Of a DNA stretch of 64,000 nucleotides, positions 1 to 64,000 are shown one piece after another. Numbering within the stretch: position 1 is the stretch's first letter; the number at the start of each line of letters is the position of its first letter. The DNA lies in NCBI GenBank assembly GCA_030390025.1, contig CM059439.1:12090001-12154000 (forward strand), in the 5' to 3' direction. The notes under the pieces are model-generated. The model searched no databases. It worked only from the letters and a program-made list of their open reading frames with translations, and had not been told where the DNA came from. Origin of the DNA: Squalus acanthias. Taxonomy: Eukaryota. The position numbers and the translations under genes are program-made.

Positions 1-389
1 GGGCTCAATATTTACCCCTCCACCACTTGTGCACTGTGGCTACAATTATATATGATCTACATGATGTACGGCAGCAATTCATGGATTACTGTGACAGCAT
101 CTCCCACCATTGCGACCTTACCATCAAGATGAATGAGCAGCAATGTTGTAGGAACACCATCAATGCCAAATTCCCCTGCAAGTCTCATGCCATCCTAACT
201 TGTGTGTATATATATCACCATTTCATCATCATTGCTAGGTCAGAGTCCTAGAATTCACTACCTTACACCATTGTGGGAGCACCATCACTATAAGGGCTGC
301 AACGGATCAAGGAGAATGTCTACCACCATCCTTTCAAGGCAACCAGGGATGTCCATGTCGCCCACATCCCAAGAATAAATATAGAACTA

Positions 390-885
390 ATTGGTTAGAC
401 TGCAGTTAGAATATTGTGTCCTGTTTTGGGCACCATACTGTTAGGAAGGAATGTCAAGGCCATGAAGAGTCTGTAGAAAAAGTTAATTAAAATGAGACCA
501 GGAATGAGAGGCTTTCGTTATAATGACTTGAGTACAAAAAAGCTAGAGAAAAAGAAACAATAGCTCTGTTCATTATAACAAAGAAGGTTAAGAGAAGATC
601 TAATGGAGGTGTTCAAAGTTACAAAGGATTTTGATTAGATAAATCTGATGGGGGTAGGGGGGAAGAAACTGTTTCCACAGGTTGGTAAATTGGTAACCAG
701 AGGACATAGAATGACCTACCAGAAATAGTGTTGAAAGCTTAATCCATAATTCAAAAGAAATTGGATGCATATTTGAAAAAGAAACATTAAAAAAGTATGG
801 GAAAAGGGCAAGGGAATGGGACTGAGAGGAGAACTGGCACCGGCACGATGGGCTTATTGACACTTTCTGCGGTGTAAGATTTCAT
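390..885 (+). mobile_element. Degenerate CR1 (HER1-like) LINE 3' end
   Basis: gttagactgcagttagaatattgtgtc..ttttgggcacca encodes a VRxQLEYCVxFWAP-like CR1 motif, followed by a CR1-type 3' UTR. Confidence 0.6.
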
Positions 886-2052
886 GTCTGGAAGTTGACT
901 AAATCCAAACTTCATGTGTAGAGTGAGAATTTTATCAAGGCAGAGTTGTCAGGTGAAGGCCTACTTTGGTTACATTTTTAGACTACTTGCCTGTCCAGCA
1001 AGAAACGTTATGTTCGAGCTATCAAGATATTGTAGTAACCCTAGCCGCCATTTTTGCATGCTGATGTGTTTTGGCCTTATTCCCTTCTAAATTGATGGTG
1101 GGTCTACTAGAACCCAGCTGTATCCATTTTCAGTTCAAGGTCTACATAGGTTCCACCCCGAGACCGTACCTCTTATTTATGCTTCATAGTTGAGGTAGAG
1201 GCAATGTCTGTGACTTACCTACAACTGTGGATGATTGGTATGACTATTAGTAGAAGATTGTTTCCTGCTCACAATTTGGGTTACAGACTTGTTTGTGACA
1301 ACCAGTGGATAGGATGTACATTTGAGATATTAGTGTAAAATCCTGTGTGGTGTTACTGAGCGCTTCCAGCCAGGCCCATATGTGATGATAAACTGACAGA
1401 TATGTTTGGGCAGGCTCCTTTCCTGTTTGTTTCCTCCAAATAAATCTTTGCCAGCAAGCTTTCTTGTTTGCTTTAAGCTGTGCTTTTGTTCTCTCTGACA
1501 ACTCTTGTGTATTTTTGTTAACCCCGCCGCCAAATTAATTTTCTTATTCTTCTGCTGACGTATCTGCTCTTGCAGTGACCCCTTTCAGATCCACTGAGTG
1601 GAACCTGGAGCTTTTACACACAGTCTAGCAGCAGCAGATCCTACCGAAACCGCCGTACCAACCCTGTCATTGAGTCCAGCAAAAGCCAGTGCTGGGAAAC
1701 AGCTGCTGAACGGGATATGATGAAGTTCATCAACTTTTTCGTCTTGCGCTTTTGGTATTTATTAATGATCCAGTCAGTCCCATCTATCCCAAACCTTTCT
1801 GCTTGCAGTGTAGCTCTACAATCATATCAATATTAACCTTGTTGTCAAACGTTGACCTGTTAATTCTCGTATGTGTCTTTGTTTAATCCTCTCCGCTTTA
1901 ATTACAGCTGTTTTCTGTAGATGCACATTGGTGTTTTGATGAACACTTGTATCGTTAAAGTAAGTTTCTAACCTAGCACTTTACTTCCTCTAACGCTATG
2001 CTTCCCTCCATTAACTAAAATGCTACTGTAAAAACTGGTATATCCTCTTGAA

Positions 2053-2231
2053 GGGCAAACAGCGGAAGGAGCGCACGTCAACCCAAGCACCCCACCCACC
2101 CGCCCCTTCAACCACCGTCTGCCCCACCTGTGACAGAGACTGAGGTCCCGCATTGGACTCATCAGTCACCTGAGAACTCATTTTTAGTGTGGAAGCAAGT
2201 CATCCTCAGTTCCCAGGGACTGCCTAAGAAG
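2053..2231 (+). mobile_element. RTE-clade LINE 3' fragment
   Basis: Encodes a CPTCDRD..RIGLISHLRTH C-terminal zinc-finger-like motif; TSD ATATCCTCTTGAA at 2040-2052 and 2232-2244. Confidence 0.75.
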
Positions 2232-2992
2232 ATATCCTCTTGAATTAATAACTTTGGGGGGGGTGGGGGGAGGATAGAATGGAGTGGTAATATTTAATTT
2301 TCAATCTTGTTCTGATGATGTTTAAGTCCATAACAAGTTGAATACATAAATATCATCTCGAAATGCCAGTCTCTTCCCCAAGAAGAGGCTATAGATAATC
2401 CATCCTGCATTGATGGACATGATTGTGATTGGCATTTTGTGGCTTTGCTGAAAAATAAGTAGTGCTCTTTTTTTTAAAAGTCATTGTTTAGCTTTCAGTT
2501 GCAATCTTCTTCAGAGGATGAAGGTAGGTTCCTGTAACAGGCTGAAGAGTTTTGTGATTGTTTATATTGGACTGCCTTTAAATTGGTCCGAGCATGGAAC
2601 TTGCCACTGAGATGGGTTGCTTGAAGCCATTGGGTGGGTAGAATTTAAACTTGCTTTAGGTCCCAAACTGACTTTAATTGCCGATATAAACTGGGTGTGA
2701 AGTAAAATCTCTTATGTGCAGTCGTAGAAAATTAGAGTGCGGCTTTACTGAAATAAATGCAACATTTTTATTACCCAAAGTGAACAGTTTATGTTCTGGG
2801 AAAGTAGAAAACTTAGTCTACAACAAAAAGGGAGAGTTTATGAACAAAAATGCTTTAATCACTTCCGATGAGTACGCAATACATCGGTTGGTACACCCAT
2901 TAGTTGAACTGATGCTGCATGGAATAATCAGTGTTGTGGTTACTTACCTGTTGTAGAAAATGATGTGTAAGGTACATCTTCATATACACTGT

Positions 2993-3725
2993 GGGGGAAA
3001 AATTTGGTTGCTTTGCGCCTCACGTTGGCACCCTTGGGGCGCTCACGGGGGCGCAAAGCAACTAGCGCCTGGGTGCGGTGCCGCTGACGCCTCCCGCGAA
3101 ATTCAGTGGGAGGTTAGCGGTGGTGGTAGCCGGTAGCGCCCCCCCAGTGCTGCGCCTCCGGCGATGACACCATCGCCGTACGCAGCACCCCGGCCACAAA
3201 CTTGGCTCGCGCCCCCTGACCTACCGCCGGATGCTGTGCCCGACAGGGTCAGGGTGGCATTTTTGCGGCCGGGGTGGTGATCATTAAAGGGCAGGTGCCG
3301 GGCGGCCTTTTTTTTTGGTGCCGCCTGCCAGCACCTGCCCCCTCTCGCCTCCTCCTGCGGGGTGCCGGCCGCGATCCGTCAGCCTGGCACTTCTCTGGTG
3401 TGCCGGGCTCTTTTGCCGGCACCCTGCTCCCTGGTGGTCTAGCAGTGCCCCGGTGCGCGCTGCGCTAGACCCCTCCCCTTTAATCAGGGGAGGGAGGCCA
3501 GCAGTACCGCAGCGCTATGTGCCGACGTGCGTGGTGCTGCTGCACGTAGCGCCGTGATATTCAATGGGAGCGCCCCAAGAGGGAGGGGGCGAGCGCTTCC
3601 AGTAGCGTCGCATCCTGCTTGGGGCGCTACCATTCAATTTTGGGCGCGGGGGCACTAACTTTTTCGGGGCGCTAAAAGTAGCAAAGTTATCGCCCAAAGG
3701 GAGCGCGAGCCAATTTCCCCCCCCC
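2993..3725 (+). mobile_element. GC-rich non-autonomous DNA transposon (Harbinger-like MITE); related copy in opposite orientation at ~49860-50564
   Basis: Imperfect TIR GGGGGAAA(A)ATT(T)GG ... CCAATTTCCCCC; many GGCGC(T/A) subrepeats; the reverse complement of 50564-49860 matches over long stretches. Confidence 0.7.
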
Positions 3726-4350
3726 ACTTTGTCTTTTAAAATCCCTGTAGGTCTTCCTAGCTTACAATGCATCGTTTAATTAATTATTAATTCAGTATGA
3801 CCTACAAGGATTTTATATAATGTTGATTGTACATTTAAAAAGTGTCTTTTATAAAGGTGTGACTCGTACAATGAATTTTAATGCGAAACCGCATGAAATC
3901 CTTAATCTATAAATTACTTTTAAAACATGACTGGAGTGGTTCAACATTAGGCATGTAGGTGTGGAATTAAACAACACTAATGGCTCATCTTGAGCCCCAC
4001 GTGGTAGGTGAGTACTGTTATGCCGTAGTCGTCTGCAGCACTCTGTAAAAGAAAGGGAATTGAAATTGAACAGCACAGCAGAAGAAAAGGAGACGATAGT
4101 TAAACTGAGTCAGTGAATCGTGAAAATCAAAACCAGTGTGAGAAAAATGCTAAATCTGTGACCTAATAAATGTAGAGAAATGTAGGCTCATAAAAGTGCT
4201 CCAACACAACAACTATCTGTTGGGAGAAAATGGAAGATGCTTTGCAACTCCTTCCCTTTATTTAAAAAAAAACTTCCCTAGACTTTCAAACACGAGACAC
4301 TGCAATGGGACTAAAATGTACCTGAATGAATGAATGAAAAGGCTTTGCTG

Positions 4351-5016
4351 CAACAACAACAACAACAACTTGCATTTATATAGCACCTTTTAACATAGTA
4401 AAGCGTCCCAAGGAGCTTCACAAACAAAATTCGTTACTGAGCTGCAAGGGACAGGTGACCAAAAGCTCGGTCGACGAGGTAGGTTTTAAGGAACGTCTTA
4501 AAGAAGGATAGGGAGGGAATTCCACAGCTTGGGGCCTAGGCAGCTGAAGGCACGGCTACCAATGGTGGAGCGATGAAAATCGGGAATGCGCAGGAGGCCA
4601 GAACTGGAGGAACGCAGAGATCTCGGAGGGTTGTAAGGCTGGAGAGCTGGTTGCAGAGATAGGGAGGGGCGAGGCCATGGAGGGATTTGAAAACCAGGAT
4701 GAGAATTTTAAAGTTGAGGTGTTGCTGGGCTGGGAGACAATGTAGGTCAGTGAGCACGGGAGGTGTGATGGGTGAACGGGACTTGGTGCGAGTTAGGATA
4801 CGAGCTCAAGTTTCCGGAGGGTGCAAGGTGGGAGGCCGGCCAGGAGAGCATTGAGGCAAGTCTAGAGTCGAGTCCAGAGGCAACAAAGTTTCAGCAGCAG
4901 CTGAGCTGAGGCAGGGGCGGGAACTGGCGATGTTACAGAGATGAAAGTAGGTGGTCTTGGTGATGGAGAACATATGGGGTCGGAAGTTCAGCTCGGTCAA
5001 CTAGGATACCAAGGTT
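4351..5016 (-). mobile_element. L2-clade LINE 3' fragment
   Basis: (CAA)n tail; - strand encodes LADLHWLP..FKILILVFKSLHGLAPPYL-like L2 C-terminus; homologous to 46300-46833. Confidence 0.8.
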
Positions 5017-5930
5017 ACAGCTATTAAACTTGAAAAAGATTTGTGTGCTGTGCTGTATTATTGCCTTCTCAGTAAATGACTTCCTGCAAGTTGCTTGCAG
5101 GCAATGTGTCTCAACAATTCTGCCTATCTTTTTGGAGCTGATGTTAACTAATCTGCTTAATTCTTTGAATAAATGCTATCTTGTTTCTGCTTTTGATGGG
5201 GATGTGTTAAAGTGGCCCTCGAAGGGTTAAAATAGAAAGTTGAATTACTCTTGCGCACGACTTGGTCAAGTGGAACATACAATAAACGCTTGTCATTTCA
5301 ATACGTTATAGCAGCAGCAATACTGTTAATTTGTTACAATTATTGGACCCGTGTATAAAATGCTGTTACACAGATGACAGTCCCTTAATGTATTGAGACC
5401 TGTTTTTAATTGATCAAATTGCAGGGTTGATTCAAGATTCTTCCTTTTGAATCTTGTCTACATAAAGTCGCTACCTTTATTACAGTACACTTTGGTACTT
5501 TAATTGGTGAGAACAATGACGGTCTAAATTAAATGTACTGAGGCATGCATTTATACAGCGTTTTGAATTGTAGATGTACCCTGTACATCTGCAGCCATGA
5601 ACAACACAATCTTCAGAAAGCAATAACCTGATAGAAGATTAACCATGGTTAATCTTCTGAGTATAACTCTAAAGGCCAAAGGCCGTGTTGAAGGAACATT
5701 ATGGCCTTACTTTAGAATTTCTTATGTATTTTATTTTGCATCAACAGTACAGTAGGAATTTTCACCATGTGTTTGGTTTTTCTAATTTGTTGTACAATTT
5801 TTAACAGTGCCGCTCAACTGTTGTCCATTTTAACTTTACAGGAAAGCTGCCCCTCCCCCCCCCCCCCCAAAAAACAGTAACTTGAAGCTCCTGCTTCAGA
5901 ACTTTAAAGCCTCCTCCAAATTACATAGTC

Positions 5931-8105
5931 CGTGCTAAATAGGATAGATTCAGAACAGATCTAGCAGCTCAAAACTGGGCATCCATGAGGCGCTGTGGGC
6001 CATCAGCAACAGCAGGATTGTATTCCACCACAACCTGTAACCTCATGGCCCGGCATATCCCTCACTCTACCATTACCACCAAGCCAGGGGACCAACCCTG
6101 GTTCAACAACGAGTGTAGAAGAGCATGCCAGGAGCAGCACCAGGCGTACCTAAAAATGCGGTGTCAACCTGGGGAAGCTGCAACACAGGACTACATGCTA
6201 CAAAGCAGAAGCAGTATGCTATAGACAGGGCTAAGTGATCCCACATTCAACGGATCAGATCAAAGCTCTGCAGTCCTGCCACATCCAGTCGTGAATGGTG
6301 GTGGACCATTAAACAACTAACAGGAGGAGGAGGCTCCATGAATATCCCCATCCTCAATGATGGTGGAGCCCAGCACGTGAGTGCAAAAGACAAGCTGAAG
6401 CGTTTGCAACCAACTTCAGCCAGAAGTGCCGAGTGGATGATCCATATCGACCTACTCCCGAGGACCCCACCCTCACAGAAGCCATTCTTCAGCCAATTCG
6501 ATTCACTCCACGTGATATCAAGAAACGGCTGAGCGCACTGGATACAGCAAAGGCTATGGGCCCCGACAACATCCCGGCTATCATGCTGAAGACTTGTGCT
6601 CCAGAACTAGCCGCGCCTCTGGCCAAGCTGTTCCAGTACAGCTACAACACTGGCATCTATCCGACAATGTGGAAAACTGCCCAGGTATGTCCTGTCCACA
6701 AAAAGCAGGACAAATCCAACCCAGCCAATTAACGCCCCACCAGTCTACTCTCAATCATCAGCAAAGTGATGGAAGGTGTCATCAACAGTGCTATCAAGCA
6801 GCACTTACTCACCAATAACCTGCTCACTGATGCCCAGTTTGGGTTCCGCCAAGACCACTTGGCTCCCGACCTCATTACAGCCTTGGTCCAAACATGGACA
6901 AAGGAGCTGGATTCCAGAGGCGAGGTGAGAGTGACTGCTCTTGACATCAAGGCAGCATTTGACCGAGTCTGGCATCAAGGAGCCCTAGTAAAACTGAAGT
7001 CAATGGGAATCGGGGGGGAAAACGCTCCACTGGCTGGAGTCATACCTAGCACAAAGGAAGATGGTTGTGGTGGTTGAAGGTCAATCATCACAGCCCCAGG
7101 ACGTCGCTGCAGGAGTTCCTCAGGGCAGTGTCCTAGGCCCAACCATCTTCAGCTGCTTCATCAATGACCTTCCCTCCAACATAAGGTCAGAAATGGGGAT
7201 GTTCGCTGATGACTGCACAGTGTTCAGCGCCATTCGCAACTCCACAGATAATGAAGCAGTCCATGCCTGCATGCAACAAGACCTGGACGACATTCAGGCT
7301 TGGGCTGATAAGTAGCAGGTAACATTCGCGCCACAGAAGTGCCAGGCAATGACTATCTCCAACAAGCGAGAGTCTAACCACCTCCCCTTGACATTCAATG
7401 GCATTACCATTGCTGAATCCCCCACTATCAACATCGTGGGGGTCACCATTAACCAGAAACTTAACTGGACCAGCCACATAAATACTGTGGTAACAAGAGC
7501 AGGTCAGAGGCTAGGTATTCTGCGGCGTGTGTCTCACCTCCTGACTCCCCAAAGCCTTTCCACCATCTACAAGGCATAAGTAAGGAGTGTGATGGAATAC
7601 TCTCCACTTTCCTGGATCAGTGCAGCTCGAACAACACTCAAGAAGCTCAACACCATCCAGGACAAAGCAGCCCGCTTGATTGGCACCCCATCCACCACCT
7701 TAAACATTCACTCCCTCCACCACTGGCATACCGTGGCTGCAGTGTGTACCATCTACAAGCTGCACTGCAGCAACTCGCCAAGGCTTCTTCGGCAGCACTT
7801 CCCAAACCCGCGACCTCTTCCACCTAGAAGGACAAGGGCAGCAGGTGCATGGGAACACCACCACCTCCAAGTTCCCCTCCAAGTCACACCATCCTGACTT
7901 AGAAGTATATCGCCGATCCTTCATCGTCGCTGGGTCAAAATCCTGGAACTCCCTACCTAACCGCACTGTGGGAGTACCTTCGCCACATGGACTGCAGCGG
8001 TTCAAGAAGGCGGCTCACCACCACCTTCTCAAGGGCAACTAGGGATGGGCAATAAATGCTGGCATTGCCAGCGACGCCCTGATCCCATAAACAAATAAAA
8101 AAAAA
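5931..8105 (+). mobile_element. 5'-truncated CR1/L2-group non-LTR retrotransposon, disrupted RT
   Basis: ORF pieces with RT motifs (QFGFR, LDIKAAFDRVWH, GVPQGSVLGP, FADD) broken by stops and frameshifts; 3' AATAAA and A-rich tail. Confidence 0.9.
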
Positions 8106-8397
8106 GTTATTGGCCTAGAAACTTGTTTGCCCCCGAACCCGTGCCCGTTTGGAGGAATGCAGGCAGCATGTGAACTTTGTACTGCCTGCTTATTTCCTTG
8201 ATTGTGGCGTTCAGCCCAGTGCTGAACGCGCTGCTGAGTGGCTGAATGCTCAGCAGGGGGCTCAAGTTCGTGCAAGGCTAGCACCACTTAAAGCTAGCCT
8301 GCACTACTTAAAGGCAGTCTCCACTTCTTAAAGCGGAGGTGCATTCTGCCTGCAGCAGATCATTGAACTGGCTGGGGAAGACAGTGAAGAACAATTA

Positions 8398-8910
8398 ATG
8401 ATGGCACAACAGGGGAGTGAGGGTGCACCAAAGTTCTCGGATGCAACGCTGAAGGCCTTGTTGCAGGAGGTCGATAGGAGGAGAGTGGCCCTCTTTCCAC
8501 ATGGGGCCAGGAGGCCCTCCAGGCAACAGTGCAAAGTGTAGTGGGAGCAGATAGCCACTAATGACCTCAAACGAGTGGTCAAAGTCAGAGAATTCAACTT
8601 CAAATGCCACATCCTACCATCTGCACCACTAGCCTCACACACTGCTCAATGCACCACACCCCCATCACTCACCTACCAACAATCTCTACCAAACAAGACT
8701 CATGCCTCACATTCATAGCTTCATCTCGCACTCACACACTTACCACTGTTGCAAGCCTCACCCACTCACAGCTTGCACAAACTGTCAGCTATGCTGCCAT
8801 GACAACACATCACTCTAACACATTGCGCCACACACTAACACACTTCCCTTTCACTTGCAGGAAAAGGTGGCTCACAACCGGCGCTAGCAAGACCAAACCA
8901 GCGGGGGACA
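8398..8910 (+). pseudogene. Harbinger-derived Myb/SANT-like ORF remnant with an intron
   Basis: MAQQGSEGAPKFSDATLKALLQEVDRRRVALFP...*WEQIA..NDLKRVVK, then GT...cacttgcAG, then EKVAHNRR*QDQTSGG; in-frame stops present. Confidence 0.6.
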
Positions 8911-10951
8911 GGCGTGCCTGCATAACCTTACATTGATCTGTCCTGACATCAAAAGAGCACCATCTCCTGAGAGATATTGCCATGAGTGTTGCATTAGAAG
9001 CAGTTTTGTGCTGTGGCCCATTCATTTCACATGGAACCTTTTTGTAACCTGCAGTTGGAGAGGACTTTCATCTCATTAGTCTAGGCTACATTTCAACCCT
9101 GTTGAGAGGTGAATGGTTATTATTTAACCCACTGCACCACCTGCTCTTCCCCCACCTGTTCCTCCAAGCTAGATTCTGGCCATCAGACTAGGAATCTGTG
9201 GTAAATGAATCTCACTTTTGTTAAGGTGCTGCAGCATGTAATGGTGTCACAGCTATGTCCTTTCAAAGCAACAGAAAAAATAATGTTTCTGCCCATGTGC
9301 CTGCAGGGACCATTCAGATCTTGTTTTTTGACATTGTGGTTGTTGGGAGAATATTTTGTACAGCACACACTTTTTTTTCTGTTGTGTGGGATGAAGGGTG
9401 CACAGTTGTTCTGGTTTAAGCAGTGAGCATGTTCTGTTATGTCTGTCTGTCTGATAGAACTATATCACAGGGGTTATTTCCAGCAAAGGGTTGAACATTG
9501 CAACCCTCAACGTAAACAGCCTTTTGAAGCAGTCCTCTACTTTCACAAGAACATTTGTATGGAAACGATACTGACCTCGCATTTTACAATCTTCAGTATT
9601 CCACAGAACAGTGTTATAATCTGCCTATGATCAATTCTGTGCTGTCTTTGTTTACATAAATTGTCGAAGTAAACGGTAAACTGTCTAGATGAGTTTAGAT
9701 AACCTTTAGCGAAAGTGAATTTCAATATAATCAAGATAGGAAGTAGAGCATTAAGAAGACTTTGACCAGTCTATATTGGGGCTGGATTTCTACCTGTTGA
9801 CTATAAATGGGGTGAAAATCTAGCCGTTGCATCTATCTTGGGAGTATTTCACCATGCAGCGTTCTGTTAGTCTGTGTCTACTCTGTTTATCTTTCAATCT
9901 CTGTCACACTATGACTAACCTTTTATTTAAACTCTTTTTCTCCTCATTCCCTGACCCAACTCTCTTGTAAACCAGTTTTATTTGAGGCAGGCTGCTATCT
10001 AGAACTGAACAACCAAATTCGGTAATCTCAAAGTACAGCCATATGAAGTTCTGTGGACAGCATTGCCCCCAGTCACCACACCACAGGAACAGAATGTCAT
10101 ATCATCCCAGGGCAGGTTCGAAACAAAGCCTCTGTCCCTTCCACGCAGCAATTTTAAAGCCTATTAATGACCGAGAAACACAATGATATCTCCTTTTTAA
10201 CATATTAGTACAATGTATTTTTCTTTAAGGTACACCTTTTAAATGTCAACACTGTGGCTACAAGAACAGGGCAGCGACTGCGTGCTCTGCGACGAGTGGC
10301 TCACCTCCTGACCCCTCACCGTCTCTCCACCATCTACAAGGCTCAAGTCAGGAGTGTGATTGAAATACTCCCCTGGATAGCTGCAGCTGCAACAACACTT
10401 GAAGCTGCACACCATCCAAGACAGAGCAGTTCATTTAATGGATGCCCCTGCCACTGGACTCGATATCTACTCCTGCCATCACCAGTGCGCTTGTGGCTGC
10501 AGTATATACGATCTATAAGATGCACAGCAGCAACTCATTAATGTCACTTCAACGTCACCTCCCGCCCCTGTGAACTCCACCACCAAGAAGGACAGGAGCA
10601 GCAATGTTGTGATAATGCTGCCACCTCCAAGTCACACACTACCATGTCTTGGACATAATCTCGCCATTCCTTCATCGTCGCTGGGTTGATATCCTGGAAT
10701 CCCCTACCTAGCCCCATCGCCACAAGGACTGCAGAGGTTCAAGGAGAAGGCCCACCACTACCTTCTCAACAAACCAAGGGCGGCAATAAATGCAGCCTTG
10801 CCACATTTGCTCACGTCTTAAGAACAAATATCAAACTGTAAAAGCTCCCCAGTGGCTGAGCTGGCTAAGGTTGTGAGTAGCTGAGCTGTATAGACCAGCA
10901 AAAGGCTGTGGTTTGTGCTGGGTTAGCATATCCTAGTTGGGGCAGTGGTAG

Positions 10952-11465
10952 TGTTAAGAGATTCCGAAGGAGACCGTACCAATATGGTGTGTAGCGGGTA
11001 TATTTTATTGATGGATTTAAAAGACCGCATAGCTGTCACACAGTTAACAAGTTGACTCACTAGCAAAACACGATTCTTGCGCTCAAGAATAGCCTAGTAC
11101 TTCAAGTTACAGTGATTAATACAACAGACACGATATTACCAGGTTCCGCTTGGAGGAATGTTGATGTCAGGACTCTCTTCCTTCTGTGCCTTTGCATGTG
11201 GAACTTCTTGAACTGTTTTATATCTTCTTCGTATTCTTTTTAGTCTAGCTATTGTGGGAGATTGATAACTTGCTAGATCTAATCAAGGACTTCCCTCATC
11301 TTCTTATTCGCAGCCCATTTGTCTGGCTATTGGGGAAGCGCGGTAGCTGCTAGATCTCATCAAGGGCTTCTTAGCCTGTTGGAAACGCATGCTGGGATAC
11401 TTGTCCATTCCAATATGTAAAATATCTAAATAAGCATGTATAGGCATTCTAGGCTTTATCTTACA
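10952..11465 (-). mobile_element. Solo LTR (514 bp) inserted in an old tRNA-like SINE (10844-11740)
   Basis: TGTTAAGA...TCTTACA termini; 4-bp TSD GTAG at 10948-10951 and 11466-11469; on - strand TATAAAA (11216-11222) precedes AATAAA (11004-11009); duplicated TGCTAGATCT(A/C)ATCAAGG block in the U3 side. Confidence 0.65.
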
Positions 11466-13705
11466 GTAGAAGATGTTAAGGTTGGCTCAGTGTCCCTGAT
11501 CTAGTGACGAAAATCAGCCAGGGTCTCCTATTCTGCTGTAAGTGCATGTGTGTGGACATCTGACTGGGTGTCTCCAGTGGTCAAATTGCCTAGCAACATG
11601 CACTCTCGAGGCTCATGCATTTTATAAAAACAAAAATTGCCAGTCAGGTGAGGTAGCAGCTGGTGGAGGATGGCTGACACCTGTGGAACTGTACGCTAGT
11701 AAAGGCCATGCCCTCGGGGGACAAGGGAGAGCAGAGTAGCAGGAAAAAGGACAAAGGAAAGAAAACCATTATAGATATTCTCTACTTTTAAACCAGAAAC
11801 ATGTCCTGTTACTCCTGCTGTTCGCATGGGTCACACAGCATCTGCCCCATTACATGGTGCCTCTTTTCAACATTGTCTCTACCTTCCTTTTATTCATTTT
11901 TATGGCTGTATTCCACTAACTTTTCTCCATTGTTTTGTCCTTTGACTACGAAAGAACTTTCACCCTCTCTACCCAAGAGGTAGGCAACACGTTCCCAGGT
12001 CTCTTTCTACTGGCCACTTCTTGTTAATTCCTCCTACCACCCTGATCTTTCTTGCCCTTCTGGAGACTGATCCACCTTCCCACTAGACTAGTTGACTTCA
12101 GATTCCTGAATAAGGGAGTTTGTTGCTCAGCCCCAGCCAGCCTGCAGTTAGATGAGCAGCACTAATTTTTCAGTTGCTTTATTTCCACGTTGTGTAGAAC
12201 ATCATTGCTTTCCATAAGCATAATATACAAACTTACTGTTTTTTAAAAAAAAAAGGTTGGCCCTCTGAAACTTGACCATGTTCAAACAAGCATTATTCCA
12301 ATACTGCTATGGTTTGATTCAATGATCTTGCACTTTTTTAAGATGGAAGAACAGTTTTTTCCCACCTTCAAAACAAAACTGCTTTTCAGCAAATCTGCAA
12401 ATGTTGAATTGTTTTGAATTCTAAACTAACTTTTGCCTGTCTACACCTCTCTCTCCTCCCTTTTAAGACGCTCCTTTAAAACCTACCTCTTTGACCAAGC
12501 TTTTGGTCACCTGTCTTAATATCTCCTTATGTGGCTCGGTGTGAAATTCTGTCTGATAACGCTCCTGTGAAGCCCCTTGGGACGTTTTACTACATTAAAG
12601 CCACAGTTATTCTTGCTGATTATAGCCGAGACCCCTTGTAAATTTGTTTAGGCCCTTCTGACCAAAGCCCTTCTCTGTTAGGTTGAAACTTCTAGATCCG
12701 CTTTTTTATTTACTAGTGGATGGAAACTTATTACACCCGACTGTGAAGAGGTTGAGTAAACAAAGCCTCCTCTTGAACCTTGATTTGTCTGTGTCGGAGC
12801 TGAACCTTGCATTTCATGATCTCACGTGGCTACAGTACTTTTAAGGTCGAGAAACTGGAACTGAAATCCAGCTCTTCTAATGTGCTAACGGTCTGAAAGT
12901 AATTGTGATTGTGAGATGCAGCGAATTTCATAGTCGCTACTCTTGGCCAGTAACACGATAAGGCTTTAGAATGGTTGAAGATACAGTCCTCCAGCAAATT
13001 CACTTGAAGTGCAAGAATTAATCTGCAAATGAAAGAGAAATTCAGAGATCCAAACTGGTTAAATAATGGCTGTGTTTTAGGATTAGCTTGGACTTTGGTA
13101 AACCGGCTTCTTGTTTAGGAACAGAGGTTACTAAACATGCATAATTCATATGCTGCAACAGTTGAGAGCTGAGTCATTGGTGTATCCAGTGACGGCTTCA
13201 TTCTGATTCATTTCTTGTATTTATGTGAATGAGTGAGTAACACGTTCTGTTATATAAAAATAATCTAATAACATTTCCCCAGTAGAATCCTCTTGCAGCG
13301 AATTCAAAATCTCAACCAAACTGGCTCAGGAAGGGAGGATGTTTGCAAAGTATTCTGTCAAAAGTGTGGAAATGAGTGGGAAAGGGAAAGTATTGATGCT
13401 TGCCGGAACTTTCAAATTCGGCAAGGACTTAAAACGGGCGCTATCGGATTGGCTGCCGGTTATTCACCCCGCCCGATTTTTTTTCCTCTCCATTCGAAGT
13501 CAAGGGTGCTCGGCACGGGGACCTGAGGAGGGAAAAAAGAATTTACATCTGTCTGTCTTAGCATTTCTCTCAAACTCTCTTGCTCATCATGCAATGCAAA
13601 CAGCTTTGTAATATTTCAGAGTTAAGTCCTCACTTGGATGTATGAATATTTTGATTCGAGCACGATTTGCACTTTTGAATTGTGTTTTGCAGGGTTTCAG
13701 AATAA

Positions 13706-14081
13706 AGAACATAAGAAGTAGGAGCAGGAGTAGGCCATTCGGCCCTTCGAGCCTGCTCCGCCATTCAGTGAGATCATGGCTGATCTTCTGCCTCAATTCC
13801 AAAGGGTCGCCCTTTTAGAACTGAGATGAGGAGGAATTTCTTCTCTCAGAGGGTCGTAAATTTGTGGAATTCTCTGCCCCAGAGAGCCGTGGAGGCTGGG
13901 TCATTAAATACATTTAAGGTGGAGATAGACAGATTTTAACAAGAGAAGGGAGTGAAGGGTTATGGGGAGCGGGCAGGGAAGTGGCTTTGAGCCCTAGATC
14001 AGCCATGATCTTATTGAATGGCGGAGCAGGCTCGAGGGGCCAAGTGGCCTATTCCTGCTCCTATTTCTTATGTTCTTATGT
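13706..14081. mobile_element. Two CR1 3' ends joined head-to-head (other CR1 tail fragments at ~36737-36994, ~39955-40082, ~60290-60475)
   Basis: 13706-13801 on - and 13802-14081 on +, each ending in the (ATGTTCTT)n-type tail. Confidence 0.8.
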
Positions 14082-15524
14082 TTCTGATATTGTCTTTCCT
14101 ATTATTGGAAGCCATTGAAGCCAATTGATTTACACATTTTCTGTCGTGCTGAATATGCTGTTCTTGTACAAAACAGAATTTAATCAGTTAATGTGGCTGG
14201 TAGCAAGTGTGTCATTGGGTTACTGATGACATGCAGCACTGTGCCTATAATTTCTGGGAAGCTAAGTTAAACTAACTGGAGCTGTGCTGTGGCAGATGCA
14301 ATCTGCATGCCTTTGGCAAGTATTCAATACTTTGATGCACTTTGTACTTTTAAAGATCCAGGCTGCTCATGAAGCACTCGAGTCCCAGAGCCCTGCACCC
14401 CAACACGGGATCTGCAGGTGGAGCCCTTTATCCCTGGCTGTATTTATCCCTGTACCCCTTCAGCTGCAACCCTATGGAAAGCATCAGCACATCATTGCGC
14501 AGTTTCATTTCTTAAAAAAATTGCATTGTGTATTTTGTTAGATCAGCGCAACTCTAAGTAATGTTGATGCCAGTGAGTTCTTCAAAGCATCTAGCAGTAG
14601 AAAAATAAATAAAGGCTTCACTGTTGTTTTGAGCATCATGGAAATGTAACATGTTTAAACAGTGGAATAATTCTACTGACTCGCCAAATGCCTTCAGTAG
14701 CCACGTGCATACTTTTAAGCTAGGTTGCTGGATTTTTGACTGGGATGTATCGCCCCCCCCCCTATTGTTCTGGTGTGTGGGCTGTGCATGCACAGTATTC
14801 TATACAGATGTGCTCTGCATGCTAAGAGAGGCCACACACAGTGTATACAAACTGCAAATAGCAGTCAACAAAATTGAAAGATTTTCACATACTTCTGGAT
14901 TTCCCTCTTTTCCCCCTCCCTCGCACAGACACGCATCCTTCCCTGGGCTAAATGAACATCTGAACAACCTGCTTCCAGGTTTCTGCCACTGCTCCTGTCT
15001 AACGGCATGGTAGCGTATGCCAAAAGCAGCCTGTGATGCGGTAACATGCCATCTGGTGTTTCTTTCCCTCGATGGAGAAGTGACCAGCCTCTGCCCAGCA
15101 CCACCATTAGACAGTTGCGTTAAGGCTGGGAATCTGTTTACTGGAGAACCGTAGATGCGAATCTATGTCCCGCCACTTGTCAGTATCCTACGCCACCAGA
15201 CTGCTCTGTAATGAATATATTTTACATCCTTCTCCTAAATGCAGTATGAAAAATCCCCTTGCTACATTGGAATGTTAGCGCACACCTGTAGTAGGTAATC
15301 TGCCTTCACACCTTCTCTTTAAAGGACTGTATGATCACTTTGAGCGAACGGTCTTCCTCACACCGATGCTTCAGTATACAGGGCCTTTTAGCTTGAGGTC
15401 TTTAATTGGAGGCAGCAGAGAGGCCTGAGTTGGAACAATACAATAATATGAAATATTCTCAAGTATGCAGTTGTCCAACAGTACCAGATGGGAGTGAGAG
15501 TGGAGGAGGGAGGGAGAAAGAAAA

Positions 15525-15974
15525 AAGAAAGACTTGCATTTCTATCGCGCCTTTCATGACCACCAGACGCCCCAAAACACTTTACAGCCAATGAAGTACT
15601 TTTTATTTTTAAAGTGTAGTCACTGTTGTAATGTAGGAAACGCAACAGCCAATTCGCGCACAGCAATGTGATAATGACCAGATAAACTGGTTTTTTTGGG
15701 ATGTTGATTGAGGGATAAATATTGGCCAGGACACTGGGGATAACTCTCCTGCTTCTCTTCAAAATAATGCCCTGGGATCTTTTACATCCACCTGAGAGGG
15801 CAGATGGGGCCTCGGTTTAACATCTCATCCGAAAGATGGCACCTCCGACAGTGCAGCACTCCCTCAGCACTGCACTGGAGTGTCGGCCTAGATTTTTGTG
15901 CTCAAGTCTCTGGAGTGGGCCTTGAACCCACAACCTTCTGACTCCGGGGCGAGCGTGCTACCAACTGAGCCACT
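15525..15974 (-). mobile_element. tRNA-derived Deu-domain SINE (SacSINE1/AmnSINE1-like)
   Basis: tRNA-like head with A/B boxes on - (GTGGCTCAGTTGG, GGTTCAAGGCC), Deu core (GAGGGAGTGCTGCACTGTCGGAGGTGCC) and L2-like tail. Other copies: 16918-17332(-), 23020-23122(-), 35935-36225(-), 43836-44161(-), 58830-59210(-). Confidence 0.8.
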
Positions 15975-17798
15975 GGAATGGAATTGTATTGAAAGAATGA
16001 GGAGGACTTGAACCTATGGTAGGTACTCTAGAATTCTTCCTCCTCTGTCTGACCCCTACATATTCCAGGCTACTCCTCTTCTTTCAAAGTTCTTTAGTTT
16101 GGATCATCTGATAATTCCATTCTTTTAAGCATTAAATTCTCACTTTGTTGTGTTAAATTACATTGCTTAATTCAAAAGAGAATAGGAATCTGAGATGGGC
16201 CTGCAATACCATTTCCCTGATTCTCCAACCTAAGTTCAAGTATGGTTCCTCACTGGGAATGTGGAGTCATTGAATTTTTCCCCCAATTCCCAAACCTCAG
16301 CTCACTGAGACCAATTATAGCATCTCTACCACTACATGGGCTAAGATGGCTAAGCATAGACTGGGGATTGAACCCGTGACCTTCTACTTTTGTACGGCTC
16401 AGCTACTTACTGGACACACTTGCTGAGTCATTGGCAGAGCCCATCTATGTTAAGCAGACCCAGGCCTGCACTGGATCTGAAGGAGTTGTTCAGTACACAG
16501 TCAGAGGTTCTAAAACCAAGTAAGGACTTGTTGAAAAGACTGTCTTTGCTGTGATATTGTAAACAATCCTGTTGGGAGCAAACGAGGTGGGCTACAACAT
16601 GACCGCTTATACCCTTGCAACAGAATCTTGGCAGCTGTTTGTATGGAAAGGCGTCACAAGATTCATGACCTCTTTTTGTCAAGCAATCTGAGTTGTGGTG
16701 CAGTGTTACGTTTCATATCTGGGTTTGACTGCAGGTTTAATTTGATGGAATGAAAGTTTCCCTTCTAAGCTGGTTATAAAAGGTCATTTGTGAAATGGGT
16801 TTGGCTAGTCTCCACTTTGTCCAGCAAAAAAATTTACTCATCAGCACCAAATGGGCTGTCTCACTCGGTCCACAATTGCGGGTGTTGTGGGAAATAGAAC
16901 TTAGCACATTAGAATGAAAGAAATACTTGCATTTCTATAGCACCTTTCATGACCTCAGGATGTTCCAAAGCACTTAACAGCCAATGAAGTACTTTTGATG
17001 TTGTAATGTAGGAAACGCAGCAGCCAATTTGCGCACAGCAAGCTCCCACAAACAGCAATATGATAATGACCAGATCATCTGTTTTTGTGATGTTGATTGA
17101 AGGGCAAATATTGGCCAGGACACCGGGGATAACTACCCTGCTCTTCTTTGAAATAGTGTCATGGGATCTGTTACATCCACCTGAGAGAGCAGACGGGGCC
17201 TCGGTGTATCGTCCCATCCGAAAGACAGCACCTCCGACAGTGCAGCACTCCCTCAATACTCCACTGGAGTGTCAGCCTGGATTTTTGTGCTCAAGTCTCT
17301 GCAGTGGGACTTGAACCACAACCACAGCTGACACATTATAAATGGGGTGGGGGGACGTGAATGTCTAATACCATGTAAACCCATTCTGTACCTGCCCTAA
17401 CAAAAATCGATGATATCAGTGAGTGCCTGAAAGGGGAAAGTGTCCCAATTCCTCATGCTAACATTTTTGCCTATATGTGCACAGAAAATTCACCCAAAAA
17501 AAATCAATTGCCTGGTGGCGATATATTTAAAGTGCGACTATTTTAGTAAACTGCCTTGAATTTTGTGGTACATTTTTTCACAGCGTTGATTTTTTTTTTA
17601 ACCACTTGAATTCTAGTGGAAAGCGACTGACATGCGTCAGCATTGTAGAGCATTGAAACATGTCACCAAGGTCTTTTTTTTAAATCGGACAAGAACACAT
17701 CTTCAATCACTGCTCCAATAAAAATAAACTAGGTCGCACAAGTCTCGCCTTTTTAAATTACTGTCGCTACCAATAATGCAAATTGGATTGCTCACAAC

Positions 17799-17954
17799 CA
17801 GTGTTCCCCCTCTCTTTTTTTGGTGCGCGGTTCCTTTAACTGTCTGCGCGGCCCATTCAAATTTTCGCGCAGTTTCTTCCATTGAAAAGCCGGTGAGCAA
17901 CCTGCGCGGGACCGCCAGACAACTGCGTTGCCGTGCACTTTAGCGGGAGCGTTG
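17799..17954. mobile_element. hAT-type MITE
   Basis: 8-bp TSD CTCACAAC at 17791-17798 and 17955-17962; imperfect TIR CAGTGTTCCC / GGGAGCGTTG. Confidence 0.75.
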
Positions 17955-18794
17955 CTCACAACTCATTTCCTCCCCCCACCCCCCCAATAAAAAGATAGTG
18001 TACAAACAAAATCCACATTAAAAGCTAAAATTAATAGAGAAAATTCAAATGATAGAAACAATTTTTTTTTTTAAATGTAACGTGCTGCAAATACACGGCA
18101 GACCATGTTAATGTTTTGGATGTCAATGAAGGGTCAACACCGGAAATGTTTACCATCTCTTTACAGGTCTGCCAGAACCACTGGGTCTTTGCAGCATTTT
18201 CCGCTTTCATTTGTAAAAAGTTAAATGTCGTATGGAAGAGATATTGGTGGGGAAGTGGGGCCAGACTTGTTTTGTCAATAGCACACTGCCCTTTCTCTCT
18301 TCCTGCCGTTTGTACTAATAAAGATGTTCTATTATTGTGCATGTTTCCAATATCTTCAGAACGTCTTCCTTTTTTTGTTCCCTGTTATGTTAAAAACTAT
18401 CTAATCTGTGCAAATATTTGACTTATTTTCTTCAGAAGGACGACCATCACATGACTTCAGTCCATTAATTTTTAACCGCATGGAATGATTTCCAAAATCA
18501 ATCGCCATGTGTTTTGGAAAGCAAAATACTGCAGATGCTAGAAATCTGAAATAAAAAGAGAAAATACTGCGAACACTCAGCAGTTAAGGCAGCATCGAGG
18601 AAGGCAGGGTTAACATTTCAGATTAATGGTCTTTCATCAAACCACCAAGACATCATCTCCGGACAGTCACTGACTTCATCTCTGGAGATCTTCCCACCAT
18701 GGCCTCCAACTTCATTGTCACCCAATCCCGCACAGCCCGCTTCTACCTCCTGCCTCCTCCCTCCTCCTCCAGATCCATAAACAGGACTGTCTGT

Positions 18795-19895
18795 GTACTA
18801 TTACATAGTATTTACAGCACAGAAACAGACCATTCGGGTAACAGGTCTATGCTGGTGTTTGTGTGTCACACGATCCTCCTCCCACTTTGCTTCGTCTCAC
18901 CCTGTCAACATATCCTTCTATCCCTTTCTCTCTCATGTACTTATCCAGCTTCTCCTTTTAAAGGTATCTGTGGTATTCGCCTTAACCACTCCACGTGGTA
19001 GCAAGTTCCACATTCTAACCACTGAGTAAATAAGTTACTCCTGAATTCCTGACTGGATTTATTACTGACTATCTTATGTTTATGGCCCCTAGTTTTGGAC
19101 TCCCCTCATGTCTACCCTATCAAACCCTTTCATAATCTTAAAGACCACTATCAGGTCACCTCTCGGCCTTCTCTTTTTCTAGAGAAAAGAGCCCCAGCTC
19201 TGGTATCATCCTTGTAAATCTTTTTGCACCTTCTCCAGTGCCTCTATATCCTTTCTGTAAAATGGAGACCAGAACTGTGCACAGTACAAGTGTGGTATAA
19301 CCAAGGTTCTATATAAGTTTAACATAATGTCTCTGCTTTTAAATTCTATTCCTCTAGAAATTAACCCCCAGGGCTTTGTTTGCATGTTTTATGGCTTTGT
19401 TAATCTGCGTTGCTACCTTTTTAATGATTTGTGAATCTGTGCCCCTAGATCCCTTTGTGCCTCTTCCCCATTTAGACTCCCTTATTTTCCAAGGATTAGG
19501 TGGCCTCCTTATTCTTCTACCAAAATGCATCACCTCACTTATCTACATTGAAATTTATTTGCCGTTTACACGCCCATTCTGCAAGTTTGATAACGCCCTC
19601 TTGTATTTTGTCGCAGCCTTCCTCAGTATTAACTATACCCCCCTATTTGGTCTCGTCCACAAATTTTGATATTCTACTTCCGATTCCCGAGTCCAAATCA
19701 TTTATGTAAATGGTGAACAGCAGTGGTCCCAGCTCCGCTCCCTGTGGAACACCACTTCCCACCTTCCGTCAGTCTGAGTAGCTACATTTAACTCCTACTC
19801 TCTGTTTTCTGTTTTGTAGCCAGCTTGCTATCCATTCTGCTACTTGACAACGTCCCCTGACTCCATATGCTCTGACCTTAGTCATGAGTCTACTC
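18795..19895 (-). mobile_element. CR1 (HER1-like) LINE fragment inserted into the PLE RT
   Basis: CR1 3' end (cagcacagaaacagaccattcgg) and reverse-strand RT remnants (GVPQG at ~19740-19752); PLE motifs resume on both sides. Confidence 0.8.
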
Positions 19896-20948
19896 CTGAC
19901 CGATTTGTTTCAGCCTGCTCCTGCCCCACATAACTTACTTCCTTTTATTTCGACTCCCAATTTTTTTTCTCCCCTTGTTCAGTCCCGACTCACCTACACC
20001 TGCGACTCTTCTGATGCCCGCCACCATTTCAACCAATTCCACTTTCCTGACCCTAACCGTCACCTTTTCCACCAGGAACATCCAGTCCCTCTGTACCTCC
20101 CTCCCCCACCAGGATGGCCTGTGGGCCCTCCGCTTATTCCTGGAACAGTGGTCCAATCAGTCTCCATCCACCACCACCCTCTTCCGCCTGTCTAAACTTG
20201 TTCTCGCATTGAACAACTAATCCTTTAACTCGATAGCAAAATACTGCGGATGCTGGAAAATTGAAACAACAACCGAAAACGCTGGAAAAACTCAGCAGGC
20301 CAGGCAGCATCCGTGGAGAGAGAAACAGAGTTAACGTTTCAGGTCGATCCTTTAACTCTGCTCGCTTCTTCCAAATGAAAGGTGTTGTTATGGGAACCTG
20401 CATGGGTCCTAGCTCTCGCAAAATACTGCGGATACTGGAAATCTGAAATAAAAACCAAGTGCTGGAAACACTCAGCCGGTCAGGCAGCATCTGTGGAAAG
20501 AGGAAGGTAGGGTTAACGTTTCAGGTTGGTGAACTTTCTTCCAAACTGCTCCTCAGTCTATCCCCAGAGCTGATGATCGCGAAGTCAAGGAAGGGAAGGA
20601 AGAGTCAGAGATGGCCTGTTGTTTCTCTCTCCACAGATGCTGCCTGACATGCTGAGTGTTTCCAGCATTTTCTGTTTTGATTTGGCTCCTAACTGTGACT
20701 GCCTATTTGTAGGTTATGTTAAGCATTCTTTACCCCAGTCCTACTCGGTTCCCCCCTCCCTGACCTCTTCCAGTACATAGATGATCGTACTGGAAGAGGT
20801 ACTTCCTGTTGTTCCCTCGAGCTGGAGAATTTAATTGACCTTTTCTTCACACTTTCACCCCTCACTCACCTTCATGTGGTCCATCTCTGACACTTCCCTT
20901 TCCTTCCTCTCATTCTCTATCACTATCTCTGGGGATAGATCGAGGAGC

Positions 20949-20985
20949 GGTTCTGACGAAAGGTCATCGACCTGAAACGTTAACC
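20949..20985 (+). ncRNA. Minimal type-I hammerhead ribozyme motif in PLE terminal repeat
   Basis: ggtt-CTGACGA-a-AGGTC(atc)GACCT-GAAA-CG-TT-aacc: intact core, helix II, palindromic ACGU helix III, GUU triplet, helix I ggtt/aacc. Confidence 0.75.
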
Positions 20986-21995
20986 CTACCTTCCTCTCTC
21001 AACAGATAATGCCTGACCGGCTGAGTGTTTCCAGCATGTCCTGGTTTTTAATTTGTGTTTTGGGAAGGGTGGTTTAAAGGGTGCACAGTTGTGCATGTCC
21101 CTTTCTTTCACCCCCTTTCCTGTATACATGCTAAGGTCCGACTGAAACACCAGTTGTCACTTGTGCCTTGTTGTCACATGTGCCTTCTAATTTTAATTGC
21201 TGGCACTCTCGTGGTGTAGGATGAATTCAGTTGGGAAGCCATGATCTTCGCGTTACTCTTGGACTTGCTTGGTGTTGTGCCATGCTTGGTCTGTGTGTAA
21301 AAATATAAACCATGGAATTTCAAGACATTGACTTAGGATCAGTGGATTTATTCCATTTTATTTCTGTTCTCCCTTATAATGGTTGTGGTGCTTTTATCAA
21401 ATACTATTATATATGAAATACAAATGATAATCAAAATCTGACACAAAATAGTCGAACTTGGAAATAAAATAGATGCAATTTAAGCATAGAAAATAATTGA
21501 CACTGGCAAGAATTTGCTTGACGTTGTAATTAGAATAGACCCTTGGGCCTGGTTCTGCGGAGGTGAATTTGAAAGCCGCAAATGGTCTGTTTTTGCTTTA
21601 CAGAAGAATCCTGATGGCTTAATCTGTGCTCATTAGTCCAATGTCTGTTGCCTGAGTGGAGCAGAGTGGGTGGGATGGAGCTGGTGCTGTACTGTGTGGA
21701 GCTGCTGGCTCTAGCCAGTCTGCTGAAAGTAGCTTTACCATGAAGCAAGCTCCAGAGCTGGGTTACTTGTTGTGGACGGTACTACTATGGCACCAATTGA
21801 AAGTAGAGATTCTTTTCTTTTTCATAACGACGACAGTCGAATGTCAGACGTTCTGTCCACTCCCGCCTCCAACTACCAGTATCAATGAGGGATCGTTCAT
21901 CTGTTGGGGCACGCGTCTCAAAACAAAACCATTTGGATATCACGCTAATTATGTAACATGCAGTTCCTGCTCTCCTATCTCTCCCGCCCACGCCC

Positions 21996-22580
21996 CCTGC
22001 TCCCCCCAGCTCTCCTTCCCCACCCCCCTCCAGCTCTCCTCCCCGCCCCCCCACTCCAGCTCTCCTCCCCGCCCCCCCACTCCAGCTCTCCTTCCCTTCC
22101 CCCCCCCACTCCAGCTCTCCTTCCCCCCCCCCCACTCCAGCTCTCCTTCCCCCCCCCCCCCCACTCCAGCTCTCCTTCCCCCCCCCCACTCCAGCTCTCC
22201 TCCCCCCGCCCCCCCCACTCCAGCTCTCCTCCCCCCCCCTCCAGCTCTCCTTCCCCCCCACTCCAGCTCTCCTTCCCCCCCCCCCTCCAGCTCTCCTTCC
22301 CCCCCCCCCCCTCCTCCAGCTCTCCTTCCCCCCCCCCCTCCAGCTCTCCTCCCCCCCCCCCCCCACTCCAGCTCTCCTTCTCTTCCCCCCCCCCCCCCTC
22401 CAGCTCTCCTTCCCCCCCCCCCCACTCCAGCTCTCCTTTCTCCCCCCCCCCCCCCCCCCCCCACTCCAGCGCTCCTTCCCCTCGCTCTCCTTTCCCCTTC
22501 CCTCCCCCCTCGCTCTCCTTTCCCCTCCGCTCTCGCTTTCTTTTCCTCTCCCCCCCCCCCACCCCCCCCAGCTCTCCTTT
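21996..22580. repeat. C-rich variable tandem repeat (CCAGCTCTCC(T)T-Cn-(A)CT)n
   Basis: More than 20 copies of CCAGCTCTCC separated by C-runs of variable length. Confidence 0.95.
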
Positions 22581-23546
22581 ATCCTCCACCCTCAATTATA
22601 TTATGATGGGGGTAAATTGTCTTCCGTCAGTGGCTTAACCAAAATGCTGCCTGTGATTTGTCAAATTATGACCCATGGAAAAGTATTCCTGTTTGTGGGG
22701 ATAAAAACAAATGTTTTGAGACAGTTACATATAGCGGAATTGTACAGAAATCTTCAGATAAGAAGAAGAAAAGTTAAGGTACAATTCGAGAAAAAATTGC
22801 AGATACTACTTGGGACATTTGAGCAACTGGGTACACGATAACACACGCAGGCAATGAATTAACTGTCCAATGACCACCCTATGGCTGGAGGTTTATCAGC
22901 TTTATTCTTGCATCTGTTGACCAGTTTTTAAGACCATATATTGTACACCACTTTGAGAGTCAATGTTGATACTGCCTCGAAGCCATATGATGATTATCGG
23001 AATGGGAACTGTAAAAAGAAAGAAAGACTTGCATTTATATAGCGCCTTTCACGACCACCGGACGTCTCAAAGCGCTTTGCAGTCAATGAAGTACTTTTGG
23101 AGTGTAGTCACTGTTGTAATGCTGCATTATTGCCGACCTGCCTGGCACTACAAGTAAAGATAGTGAGACAGATGACCTTTTGGGGAAAAAGTTCAATTGT
23201 AATCTGGTACCCAGAAGTATATGGCAGTAACCCCATTCAAGGATGATATCAATCTCGTACTGTGAAAGTAAAGTTTGAGTGGTTTATAATCAATGTCAGA
23301 AACCCATGATGCTTACTACCATTTTTAAAAGTTCCACGTATTTATCACTTTACAACACATACTGTGGAGATTAGATGATTTTAATGCTGTTGTCACGGTG
23401 ACCTGGCCAAAATTCTCCATCCATTTGGACATCCACATGAAAGGAGTAACAAATGGGATGGAACCTCGGCAAATTTATTATAAGATTTATGTGCAGAAAT
23501 TAACAGCCTGTGTATATTACTGTGACTACTTTTTTAAACTCATTTT

Positions 23547-24255
23547 GGCTTGGAGTTTTTTTTAGCGCAATTCGCCCAAAATCGGCCAAACCGGTGCAAA
23601 AATCGCAGAATTTTAAGTGCAGATTATGTCCAGTGCATCTCAAGTTTCTGTGATCTTTTTGTGCTAGTTTAAAAAAAGTTGCGCTAACAGCTCACAATGC
23701 GCCCAGAGCATATTAATCACCATTGCAAGTTTCCGCTTATTGCGCCCGTTTGTAGGCCTTCGAGCAGTCTCTTAAAATTAAGCTGGTATTTTTAGACGCA
23801 AGGACACTAATAGGCACATTTTAAAAGCTTCTGAATATAATTTATTTTAATTTACTAAGAACCTGACTATTGTACACCAATATAACTAGCAAATGGTTCA
23901 GTATATTTTTTTTAAGTCATTTTCTGTTATTTAAAATAGGGTAACTCACAGGTGGTGGACTAGACACCCTGATTAAAATGCTTATTTTTTGTGATTAAAC
24001 CCATTTTCAGCTGTATTAATCAAACTGCTCCAGGTTACCGCTCTTAACTGTGTCGAGGAATATTTTTTAAAGTAAATATTACTTTCTAAAACTCTGCCCG
24101 ATTGCGCTGGTTCATGGCAGACTTGACGTTCAGCTATATGCAAATGCGTTTGAGCAGAAACACAAGGGAGGAAAAAACACTTCTCAAAACGAGTGCCATT
24201 TTGGCTGCATTTTGAGCCTGGATCCTCGATTGCACCCAAAGTGGAAACTCTACCC
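23547..24255. mobile_element. Probable non-autonomous DNA transposon
   Basis: Imperfect termini GGCTTGGAGTTT / AAACTCTACCC with CpG-rich subterminal regions and an AT-rich core. Confidence 0.45.
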
Positions 24256-25124
24256 GTATCTATATAAATGGAAAAAGTGTGTCCTTGCTAAGTAATAAAT
24301 ATGAAAATTCATTTATAATATCTGATAGTTTTTTGAGAATCTGGAAGGGGGCAATGGGCCATTTAAATTTAACTACTTTTTTTTTTTAATATTGTGAAGT
24401 CGGGCGAGTGCTTCTGCCCAGTATTCCACTAAAGCTTCGAAAACTTTTTTTTCCACAGTTAGTTTGCGAGGTGGGGCCAGTGAAACTGATTCCAGCCCTG
24501 ACGTGTGTTGTAAATGGAAGCACTAGAAGTACACCCTTTTTGAAAATACGGCTGTAAGTTTCCATAATGGGTGATTTTCTTTTTGGGGGGGTGGGGGAAG
24601 TGGGAAGAAAGGGGAACCAGACCTCTGCCCAAACAATAATTGCATTTTCTTGAAAGTACTTTTAGTACAATACAGACCGCACAGTTTAATAAATGATCAG
24701 ACATTCTGGTGGTAAATGTTTATACAGTGCTGTTCACCGGAATTGGGTTCTGATTATATCCTTTTACTTTCACGGATCCTGTAAAATAACTGCAAATGGG
24801 GCTTGCTTAAGTTTGTGTGTATAATTTAACATGCATGGGGTTTTTTTTTTAAATAAAGGATTTCTTTACTTCTGCCTTGTATTTTAATTCTGATCTGATC
24901 ATTTTCTGATTTTGGTTGGAGATGTACAGTTCGTTCGAGCTGTGGGAACAGCAGCCGACCGAGCACCTGTGAGGGGTGTAGTGTCAGATTGAGGTGTGTG
25001 TTGAGTGGAGTCACGAGATCAGCAGCAATTGAATTCAAGTGCTTTCAACTGTATTGGTGGTTGTGTTCAAGAAACTTTTAATTGCCACTAGAAAGGTGAT
25101 AAAGAGATTAAAATGATGTTCCCT

Positions 25125-25126
<2 letters not shown>

Positions 25127-25161
<35 letters not shown>
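25127..25161. repeat. (CA)n microsatellite
   Basis: Directly visible. Confidence 0.95.
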
Positions 25162-25162
<1 letters not shown>

Positions 25163-27344
25163 AAAAAACAGCAGGTGGGGTGTGCGTAGGGAGGAGTCTT
25201 ATTTTCCACTACTTTTTTTTTGTAGAACTGCAAAATGGTGATCTCGCTGTATAAAAGATCTCTGGTTAGTCAGTTCTGCTATTTGTTTGTGCATGGATGA
25301 AAGGACCTTGCTACCACTTGATCCCCGCCCAAAGACGAATGTGCCCAAATAACTGCAGCTAGCACTCTGTGCAGCCAGACGGGAAGATGATGAGGCACAA
25401 ACCATTTGGGAAAAGAGCTCAAGATAAATCCTCAGATTTTGCCACGGCTATACTCGTAAAAGCTTGCCTGCTCATATATTTTGAATACAATTTTTAATAA
25501 GCAAGACTTAATGACTATAGCGGCAAAGACCTATCGGTACAAGTTTGCCAGTCACGAATGGTGCGAAGAAACACCATCCCTACTCTGGCTGATTTTAGAT
25601 TTTTCAAGGGAAAATTACCCGGATGAACTTGTTCCCATGTGTGATATCCAGGTTAAGCATATGTGGTGATGTATACAGTTATCAGAAAGAATCGAGTCTG
25701 CCTGGTGTACCAGAGCCTGGTAGTGGATAATGTGGGCTGTGTGATTCGCTGGTGAGATCCATCCAATAACATGCGCGTGATAATTATTGAACTTCAACAG
25801 TAATAGATAAGTTGCTTAAAAAGAGGAAACCGAGCACTCATGAGAGGTGTAATTGCTAGACTGAGGGGTGGACCCTGCTGAACTGGATATCAAAACTAAC
25901 TGTAAGCTGATCTTGAGGACACGAAAATAGACAGAGCAGCAGAGACGTTGGATGCGGAGGATTTAAATTGGCTATACTTTGACATACTTTTCAGTTGCTG
26001 CATAGACATGGCCCTTTCAACAGGGGACCTCTGTAATCCATGCAGTAAGCTACCTATCCCTCGCTCTAGTGTTTCCGTATGCTTGCTGCTGCTCGAGTCT
26101 TCATGGCAACCAGTGCTCTGTGTGAGCGTTTGACGTTATACACTAACACAAGGTCCCGAGATCCCTCCATAATGCAATCTTTTTCCAGTGCATTGAACCT
26201 TTTCACTTAGATTGTCATCTGCAGTGCAACAGCTGCGGCTGGGGAGTACCCATATGGCTATATGACTGGCAGCATGTGCCGCCTGCAGAGCTGCACTGTC
26301 GTCGAATAGGCCATGCTGAGAGAAATGTTTATTAGAATATGTCATGCACGGGGCAGTAATCAGTGGATGTGAATTCCACACCTGACTTGGCATCACCCAA
26401 ACCTTAGGAAGTCTTGCAACCTAACGCATCCACAATTACTTCAAAGATGATTTGCGATATCGATCGTGGGTGGGGGTTTGCTGCTTATCTTGTGCTTCTC
26501 CTTTTTATAAATGCCAGTTTATCCAATAAAAGGTGGGGGAACACAGAAGACAGTGGAGCAGCAAGTTCACTATTTTGTATGCCAGCAAGTTGTAGTTTGT
26601 ACCATCACAGCTACCGATGGGCTATTCAAATGAGCTGTGAATCAATAGAGGAACTTGTGGCATTGCTTTCCTATACAGAGTTCTTCATAATTTAGCCATT
26701 TGTAGGACTGATTGCGATTTTTCCGCAATTGCCCATCATATCCATTGAAGTGGCAACTGTGGCCCCTGTGAAAATCAGCTCTCCTTTGTGCCATTCTTTG
26801 ATCACACACCTTTATTTGCCTTTTTCAGCCAAGCGCATTCATTGACTGGTGGACACCACATTCAGCATGTCCGTTGCATGCTGCATTGCCTACGTTCTCC
26901 AGTGGATTGTCATGGGTTGCTTTGGCTCACTGGAGATGTCCCTTCACCTCTCCATTATATCGTGCATGAGGACTCGGCATCATCTGTGAACCTTTTGTAC
27001 TTTGTTGCCGTCTGTTTATAGCTGAATTTCATAGAAATTGCTGCACAGTAGTTGGCCATTCGGCCCATCACGCCAGTACTGGTGCTACCTTTAGCTGAAG
27101 CTACCTACTCTAAGCTCATTTCTCTCCCTTTTCCTATTGCCTAGGATGGGCAATAAATACTGGCCTTGCTAGCGATGGCCATACCCCGAATAGGAAGATA
27201 ACTTGTGCCTCTCTCCAAGCAGCTCCCTAGGGAGCTACGTAACCAGGCCTATGTAACTTGAGTTTTCCGTGTCTAATTCACGTGTGCGTTTTGGCTGCCA
27301 CTCCGGACCCGAGCCCATCACTTCTATTTCCCTAATATCTCCAT

Positions 27345-28160
27345 GGGCGCAATCTTGCCAGCCCTGGGGAGGCGGGTATGGAGGCGGGACCACTGGGAAA
27401 ATGGCAGAATTTGGGGGCGGGTGCCCAACCCGCCTCCGTGCCATCTTCCTAGGAGGTGGGTAGCCGACCCACGCCGGGTCCCGTCTCCTTGGAGGCGGGA
27501 AGGGATTAAAGCCTATTAACTGCATGTTAACAGGCAGAAAATAGGATTATCCCCTTTTTGCCATCACAAGTGCGGGCTTCCCGAAGGCTCCGAAACCCAC
27601 CAGGGTCACCGAGGCGAGTAGTGGGTCTGCAGGGGTCGGAGGGGTCCAAAAGTGTGCTGTGAAGGTAAGTGATGGGTGCAAGTGTGGAGAGGTGAGTATC
27701 TGAGGTAAGTGTTATTAAAAGTGTACTTACCTTTGTTTCTTCCTGCAGGCTTCAGTCGGTGGGTATGCGGAGAGTCTCGGACCTCCGCGTTGGAGATGAC
27801 AGATGGCCATTGCATTCTCAGATGCAACAACCATCTCATTTCTGCAAAAGAAAGAAGTTTGATGAGGTCTTGAATTCAAGACCTCATCAAACTACAGAGA
27901 ATGTCAGTGTTTGACAGCTTCACAGAGCTGTCAAACGATGACAATTCATCTGTCAAAAATTTTTGACAGATAAAACGTCATACGTTGACGTTCTCTGCAA
28001 CTGGCTTTCCCTTAATTGGCCTGCTAAGCCCACTGGGCAGCTTAACAAGGTCAATCAAGGGAAAATAGTGTGGGTTGGCCAGAAGTTGTTGGAGGCGGGA
28101 CTGAAACCCGACAAGTGGGAGCCCCGCCTCCAAAAGCTCCCCATTGGCAAAATCACCCCC
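27345..28160. mobile_element. Harbinger-type MITE inserted in an L2 tail
   Basis: Termini GGGCGCAATCTT / AAAATCACCCCC and GGAGGCGGG subterminal motifs; splits the L2 sequence cctaatatctc|cttatgtgg. Confidence 0.65.
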
Positions 28161-28799
28161 CTTATGTGGTTCGGTCTCCTATTTTGTTTGATAATGCTCT
28201 TGTGAAACGCCTTGGGACGTTTTACTATGTTAAAGGCGCTATATAAGTCGTTGGCACAATTTCCCTTTCCAAAGATTTGGAAAATTAAATTTAGGTGTCT
28301 TTGCAATTTCCTCCCCCAGCCTCCCTTAGTATTATAGGATGCATACCATAGGATGCATACCATCCAGGCCTCTGGATTACTATCCAGTAACATAACCACT
28401 ATGCTACCGTATCTCTAAGTGGTCCTACCTGTTCTTTTTGCTTTTACTTTCATACTCTCTTAGCCTTCCTACTTAATTTACCTTTTTACTTCCATTGTAT
28501 ACCTTTTTTTATTTTGTTATAGTTTTCTTCTAAATTATCCCTTATATTGATCATAGGATTTTTTTTGTTGAAGGTACAAATTCTTCCTCTTTATTTATGG
28601 GACCTCTGCCATTGACATATCACCTTTCTTCCTAGTAGGAGTGTCTTTAACCTACACCTTATCTATCTCGTGTTTAATTACCTCTTGCTGAGTAGTCCAC
28701 TGTTTGATCTACCTTTTTTTTTCCAACCAGTTAATCTCGGTCTCCTTTCATCCCACTGAAATTAAGTCTAACATTTTTTATCTTGCATTGAAGCATCAG

Positions 28800-29185
28800 C
28801 CTCGGCTTGGTGGGTAGCGCTCTTGCCTCTGACTCAGAAGGTCACGAGTTCAAGCCCCACTCCAGGGACTTGAGCACATAATCTAGGCTGGCACTTCTGT
28901 GCAGTACTGAGGGAGTGCTGCACTGTCAGGGGTGCTGTCCTTCAGGTGAGACGTTAATCCAAGGCCCCATCTGCTTGCTCAGGTGGATGTAAAAGATCCC
29001 GTGCCAACATGTATCCTTCAACCAGCGCCACCAAAACGTTTAATTGCTCATTTGTATCATTGCTCTGCTCAAATTGGCTGCCGCATTTGCCCACATTACA
29101 GCAATGACTACACTTTAGAAGTAATGAACTAGCTGCGAAGCCTTTTGGGATGTCCTGAGGTCATGAAAGGCACTATATAAATACA
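28800..29185 (+). mobile_element. Deu-domain SINE copy
   Basis: Reverse-complement homologue of 15525-15974. Confidence 0.75.
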
Positions 29186-30001
29186 CAGATGTTCATTCTT
29201 TTTTTCTCTTTTGAACTCTTCTGAAAATCTGTTTCGATTTATATGAATCCAGTTAAATTATGGCCACTATTTGCCGCATGGTTTCCTACCTGCAGTTCAC
29301 TTACTTGTCATCCTTTGTCATCCAGAACCAGATCTAGCACCGCACCCTTCCTTTAATATGGTTTATGGATGATTAGTTGCGTTCTGAGAAACCACACATG
29401 CCAGCTACAATACCCAGGACCCTGAGGCAGGTTGACTTTACGGTACCTGCCAGTTAGATAGAAAAGTGCGGTTCTGAACAGGACCCATGCTGTTTATGGT
29501 GGTCAACCTCCAGTATGGTATAAGTGGGAAAAATGGTTTGATTTTTTTTCTATTGCCATCTGCCTGAGTTAGTGCCCTGGCTTCTTGACTTTCCTGAGTT
29601 TGGCACAGAAAGATTATGGAAGCAGCCAAACCATTTTATCCCTGAGATTAACTGTCTGGCAGGTGTAAATATTAATATCTATTCGCAATCTTTAATTATA
29701 ATACATTTCTGTGCTGTGTATTGCTATGGCGAGAGCCAAGCACCAAATAAAGATGCATTCAACTTGACGCAACTAAGCAAAGGAAAATTCAAGTCATCTG
29801 ACTCCACGTGACCATGGCCTACTTCAAGCTGTTGGTAAATCCGATGGATTTAAAGCTTAGGCTAAGTTTGTGCAGCTGTTCATTTGAAGACAGATCTTTT
29901 AAGACATGTGCTAGGCTTGGACTCTAGTACAGCCTTGTTTTAATTGACCAGCCAGTCCTTACAAAGTATGTGCTTTGCTATGCATCTCCTGGAATAAGGA
30001 G

Positions 30002-30423
30002 CCCATCCACCACCTTAAACATTCACTCCCTCCACCACCGGCGTACCGTGGCTGCAGTGTGTACCATCTACAAGATGCACTGCAGCAACTTGCCAAGGCT
30101 TCTTCGGCAGCACCTCCCAAACCCGCGACCTCTTCCACCTAGAAGGACAAGGGCAGCAGGCGCATGGGAACACCACCACCTCCACGTTCCCCTCCAAGTC
30201 ACACACCATCCTGACTTGGAAGTATATCGCCGTTCCTTCATCGTCGCTGGGTCAAAATCCTGGAACTCCCTCCCTAACAGCACTGTGGGAGTACCTTCAC
30301 CACACGGACTGCAGTGGTTCAAGAAGGTGGATCACCGCCACATTCTCAAGGGCAATTAGGGATGGGCAATAAATGCTGGCCTTGCCAGCGATGCCCAGAT
30401 CCCATAAATAAATTAAAAAAAAA
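30002..30423 (+). mobile_element. 3' fragment of the same LINE family (older degenerate fragments at ~14-385, ~10247-10830, ~27140-27190)
   Basis: Near-identical to 7687-8105 and ending in an A-tail. Confidence 0.85.
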
Positions 30424-30674
30424 TATCCATAGGCCAAGAAGAAGACCCCATTCACTCTGACAAACTGCAGTGCCTGTCTCAATGCCCTTCTGTAGCTTTC
30501 TGGAAATGTCTCTGCTCTCATCGGGTCAGGTTACCTGCTTCCGCAGAGAGGTGAAGTCTAGACGTTTACTACCAGACCACTTTGTATGATTTAAACCCCT
30601 TTGTATTTACAGAAATGAAGGAGATGTTTAGTAAATTGTGCAATGCCACTTGCACAAAGCTGACCAAAATTGAA

Positions 30675-32509
30675 CAGTCGTGAATGGTGGTGGACCATTA
30701 AACAACTAACGGGAGGAGGAGGCTCCATGAATATCCCCATCCTCAGTGATGGTGCAGCACAGCACGCGAGTGCAAAAGACGAGGCTGAAGCGTTTGCAAC
30801 CATCTTCAGCCAGAAGTACCAAGTAGATGATCCATATCGGCCTACTCCTGAGGTCCCCACCATCACAGAAGCCAGTCTTCAGCCAATTCGATTCACTCCC
30901 CGTGATATCAAGAAACGACTGAGCGCACTGGATACAGCAAAGGCTGTGGGCCCCAACAACATCCCAGCTGTCGTGCTGAAGACTTGTGCTCCAGAACTAG
31001 CCGCGCCTCTAGCCAAGCTGTTCCAGTACAGCTATAACACTGGCATCTATCCGACAATGTGGAAAACTGCCCAGGTATGTCCTGTCCACAAAAAGCAGTA
31101 CAAATCCAATCCGGCTAATTACCGCCCCATCAGTCTACTCTCAATCATCAGCAAAGTGATGGAAGGTGCCGTCGACAGTGCTATCAAGCGGCACTTACTC
31201 ACCAAAAACCTACTCACTGATGCCCAGTTTGGGTTCCACCAGGACCACTCTGCTCCAGACCTCATTACAGCCTTGGTCCAAACATGGACAAAAGAGCTGA
31301 ATTCCAGAGATGAGGTGAGAGTGACTGCCCTTGACATCAAGGCAGCATTTGACCGAGTGTGGCATCAAGGAGCCCCTGTTAAACTGAAGTCAATGGGAAT
31401 CGGGGGGGGAAACTCTCCACTGGTTGGAGTCATACCTAGCACAAAGGAAGATGGTTGTGGTGGTTGGAGGTCCATCATCACAGCCCCAGGACATCGCTGC
31501 AGGAGTTCCTCCGGGCAGCGTCCTAGGCCCAACCATCTTCAGCTGCTTCATCAATGACCTTCCCTCCATCATTAGGTCAGAAGTGGGGTTGTTCGCTGAT
31601 GACTGCACAGTGTTCAGTGCCGTTCGCAACTCCTCAGATAATGAAGCAGTCCATGCCCATATGCAGCAAGACCTGGATGACATTCAGGCTTGGGCTGATA
31701 AGTGGCAGGTAACATTCATGCCACACAAGTGCCAGGCAATGACCATCTCCAACAAGCGAGAGTCTAACCACCGCCCCATGACATTCAACGGCATTACCAT
31801 TGCCGAATCCCCCACCATCAATATCCTGGGGGTCATCATTGACCAGAAACTTAACTGGACCAGCCACATAAATATTGTGGCAACAAGAGCAGGTCAGATG
31901 CTGCGTATTCTGCGGCGAGTATCCCACCTCCTGACTCCCCAAAGCCTTTCCACCATCTACTAGGCACAAGTCAGGAGTGTGATGGAATACTCTCCACTTG
32001 CCTGGATGAGTGCAGCTCCAACAACACTCAAGAAGCTCGACACCATCCAACAGAAAGCAGCCTGCTTGATTGGCACCCCATCCACCACCTTAAACATTCA
32101 CTCCCTCCACCACCAGGCGCACCGTGGCTGCAGTGTGTACCATCTACAAGATGCACTGCAGCAACTCACCAAGGCTTCTTCAGCAGCACCTCCCAAACCT
32201 GCGACCTTTACCACCTAGAAGGACAAGGGCAGCAGGCACATGGGAACACCACCACCTCCAAGTTCCCCTCCAAGTCACACACTATCCTGACTTGGAAGTA
32301 TATCGCCGATCCTTCATTGTCACTGGGTCAAAGTCCTCGAACTCCCTCCCTAACAGCGCTGTGGGAGTACCTTCACCACACGGACTGCAGCGGTTCAAGG
32401 CGGCGGCTCACCACCACCTTCTCAAGGGCAATTAGGGATGGTCAATAAATGCTGGCCTTGCCAGTGACGCTCACATCCCATGAACGAATATTTAAAAAAA
32501 AATAAAAAA
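30675..32509 (+). mobile_element. Second copy of the same LINE family, disrupted RT
   Basis: Colinear and highly similar to 6285-8105; NYRPISLL, LDIKAAFD, FADD motifs; A-rich tail. Confidence 0.9.
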
Positions 32510-32854
32510 TAGGCAACTGGGTGACTCCAATTCCAGGAAAGAAACTTGGGAAGACCTCATTGTATAAAAGAACAATGAAGGCTGTTTCTTCATTGTTGCA
32601 GAGTCACAGAAAGATATCTATATCAGATAACTGTGTCTTCACATTGATTGGCACAAAATTAATGAGCATTTTATTCTGTATTTAAAATGTTGGGTTCTTC
32701 AGGAGTTGTAGTGTTGTAGTGGGTATAAAACATATTTAATGGTTATTTGCAAACCTAGTACGGTGAAGTGGTGAGCCCTAGTGAGACTGAAGTGCAATGG
32801 TGAGTCCCTATTGACTGCACTGAAATACTGATTTCGACACTGAACAACTTTAAA

Positions 32855-33007
32855 NNNNNNNNNNNNNNNNNNNNNNNNNNNNNNNNNNNNNNNNNNNNNN
32901 NNNNNNNNNNNNNNNNNNNNNNNNNNNNNNNNNNNNNNNNNNNNNNNNNNNNNNNNNNNNNNNNNNNNNNNNNNNNNNNNNNNNNNNNNNNNNNNNNNNN
33001 NNNNNNN
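32855..33007. other. Assembly gap (153 N)
   Basis: Run of N. Confidence 1.
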
Positions 33008-33737
33008 ATATGATAGGGGACTGTCCCGTAACAGGTTGCAGAAAGTATTATATTGAGCGGTTTCCACCCCCCACCCTGTTTCCTTACTCTTAGATCTATT
33101 TCTGGCAAATGAGCCTGAGCCCACTCACTTTCCTCCCCCGCTCTGATAGGCCATCAGACCATAGGAAAATTAAAGGGTGGGGAAAGCCCAAATTTTGAGC
33201 TAAAGTGCAAAAACTGCTTGTTTACTTCTTAAAGCTTTTCCGTGTCTCTGCATACTGAGTTATTTCATTCATAGAATCATACAGCACAGAAGGAGGCCAT
33301 TCGGCCCATCGTGCCTTAAGAGCTATCCAATTAGTCCCGCTCCCCTGCTGTTTCCCCACAGCCCTGCAGTTTTTTTTCCTTTTCAAGTATTTATCCAAGT
33401 TACTACTGAATCTGCTTCCATCACCCTTTCAGCCAGTGCATTCCAGATCACAACTTGTGGCATTTTTTTTTTTAAATTCTCCTCCGGTTCTTTTGCCAGT
33501 TACCTTAAATCTCTGTCCTCAGGATACCGACCCCACTGCCAGTGGAAAAAATTTCTCCCTATGTACTCTATCAAAACCCCTCATAATTTTGCACACCTCT
33601 CTTAAATTTCCACTTAACCTTCTCTGCTCTAAGGAGAATAATCCCAGCTTCTCAAATCTCTACATAATTGTAGAAAATATTATTGAGCAGTTTATCCCTG
33701 GTACCATTCCGGTATATCATCTCTGCACCCTCTCCAA

Positions 33738-34597
33738 GACCGCGAGTTTCTGCTTCGAGGCGGCTTGGGAGCAGGTCAGCTGCCTTCCGGGTTCCAGCCC
33801 CCAACGACATCCGGCCCACAGACGTAATTTTACGTCAATTGGCCTTGTTAAGTCCGCCCTGCGGGCTTGTCGGCCAATTAAGAGGAAGCCGATATCAGAT
33901 GGCGTCATTTGATAACGCGTCATCTGCCGGTTTTCTTAAAGGGACCACGCACAATTTTTTTTGACCTCTGATTTTTTCAGTGTTTGACAGCATTGAGGTA
34001 CTGCAAACACTGACCGTGACTGTTCACAGGTGAGCTCTTGCACCCAGGCTCTCCAGTGACTCCCTCCTTAGGCTAGAACAGATGGCAGCTGCAAGTAAGG
34101 TTACAGAAGCGATCTGTCACTGGTGAGAGAGGTTCTCCCAATGAGGTGGGACTAGACAAACGCTTCAAACCTTGTTACCTACAGAAAAGTCTAAATGCAT
34201 TAAAAATGAATTTCCCAACATTTTCTTACCTCTGAAACTTACCAGTGCACCGTTGGATCCTTCACACCACTTCTGCAGCTGTCATCAATGCAGAAACATT
34301 ACAGCAGACTCACAACACGCCACACTTACCTGGCGTGGTGTCCGCACGTCGGGAAGCCCGCAGTAGAAGTGTCAAAATTGGAAAAAGCCTTTTAACTGCC
34401 TGTTAGCAACCTGTTAAGTGGCTATAATCTTCTTCCCGCCGCTAGGTGTCGGGTCCATGTGCAAATCGAGGACCCGACACTTGGGAAGATTGATTGGAGG
34501 CGGGTTGACCGGGTTTCCTGCCCACTGTCAATCTTTGCGATTTTGCCGGATGTCCCGCCTCCAAACCCGCCCCCTGAGCGCCGGCAAAATTCTGGCC
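33738..34597 (+). mobile_element. Harbinger-type MITE
   Basis: 3-bp TSD CAA within CR1; internal homology to 36415-37766 and 40302-42795. Confidence 0.75.
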
Positions 34598-34714
34598 CAA
34601 GACCTTAGCATCATCCCTAAAGTGTGGTGCCCAGAATTTGACACAATACTCCAGCTGGTGCCTGACCACTGTTTTATAAAGTTTTAGCATAACTTCTTTG
34701 CTTTTGTACTCTAT

Positions 34715-35338
34715 GGGCTGGATTTTGATACTGGGGCGGGTTGGGGTCGTGTCATCCACTTTTCGTGTTATCCACCCGACTGCAATTGGATGTGGGAGAT
34801 TGATGCGATTTTCACCTAATTGGGCAATTGAGTTCCAGCATGTGGGAACCCATGACCCAATTAGTGTTTTCAGTCTGAAAGTCGCCTCTGATGATGTCAT
34901 CATTACTGCTGCATTGAAGGTCTTCAGAGACTGCCTGGCCTTTGCTGTGAGAGGACCTGGATGCAAAATGAGCAGCAGCAGCCCTACGACTACTATGTTG
35001 TAATAGTGGACCTGCAGCTGAAAGTCAGCTTTCGAAATGTGTTACCGCCAGGTTTCACAATCGTGGATCAGAACAGGCGTGCATCACGTAGAACAAGGGT
35101 TAAAATCACAAAGGCCTTTCAAAATGGCACTATAGAGCCAATTTAGTGCTTGTTAAGGGCCTTAACAGCCTATCCCGCCTCTTAAAGGCGGGACGGATTC
35201 GGGACCAGCAGACACGATTTAATGAAAATTGCGTGGAGGCGGGATGGAGGCGGACTTGTGCCCGCCTGCCAGTTTTCGCAATTTTAACCCCCCACACGCC
35301 TCCAAACCCACCTCCACGGGTCAATGAAAATCCAGCCC
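34715..35338. mobile_element. Harbinger-type MITE
   Basis: Perfect 12-bp TIR GGGCTGGATTTT with 3-bp TSD TAT. Confidence 0.85.
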
Positions 35339-36414
35339 TATGCCTCTATTTAAAAAGCCAAGGATCCCATATACTTTTTAAACAGCCTTATCAATTTGTC
35401 CTGCCAAATTCAAAGATTTGTGTATGTAAACCCCCAGGTCTCTCTCTTGCTGCACCCTTTAAAATGGTACCATTTGATTTATATTGCCTCTCCCCATCCA
35501 TCCTTCCAAAATGAATAACTTCACACTTCTCTGCATTAAATTTCATCTGCCATGTGTCTGCCCATTTCACCAGTCTGTCTGTGTCCTCCTGAAGTCTGTT
35601 ACTATCCTCCTCACTGTTTACTACATTTCCAAGTTTTGTGTCATCTGCAAACTTTGAAATTATACCCTGTATACCCCAAGTCCAGGCCATTAATATATAT
35701 ATCAAAAAGAGCAGTGATCCTAACATCGACCCCTGGGGGGCATCACTGTATACTTCCCTCCAGTCTGAAAAACAACCTATTCCACCACTATCCTCTGCTA
35801 TCTGTCCCTTGCCAATTTATGGGGAAATGTTTCTGCTAAAATGTGTATGGAGTAGAGTTGGTATTATCCATTTCTTAATTAGCAGTGTTTTCACATTATT
35901 TTTTAATAGGCCCCAAAATAAGAGAGTTTCAATTATATGGCACTTTATTGCTTTATCTCTCAGGCTGTCTCAAAGCATCCCAAATATACAATGATTTGAT
36001 TTTGAAATGCCAGTCAGTGTCGCTAGGGAAACAAATGTTGCAATCGATCCACACATGGGAAGGTTCCCATAAGCAGAAATGAGATGAATGACCAAATATT
36101 CTATTTTTTATGGTCTTGGTTGAGGAAGAAAATGTTTGGCGCAGACGCCGGGATAACTCCTTTGTTCTTTTGAATAGTGCCATGGGCTGTCATATCCACT
36201 TGAACAGACTGATGGGGGGCCTCTGTCTGTTTTATACATGTTCAGGTTTTTTGAAACCACGTGGGAGAAAAGGCCCAGGTCCTAGTGAAGGCTCTGGAGG
36301 GGGCATGGAACCATAGCATTTTATAGCACTGAATCAGCCCATTGTGCCTGAGCAAGCTTTCTGAAACTACTATCCACTTAGCCCTAATTTTACTGCCCGT
36401 TCCCTTTTACGATT

Positions 36415-37766
36415 GGCTGCATTTTCTCTGCGGAGGCGGGATGGCGGCGAGATAGCTGGTTGCCGGGTTCCAGTCCCACTCCCAGCTGCAGCCACTCTGT
36501 CAAAGGGATTTTCCCTTGTCTGGCCTTGTTGAGCCCGCCCTGCAGGCCCCCCGGCCGATTAACAGGAAGGTCTGAGGTCTGATGACGCGTCATCAGCCGG
36601 TTTCCTTAAAGGGACCACGGCCACATTGAGTTTGACAGTTGTTCTGTCAGTGTTCTACAGTATTGAGGTGCTGCAAACACTGATGAGCACTGCACAAAGG
36701 TGGATGCTTGCACCCAGGCTCTCCCATGACTCCCTCCATAAGAACTATAGAAGTAAAGGAAATTAGGGGTTACGGGGAGCGGGCTGGAAATTGGACATGA
36801 GTTTGAGTTCGGATCGGTCAAGGCCCTGTGGGTGGCGGAGCGGGCCCAGGGGCCGAGTGGCCTGGTCCTGCTCCTACTTCTTGTGTTCTTTAGAGCTGAG
36901 GTTGGATCAGATCAGCCATGATCTCATTGAATGGCGGAGCAGGCTCGAGGGGCCGAATGGTCTACTCCTGCTCCTATTTCTTATGTTCTTATAAGTTCAA
37001 AGGAACATTTCACCTTATTGGACTGATCTGTGCGCACCTTGAGAAGTGTCTTACTGAGTTCCAGTGAATGTTGAGACATAACTTCCTCCACCCCCCCCCC
37101 CCAACCCCCGGTTATAGTGATGAGTGTGCATGGAATGGCTTGGACATTAAAGGAATGCTTTACGATGCTGTTGTGGGATGGTGTCAACCTGGCGCATCAT
37201 GTGGCAGCCAGGGTTAACAGCGTCAAGTGAAGTAAATCTAGCCATGGTGATGCCATCGCTGGTCTCCCGGGCAGCAATGTTGTCATGGGCTGATGTCCTG
37301 TGCATACTGGACATACAGTTGGCTCAAAACACTTACAAGCTAAAGAAATCTCTATATATAGTCTTACAAATGTAGTAACCAACAGTTTTTGCACTCTGAA
37401 ACTGACCATCTGCAACATGGCATCCTTTCCACCACTTCTGCAGCTGTCAGCTTATCAGATACATCAGAGCAGACTCAACTCACGCCAGGGTGAGCTGGCG
37501 TGTTCCCTGAGCAGCGGGTAACCCATGGGGGAGCATGTAAAATTGGAAGGTAGCCTCAAAATAGCATTAAATTGACCATTTGATGATCTGAATTGTCTCC
37601 CCCGCCGCTTGGTGTCGGGTCAGTTCTGCGCAGACAGACCCAACACCTGGGAGACTCGCGTGGAGGCGGGTGGACAGCGGGTTTCCTACCCGCTGTCAAT
37701 CTTTACTAGTTTGACAGCGGACCCGCCTCCAAACCTGCCCTCCTGAGTGCCGGCAAAATCCAGCCC
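36415..37766 (+). mobile_element. Harbinger derivative with nested CR1 tails
   Basis: Termini GGCTGCATTTT / AAAATCCAGCCC; shares internal blocks with 33738-34597 and 40302-42795. Confidence 0.7.
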
Positions 37767-38705
37767 TAAGTTTTTTTTTCTCTTTTTCGAATATTTATCC
37801 ACGACTCTCTTTTAAAAGCTATTATGGATTCTGCTTCCACCAGTGGCCGTTTGGGAATGAAGTGCCAAAGATGGTGCTAAGCAGATAGCTCATGGCTCCA
37901 AATTCAGTACTGATTGACCAGGAGACAATTTAAAAATGGCTCAAATTTATAATGACGAATGGGACTCGTGATTTTGCCAAGTTTAACTCCCATTTTGCTG
38001 TTGTAAGTGAGAATAGTAGACTTTCATCTCTGGTTACTTTTGTGTCCTCTTCTGTGTGTATGTTGCTATTTTTTTTTACAATTTCACAGGCCGTCGATCT
38101 TCAGCTTTACTGCCAGCTTCAGAAATAATCCATTATGTTCTCTTTTTTTTTGTTTGCCTTGAGTAGATACTAATAGGGGAAGGGAAGCGATGAATTATAA
38201 CTCACGAGACATGAAGATTTTATTGGACCAATCTAATTGTGGAAATGATCCTGCTCCCTACTCCAGTCCAGGTTCAGCAATGTCTCTAATCATCTAATGC
38301 TGGTTTCCTAAAACCTGCATTTCACCTGGGTGGATTATCAGACTCTGCTGGAGATACTGGATGTTTTTTTTTTAAAAAGACCAACCATTTTCCTCAACTT
38401 AATTTCTGTGCTCAAGCATTCAGTCCCACGTACCCTTGCATGCACACACTTTCCTGATCTGACTGTGAATAAAACCAGATTTGTTTTTCCTATTGGTTAG
38501 TTGTTCACACAAGCAGCTATGGGCACCAAGAACTTTTAGTGCTGTGACTTAATGGGACCCGTTGAGTAATGTTCTGCCAATTCATTTTGAATTGTTCTCT
38601 TACAAGATGTGGATCTTCCTAGTCTCATTCAGTGTTCCCATTTCCATTGATTGTTATTCCACTGGACATTTTAACTGATGGGAATTCTAACCTACATTGG
38701 CATCT

Positions 38706-38799
38706 GACGAAAGGTCATCGACCGGAAACGTTAACTCTGTTTCTCTCTTCGCAGATGCTGCCTGACCTGCTGAGTTTCTCCAGCATTTTCTGTTTTTAT
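38706..38799 (+). mobile_element. Short PLE-terminus insertion with hammerhead core
   Basis: CTGACGAaaggtcatcgaccgGAAAcgtt at 38704-38732; TSD TTGGCATCT at 38697-38705 and 38800-38808. Confidence 0.75.
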
Positions 38800-39308
38800 T
38801 TGGCATCTTCACATTTGGGTTACTTTTGTAAACATTTGACTTTTATTTTCCTCTTGGCAGCAACTTTGAAAGTAATGCGTCAGAAAGAGCTGGTGTCATA
38901 AACTCCCATGTGTATTTTTAGATTCCTTTAGCAGTGTTTACTGTCATCTATGAATCAGTGCCTTGTAGATTATAAAGCCACTGTATGTTGTGGCTGCTTC
39001 ACTAATTATATCCCATTTAAGGGAATGCCTTGGGGGAACTATAGCTGGATGGGAGGGGAGGGGTGTAACTCAAGTGAATGCAATCTAATTGGAGATCTGC
39101 TGTCCAGATTTAAAGAGAGCAAGATAAATAAGTCCCTGCACTATCCCTATGGTTTTGGTGATCTTGCTGTGTGCAATTGGATGACTTTTTTCCTGTGTGT
39201 GGCGGTTGCATTTTTCTGAATGCCTAAGTCTCTACCCCATTTCTGATGTATTTGCCTGCCTGTCTGTGCCTCAGTATGTCCCTCTCCATTGCAACCTCCC
39301 TCCCTGTC

Positions 39309-39790
39309 CCAGTATGCCCCTGTCCATCTCCATACCAAGTATGACCCTCTCTGTCCCAGTATGCCCCTGTCCATCTCCATACCAAGTATGACCCTCTCTG
39401 TACCAGTATGCCCCTGTCCATCTCCATACCAAGTATGACCCTCTCTGTACCAGTATGCCCCTGTCCATCTCCATACCAAGTATGACCCTCTCTGTACCAG
39501 TATGCCCCTGTCCATCTCCATACCAAGTATGACCCTCTCTGTACCAGTATGCCCCTGTCCATCTCCATACCAAGTATGACCCTCTCTGTACCAGTATGCC
39601 CCTGTCCATCTCCATACCAAGTATGACCCTCTCTGTACCAGTATGCCCCTGTCCATCTCCATACCAAGTATGACCCTCCCTGTCCCAGTATGCCCCTGTC
39701 CATCTCCATACCAAGTATGACCCCCTCTGTACCAGTATGCCCCTGTCCATCTCCATACCAAGTATGACCCTCTCTGTACCAGTATGCCCC
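39309..39790. repeat. 47-bp minisatellite, ~10 units
   Basis: Unit CCAGTATGCCCCTGTCCATCTCCATACCAAGTATGACCCTCTCTGTA starting at 39309, 39356 ... 39779. Confidence 0.95.
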
Positions 39791-40301
39791 TCTGCATCTC
39801 AATATCCCTCTCTGCACTACTTCATATGAACAGAGGAAAAGAAGGGTGAGAAAAGAGCATTCGATCCATCAAACCTTCCCCATCTAATAGACGGAGTAAC
39901 TCCGTGCGTTATCTTCTCACCGCCTAGTTATGGTATCTCCTGGGAGAAACAATATCATAGTCATAACGGCACAGAAGGAGGCCATTTGGCCTATCACGTC
40001 CATGCCGGCTCTCTAGAGCAATCCAGTCAGTCCCATTCCCCCACTTTATCCCCGTAGCCCTGCAAGTTTATTTCCTTCAAATATAACAGGAGAAAAAAAA
40101 AACCTGTGGCCAATTCAGGAAATGTTAGATACTCAGAGTTTTACAAGTTCAACATACATTCAGAAAGGATAAATTATACATGAGGACAAAGTGATGCTCT
40201 GTCTACAGCCCAAGAATAAGAACAAAGGGCATCCTTAATCTTGTACCCTGTTCAAATCTTTATTATAGGGCAGCAAAGTAGCTGTGAACATTAGAGTCTA
40301 A

Positions 40302-42795
40302 GGCCGAGATTTTCCGGGGGAGTCAGCGGGTACGATCGGTGGCGGGTCGGGTGGGAAAGTTTTTTTCCCCAGTGGGTCGGGACCCTGCTGTGAACCCGCT
40401 TCCACGCGCCTTTCCCAACGTCGGGTCTGTCAGCGCTGAGCAGATCTGACAGGCAGCGGCGGGGGACCCAATTCAGGTAATTATGACCTTATTTAGAGAT
40501 CATTAAGAATACATTTGAGCTCACCTTTTGATTTTACGTGCTTGCCCACGGGGTCCTCGCTGCTCGGGGATCACGTCTGTCAAGCTGAGGCGGGAGTTCA
40601 GTGGCCAGTGAATCAGCTGATGAGTTGACAGCTTCAAATGTAAAGTAAAAGCTCCCATCTTGCAGAGATATCTTCCCTCAGCCACAAGCTCTTCCTCACT
40701 GCATTTCCACAACAGATTCACCATGCTGCAAGTCTTTACACAAGTCTCCATCCAGTCTGACCTCATTACCTCTCTCCCCATTAACATCGCTTCTGTCATT
40801 TCTACTTCACCTGCCATCTGTTCCATCAGCATGGGTGCCCTTTATACTCTCTCACCTTGGTCCTCAGAACCCCACCATGATCAGCCCCAACACCAGCATC
40901 ACCAGCAACAACACCACCAACCTTCTCCGCAATCACCTGAGGCTGCACAGGAGAGAGGGCATCAGCACCCAACCACATTGCTGCCAGGGATGGCCTCGCT
41001 ATGGCCAGATTTACTTCATTTGACGCTGTACACCCTGGCTGCCACTTGATGTGCCAGGTTGGCACCACTCCACACCAACACCATAAAGCATCCCTACAAC
41101 GCCCAAGCCATTCCTTTCACACTCATCACCATTGCGGGTGGTACCGTTATGTCTCACCATTCACTGCAACTCACTAAGCCACTTCCAAAGGTGCACACAA
41201 ATCTGTCCAAGAACGCAAAGTGTTGAAAATAAAGGTTTCAATGTTTGATAGCACATTAACAGAAACTTTACATGGACATTACATAAAACACCCAAGTGCC
41301 TACCCTTGTGTGTTGTTAGTTGGTATGATTGCATTAGGATGAGGGTGAGTGTGAGGGGTGGCTCGTGAGATGGGGATGTGATAATATAGATAGAGAGGGA
41401 TGGGTGGAGGTGCAAGGTAAGTTGGTGTGAGAAGGATGTGCAGGAGTAGGGTAGGGAAGGCAGAGTGATGGGGATGTGATGAGAGGCACAGCAGGATGAG
41501 GTTAGAACATAAGAACATAAGAAATAGGAGCAGGAGTAGGCCATTCGGCCCTTCGAGCCTGCTTCGCCATTCAATGAGATCATGGCTGATCTTCTGCCTC
41601 AACTCCATTCACCGGCCCTATCGCCATATCCCTTGATGCCCTTACTAGTCAGAAATCTATCGACTTCTGTTTTGAATATACCCAATGACTGAGCCTCCAA
41701 AGCCCTCTGGGGTAGAGAATTCCAAAGATTCACCACCCTCTGTGAAGAAATGTCTTCTCATCTCAGTCCTGAATGGCCTACCCTTTATCCTGAGGCTGTG
41801 GCCCCTGGTTCTAGACTCCTCAGCCAAGGGAAACATTCTCCCAGCATCCACCCTATCAAGCCCTGTAATAATTTTGTATGCTTCAATGAGATCCCCTCTC
41901 ATTCTTCTGAATTCAAGAGAATACAGGTCTAGTTTACTCAATCTCTTCTCATATGACAGTCCCGCCATCCCAGGAATCAATCTCGTGAACCTTCGTTGCA
42001 CTCCCTCTATGGCAAGTATATCCTTCCTTAGGTAAGGAGACCAAAATTGTACACAGTACTCCAGGTGTGGTCTCACCAAGGCCCTATATAATTGGAGTAA
42101 GACTTCTTTACTCCTGTACTCAAATCCTCTTGTAATGAAGGCCAGCATACCATTTGCCTTCCTAATGGCTTGCTGCATCTGCACATTCACTTTCAGTGAT
42201 TCATGTACAAGGACCCTTTGAGCATCTGCATTCCCCAATCTTTCACCATTTAGGAAATACTCTGCCTTTCTGTTTTTTCTACCAAAGTGGATAACTTTGA
42301 GTGTGGCTTTGTACTAACGTTTCGTGATCTACTGAGATCATTGAAATGTTTGTGGCACTGCCCCCAGGTCCTCCTGACCACATCCCTGCTTGTGCCCTCC
42401 TCTGCAATGTGCAACCAGGCTGTGTTGATCTCCTGGGGTGGTCTCTTCCGCCCATGGGAAGGGAAGAGGACCTCCCTGCGTGCTGTGACTCCCTCCATAA
42501 GCATATGGAGGAGTCATGGGAGAGCCTGGGTGCAGCCCTGTGCCTTTGTGCAGTGCTTGTCAGTGTTTGCAGCACCTCAATGCTGTAGAACACTGACAGC
42601 ACAAATGTCAAATTAAAGTTGGCCATGGTCCCTTTTAAGGAAGCCGGCTGATGACACATCACCCGACCCACTTCCTAGAATTGGCCAGTTAACAAGCTCC
42701 ATCAAGGGAAATTCATATCCGACAGTGGGCTGGAGCCAGCAGCGGGGTCGGGATCCACCACCGACGTCGCCCACCACGGTTAGTAAATCCCGGCC
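40302..42795 (-). mobile_element. PIF/Harbinger deletion derivative with Myb/SANT ORF remnant
   Basis: TIR GGCCG(A/G)GATTT; TAA TSD at 40299-40301 and 42796-42798; - strand AAPRLS../VTARREVLFP...AWLHIAEE...RRTWGQCHKHFNDL. Confidence 0.8.
41504..42296 (-). mobile_element. Young CR1 (HER1-like) 3' fragment nested in a Harbinger derivative
   Basis: 193-aa ORF 41657-42238 (LYRALVRPHLEYCVQFWSP...TRGHSL) and (AAGAACAT)n tail. Confidence 0.9.
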
Positions 42796-44713
42796 TAAGA
42801 CGCTAGGTTTAGTAGCTTAGTCCTTGAAAGGATGGTGAGTCACACAAACTGCATCAAATTTGTGGTCTCATTATGTCGATGTTCCTTTTCTAATTGTGTT
42901 CTCTTCTTCATCGCTTACAAATTGTGTTGAAGTTTGATGGAACACTTTTCAGCCAGTGCTGTCTCACACTATTAACACTTTGTCATTTTGCTTCAGTGAT
43001 GAAGCTGCAGTTGACCAGGAAGTGCTCGGCCAAGCTGAAGGCTGAGCTTACTTTTTGCCGACTGGGACCTAGTAGGTAACTGGTTACACAAAAGAGTTGG
43101 TTGGGTACAAGATCTTATGCTGGACATTCCTGTAGTTCGAACCGTAGAATGAGTATTCTCATGACTACGGTTATAAATTCTTCATGAGCTGCAAATCTTG
43201 CACAATGTCTGTGACATTCTGCAGTCTGGGCCACCCAGGAATATTTAGTACCACAGGCCTGGATTACACTGAGAGACGGTAAGCAAAAGGTAATGAATTA
43301 ACCTGGCTGTGGGAGAATAAATATAAAATCAATCACTCTCTCGTTCTCACTCACGCACGCACCAGAAGGCAGTTGAATGGGTTCAGTTGTGGTGCCTTTG
43401 TCTCCTAGTTGAGACCTGGTATGTAGTGATTAATTTTTACTTTTCCGAATCATTCTAGTTGGCACCAAATCCGTTCATTCCTATGGAACAGAGAAGGCCA
43501 CAGTCGTAATGGTGCATTATTTAAAAAGTCTGTTCCAATTTTGGAATGGGTTTGGACATAACTTGTTCCGTGAGTAATTTATTAGAATGTGCCCTTGGAC
43601 TGTTGGGTCAGGATTTGGTGCTGTGCCGACCGCCAGCTTCTGAGCCACTGACCCCATTCCAAATCCTGGGATCGGGGTGATGTGCATAGGGGGCACATGC
43701 CCGTGCCATCTGCAGCGTGACTGGGGTGCCCGTGCCAGCGGGGGAGGAGCAGGAATCTGAGTGGTAATGTTGAGGGCTCGGCTGTTCAGATGAAGAGGCA
43801 AAACAATGTTCAAAAAAAAAATTCTACCATTCTAAGAAAGAAAATTTGCATTTTTTTAGCGCCTTTCATGGCCCCAAAGCTCTTCACAACCAATGAATTA
43901 CTTTTGAAGTGTTGTACAGTAGGGAACTGCGGCAGCCAACTTGTTCACATTAAGGTCTCACAAACTGCAATAAGATAAATGCCAATTACTGTTTTAGTGG
44001 TGCTGGTTGAAGGATAAATGTTGGCCAGGAGACTGGGAGAATCCTCCTCTCGCCTTGGTATCTTTTATGCCTATCTGAGGGGTCACACGGTGCCTCGGTT
44101 TAACATCTCAGCCAAAAGATGGCACCTCCAACAATGCAGCACTCACTCAGTACTGCACTGGTATCACACACAATACATTCTCGTAATACAAAGATATTAA
44201 TGCTGACTTCTGTATGAAGCTATCTTTCATTATTCCTCACCGGATGTTCTAAGCTATCTACCGAATCACGCCTAATGTATATTTGCGGTTTCTACATTTC
44301 TACCTTTACTGTAGCCCAACTAAGCTAACCGTCCCCTGATGCGCTTTACCTATGCCAAGCTGTTAACTTATTATCATACACTCTTCTACATGGATTATGG
44401 ACGCAATCAGCAATTAGGTTTGCCTTACTGCCTATATTTCACTATCTTGGGGGCGCCTTTGTGCCTTCCTTCCCCTAGCCCACTGGGCGAAACTTCCTCT
44501 AAGGTACCCCCCTGCCCTAGCCCTGAACTCGCATTTCTCTCCGATCTCCCCTCATGACCTCTCCGTGCTCACCTTGTCCATGAGAGCCACTTCCTGCTCC
44601 CTCGACCCTATTCCCACCAAACTGCTGACCACCCAACTTCCTTTTCTGGCTCCCATGTTAGCTGACATTGTTAATGGTTCTCTCTCCTCAGGTACTGTCC
44701 CCCTCTCCCTCAA

Positions 44714-45048
44714 ATAGAAACATAGAAAAATAGGAGCAGGAGTAGGCCATTCGGCCCTTCGAGCCTGCTCCGCCATTCAATATGATCATGGCTGATCCTC
44801 TATCTCAATACTATATTCCCGCTCTCTCCCCATACCCCTTGATGCCTTTTGTGTCCAGAAATCTATCTATCTCCTTCTTAAATATATTCAGTGACTTGGC
44901 CTCCACAGCCTTCTGTGGTAGAGAATTCCACAGGTTCACCACCCTCTGAGTGAAGAAATTTCTCCTCATCTCAGTCCTAAATGTCCTACCCCGTATCCTG
45001 AGACTGTGACCCCTCGTTCTAGACCCCCCAGCCAGGGGGAACATCCTC
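44714..45048 (-). mobile_element. CR1 (HER1-like) 3' fragment nested in L2
   Basis: - strand ORF RMFPLAGGSRTRGHSLRIRGRTFRTEMRRNFFTQRVVNLWNSLP, typical of the CR1 C-terminus; short tandem-repeat tail. Confidence 0.85.
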
Positions 45049-45942
45049 ATCATCTGCCGTCATCCCCCCCTCCTCAAAAAAACAACCCTTGATCCCTCCG
45101 TCCGTGCAAACTACCGCCCCATCTCCAACCTCCCTTTCCTCGAACGTGTTGTTGCCTCTCAAATCCATGCCCATTTTTCCCGCAATTCCATGTTTGAATC
45201 CCTCCAATCAGATTTCTGCCCTTGCCACAGTACCGAAACTGCTCTCATCAAAGTCACAATGACATCCTTTGTGACTGTGACAAAGGTAAAATTTCCCTCC
45301 TCATTTGACTTGTCTGCAGCCTTTGACATGGTTGACCACTCCATCCTTCTCCAACGCCTCTCCACCATCCTCCAGCTGGGTGGGGCTGCACTCACCTGGT
45401 TCCATCCATATCTATCTAATCATAGCCAGAAAATCACTTGCAACGGCTTTTCTTCCCACTCCCGCATGGTTACCTCTGGTGTCCCCCAAGGATCTATCCT
45501 TGGCCCCCCTCCTATTTCTCATCTACATGTTGCCCCTTGGCGACATCATCCGAAAACACAGCATCAGTTTCCACATGTACGCTGACGACACCCAGCTCTA
45601 CCTCACCACCACTTCTCTCGACGCCTCCACGGTCTCAGACTGCTTGTCCGACATCCAGTTCTGGATGAGCAGAAATTTTCTCCAATTAAATATTGGGAAG
45701 ACCGAAGCCATTGTTTTTGGTCCCCGCCACAAACTCCGTTCCCTAGCCACTGACTCCATCCCTCTCCCTAACATCTGTTTGAGGCTGAACCACACTGTTC
45801 GCAACCTTGGTGTCATATTTGACCCTGAAATGAGTTTCCGACCACATATCCGCAGCATAACTAAGACCGCCTATTTCCACCACCGTAACATCGCCCGTCT
45901 CCGCCCTTGTCTCAGCTCATCCGCTGCTGAAACCCTTATCCA

Positions 45943-46237
45943 CACAGAATCACAGAATCCCTACAATGCAGATAGAGGCCATTTCGGCCCATCGAGCCTG
46001 CACCGACACATATCCCACCCTATCCCCCTAACACTAAGGGTCAATTTATCATAGCCAAATCAACCTAACCCGCACATCTTTGGACTGTGGGAGGAAACCG
46101 GAGCACCCGGAGGAAACCCACGCAAACACGGGGAGAATGTGCAAACTCCACACAGACAGTCACCCGAGGCCGGATTCGAACCCGGGTCCTTGGCGCTGTG
46201 AGGCAACAGTGCTAACCACTATGCCACCGTGTTGCCC
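45943..46237 (-). mobile_element. HE1-type V-SINE (tRNA head, V domain, CR1-derived tail) nested in L2
   Basis: GGAGGAAACCGGAGCACCCGGAGGAAACCCACGCA..GGGGAGAATGTGCAAACTCCACACAGAC V-domain; B-box GGTTCGAATCC on -; tail shared with CR1. Confidence 0.85.
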
Positions 46238-48363
46238 ACATCCATGCCTTTGTTACCTCTAGACTTGACTATTCCAATGCATTCCTGGCTGGCCTCCCAC
46301 ATTCTACCCTACGTAAACTTGAGGTGATCCAAAACTCGGCTGCCTGTGCCCTAACTCGCACCAAGTCCCTTTCACCTATCACCCCTGTGCTCGCTGACCT
46401 GCATTGGCTTCCGGTTAAGTAATGCGTCGATTTCAAAATTCTCATCCTTGTTTTCAAATCCCTCCATGGCCTGGCCCCTCCCTATCTCTGTAATCTCCTT
46501 CAGCCCCACAACCCCCCGAGATATCTGCGCTCCTCTAATTCTGCCCTCTTGAGCATCCCTGATCGTAATCGTTCAACCTTTGGTGGCTGTGCCTTCTGTT
46601 GCCTAGGCCCTAAGCTCTGGAATTCACTGCCTAAACCTCTCCGCCTCGCTACCTCTCTTTCCTCCTTTAAGACGCTCCTTAAAACCTACCTCTTTGACCA
46701 AGCTTTTGGTCACCTGCCCTAATATCTCCTTATGAGGCTGGGTGTCAAATTTTTTTGTCTTTTAATACTCCTGTGAAGCGCCTTGGGACGTTTTACTACG
46801 TTAAAGGTGCTATATAAATACTTGTTGTTGTTGTATTTTATTGTTGCTCGCCTGGGATTGTAACCACTGACATAACTACAGCCTGGAAATTGCTATTGGT
46901 GATAGTGCGGAGAAACTCTTTAACACTTTCATATGACGGTCATTTTGTTAACTGTTTAGTGGAGGTGTTAATCCATTTAAAATAAAGTAAACTTGAAAGA
47001 AGAAAAGGCATCAGCCAGATTTAAAGTAAATAGGTTCATGTCTGTTCAAATAGACGACAAGCGAAGCCATTAGTTTTCTAACGTTGCCAGCCGCGGTTTC
47101 TAGGTTTTTATGTGCATGTCCTGTTGTACATTTGCATCTGTTTAGCAGTTAACGATATGCATTGTTAGCTACCGTGCCCTTTACCCTTTGTGTAAAAGGC
47201 TGCCATTTTGTTATTCATTTACATATATGCAGTTACCCATTCCACTTGTTTGTTCTCCCAGCCAAGAGCAAAGTCAAAGTAACGATGGTGGTGAGTTTGT
47301 CCCCCTTTGGGGAAAACTATTTCATCCACAATCATCACTGAAGCAAATTTAACAATGGCACTTTAGAGTGGTAGTACAGCTGCTTGCGCTCTCCATATAC
47401 GAATGCTCCCTTCTCGCTCCTTTATTCCAGCAAGACATTCTGGTTTAACGGCCCTAATAGATTTTATAGAATCTTGTATGCTTTTGAGGTAAATCTTAAA
47501 ACGCTATAGAAGTTTCACTCTGTCAATGTATTGGGCCTATTAAAAATGTAAGTCGCCTAAAATTCTTTGGGGATACGGGGCTTGTGTTTTAAAACCCAGT
47601 TCTTGGCTACCATCTTGAATTATTGGTGGCTATCGCCACTGTGAATTGGAGAATGTATCTTGCGTGGGAAATGCTGAGCCAGCTGATAGAATCAAAAGCA
47701 CGGAATGAAATGAAAAGAAAGGAATCAAAAGAAGAAGGATTAGAGGATTATTTGAGAGATCAAAGGAAATATGCTGTTAATTGGTTAGTGATGGGTGCAA
47801 TATCCTAACCCGCTCTGATTGAAAGGAGAGACTAATAACTAGAAGCAAACACATGGGCAGCACGAAGATAGAGAAAGCAATCTTGGGCCAACAGCTTTAA
47901 AGGGGCACAGCAGCTGTACCACAGGCTGTCGGCATACTGGCAGGGTGTCCGTTACTGAAACCTTCATCCATGCCTTTGTTACTTCTTGATGTGACTATTC
48001 CAATGCTCTCCTGGCCAGCCTCCCACCTTGCACCCTCGTAAACTTGAGCTCATCCAAAACTCTGCTACCCATATGCTATCTCGCACCGAGTCCTGTTCAC
48101 CCATCACCCCTGTGCTCGCTGACCTACATTGGCTTTCGGTCTGGCAAAGCCTTGAATTTAAAATTCTCATCCTTGTTTTCAAATCCCTCCCTGACCTCAT
48201 CCCTCCCTATCTCTCTGTAACCTCCTCCAGCCCCACAACCCTCTGAGATCTCTGCGCTCCTCCATTTCTGGCCTCTTGGTCATCCCCGATTTTTATCGCT
48301 CCACCATTGGTGACAGTGCCTTCAGCTGCCGAGGCTCTTAGCTCTTTAATTCCCTCCCTAAAC

Positions 48364-48382
48364 CTCTCTCTCTCTCCCTCCT

Positions 48383-48424
<42 letters not shown>
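48364..48424. repeat. (CT)n microsatellite within an L2 fragment
   Basis: Directly visible. Confidence 0.95.
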
Positions 48425-48428
<4 letters not shown>

Positions 48429-49859
48429 CTTAAAACCCACCTGTCCTAGTCTCTCCTTATGTGGCTCGGTGTCAAATTTTGTTTGATAATCATTCCTGTG
48501 GAGCGCCTTGAGACATTTTACTACATTAAAGGCGCTACACTGGCTCTTGGAATGTGTCATATACCGCCAATATTATCCAGTCTGCCATTTGAAGAGAAGA
48601 GAAACACTTCTACTGCCCCTCATCTTTCCCCCTCCATCTATTTTTTTTCCATACTCACTATTTGAAGTTTTATTTTTGTATTGTTTCTTTCTTGTTTTAG
48701 AATCTATAGGTGTGCACTTATTTTTCCTGCACTGAGACCACGGTCCAGATTTTCCTGGGGACTTGTGCTACTGTAATGGCGCATCTACGATGTAGGGACC
48801 CTTGACTGGCTCAAATGAAAGAGGAAATTGTGGAGTAAGTAACTTCTGCCATTAATTATGCCACTCCATATTTTCCTGGGACCTTTTGTGCCGCTCCAGT
48901 GTTTCCCTCGTGGAAAACAGTGAGAAGGTAATTATCATAGCTCCGCCCCTATTGGGTCAATGGCGATCGCCACTCGACTGAAAAATAATGGTGCTGACGG
49001 CCTGGCATTCTCTGGTTCCATTTAAATGATGCGCTGATTTTGATACCGCACAATACTAAGCGTTGTACTTGCAGTATTGCACAAAACAATATCTACACAA
49101 TACACTAAATGTTAAATATACAACAGTACATTAAGCACTATAGCGGATTCTACATGTAGTCTCAAAATGCTATACTATAATATACAATACTATACTAGAA
49201 CAGGTGTATACCGTACAGTACTAAGCATATCTGTATAGCACAATATTAAACATTATTTTACAGTACGATATTAAATGTAACCATACAGAGATATTTCGAA
49301 ACTGTCTATAGACTATTGCACTAAATATATAAGATATTAAATTAAACACTATAAATGCAGGACTACAAGATGAATGCTATATCACTAAACATTACACACA
49401 ATACTATACTTACACACTACCTCACTGAATAGTTTCTATACAGAAGTGTTTATTTTATGGTATTGTACAACAGGTGTGTACAACAACTTTCCTTATTTTA
49501 CTTAATTTTAACATGGCATTCCATTTAACTAAATTAAGCAATACAGCGTCAGCAATGGTAACCAGTAACCAGATTAGCGAGAACAATCGCGGTCTCGGAG
49601 TTTGTACGCCTGCCTCCAACTCCCTTAGGTTTGCATTCATAAAATAGTTGTCCTTTTGTGCATAAGACGTAGAGCTCATCCACAACCACTGGCCCAGCTA
49701 TAAAGCTTCTAATAATACGTTCATGAGAATCTGAGGCAGCAACTTGCGTAAGTTGGATACATTTGGATCTGCAATTCTAGGTTTAAAAGAAAATGATCTG
49801 CCCCAACTTCATTAATAAGCTGCCTATGAGTTAATAATGGGCTAATGAGGCGCTAACTT

Positions 49860-50564
49860 CGTGCCCCAAATAGGGCTACTTTTAGCGCCCCAGAAAAATT
49901 AGCACCCCCGCGCCAGAAATTGAGTGGTTGCACCCCAAGAGGGAAGCGGGGCGCTACTGGAAGCGCCCCACATCCCTCTTGGGGCGCTGCGAGTCAATAT
50001 CGCGGCGCTGCGGCACGTCGCGCCACGGTATTGCAGGCCTTCCTCCCCTTCTTAAAGGGGAGGGGCCTTGTGCAGCGTGACCTGGGGCCCAGCTGGGCCC
50101 CCCGGGGATCAGGAGTGGCGGCAAAAGAGCCCGGCACTCGAAGTGCCGGGCTGTTGGAGCGCAGCCGGCACTCCCTGGGGGGGCGGGTCAGGAGGCCGGG
50201 GACGGGAGCGAAGGCAGGTAGTGCCAGGCAGCCAGCAACAAAAATGGCCGCCCTGCACCTCCCCTCTAAATAGCGCCTCCCCGGCTGCAGGTAAGCCCCC
50301 CTGACCCCATCGGACATGGCGTCCGGCAGTAAGTCGGGGGGCTCTCCCGAAGATCGCGGCCGGAGCGGGGTGCTGCGCACGGCGATGATGTCATCGCCAT
50401 CGACACAGCGCCGTGGGGCACTACCGGTTAGCGCTCTGCTAACCTCCCGCTGAATTTCGCGGGAGGCATGGGTGGCGCTGCACCCGGGCGCTATTTGCTT
50501 TGCGCCCCGTTAGAGCCCTCTTGGGGCGCTAACAGGAGGCGCAAAGCAACCCAATTTTCCCCCC
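49860..50564 (-). mobile_element. GC-rich MITE, same family as 2993-3725
   Basis: Ends gcaaagcaacccaattttccccc, the reverse complement of the 2993 terminus; left boundary uncertain. Confidence 0.65.
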
Positions 50565-50731
50565 ATTATCTTTACAAAAGAAAACTAAACTAAATAAAAG
50601 TTCAAAGAGGAACTGAAGAGAAAAGACTGTAGTGTAAACACAAGCTATTGGCAATTACTCAGCCTTTCCTCTGCATTACCATATTACAGTATTCAAAGTA
50701 AATTACTTTTCAGATGTTTAAATGTGTCCAA

Positions 50732-51197
50732 AGAAAGAACTTGAATTTTAAAAGTGCTGTTCACAACCTCGGGACGTCCCAAAATGCTTTACAGCCAATG
50801 AGGTACTTTTTGAAGTGTAGTCACTGTTGTAATGTAGGAAACATGGCGGCCAATTTGTGCACAGCAAGCTCCCACAAACAGAAATGCGATGATGACCAGA
50901 CAATCTATTCTGGTGGTGTTGATTGAGAGGTAAATATTGGCCAGGAGACGGGGAAGAACACCCCTGCTGTTCTTCACAAAAGATCCCATGGGCACTGTTT
51001 TGTCCACCTGACCAGACAGACTGGGCCTCGGTTTAACGTCTCATCCAAAAGACATTATAGTGAAAGCTCTGACAGTGCAGCACTCCCTCAGTACTGCACG
51101 AGAGTGTTAGCCTACATTTTGTGCTCAAGTCTCTGGAGTGGGTCTTAAACCCACAACCCTCTGACCCAGAGGTAAGAGTGCTAGCACTGAGCCACTA
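50732..51197 (-). mobile_element. Deu-domain SINE copy
   Basis: Colinear with 15525-15974. Confidence 0.8.
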
Positions 51198-52497
51198 ACA
51201 CCATAAATAAATAAATGGTTCCCAAATAACACTTAATTCAATGGCTGTTGGCTACACCACTTCCGATTCTCCACTATGCTCGCTGTGACGTATTCTAATT
51301 TGAAAACCAGTAAAATAAGCATAAGTTATTGGCGCGCTAGATGAGAAAATGTATAGTATACACTGCTGATCCTGTCATTGCAGTAAAATCTGTGCCCATA
51401 TCTCTAAAGGTGCTTTTACTCTAGTGCTTAAACATCAGGTAAAGAGACCCTATTTCAAGAGAGTGAACTCTGAAACAACCCCCCCCCCCCCCCCCCCCCC
51501 CCGGCCTGCCTTTTACGCTAGGTGATGGGAGCTGGGATCCACTCTGTAATACTGAGACCTAGAATGTAAATGTGAGAGACTGGATCCCTGTGTTTATTTT
51601 GCTGCAACCGGCAGCCATAACCCAGTGGCACCATTGTAGAGCCCACTTCTGTGGGTCCCTGATTTCATTGATGCCCTGAACATCAGGTCATTTACACTAT
51701 GGAGATGCGTTGATTGAGACAGTGTCGTGTATCTGTCGTGGGCCGGACTCTCGATGTGTTTAAAGAATCTGGTTCCAGTCAATGAAAATTAAAGTTTTTC
51801 CTCATCATATTACAGCAATAAACTTTGACTCTCTTTATTTTGGGCTACTCTTTAAAAGTTAAAAAGTGCCAGATAAAATATTTGTCCGTGGCCATGGGGA
51901 CCATCACAGACTAACTGAATTGCTGTAAGATTGTTTAAATCCTGTCATCTCATCTCATTTAATCTCATCCTTCCAGAATACCAACCCTATTGCCTTCCCA
52001 GCGTCTACTTTCTCAGATTAGTTCAACATCCTGGCCTCGATAACTCTTGCATTACTTCAGCTGTTGATAACTCTTTGTATAAAGAAATACTTGCTGCCAC
52101 CTGGCTTAAATTAGCCTTTCCCAAGTCTGTGCTCTTGTATTGATGTATGAAGTTTACTTTGACTATCCTGTTAAGTATTTTGTGTACCTCCTATAAGGTC
52201 GCCTCTCGGCTTGAGGTTGAAGAGCCGGGACTCTTGCTCATAACTCGTCCCTCTGGGGATTTGAACTCAACTGATGTTGGTAATGTAATCCAGCATCCTC
52301 TTTGTTTTGTTTATTGCTACCTCACGCTATTTAGACATGGTGGGCGATGAGTCAACGATCATTACTTTCATCTCTTTTTTTTCCCCTTTCTCCCCCCACC
52401 CATAAAGTACATATGCCTCCTATTTTTTACTTCCAATTTACACTTGCCTGTATTGAACTCTGATCACTGCCACTGATCAACCCAGGCTCCAACCTTA

Positions 52498-52581
52498 ATA
52501 CGATAGCAAAATACTGCAGATGCTGGAAATCCGAAATAACAACAGAAAACGCTGGAAAAACTCAGCAGGCCAGGACGAAAG
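52498..52581 (-). mobile_element. Truncated PLE terminus (tail side only, no ribozyme core)
   Basis: Same sequence as 20232-20305; TSD GGCTCCAACCTTA at 52485-52497 and 52582-52594. Confidence 0.75.
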
Positions 52582-53535
52582 GGCTCCAACCTTATTGAGC
52601 TCCCTTTTGTAAGATCTTGGCTTTCTGCTCTGAGTCAAAAGTTGCCAATCCCTTGCCCTCTCCCCACACCCACTACAAATGTAAGCACTTTGCACTGTGT
52701 GCGTTCAGGCCACTTACATTTACCAAGAATAGGAGGGGGCCAACATAGACTCTGGGACATGCCACTTAATACCTTCACCCTCCTATTGCAATCTAGCACC
52801 GCTTAATGATGACTGTCTGCTTCCTTCCCTTTAGGCAGTTACTGATCAAGATCTTGTCCTTCATACCTACCAACCTTAATTCATAAAGGAGTCACTGGAG
52901 AGTTCCTTTATCAGAAGGCCTTTTGGAAATTCAAGTACACTCCGTCACATTGCTCCCCCCTGTTCATTTGCAAGGCCACCTCCTCCAGAACAAAGATAAC
53001 TGGTTGAGCAAGAAAGATGTACCTCCTTTAAAGCAATTCTGATTGTTTAAATATCTTGCTGCCAGTGGCTTAAAGGTTAAAACTGACTGGCTTCTTTTGC
53101 CAGAAACTATTCGTACATCACTGCACGAGATGGTGGATGTCTGTTTGGTTTTAATCCATTGTACACGCACTTTGCTTTAGGGAAAGCGGAGGCTAAAACT
53201 ATTTCTGTTGAGTCACAGCTTGGGCTGTAATGAAGCTTTCTGTTGGGCGACTTAACATCAGAAATTTGGAACTAGGGCAATATTAAAAACGTCCACTGCC
53301 TAGTTGTGCTTAATTTGTACAAGTGAGGTTTTTTTTTGATACAAATGTTTCATTCAGTTTACCAAATTTTAAAAAAAAAAGCATTATAAATTGGTTTATA
53401 ACCAAAGACTATAAATACCCGAGAGTGAATTATAATCATCATGGAAAATAAATGGAATTGTGAATTTGTTCCCCCCAAAACACTGGTTTTAAAAAAAATC
53501 TCTGAATGCCATGTAACAAAGATAGATTTAGAATT

Positions 53536-53672
53536 TCCCTGCCTCTGTACATGCTTAAAAACTGTTGCATCTCGAACTGATGAAAGGTCATCGACCTGAA
53601 ACGTAACCTCTGTTTCTCTCTCCACAGATGCAGCTCGACCTGCTGAGTATATCCAGCATTTTCTATTTTATT
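53536..53672 (+). mobile_element. Short PLE-terminus insertion with hammerhead core
   Basis: CTGATGAaAGGTCatcGACCTGAAAcgta at 53577-53605; TSD ATAGA(T/A)TTAGAATT at 53522-53535 and 53673-53686. Confidence 0.75.
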
Positions 53673-54349
53673 ATAGAATTAGAATTATTCAGTCATGTAA
53701 ATCAGTGGCCCTGATCATTGTTAAAATGCAAACTAACCAAATCCTAAAACATCTTTTTGAGTTTGTTAATTATGGTTTTTCTTTGTTTAAATTAGGATGA
53801 GCTATGTACCTTACATTTGAATTCGGTCAGTATGTTGATTGTTCATGACATGTTATATGTACCAATTTTGCTTGCTGCAAAAATGTTGCCAATTTTTCTC
53901 TCCTTCTCTGGCTCTTTCTGGGATACAGTTGCACAGGCACCACAAGCCCTCCAGATGCCTGCCCCAAATGGGCATTTTTCATGTGACCCCCCCCCAAATG
54001 GTGACTGTTGCCTTCCACGGTCAGATATCCTGCCACCAGTACCAGGCCTGACCATGATTCTGTTCTCACTTTATGCCCGCACCCACATGCGTTCACCGGC
54101 GGGGCTCGCTGCATAAACCCTGGCCATCTTTTTGTTTCCTTACCCCGGGGCCATTGCGACCCATTGTAGGATCCCGACTGAGATCGGCCAACTCCACTCG
54201 CATCTGGGATTAAACCAGGGACCTTTTGATCTGTGTGGCTCAGAACCACAGTGAATTGTACAATTGTTCTATTAACTATGTGAGATGGGGAATGCACCCA
54301 ACTCCTCAATTCAAAAAATGACCTCCGTTTGTCTCAGTAATTTACTCCA

Positions 54350-54381
54350 TCATTTATTATACCTTTTTATGTATTTTACAG
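54350..54381 (+). promoter_or_regulatory. 3' splice acceptor of the LRRC8D coding exon (exon starts at 54382, GA-ATG)
   Basis: T-rich tract ending ...gtattttacAG|gaATG immediately before the start codon, implying non-coding upstream exon(s). Confidence 0.85.
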
Positions 54382-54383
54382 GA

Positions 54384-56954
54384 ATGTTTACCCTCACAGA
54401 AGTTGCATCTCTTAATGACATACAGGCAACCTATCGAATCCTGAAGCCATGGTGGGACGTATTCATGGACTATTTAGCCCTTGTAATGCTGATGGTCGCT
54501 ATCTTTGCGGGCACCATGCAGCTGACCAAAGATCAAGTCGTGTGTCTTCCTGAGCCCCAATCAGACGAAAGGTCAGAAACCCAGCGCAGCATCTCGGAGA
54601 GTCCGACAAAATTTCCCGAAGCATCTGCTGTACCAGATTTAGGAAGCACTACCTCTTCGCGAGGGAGACGGAATCATGCTACTGAGGGAGCCAACGTCTT
54701 TGCTTTTGGAAGCGTGCCTACGATAACCGTTGACCTACCTGATGACGTCGATCATCCCGTACAAAGAGCCCCTCTCAACTTTGGGCGTCCGACTAACTTA
54801 GAGTACCAGCAATATATTTTCATCAATCAGATGTGCTATCATGTGGCCTTGCCCTGGTACTCCAAGTATTTTCCCTACCTTGCTCTAATCCATACACTCA
54901 TCCTCATGGTCAGTAGCAATTTCTGGTTCAAGTACCCCAAGACCAGTTCAAAGATCGAACATTTTGTTTCTATATTGGGAAAGTGTTTCGAGTCTCCGTG
55001 GACCACAAAAGCACTCTCTGAGACTGCGTGTGAGGACTCTGAGGAGAACAAGCAACGCTTTAAGACCTCTGTAGCAAAGCATTTATCGACTGGCAGTGAA
55101 GAAGAAAGCCCGAGCTCCAGCACACCCATGATATCGAGGACTGGACCTAAATTTTCGGCTGAGAAGCCGGTCATTGAGGTTCCTAGCATGACTATTTTAG
55201 ACAAGAAAGATGGAGAGCAGGCCAAAGCCCTTTTTGAAAAAGTTCGTAAGTTCCGTGCCCATGTAGAAGACAGTGATTTGATATATAAACTCTATGTTGT
55301 CCAGACAGTCATAAAGACAGTGAAATTAATGTTTATTTTATGTTATACGCTTACTTTTGTGACTTCTATAAGTTTTGATCATGTCTGCAAACCAGACATA
55401 GAGCATTTGACTGGATATACTGAATTTTATTGTACTCACAACATGGCTTTTATGCTGCGAAAATTACTAATTAGTTACATTGCACTCATATGCGTTTATG
55501 GACTGGTTTGCATATATACTTTGTTTTGGCTGTTCAGGCGGCCCTTAAAGGAATACTCATTTGAAAAGGTCCGTGAAGAAAGTAGTTTTAGTGACATTCC
55601 AGATGTTAAAAATGACTTTGCATTTCTGCTGCACATGGTTGATCAATATGACCAACTTTACTCGAAGCGCTTTGGGGTCTTCCTGTCGGAGGTGAGTGAA
55701 AACAAACTGCGGGAGCTGAGTTTGAACCACGAGTGGACTTACGAGAAACTCAAACAGCACGTCTCTCGGAATCCTCAAGACAAGCTGGAGCTGCACCTCT
55801 TCATGCTCTCCGGGGTGCCCGACGCGGTCTTCGACATGACCGAGCTGGAGGTGCTGAAGCTGGAGCTGATTCCTGAGGCGAAGATTCCTGCCAAAATCTC
55901 CCAAATGACGAATCTTCAGGAACTGCACCTTTACCATTGCCCTGCTAAAGTGGAACAAACTGCCTTCAGCTTCCTCCGGGACCACCTTAGGTATCTGCAC
56001 ATCAAGTTCACTGACGTTGCGGAAATTCCCACCTGGGTCTATTTGCTTAAAAACCTGCGTGAACTGTACCTGGTTGGTAATCTGAACTCTGAAAATAATA
56101 AGATGATCGCTCTAGAGTCGCTGCGAGAACTGAAACACCTGAAGATCTTGCACCTAAAGAGTAATCTGACCAAAGTTCCTTCAAACATCACTGATGTTGC
56201 GCCCCATCTCACTGCTCTACTGGTTCACAATGATGGAACTAAACTTTTAGTACTGAATAGCTTGAAGAAGATGATCAATCTAACTGAGCTAGAGCTGCAG
56301 AACTGTGAGCTGGAACGGATCCCACACGCCATTTTCAGCTTGACCAACTTGCAGGAACTGGACTTGAAATCCAACAATATTCGCACAATCGAGGAGGTGA
56401 TCAGTTTTCAACATCTGAAGCGCTTGACGTGCCTGAAACTGTGGCACAACAAAATCATCACCATCCCTTCATCCATCAGCCTGGTGAAAAACCTCGAGTT
56501 GCTTTACCTTTCTCAGAATAAACTAGAATCTCTGCCAGCAGCTCTCTTCACTTTACAGAAGCTCAGATACCTGGATGTAAGTCACAATTCCATCGTCGTC
56601 ATTCCAGCGGAAATCACGTCTCTCCAGAATTTACAGTATTTCGCAGTTACAGGAAACCGAGTGGAAATTTTGCCAAAGCAGGTTTTTAAGTGCACAAAGT
56701 TGCGGGTTTTGAATGTAGGGCAAAACTGCATCACTTCCATTTCAGAAAAGGTTGGTCAGCTTGTGCAGCTCACACAGCTAGAGGTGAAGGGGAACTGCCT
56801 GGACCGACTTCCAGCAGAGTTGGGCCACTGTCGCCTTCTGAAGAAAAGCGGGCTTGTCGTTGAAGATCACCTCTTTGACACACTGCCCCCCGAGGTCAAA
56901 GACCTCTTTAATCAAGACTTTAACTCAAATTCGACTTTTGGCGCAGGAATATAA
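54384..56954 (+). CDS. LRRC8D: Leucine-rich repeat-containing protein 8D (VRAC subunit), single coding exon, 856 aa
   Basis: The ORF read from the internal Met is MFTLTEVASLNDIQATYRILKPWWDVFMDYL..., the LRRC8D-type N-terminus. It has a pannexin-like 4-TM domain (WYSKYFPY, FWFKYPKTSSKIEHF, LDKKDGEQAKALFEKV, DVKNDFAFLLH), a long first extracellular loop and C-terminal LRRs. The first 33 aa of the 889-aa ORF lie upstream of a splice acceptor and are intronic. Confidence 0.95.
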   Translation: MFTLTEVASLNDIQATYRILKPWWDVFMDYLALVMLMVAIFAGTMQLTKDQVVCLPEPQSDERSETQRSISESPTKFPEASAVPDLGSTTSSRGRRNHATEGANVFAFGSVPTITVDLPDDVDHPVQRAPLNFGRPTNLEYQQYIFINQMCYHVALPWYSKYFPYLALIHTLILMVSSNFWFKYPKTSSKIEHFVSILGKCFESPWTTKALSETACEDSEENKQRFKTSVAKHLSTGSEEESPSSSTPMISRTGPKFSAEKPVIEVPSMTILDKKDGEQAKALFEKVRKFRAHVEDSDLIYKLYVVQTVIKTVKLMFILCYTLTFVTSISFDHVCKPDIEHLTGYTEFYCTHNMAFMLRKLLISYIALICVYGLVCIYTLFWLFRRPLKEYSFEKVREESSFSDIPDVKNDFAFLLHMVDQYDQLYSKRFGVFLSEVSENKLRELSLNHEWTYEKLKQHVSRNPQDKLELHLFMLSGVPDAVFDMTELEVLKLELIPEAKIPAKISQMTNLQELHLYHCPAKVEQTAFSFLRDHLRYLHIKFTDVAEIPTWVYLLKNLRELYLVGNLNSENNKMIALESLRELKHLKILHLKSNLTKVPSNITDVAPHLTALLVHNDGTKLLVLNSLKKMINLTELELQNCELERIPHAIFSLTNLQELDLKSNNIRTIEEVISFQHLKRLTCLKLWHNKIITIPSSISLVKNLELLYLSQNKLESLPAALFTLQKLRYLDVSHNSIVVIPAEITSLQNLQYFAVTGNRVEILPKQVFKCTKLRVLNVGQNCITSISEKVGQLVQLTQLEVKGNCLDRLPAELGHCRLLKKSGLVVEDHLFDTLPPEVKDLFNQDFNSNSTFGAGI

Positions 56955-58929
56955 AGTATTGAGCAAAGCATATGTAGCAGCTTCGGAACTGAATGTTTGT
57001 TTGCTTGTTAACTGGAAAAAAAATGTATAAAATAGAGCAAGGTACTTAAACATGGCAACTGTTTAAAAACTAGAGAAAGGTGATGCTAGTTTTTTTTGCC
57101 CTGATAAAGCTCTCAAATCATTGTAATAAATTGTAACCAATTAACTAACTGTTGGTCACTGGTTGTCTTATACAAGTCTGTTGATGACTGAATATTTGTT
57201 CGTATATCCTTGTTTGTAAATGAATTTAATTTTAATTTATTCTCAACACTTTTTTTAAAAAAGAAAGAAAAATTCCTTTTTAATTTTCATAACCCTGTCC
57301 AAAGAGTGGGTAGATTACCTGCTCCCTGGTCTCTCCAGGTGCTAGGCCTCTTTCAGCTCTGCTGCTGAGCTGACCATTACAAGGGTTGTGAGTGCAACAA
57401 CAGTGTATCTCAAACTCTTAACTTTATCTCCCTCCAGGCAGCTTGGCTCCTCTCCTTTTAACAGCGCAGTTAAGATCAGAAATTTGCATAAACCCGCATT
57501 TTGTGTATCTGTGGTACCACACCACACCACCTGTCTCCTTTTTTTTTGTTTGTATTTCTGTAGCAAGAGAGTTGAGTTCCAGGCTCTAAACTGTGTGAAT
57601 TTAGCATACAGAATGTGCCAATATCTAGATCCTAGCACCAATTTCAGCTGTTTCTAAATAAAAGAAAACAAACTTACTTCAAAGTAATTGTTTTTTTTTA
57701 CTCGCTTGGTAGCTGCTTTAAAGAAGGAAGGGCCAAGGAGACCAATTTCAGCACCACGCACTCCTCCATGTGTGCTACTCGCCTAAATCATTCAAATGTA
57801 CCGATTGCCGCATTGTGCCCAGAAAACCCTCTGACAAAACATGATGAGGGCTCGTCATGACACGTGTCTCATTCAGTGTCTACGTTCAGTTTTATAGAAG
57901 TTGCACTTCGTACTGATCTCGACATCAATCTGCGGGCGAACCAGAGGGGGAAAAAATACATGAATACTGGCAACTTTCCGCCTCCCTCCCCCCCCCACTG
58001 CTTGGCCAGCTCTAAATCAATCTGCAGATGCACAGGTTTCTGTGTAAATGAATGGGGTTGCTCTGGGATGCACCTTGGCTGTCCTCCAATAAACATCATG
58101 TTTGGCTCTGGGTTGCCGATGGAGACCTGAAATTATACCAAGTGATTCACTAAATCAAAGATCTCTCCTAGCAGAGAAAAGATATCTTCATATTTTCAAT
58201 ACATATGAGAAACACATTCTCTGGCCTTTTCTTCTGCTTTCCAAGTACTGAGAGATCCCGGTCATCCTTTTATTGCATCGTAATGGTTGCTGTAGCTGGC
58301 TGAAATGCATAAGAATCCACAAATACGATAACTAGATGGATTTAAAGAAAAAAATACAATTACAAATTACCAGCTCCCTGATTGGCTCAGCTAATTGACA
58401 TGAGTTGCAGAGCTATACTGACGAGGAGGACCCCAGATCCTAGGTAGCTGATCTCCGCAAAGGTAGCAATAGAACTCCTACAAATTGATCTCCGTGACCC
58501 TGGCTTAGGGACAAGAACATTTTCTAAATCTGCCACCAGACCCTAGCTGGAGGTGTGTGTGTGGGCTTGCTTAAGGCTGGCAGTGTTTCTATGTCCCCAC
58601 TCCCTTCCTTGCAATTGAATAGTCCACTAGCACTCAAAGCTTATGTTCACCGATGATGAATTTCCCTATGGGCAAGGTCACCAGCAACTAGTCGATACGT
58701 GGAGGAGAGGATGGCGGGGGGGGGAAATTAAGTTTGAAAAGTGACCATTATTCTCCCCCCCTGGTGAAACAGCACAGGTCTGTGTCAACCATGTAAATTG
58801 GTGCCTCCAACTGTTCAAAACTACATCTAAGAAAGAGATTGCATTTATATAGTGCCTTTCAGGATGTCCCAAAGTGCTTCACAGCCAACGAATAATTTTT
58901 GCCGTGTACTCACTGGCATAATGTAGGTA

Positions 58930-59163
58930 AAAATTGAGAGGTCGCACAACACCAGGTTATAGTCCAACAGTTTTATTTGAAATCACAAGCTTTCGGAGCT
59001 ATCGATCGCCCCTTCCTCAGGTGAAGTAGAGTACTTCACCTGAGGAAGGGGCGATCGATAGCTCCGAAAGCTTGTGATTTCAAATAAAACTGTTGGACTA
59101 TAACCTGGTGTTGTGCGACCTCTCAATTTTGTCCACCCCAGTCCAACACCAGCATCTCCGCAT
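58930..59163. mobile_element. Penelope-like element terminus in inverted configuration: perfect 99-bp arms, 3-nt loop, 33-bp tail, 15-bp TSD
   Basis: 58930-59028 is the exact reverse complement of 59032-59130. Unpaired tail at 59131-59163. Direct repeat CATAATGTAGGTAAA at 58917-58931 and 59164-59178. Inserted into a Deu-SINE fragment. Confidence 0.85.
59036..59077 (+). ncRNA. Minimal type-I hammerhead ribozyme motif (identical copy on - strand at 58983-59024)
   Basis: tcac-CTGAGGA-a-GGGGC(gatcgata)GCTCC-GAAA-GC-TT-gtga: CUGANGA and GAAA core, helix II, palindromic AGCU helix III, CUU cleavage triplet, helix I tcac/gtga. Confidence 0.75.
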
Positions 59164-59280
59164 CATAATGTAGGTAAACATGGCAGCCAATTTGTGCACA
59201 GCAAGGTCCCTTAATCTTCATTTTAGTTGAAGCAAAGAGCATAATCCAGTTATTAAACAGATTATATCCGAGATTCGAAG

Positions 59281-59800
59281 GAAAAACTGCAAGTCTAAAA
59301 TAAAAACAAATACACAGCCAGTCCATCAGCCTCTGGAAAGATAAAAGCTTAATGTTTCAGGTGTAGACCCTCTGTCAGAACTGGGTAGTTCTGATCAAGT
59401 GCCTACACCCAACATAAGGACATAAGAAGTAGGCGCAGGAGTCGGCCATACGACCCCTCGGGCCTGCTCCACCATTCAATAGGATCATGGCTGATCCGAA
59501 CCTAGACTCACGTCCACTTCCCTGCCCGCTCCCCATAACCCTTAATTCCCTTATCAGCTAGGAAACTGTCTATCTCCATTTTAAATTTATTTAATGTCGC
59601 AGCTTCCACAGCTCTCTGAGGTAGCAAATTCCATAGATTTACTACCCTCTGAGTGAAGAAGTTTCTCCTCATCTCAGTTTTGAAACGGCAGCCCCTTATT
59701 CTAAGATTATGCCCCCTAGTTCTAGTCTCACCCATCAGTGGAAATATATCTTCTTTCTTTACAGACGTTCGCAGGCCTGATGTGTATTTCCAGCACTTAC
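59281..59800. mobile_element. Old inverted PLE-terminus pair with decayed hammerhead cores, split by a CR1 3' fragment (59411-59746, -)
   Basis: gtttcaggtgtagaccctctgtcagaac / gttctgatcaagtgcctacacc are imperfect inverted copies; the PLE-type sequence resumes after the CR1 (…tttacagacg…atttccagcac). Confidence 0.5.
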
Positions 59801-61462
59801 TATCTAGACAAAATATCTGAACCTCAAGGTTACTGTTGGTGCTACTAGTAGACAATCGCTTTAATTATTATTGCATAATCATCTGGTGATAAAACCTCCA
59901 TTAAAACTGAACTGAGGGAAGTCATACAAACATGTTTATTGTTTGTTTGTCCCCTCCTGTCGCAAATATTAATACCTAGGCCCACGGTTTAGGTCCTTAC
60001 AACCAAAAGCCTAGGCGACAAAAGGCTGCAAATGATCTGCAATTAAGAAGACTTGCATTTTGAAAATGATGAAATCAAGTCAAAAATTTGTGCTGGGAAA
60101 TAGATATTGGAGGAGCGTCCTGTGCATCAACTGTAAGTTAATTGGGGTTTTCTTTTAGTTGGCATTCTGTGCCTGAATCCATTCCACGTGGTAAAATCAG
60201 CCCCAAGGTTTATATAAGCACAAGCACGTGCAATCAAAAAAACATTGTGATAGGATAGCAGGTGGTTTATTTGTGGTACTTCTAACGATGCCACTGTGCG
60301 TGGTGGATGCATTTAAGGGGAGCTAGATAAGCACATGAGGAATAGAAGGCTATGCTGATGGGGTTAGAGTGAAGTAGGGTGGGAGGAGGCTCGTGTGGAG
60401 CATAAACACCGGCATAGACAAGTTAGGCCGAATGGCCTGTTTCTGTGCTGTAGATCCTATGTAACCCTATGTAAGTAACTAAGGAATCCAGCTAGTGTGC
60501 TAAGAGTCCTGGTGCTGACCTAACGCTATGAGTTCTCCTATTGAACATGCTTACATATCATACCTATGGTGCAAAGATCAGTATTAGTCTATTTCAGGGC
60601 CCAGTTCTCCCTGTTCAATTTGGACACAAACACCCTGTTGGGTTGAGCACAAGATTAGCTTTGCACACACTTTGAAAAATTTCCCTCCCAGCTAGTACAG
60701 ATGCCGAGAGGTTTTAGTGCTCAGGAGTGAAGAGGAAATGGGCCGAATGAATTTGTGTGCCAGCAGACTTTTTTTAATGTGCGTGTTTTTGTGTGTGTGT
60801 GTTTTAATATATGGATGCAAAGCCATGACAACTGAGTGCAAAAACATTTTAATTTATTTGTAAAACAATGGTACTTGGCAGACTGTTGTGTTCCAAAAGC
60901 GGAAAAAACACACAAATAGTCCAAATTCAGGTACAGGATCTTCCAGTTATTATCCAGTTTAAATTGGGCAATGGTCTCTTTTTAAAAAAAACTAGAATAT
61001 AATTGGGCACAACAGGCAAAATACATTTTTATGGAAATAATAATTACAATTTTAACTGTAGTGCAGATACAATGCGTTCTATTTTTCTGAAGCTTTTTTA
61101 ATAACCTGAATGAATGTAAACCCAGGATCTTGACCTGTTTGTTTCAACTCTACTGTATTGTGAACTTTATTCTGTTTTTTTTTTTGCCGCTGCACAGTTT
61201 CTTCATGGATGTGCGAAAGATATAGTTTATAATTAGCCCTACCACAGTAACTTTTTTTTTAAATGACTTGAAAAATGTTGGTCTTATTCATGCATGCCTG
61301 TACACTAATGTTCCAAGTTTGGTTCTCAGAAGCCAATATTTCTCCAATTAAGATGTAATTTGAAATAGATGTCTTGTTGAATTTTAGGCAAAAACATTGC
61401 TGTCTTAATGTCAATGCACTATTGATTCTTAACTGAACCAGTCTTAGTTGTTTTCAAAACCT

Positions 61463-61468
61463 AATAAA
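61463..61468 (+). terminator. Candidate distal polyadenylation signal for LRRC8D (proximal candidates at 57125-57130 and 57657-57662)
   Basis: AATAAA at the end of a TE-free, U/A-rich, UTR-like block (~60950-61480) containing upstream TGTA motifs. Which site is used cannot be determined from sequence. Confidence 0.4.
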
Positions 61469-63111
61469 GGTGCTCGAAATGTTCACTCACTACATCCTGC
61501 TAATATAGCCAGGACATTTGTTGCATAGGTCATGACTGCCCTCTAGTGCAAATTCAGTGGCATAGTCAGTGAATTGTACCAGGAGGAGTCTGGCTCCTGG
61601 CTCCTACCTCCAGCCGTGTCTGTGAACCTACAGACTCCCAAAAAAGCCCGAAACCAATGTCCATATCTACCTGCATCACTGACCAGAAATATGATGAGTA
61701 GGAAAGTGTTTGAGGTGACTCTCCTTTTTTCCTAATTGGGTAGATTCTTATGCGTGTTAAAGTCCATCATTTGTATAAAGTATTAAAATGCAGCTTTCTG
61801 AGTACCTGCATAACGGAATCCAAATTAGGACCAGCCAGTATTGGACTACTGTTTAATCAACTCAAGAGGCAAAAACTCTGCCTTTTTCAATGGGGTCTCA
61901 GTAAGACAAGAGCACATAAGTTATGCCTAGTTTCTAATGTCGGTGGCTTTTGGAAGTGATTCTTTATTTTGCTGGTTGAAAAGGCTCCTGTTTTAGTGCA
62001 CAATGGTTTCGCCGGCACGAAATGGTGGATAGAGGGAGATGGCTACTTCCAGTCTGAACGCCCAAGCGTTCTTGCTGCATTGTGTGCCCGTAGTTTACTA
62101 GTTTTATTGGTAATACTAACCTACTCCCAGCAGAGCAATGACACTTTTTCCACTTTGAACTTCGAAGATGTATAGAATCTATATTGTACCAGTAAGGGCC
62201 GGGGAAACGGTTGCAGAAATTAGGTTGGGGCAGTTAGGCTGCAGGCGGCCATTTTTTTTTATGTTGCCATCTCTGATGTTATCACCGCTTTTATTAAGAA
62301 ACCCTGAACAGCACATCCAACATTTGGAGACACTGTTGTGAAATGTGGCCTCCTTTGAATTTGCACATTTTATAGCAGCAAACAACAGCCAATTCTGCAT
62401 TCAATCAGCTCCTGTTTGCTACTATGACCTGAGGTACAACAGTCTCTGTTGGTATTGATACTGCACAGCCTGTAAGTCTTAATACCTAGTAAACCTGTGG
62501 ATGCATTCTGTCAGTACAGCTTCATTTTCTAACCCATCAAATTTTAATTTAGCCAATTCAACAGTGCCAACTCTTCAGAGACAGCCAAGACAGATTAACT
62601 ACTGGAGAAGTAATGAAGAAAGACAAGAAGAATAAAACATTTCAGATAAGGATTTTTTTAACGGTAAATTTTGGAAAAGAACAATCCAGATAATGACACA
62701 CCAACATGTATTATGGAATTTTAAGAATACAAATAAAGATGCAGTTCTTGAAATGACTTTGTTTGTTTGTTTGTTTATTTACCTTTTAAATAATCTTCCC
62801 AAAACCAATCCTTCCCCTACACCACCCCAACACACCAGATTAGTTGTCATTTCCTGTCTTCCGCCTGCTATTTTATTAGCTTGATCGATCCTGGAGAAAA
62901 CACCTTCTGAGCATGCACCTGAAAGTGCCATCGTGATGCTGCAGATAGATGGTGCTTTACATTGTCCTTTACTCCAGAGCTGCATGAAGCCTCAGAACCT
63001 ATGTTGACCCCTGGTTCATTTTCCCCAACTAAAGCTTCTACACTCATCCCATCCTCTTGGCTCCAAAGGTTTGGAACAGTGAAGGGGGGGTGGGGGGGGG
63101 GGTTGGTGGCA

Positions 63112-63261
63112 GAGTTAATTTTCACCTTCAGCCCTTGGACAGTAAACTGGCAGAGCGGATTGCCCATCCATTACAGAAACTGCCCAATTTTCATTTCTAT
63201 AAGGGGTGGGCAATCCGCTCTGCCAGTTTACTGCCCAAGGTCTGAAGGTGAAAATTACCTC
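63112..63261. mobile_element. Fold-back MITE (~68-bp imperfect inverted arms)
   Basis: taattttcaccttcag.ccttgg.cagtaaactggcagagcggattgccca is repeated in reverse complement. Confidence 0.75.
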
Positions 63262-64000
63262 CACTATCTCCAGCCTATCGACAGGAATAGGTTAGATTAG
63301 ACAGACATTACACTGGACCGCTTGCACAGTTTCTTGTGGGTTTTTTTTTCACTTTTCCCAGGAGGCTAAGGTGTTAGCACCGGGTAACAAACCTTCAGGA
63401 AATACTTAAGCAGGCTGTCATTTTCTGAATAAGCAATAAGTGCTATGCCCTTTAGATCATAACAGCAGCAACTGGTCTTGTGCTCCACTGATGGCCACGT
63501 AAAGAGCGAATCAGGCACAAGTAAACAAACAAGAGCTTAAAGCAACCATAGGAATTTTCCATTCAGCACAGAGTTGTATAGTATGCCTTTGGCACTGACC
63601 CATGCACTATATTGCCCTCCTCAAAAACAAGATAACTGCCGCCATGGCTCAATCAGCATCTTTGCACTAATATCCGACAAAAACTTTATCTATTGTACAA
63701 ATGTAATAATAATAGAATTTTACATTGCCGAAGATGCCAAGGTGCATGTGCTGGCTCTCTGAAAGAGATGTCCACTGAGTCCCATTCTCCGCCCTTTCCC
63801 CATAACCTTTTACATTTTCAGATATTTGACCACTTCTCTTTTAAAAGCTATAGATTCTGCTTCCACCACTTTCTGGTAGGACATTCCATGCACCAACAAC
63901 CCTCTGTATAATATATATATAAAAATGTTCTAACCACTTTGTTTTTTGGTGATAATCTATGCACTCTAGTTACTGAATCACTCAGAAGTGGAAATAATTT

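What the first reader, a model, noticed from the sequence alone, without database searches (positions are those of the whole stretch)
20949..20985. Second hammerhead family with compensatory changes in all three helices
Seen: GGUU-CUGACGA-A-AGGUC(AUC)GACCU-GAAA-CGUU-AACC. Compared with the 59036 motif, helix I (GGUU/AACC vs UCAC/GUGA), helix II (AGGUC/GACCU vs GGGGC/GCUCC) and helix III (ACGU vs AGCU) all differ in sequence yet keep pairing, while CUGANGA-A and GAAA are conserved. Inference: this covariation supports a real ribozyme fold in two distinct PLE lineages. The motif is in sense orientation in the presumed LRRC8D intron, so nascent pre-mRNA would contain it.
Basis: partly seen in the sequence, partly recalled or inferred. 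Interest (0 to 1): 0.7.

Follow-up and report, generated by a model that had tools for sequence, protein, structure and literature searches.

The report
Penelope retrotransposon minimal hammerhead, intronic copy
This is a real but ordinary minimal hammerhead-ribozyme motif on a decayed copy of a very abundant Penelope-like jumping gene, lying in an intron of a shark-like genome where it likely cuts little or not at all; the copies tend to start just before the motif, likely at the element's own transcription start.

Summary
The motif is there as written. It is the minimal type I hammerhead of a Neptune-like Penelope element (PLE). The intact family is a 3.2-kb tandem unit with a 1004-aa RT/GIY-YIG frame; a generic core pattern matches 143,692 places in this genome (control 1,083). 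The 59036 motif belongs to a second family (32% protein identity). RNA-like contigs place 20949 sense in a 64-kb intron of the LRRC8 gene.

The covariation claim is overstated. GGUU/AACC is a private variant: 4 copies, against 34 with an A·C mismatch; the family has AGUU/AACU. Two-sided changes occur only within family 2. The class was published in 2014; a lone copy is predicted to misfold.

Extra result: copy 5' ends pile up 0-9 nt upstream of the core in both families, with no clear peak at the cut site. They fall on an Inr-like motif about 30 nt behind a TATA-like box, and shift upstream in a subfamily whose motif is shifted (p=0.0008). The RNA likely starts at the hammerhead and is copied uncut. 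This scan found the motif class before in this genome, and the pile-up in other genomes.

The parts
20949..20985 (+). Minimal type I hammerhead motif of PLE family 1; core 20953-20959 and 20974-20977, helix II 20961-20973, predicted cut after 20981
20950..21053 (+). pLTR piece: hammerhead plus tail, 83-84% identical to the young intact family; lacks the optional 3' extension
20683..20938 (+). Decayed PLE reverse-transcriptase fragment (74% to intact copy L125:5212-5464) directly upstream of the motif
20931..20952 (+). Junction RT | about 10-nt filler | hammerhead; the exact pattern occurs only here and in the inverted sibling at 20544-20565
   Evidence: 2 matches in the genome, both at this locus
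20418..20614 (-). Inverted sibling: RT piece, same junction, hammerhead with broken core, tail with extension; 81% identical to the + copy
20622..20683 (+). Short tail-only arm; with the inverted sibling it likely forms one back-to-back insertion in the RT fragment, flanked by a decayed ~11-bp duplication
   Evidence: single-event reading is inference
20231..20353 (-). Younger family-1 insertion (93% to intact), starts inside helix II, target duplication TCCTTTAACTC
19907..20414 (+). Older PLE RT fragment hosting the nested insertions (81-85% to intact), interrupted at 20231-20347
38704..38736 (+). Nearest same-strand family-1 core, 17.7 kb away, short copy beginning at the motif edge
53577..53605 (+). 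Third sense family-1 core in the same intron
58983..59077 (.). Family-2 hammerheads, two arms back to back, both starting at -8 from the core
54382..56951 (+).

Best explanation
The motif is the minimal type I hammerhead in the pseudo-LTR of a decayed, internally deleted copy of a very abundant Penelope-like retrotransposon, likely of the Neptune type, lying sense in an LRRC8 intron where, as a lone copy, it likely cleaves poorly or not at all. Shown: sequence, PLE context, copy number, intron position, selection on the fold in family 2, and a pile-up of copy 5' ends just upstream of the core. Inferred: in active elements a TATA/Inr promoter starts the RNA 4-8 nt before the core; the element protein begins reverse transcription in the tail about 85-135 nt downstream and often runs off this 5' end on uncut RNA, which scatters short hammerhead-plus-tail copies; cleavage would need a second hammerhead (pairing of the ACGU palindromes) or the element's protein.
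For: RT fragments flank the motif. Intact family: 4 hammerheads spaced 3202 bp, each unit with a 1004-aa open frame, Pfam RVT_1 E 5e-5 and GIY-YIG E 6.5e-4, and a CxxxxCxxC linker before the endonuclease, the Neptune/Nematis mark in PMC8557442. Copy counts. Family 2 pairing (185 cores): helix I pair 3 is T-A in 106 and C-G in 70; helix II pair 5 is C-G in 174 and T-A in 6; one-sided helix II changes give G-U in 78 cells and break the pair in 5. 5' ends per event: 2.9%/nt at -9..0 against 0.74 inside and 0.26 upstream in family 1 (104 events); 3.1 against 0.35 and 0.34 in family 2 (82 events); all p<2e-5. 113 of 126 and 131 of 137 copies span the cut site; 6 and 2 start at it. The hammerhead conformation holds 0.5% of the predicted ensemble; the best fold pairs core GACG with CGUU. 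Single min-HHRs showed no cleavage in vitro (PMC4209133); the Anolis PLE hammerhead cut only with protein and uncut RNA was the main substrate (PMC11167929).
Against: No cleavage or 5'-end data exist here, so both inactivity and the start site are inferred. This copy's core is intact although its flanks are about 17% diverged, and its G-C outer pair would strengthen helix I; slight activity is not excluded. Both Pfam hits are below the curated cut-offs. No RT tree was built, so 'Neptune' rests on the linker. Family 1's TATA-like box is weak (TTAAA) and its edge also looks like a 3' splice site. In the shifted subfamily the ends are spread (-3 to -25), not a sharp peak. Energy models ignore the tertiary core.
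Confidence: 0.88

Rival explanations
1. The copy is an active or domesticated intronic ribozyme that cuts the LRRC8 pre-mRNA during transcription.
For: Sense in a real intron; intact core and a 4-bp helix I with G-C closure in an otherwise decayed copy, while the inverted sibling lost its core.
Against: No helix III, nearest same-strand partner 17.7 kb away, predicted misfold. Four sense and one antisense family-1 cores lie in this intron (one further antisense pattern match is unrelated), so sense copies are tolerated; the number is too small for a test. Core matches occur about every 26 kb in this genome.
Confidence: 0.05
2. The 5' pile-up marks a 3' splice site at helix I (as for the D. virilis Penelope intron) or a structure-caused stop of the reverse transcriptase, not a transcription start.
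For: Family 1 has a pyrimidine tract and CAG|TT at -5..-2; the D. virilis intron ends at helix I (PMC4209133). Most family-2 edge ends (29 of 33) are inversion junctions, where fold-back could bias positions.
Against: The main family-2 subfamilies have no AG at the edge. Edge copies share no upstream exon: 8 of 20 in family 1 abut a target duplication of 7 bp or more and 5 an inverted arm. The ends move upstream in the subfamily whose TATA/Inr-like motifs move while helix I stays (9 at 0..-9 and 14 at -10..-30, against 31 and 6; Fisher p=0.0006).
Confidence: 0.25
3. The short copies come from a separate non-autonomous unit (SINE or retrozyme) processed by hammerhead cleavage.
For: Tails far outnumber ORFs; RNA-like contigs of all 4 laid runs hold a go-back joint enclosing about 340 nt around the hammerhead; a preprint reports retrozymes of 363 bp on average in one chondrichthyan.
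Against: 5' ends are heterogeneous with no clear peak at the cut site; no same-strand, same-family core pair closer than about 870 bp in the loci held; this locus is PLE ORF debris.
Confidence: 0.1

Closest known systems
Minimal hammerheads (min-HHRs) of metazoan PLEs, Cervera and de la Pena 2014 (PMC4209133; results and discussion read, 2 supplementary files searched, 1 not searchable)
   Same: CUGANGA and GAAA core, extra nucleotide after A9, 4-bp helix I, palindromic 15.2-16.2, no helix III, location in the pLTR, thousands of single truncated copies, several consensus families per genome with compensatory changes.
   Different: Family 1 has A-U or G-U at 10.1-11.1 instead of the usual G-C; helix II is 5 bp; the count here (143,692 pattern matches, no pairing required) is far above the 9,000 reported for Xenopus with another descriptor; no shark name found in the searched supplement.
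PAc, Poseidon-type PLE of Anolis carolinensis, Frangieh et al. 2024 (PMC11167929; main text read)
   Same: Tandem units, hammerhead at the pLTR-ORF junction, optional tail, internal start of reverse transcription, uncut RNA as template.
   Different: Both families here carry the Cys linker of Neptune/Nematis; that paper maps where copying starts (3' ends), not where it stops (5' ends).
Pen2a_Av pLTR of Adineta vaga (PMC3846280; passages) and D. virilis Penelope promoter (PMC2377424; passages)
   Same: A putative TATA box and Inr TCACT in the pLTR of Pen2a_Av; a start site within the pLTR in Penelope.
   Different: Penelope's promoter is TATA-less and internal, with an intron between start and hammerhead; in the passages I saw, neither paper links the motif to copy 5' ends.
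Non-LTR retrozymes (bioRxiv 10.64898/2026.07.22.740005; first part and passages)
   Same: Type I hammerhead derived from PLE pLTRs; found in a chondrichthyan.
   Different: They are short tandem arrays; this copy is single and joined to RT debris.

Membership tests
Metazoan PLE min-HHR | Core CUGANGA and GAAA...UH | tested here: met
   CTGACGA, GAAA, GTT; invariant columns
Metazoan PLE min-HHR | Helices I and II pair; helix III absent, palindromic 15.2-16.2 | tested here: met
   4 bp and 5 bp; ACGU
Metazoan PLE min-HHR | Lies in the pLTR of a PLE | tested here: met
   One motif per 3202-bp unit, about 285 nt past the ORF stop
Metazoan PLE min-HHR | G10.1-C11.1 pair (a common trait, stated in PMC4209133 as not part of the descriptor) | tested here: not met
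   Family 1: A-T 54, G-T 26 of 81; family 2: G-C 181 of 185
Metazoan PLE min-HHR | Weak self-cleavage as dimer or with protein | not testable with these tools
   Needs an assay
Canonical hammerhead (Rfam models) | Three helices, match to an Rfam hammerhead model | tested here: not met
   No hit at E<=5
EN+ Penelope-like element | Single ORF with RT and C-terminal GIY-YIG | tested here: met
   Intact relatives only (Pfam scores below curated cut-offs); this copy holds RT fragments
EN+ Penelope-like element | Tandem or inverted 5'-truncated copies, optional tail | tested here: met
Neptune clade | Zn-finger-like Cys linker between RT and EN | tested here: met
   PCTRRRCNTC and PCHGKLCKTC, read by eye; criterion from PMC8557442, shared with Nematis
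Neptune clade | RT groups with Neptune references in a tree | not tested
   No reference set was fetched
Non-LTR retrozyme | Short non-coding tandem units, each with a hammerhead | tested here: not met
   Single sense motif joined to RT debris

The most novel reading that the evidence does not exclude
In two vertebrate PLE families a TATA/Inr promoter starts the RNA a few bases before the hammerhead, making the ribozyme the capped first element of the transcript. Reverse transcription from the leader tail then gives a strong-stop-like cDNA that either integrates (short copies) or jumps to the 3' repeat, and protein-assisted cleavage would act as a decapping or circularising switch rather than a step of transposition.
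Probability: 0.4. Interest if true: 0.55.

Novelty: new member of a known kind. Interest (0 to 1): 0.25.

Why it matters
As a single motif it matters little: it is one of more than a hundred thousand. The families are useful material, because intact tandem copies exist and the 5'-end map makes an open question (what the PLE hammerhead is for, and where PLE RNA starts) testable by one cap-mapping experiment. If lone motifs did cut, tens of thousands of intronic copies would affect host transcripts; nothing here suggests that.

Tried and rejected
Rfam scan: no hammerhead. Run search: no RNA holder listed on record, only contigs, so starts, ends, strand and cleavage could not be read. PLE pLTR laid on 4 runs: no GT..AG joint; the one skip (6315 to 6652, GT..TC) lacks an acceptor and looks like a microhomology deletion; contigs cannot show absence. 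Cut-site hot spot: 6 of 126 and 2 of 137 copies, no clear peak. Extra G from cap copying: 5 of 8 family-2 ends at -7 have a G before them, 1 of 4 family-1 ends at -4; confounded by the inverted arm, inconclusive (read by eye). A family sharing the RT-hammerhead junction: only the 2 local matches; an exact pattern would miss most old copies. Stutter repeats at the 5' junction: 3 family-2 cases, anecdotal. Paper searches found no report of shark PLE hammerheads or of 5' ends at the hammerhead edge; the library lacks most subscription papers, one supplement of PMC4209133 could not be searched and the preprint's supplements were not seen. No protein database search, structure prediction or tree was run.

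Full report
Observation. The 37-nt motif is at 20949-20985 as written, with the predicted cut after T20981. The window holds two more sense cores of the same family (38704, 53577), degenerate antisense copies, and a back-to-back pair of a second motif at 58983-59077. Rfam finds nothing and the fold energy is not exceptional. The case against chance is copy number: 13,633 exact matches of the 32-nt core and 143,692 of a generic core pattern against 1,083 for the reversed control.

What surrounds it. The motif sits at the end of a nest of Penelope-like element (PLE) debris. An old RT fragment (19907-20414, 20683-20938; 74-85% identical to an intact copy) carries a younger short insertion with an 11-bp target duplication and a back-to-back insertion whose left arm repeats the RT-filler-hammerhead junction found at 20931-20952. 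That junction pattern matches only these two places in the genome. An internal deletion or template jump followed by a local copy is my inference.

The intact families. A protein search with the RT fragment led to an array of 3202-bp units, one hammerhead each, with a 1004-aa open frame showing RT and GIY-YIG matches below Pfam's curated cut-offs. The 59036 motif belongs to a 3136-bp unit with an 877-aa frame. The proteins are 32% identical over 826 positions, so two lineages is right. Both have a Cys-rich linker before the endonuclease, which PMC8557442 (passages) gives as the mark of Neptune and Nematis; no tree was built.

Host gene. Contigs from 3 of 4 laid runs, 2 studies, RNA status guessed, continue 5' of 54382 with letters that map to an exon 9.8 kb upstream of the window, followed by GTAAGT. 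The motif is therefore sense in an intron of about 64.2 kb. That intron holds four sense and one antisense family-1 cores.

Covariation. The quoted outer G-C pair of helix I is not a family trait: GGTT..AACC occurs 4 times, AGTT..AACC 34 times, the inverted sibling has the mismatch, and 70 of 81 sampled cores have A-T. Among 81 family-1 cores (of 151 tails) there is no recurrent two-sided change; the first pair of helix II is A-T in 54 and G-T in 26. Among 185 family-2 cores (of 228 tails) there are two: helix I pair 3 (T-A 106, C-G 70, T-G 3) and helix II pair 5 (C-G 174, T-A 6). One-sided helix II changes give G-U in 78 cells and break the pair in 5, but the outer pair of helix I is broken in 44 of 185. 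These counts are copies, not events, and reflect a handful of subfamily changes; one subfamily was sampled on purpose. The fold is under selection in the active lineages, most clearly in family 2.

Likely activity. The motif has no helix III. The hammerhead conformation holds about 0.5% of the predicted ensemble, and the best fold pairs the core with the cut-site strand. The nearest same-strand partner is 17.7 kb away. PMC4209133 (results and discussion read) reports no cleavage for a single min-HHR and weak cleavage for dimers. PMC11167929 (main text read) reports cleavage only with the element protein, uncut RNA as the main substrate, and no RNA-seq ends at the cut site. I infer little or no cutting of the host pre-mRNA; this was not tested.

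Where copies begin. In one search many copies began just before the core, so I sampled copies by their tail only (166 sequences, 1.30 Mb, mostly the first 9 Mb of contig C1; loci chosen by core or RT were left out; 2 of 12 family-1 references were dropped) and mapped 5' ends by anchored alignment. Per insertion event the rate of ending is 2.9%/nt at -9..0 against 0.74 inside the motif and tail and 0.26 at -60..-10 in family 1 (104 events), and 3.1 against 0.35 and 0.34 in family 2 (82 events; some events over-merged); all p<2e-5. Modes are -3/-4 and -7/-8. Of 20 family-1 edge ends, 8 abut a target duplication of 7 bp or more, 5 an inverted arm, 6 unverified flank, and 1 is a false call; of 33 family-2 edge ends, 29 are inversion junctions and 2 have duplications. 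113 of 126 and 131 of 137 copies span the cut site; 6 and 2 begin at it.

What the edge is. Long copies show TATATA at -37..-40 and TCACTTC or TTACTTC with its A at -7 in the main family-2 subfamilies, and TTAAA or TTATAAA at -33..-36 with CCAGTTC (A at -4) in family 1: about 30 nt in both (the TATA/Inr consensus and spacing are recalled). PMC3846280 (passages) noted a TATA box and TCACT in a rotifer pLTR. One family-2 subfamily has both motifs about 6 nt further upstream while helix I stays put. In 99 tail-selected copies of it the ends are 9 at 0..-9 and 14 at -10..-30, against 31 and 6 in the others (Mann-Whitney p=0.0008), though they are spread rather than sharp and the two arms of one insertion are counted apart. 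This favours a transcription start over a splice site or a structural stop, but no RNA 5'-end data were available.

Earlier notes of this scan. Many notes in this genome reach the same ordinary reading, and four notes on other genomes report the pile-up at the hammerhead edge. I saw the latter after my own test; they are not independent evidence. The promoter spacing and the shift test were not in the lines shown.

Verdict. A real min-HHR of a known kind on a dead PLE fragment. Interest 0.25; the start-site model is the part worth testing.

Noticed in passing
window 6661-6684 or 31051-31074 (or another copy) to 54382: Contigs of 2 runs (2 studies) join a LINE-derived sequence ending CCAG|GTATGT to the LRRC8 coding exon: a likely alternative 5' exon from a repeat.
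   Followed up: partly
L125:6588-6928: Contigs of all 4 laid runs hold a go-back joint enclosing about 340 nt around the hammerhead; could be a retrozyme-like tandem or circle, or one genomic partial tandem.
   Followed up: no
L125:3360-6371 (C7:118063360-118066371): The open frame runs through the hammerhead; in the CTGATGA variant an in-frame ATG lies inside the catalytic core, and a second in-frame ATG lies in the tail.
   Followed up: no
L217:4199-4236: A family-2 haplotype with core CCGACGA (U4 to C) recurs 4 times together with a compensatory helix II change.
   Followed up: no
L154, L160, L240 junctions: Short direct repeats of the element's first bases at the 5' junction, like stutter at a template end.
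   Followed up: partly
C7:118063456-118073062: Four hammerheads in head-to-tail 3202-bp units with three intact 1004-aa frames, a very young insertion.
   Followed up: partly
window 21950-22600 and 39150-39870: Low-complexity C-rich and tandem repeat tracts that give long spurious frames.
   Followed up: no
window 30664-32445, 41660-42313, 45010-46051: RT-like frames of other LINE-type elements, broken (family names not tested).
   Followed up: no

Follow-up and report, generated by a model that had tools for sequence, protein, structure and literature searches.

Penelope-like elements (PLEs) have been reported in vertebrates, but not in mammals, in the accessible part of PMC6765202, and the available text of PMC8969392 is concordant on PLE structure. 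According to the accessible sections of Craig et al. (PMC8557442), PLE insertions carry an inverted 5'-truncated copy adjoining the 5' end and a tail of 30-40 bp, often at a single end; for rotifer PLEs, those of Arkhipova et al. (PMC3846280) report junctions that are palindromic and head-to-head, with a tail of 31 bp and TSDs of 8-10 bp. For the minimal hammerhead ribozymes (min-HHRs) of PLEs, the available text of Cervera and De la Pena (PMC4209133) gives four recurrent features: an extra nucleotide lying between position 9 and position 10.1, a G10.1-C11.1 pair, a palindromic helix III (15.2-16.2), and covariation within the family. Opposite-strand pairs of min-HHRs, 100-700 bp apart, were attributed in the same text to a probable origin from truncated PLEs. 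In the anole PLE, both strands of the target undergo cutting and extension, and an A+C-rich stem-loop contains the two internal sites where reverse transcription begins; the interval between these sites is the tail (accessible sections of Frangieh et al., PMC11167929).

The locus described here lies in a 64-kb stretch of shark DNA, analysed as a whole (the window), and is very probably a heavily 5'-truncated PLE insertion; this class was assigned by anatomy, not by homology to a full PLE end. The element consists of a perfect palindrome and a tail. Two arms of 99 nt each (58930-59028 on the - strand and 59032-59130 on the + strand), 100% complementary to each other, flank a 3-nt GAG loop (59029-59031), and the runner-up among the perfect inverted repeats of the window (loop of 20 nt or less) had arms of 19 nt. 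The right arm is a direct, pLTR-like copy of the element's 3' end, with a 5' truncation located 8 nt upstream of the core of the hammerhead (from arm comparison), and the left arm is an inverted, tail-less copy of the same end. Both arms end at the same base at the centre, and the non-palindromic 3 nt between them form, from the geometry of the palindrome, the head-to-head junction of two 5'-truncated copies. A tail of 33 nt with 73% A+C (59131-59163, + strand), fitting the 30-40-bp tail of PLEs, was found 3' of the right arm only. The whole is flanked by an exact direct repeat of 15 nt (58917-58931 and 59164-59178, + strand), and the final 2 nt of the left TSD also belong to the left arm, i.e., a 2-nt microhomology; the insert proper, with this overlap removed, is therefore 58932-59163 (232 bp). 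The mismatch-free arms, loop, tail, and TSD claimed in the original prediction were all reproduced.

The element interrupts an older interspersed SINE-like repeat on the + strand (58829-58931 plus 59164-59210; overall 58829-59210), which is restored with a single copy of the TSD. The computed empty site was aligned through the junction to five of the six paralogues of this host repeat in the window with 70-78% identity, and the alignment to the sixth stopped within the TSD. Since removal of the insert restored the older repeat as in the five paralogues, the palindrome-plus-tail is a real insertion into that repeat. Stop codons were found in all six frames of the whole element, and the absence of any ORF excludes an autonomous full-length PLE. 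No second copy of the element was found within the 64-kb window. Palindromic stretches were also observed elsewhere (27856-27893, 27915-28003, 49916-50001, and 63112-63261), among them a perfect one of 38 bp in the midst of clustered short palindromes and one of 151 bp that is 86% self-complementary and possibly MITE-like.

Descriptor search and folding revealed a minimal type-I hammerhead in the right arm (59036-59077, + strand), consisting of a 4-bp helix I (59036-59039/59074-59077), CUGAGGA (59040-59046), a 5-bp helix II with an 8-nt loop (59048-59052/59061-59065), GAA (59066-59068), the palindromic AGCU (59069-59072), and U17 at 59073; a bulged A at 59047 was absent from the earlier description. 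The mirror copy in the left arm (58983-59024, - strand; descriptor match at 59020, span from mirror symmetry) has a predicted cut after 58987 on that strand. The two motifs are approximately 11 nt apart on opposite strands, and both point outward from the centre. The claim of two complete hammerheads stood in that each arm has one minimal type-I motif, but a single RNA strand bears only one; on the other hand, the statement that RNA from either strand contains a ribozyme motif plus its antisense proved correct for both strands. The min-HHR core CUGANGA...GAAA, U16.1-H17, the extra 9/10.1 nucleotide, the G10.1-C11.1 pair, the palindromic helix III, and a short helix I were all found; three of the four features given in the available text of PMC4209133 are thus present, the exception being family covariation, for which there are only two identical arms to compare. 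The likeness to metazoan PLE min-HHRs in that source therefore covers the conserved core, the extra nucleotide, the G10.1-C11.1 pair, the palindromic helix III, the 4-bp helix I, and the opposite-strand pairing, whereas the 5-bp helix II with its 8-nt loop and the spacing of approximately 11 nt (in place of 100-700 bp) differ.

An isolated arm folded into the hammerhead with pairing probabilities of 0.89 (helix II) and approximately 0.6 (helix I). Applied to 300 random sequences, each 64 kb long and with the dinucleotide content matched, the strict hammerhead descriptor gave one match, corresponding to an expectation of approximately 7e-6 per 132-nt unit, so that the hammerhead is not a chance match; in the window, it gave three matches: both arms and 20953. 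The Infernal-type search that had been proposed as a check did not bear out the motif: Rfam covariance models returned no match at the gathering score over the whole window, and the nine matches obtained in 58880-59220 at E up to 10 included no hammerhead family and were all under their cut-offs. These sub-threshold matches were mostly to miRNA models, which fit any long hairpin, and were rejected.

The head-to-head inverted truncated copy, the 33-nt tail at one end, the 15-nt TSD, and the hammerhead in the terminal repeat were all found at this locus. Because the inverted copy, one-sided tail, TSD, and opposite-strand hammerheads form the published signature of 5'-truncated PLE insertions, the Penelope-like origin with a minimal type-I hammerhead, as originally proposed, is supported. 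The element resembles truncated endonuclease-positive PLEs (Penelope/Poseidon and Neptune clades; accessible text of PMC8557442 and PMC3846280) in its palindromic head-to-head junction, one-sided tail, TSD, and terminal-repeat hammerhead, but differs in the extreme truncation (132 + 99 nt, no ORF), the breakpoint common to both arms, and a TSD of 15 bp, exceeding the 8-10 bp of rotifer PLEs. As in Poseidon PAc of Anolis carolinensis (accessible text of PMC11167929), an A+C-rich stem-loop comes after the hammerhead, and the tail is bracketed by two 3' ends; one start region of PAc is 85-92 nt past the cut site, and the distal end of the element is 90 nt past it. The ORF of PAc begins in this region, unlike in the element with its stops in all six frames.

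Several points speak against the truncated-PLE assignment: the 5-bp helix II is below the 7-8 bp of Schistosoma motifs (available text of PMC4209133), Rfam gave no hammerhead match, and independent truncation alone fails to explain the identical breakpoint of the arms. Relatives are also lacking, both as another copy in the window and as a true relative in prokaryotic contigs, phages, and plasmids. No credible tblastn match was found between the element and 56 PLE-type proteins (best E 1.5), a 22-nt element pattern had no match in (prokaryotic) genome contigs, and the 132-nt unit had no blastn match among phages and plasmids; a gapped pattern hit two loci in the genome contigs, both of which were chance matches of 14-16 nt in bacterial DNA. 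Four 16-nt motifs of the element occurred in no paper of the literature searched, no shark term was found in the searched supplementary files of PMC4209133, and in the literature searches, which covered papers outside subscription journals and repeat databases, no title or opening of an abstract dealt with this locus or its shark family. This is a known kind of insertion: every structural feature has already been published for PLEs, and the locus is one more instance. Similar termini are probably common in shark assemblies.

The window also shows PLE activity, with a decayed PLE-type RT gene and a second hammerhead family. For a 46-amino acid stretch of the former (19889-20939, + strand), phmmer detected 56 relatives. 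One of these, the 927-amino acid P0146, has RVT_1 followed by GIY-YIG together with DKG and GVAMG motifs, with both Pfam matches under the curated cut-offs (24.9 vs 29.6 and 20.5 vs 22.6); among eight relatives scanned, RVT_1 was found in four and GIY-YIG in one. The RT fragment near 20080 gave no Pfam match in three fragments and none in a word-based search of eight candidates, and its signal in the Atlas was weak, consisting of a cluster at 0.85 of which 19% carried RVT_1. The second family, with the same ribozyme design, comprises eight fragments nested in the RT gene and scattered (18517-18643, 20230-20353, 20418-20614, 20620-20686, 20881-21053, 38703-38801, 52495-52574, and 53577-53659), and its best-preserved motif is at 20954 (+). 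Four fragments have a tail of approximately 30 nt and the other four end before it, giving two end positions approximately 30 nt apart. A 12-nt direct repeat flanks the copy near 20231-20351, and a 10-nt one that at 38703. This family aligned poorly to the palindrome element and is an analogy rather than a homologue, which also counts against the truncated-PLE assignment.

Within 19889-21053, the RT gene is interrupted by several hammerhead-family ends. The same region contains an older inverted pair, 20418-20614 (-, tailed) and 20881-21053 (+, tail-less), 83% identical and with a common RT-to-hammerhead junction. Other features of the window were two LINE-like RT fragments of 1.8 kb with 92% identity (6286-8105 and 30675-32501), a tandem array of approximately 90-bp units (39259-39804), and an assembly gap of 153 N (32855-33007).

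The element lies approximately 2 kb downstream of the stop codon of LRRC8D (54384-56954, + strand), assigned by Pfam, PDB, and protein comparisons. This ORF contains Pannexin_like (Pfam) and LRRs, and its best PDB match was LRRC8D with 1509 bits (LRRC8A: 1020), confirming the gene identity given before; residues 40-300 showed 97% identity to Heptranchias perlo, 92% to Heterodontus, and 68% or less to the named bony vertebrates listed, which identifies the host as a shark. With regard to the 3' UTR, the distal AATAAA at 61463 proposed earlier exists, but the signal is also present upstream of the element at 57125, 57657, and 58088, in addition to copies inside (59083) and after it (59299); the most U-rich downstream sequences among these signals were those of 57125 and 57657. 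Inclusion of the element in some LRRC8D mRNA isoform is, in our judgement, possible but less likely than not. AATAAA occurs on each strand of the element, and the + strand copy (59083-59088) could serve polyadenylation but would be base-paired in the hairpin. The A+T-rich region 60780-61470 ends at the distal AATAAA, had no repeat match in self-blast, and resembles a terminal 3' UTR by eye only. If present in LRRC8D mRNA, the element would be expected to undergo editing, as is already known for other inverted repeats: the accessible text of PMC5625713 reports more than 40,000 edited sites in lizard Penelope, heavy editing of palindromic frog repeats (Harbinger), and approximately 200,000 hyper-edited sites in elephant shark brain. 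The likeness to these palindromic and inverted repeats lies in the long dsRNA into which the element would fold by itself, if transcribed.

In folding of the full element, the hairpin had -198.3 kcal/mol and the best fold retaining the hammerhead -118.5 kcal/mol, a gap of approximately 80 kcal/mol, and the pairing probability of the hammerhead helices in the full palindrome was 0.0. The gap was still 76 kcal/mol at the point where the ribozyme has just been transcribed, and the hairpin persisted with at least 300 nt of flank per side. Since the copies are head to head, read-through from either side transcribes the antisense arm first, and since the two ribozymes are on opposite strands, a cis dimer is impossible. 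Two isolated arms preferred a non-catalytic dimer via the palindromic helix II loop (-35.1 vs -23.3 kcal/mol in a model that ignores core tertiary contacts); a 6-nt palindrome in this loop region (59052-59057) favours the competing dimer in folding. A 9-bp stem between the body (59105-59113) and the tail (59144-59152) was predicted with a probability of approximately 0.67 (+, span 59105-59152), and its loop contains the proximal 3' end (59128-59130). For a competing pairing, also of 9 bp (59091-59099/59140-59148), the probability was approximately 0.3. The body-tail stem is statistically weak (z -1.9; 11 of 200 shuffles folded equally well). In the four tailed copies of the second family, z ranged from -0.5 to -2.7, with body-tail pairing in the MFE of three.

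These energies suggest that the hammerhead motifs are most likely locked in the hairpin and do not act as a switch. A functional switch in the LRRC8D 3' UTR, with the dsRNA hairpin and the self-cleaving ribozyme as its two states as in the original prediction, agrees with the position of the element past the stop codon and ahead of AATAAA at 61463, and with the motif and its antisense on each strand; however, the gap of 76-80 kcal/mol, the synthesis of the antisense arm first on both strands, the three AATAAA signals preceding the element, and the dimer preferred by isolated arms (core tertiary contacts unscored) count against it, and such a switch is very unlikely. In addition, the available text of PMC4209133 reports that cleavage was absent with single min-HHRs and low with dimers, and that of PMC11167929 describes the hammerhead of the anole PLE as requiring protein and dispensable for insertion in vitro, with no RNA-seq read ends found at the cut site. 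Heavy editing or a transcript initiated at the centre could free the hammerhead motif; nothing here indicates either.

The original description of the locus as a protein-free mobile unit of approximately 230 bp could not be maintained, because the inverted-plus-tail shape is the one described for insertion by PLE proteins and no second copy is present in the window. A non-autonomous element of 232 bp, copied whole as palindrome-plus-tail by PLE proteins, would agree with the perfect arms and with a TSD and hammerhead cores that are all intact; moreover, other sequence can be mobilised in trans by PLE ends, and non-autonomous PLE derivatives are known (available text of bioRxiv 10.64898/2026.07.22.740005, PMC8557442, and PMC3846280); however, only a single copy occurs in 64 kb, the full RNA would form the -198 kcal/mol hairpin, burying the 5' strand of the 3' stem-loop, and the retrozymes described in the available text of the bioRxiv paper are head-to-tail tandem repeats, all of which makes this improbable. 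Non-LTR retrozymes (accessible parts of the same preprint; see also PMC7229834) resemble the element in being short, non-coding, hammerhead-bearing, and PLE-derived, and are reported in the sole chondrichthyan sampled. Their ribozymes are on the same strand, and at least two head-to-tail units are needed; the element, which is head-to-head with one hammerhead per strand, was rejected as a retrozyme. A MITE or fold-back DNA transposon carrying a coincidental hammerhead, to which the short, non-coding sequence, long inverted repeats, and TSD would correspond, is highly improbable because the inverted repeats are not terminal (33 nt separate the right arm from the TSD) and the hammerhead is expected by chance only approximately 7e-6 times. 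Chimeric reads can create perfect palindromes, and a fold-back artefact of sequencing or assembly would have this origin; the flanks are uninverted, one host repeat continues across the 15-bp duplication, the tail is one-sided, and the only run of N in the window (32855-33007) is 26 kb away. The earlier argument from TSD and tail against such an artefact was well founded, and we regard it as extremely improbable.

For the heavily truncated PLE insertion, two routes of formation have to be weighed. In the one that we consider on balance the probable route, a PLE RT/GIY-YIG protein encoded elsewhere would nick both strands 15 nt apart at an A+T-rich target inside the older repeat; the TSD and empty site were computed, and the enzyme is putative. 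Both free 3' ends would then prime reverse transcription, each at one of two start sites within the PLE RNA. From the distal start, the tailed copy would arise, and from the proximal, U-rich start, aided by the 2-nt A:U microhomology, the tail-less inverted copy. Two start sites and priming on both strands have been demonstrated in vitro for the anole PLE (accessible text of PMC11167929), in which the integration steps after first-strand priming are left unresolved. The two cDNAs would extend just past the hammerhead and be joined head to head; being identical, they would anneal only at a short self-complementary motif, from which we infer the symmetric junction with its tiny loop. Only the last 132 nt of the element plus an inverted copy of 97-99 nt would be laid down. 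The product would be dead on arrival, since it has no ORF and its read-through RNA would be a 99-bp hairpin in which the ribozyme is concealed together with most of the 3' stem-loop. Any transcript would be a likely, passive substrate of A-to-I editing.

Alternatively, also within the PLE explanation, a single tail-primed cDNA may have left the RNA past the hammerhead, primed itself on a short native inverted repeat, been copied back to the U-rich site, and been joined to the other target end by microhomology. This fold-back, which is a real possibility although short of probable, accounts in one step for the identical 5' breakpoint, the 3-nt loop, and the 0/99 mismatches, and Arkhipova and colleagues interpret PLE junction palindromes as self-priming (available text of PMC3846280); it gives no reason, however, for the inverted arm to end where the tail begins. 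Counted from the hammerhead cut site, the two 3' ends of the element lie 55-57 and 90 nt downstream. Tail-less ends also recur in the second family (4/8 fragments), including the solo copy at 38703 with its 10-nt direct repeat and no inverted partner seen, and this recurrence, which counts against fold-back, suggests that the proximal site is a true start of reverse transcription, as in the anole PLE (PMC11167929, accessible text). Any route other than two-primer joining or fold-back is unlikely. Truncation of the 5' end at or just before the hammerhead core was seemingly present in both families (38705, 53578, and 59032), in tiny numbers and with possible query bias; this could mark a stall of the RT or a defined 5' end of the RNA.

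The insertion is probably recent, judging from 0/99 mismatches in the arms, 0/15 in the TSD, and four intact CpGs per arm. The claim of a young age stood only loosely: the 95% upper bound on divergence is approximately 2.6-3%, and palindrome arms can be homogenised.

A unit that recurs in the shark lineage and is moved by PLE proteins, its many copies alike in centre and arm length while differing in their TSDs, is a slim prospect. If true, it would be a MITE-shaped retroelement with hammerheads silenced by its own antisense, which would seed 3' UTRs, that of LRRC8D among them, with 99-bp dsRNA hairpins. Only such a repeated family with a fixed junction would be a new kind of element; by itself, the single locus matters little. 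As a truncated PLE insertion, the locus is a clean specimen: a mismatch-free inverted insertion that records both start sites of reverse transcription, the stagger of the nicks, and the joint at the centre. If such insertions were collected across a shark genome, two-primer joining and fold-back could be told apart.
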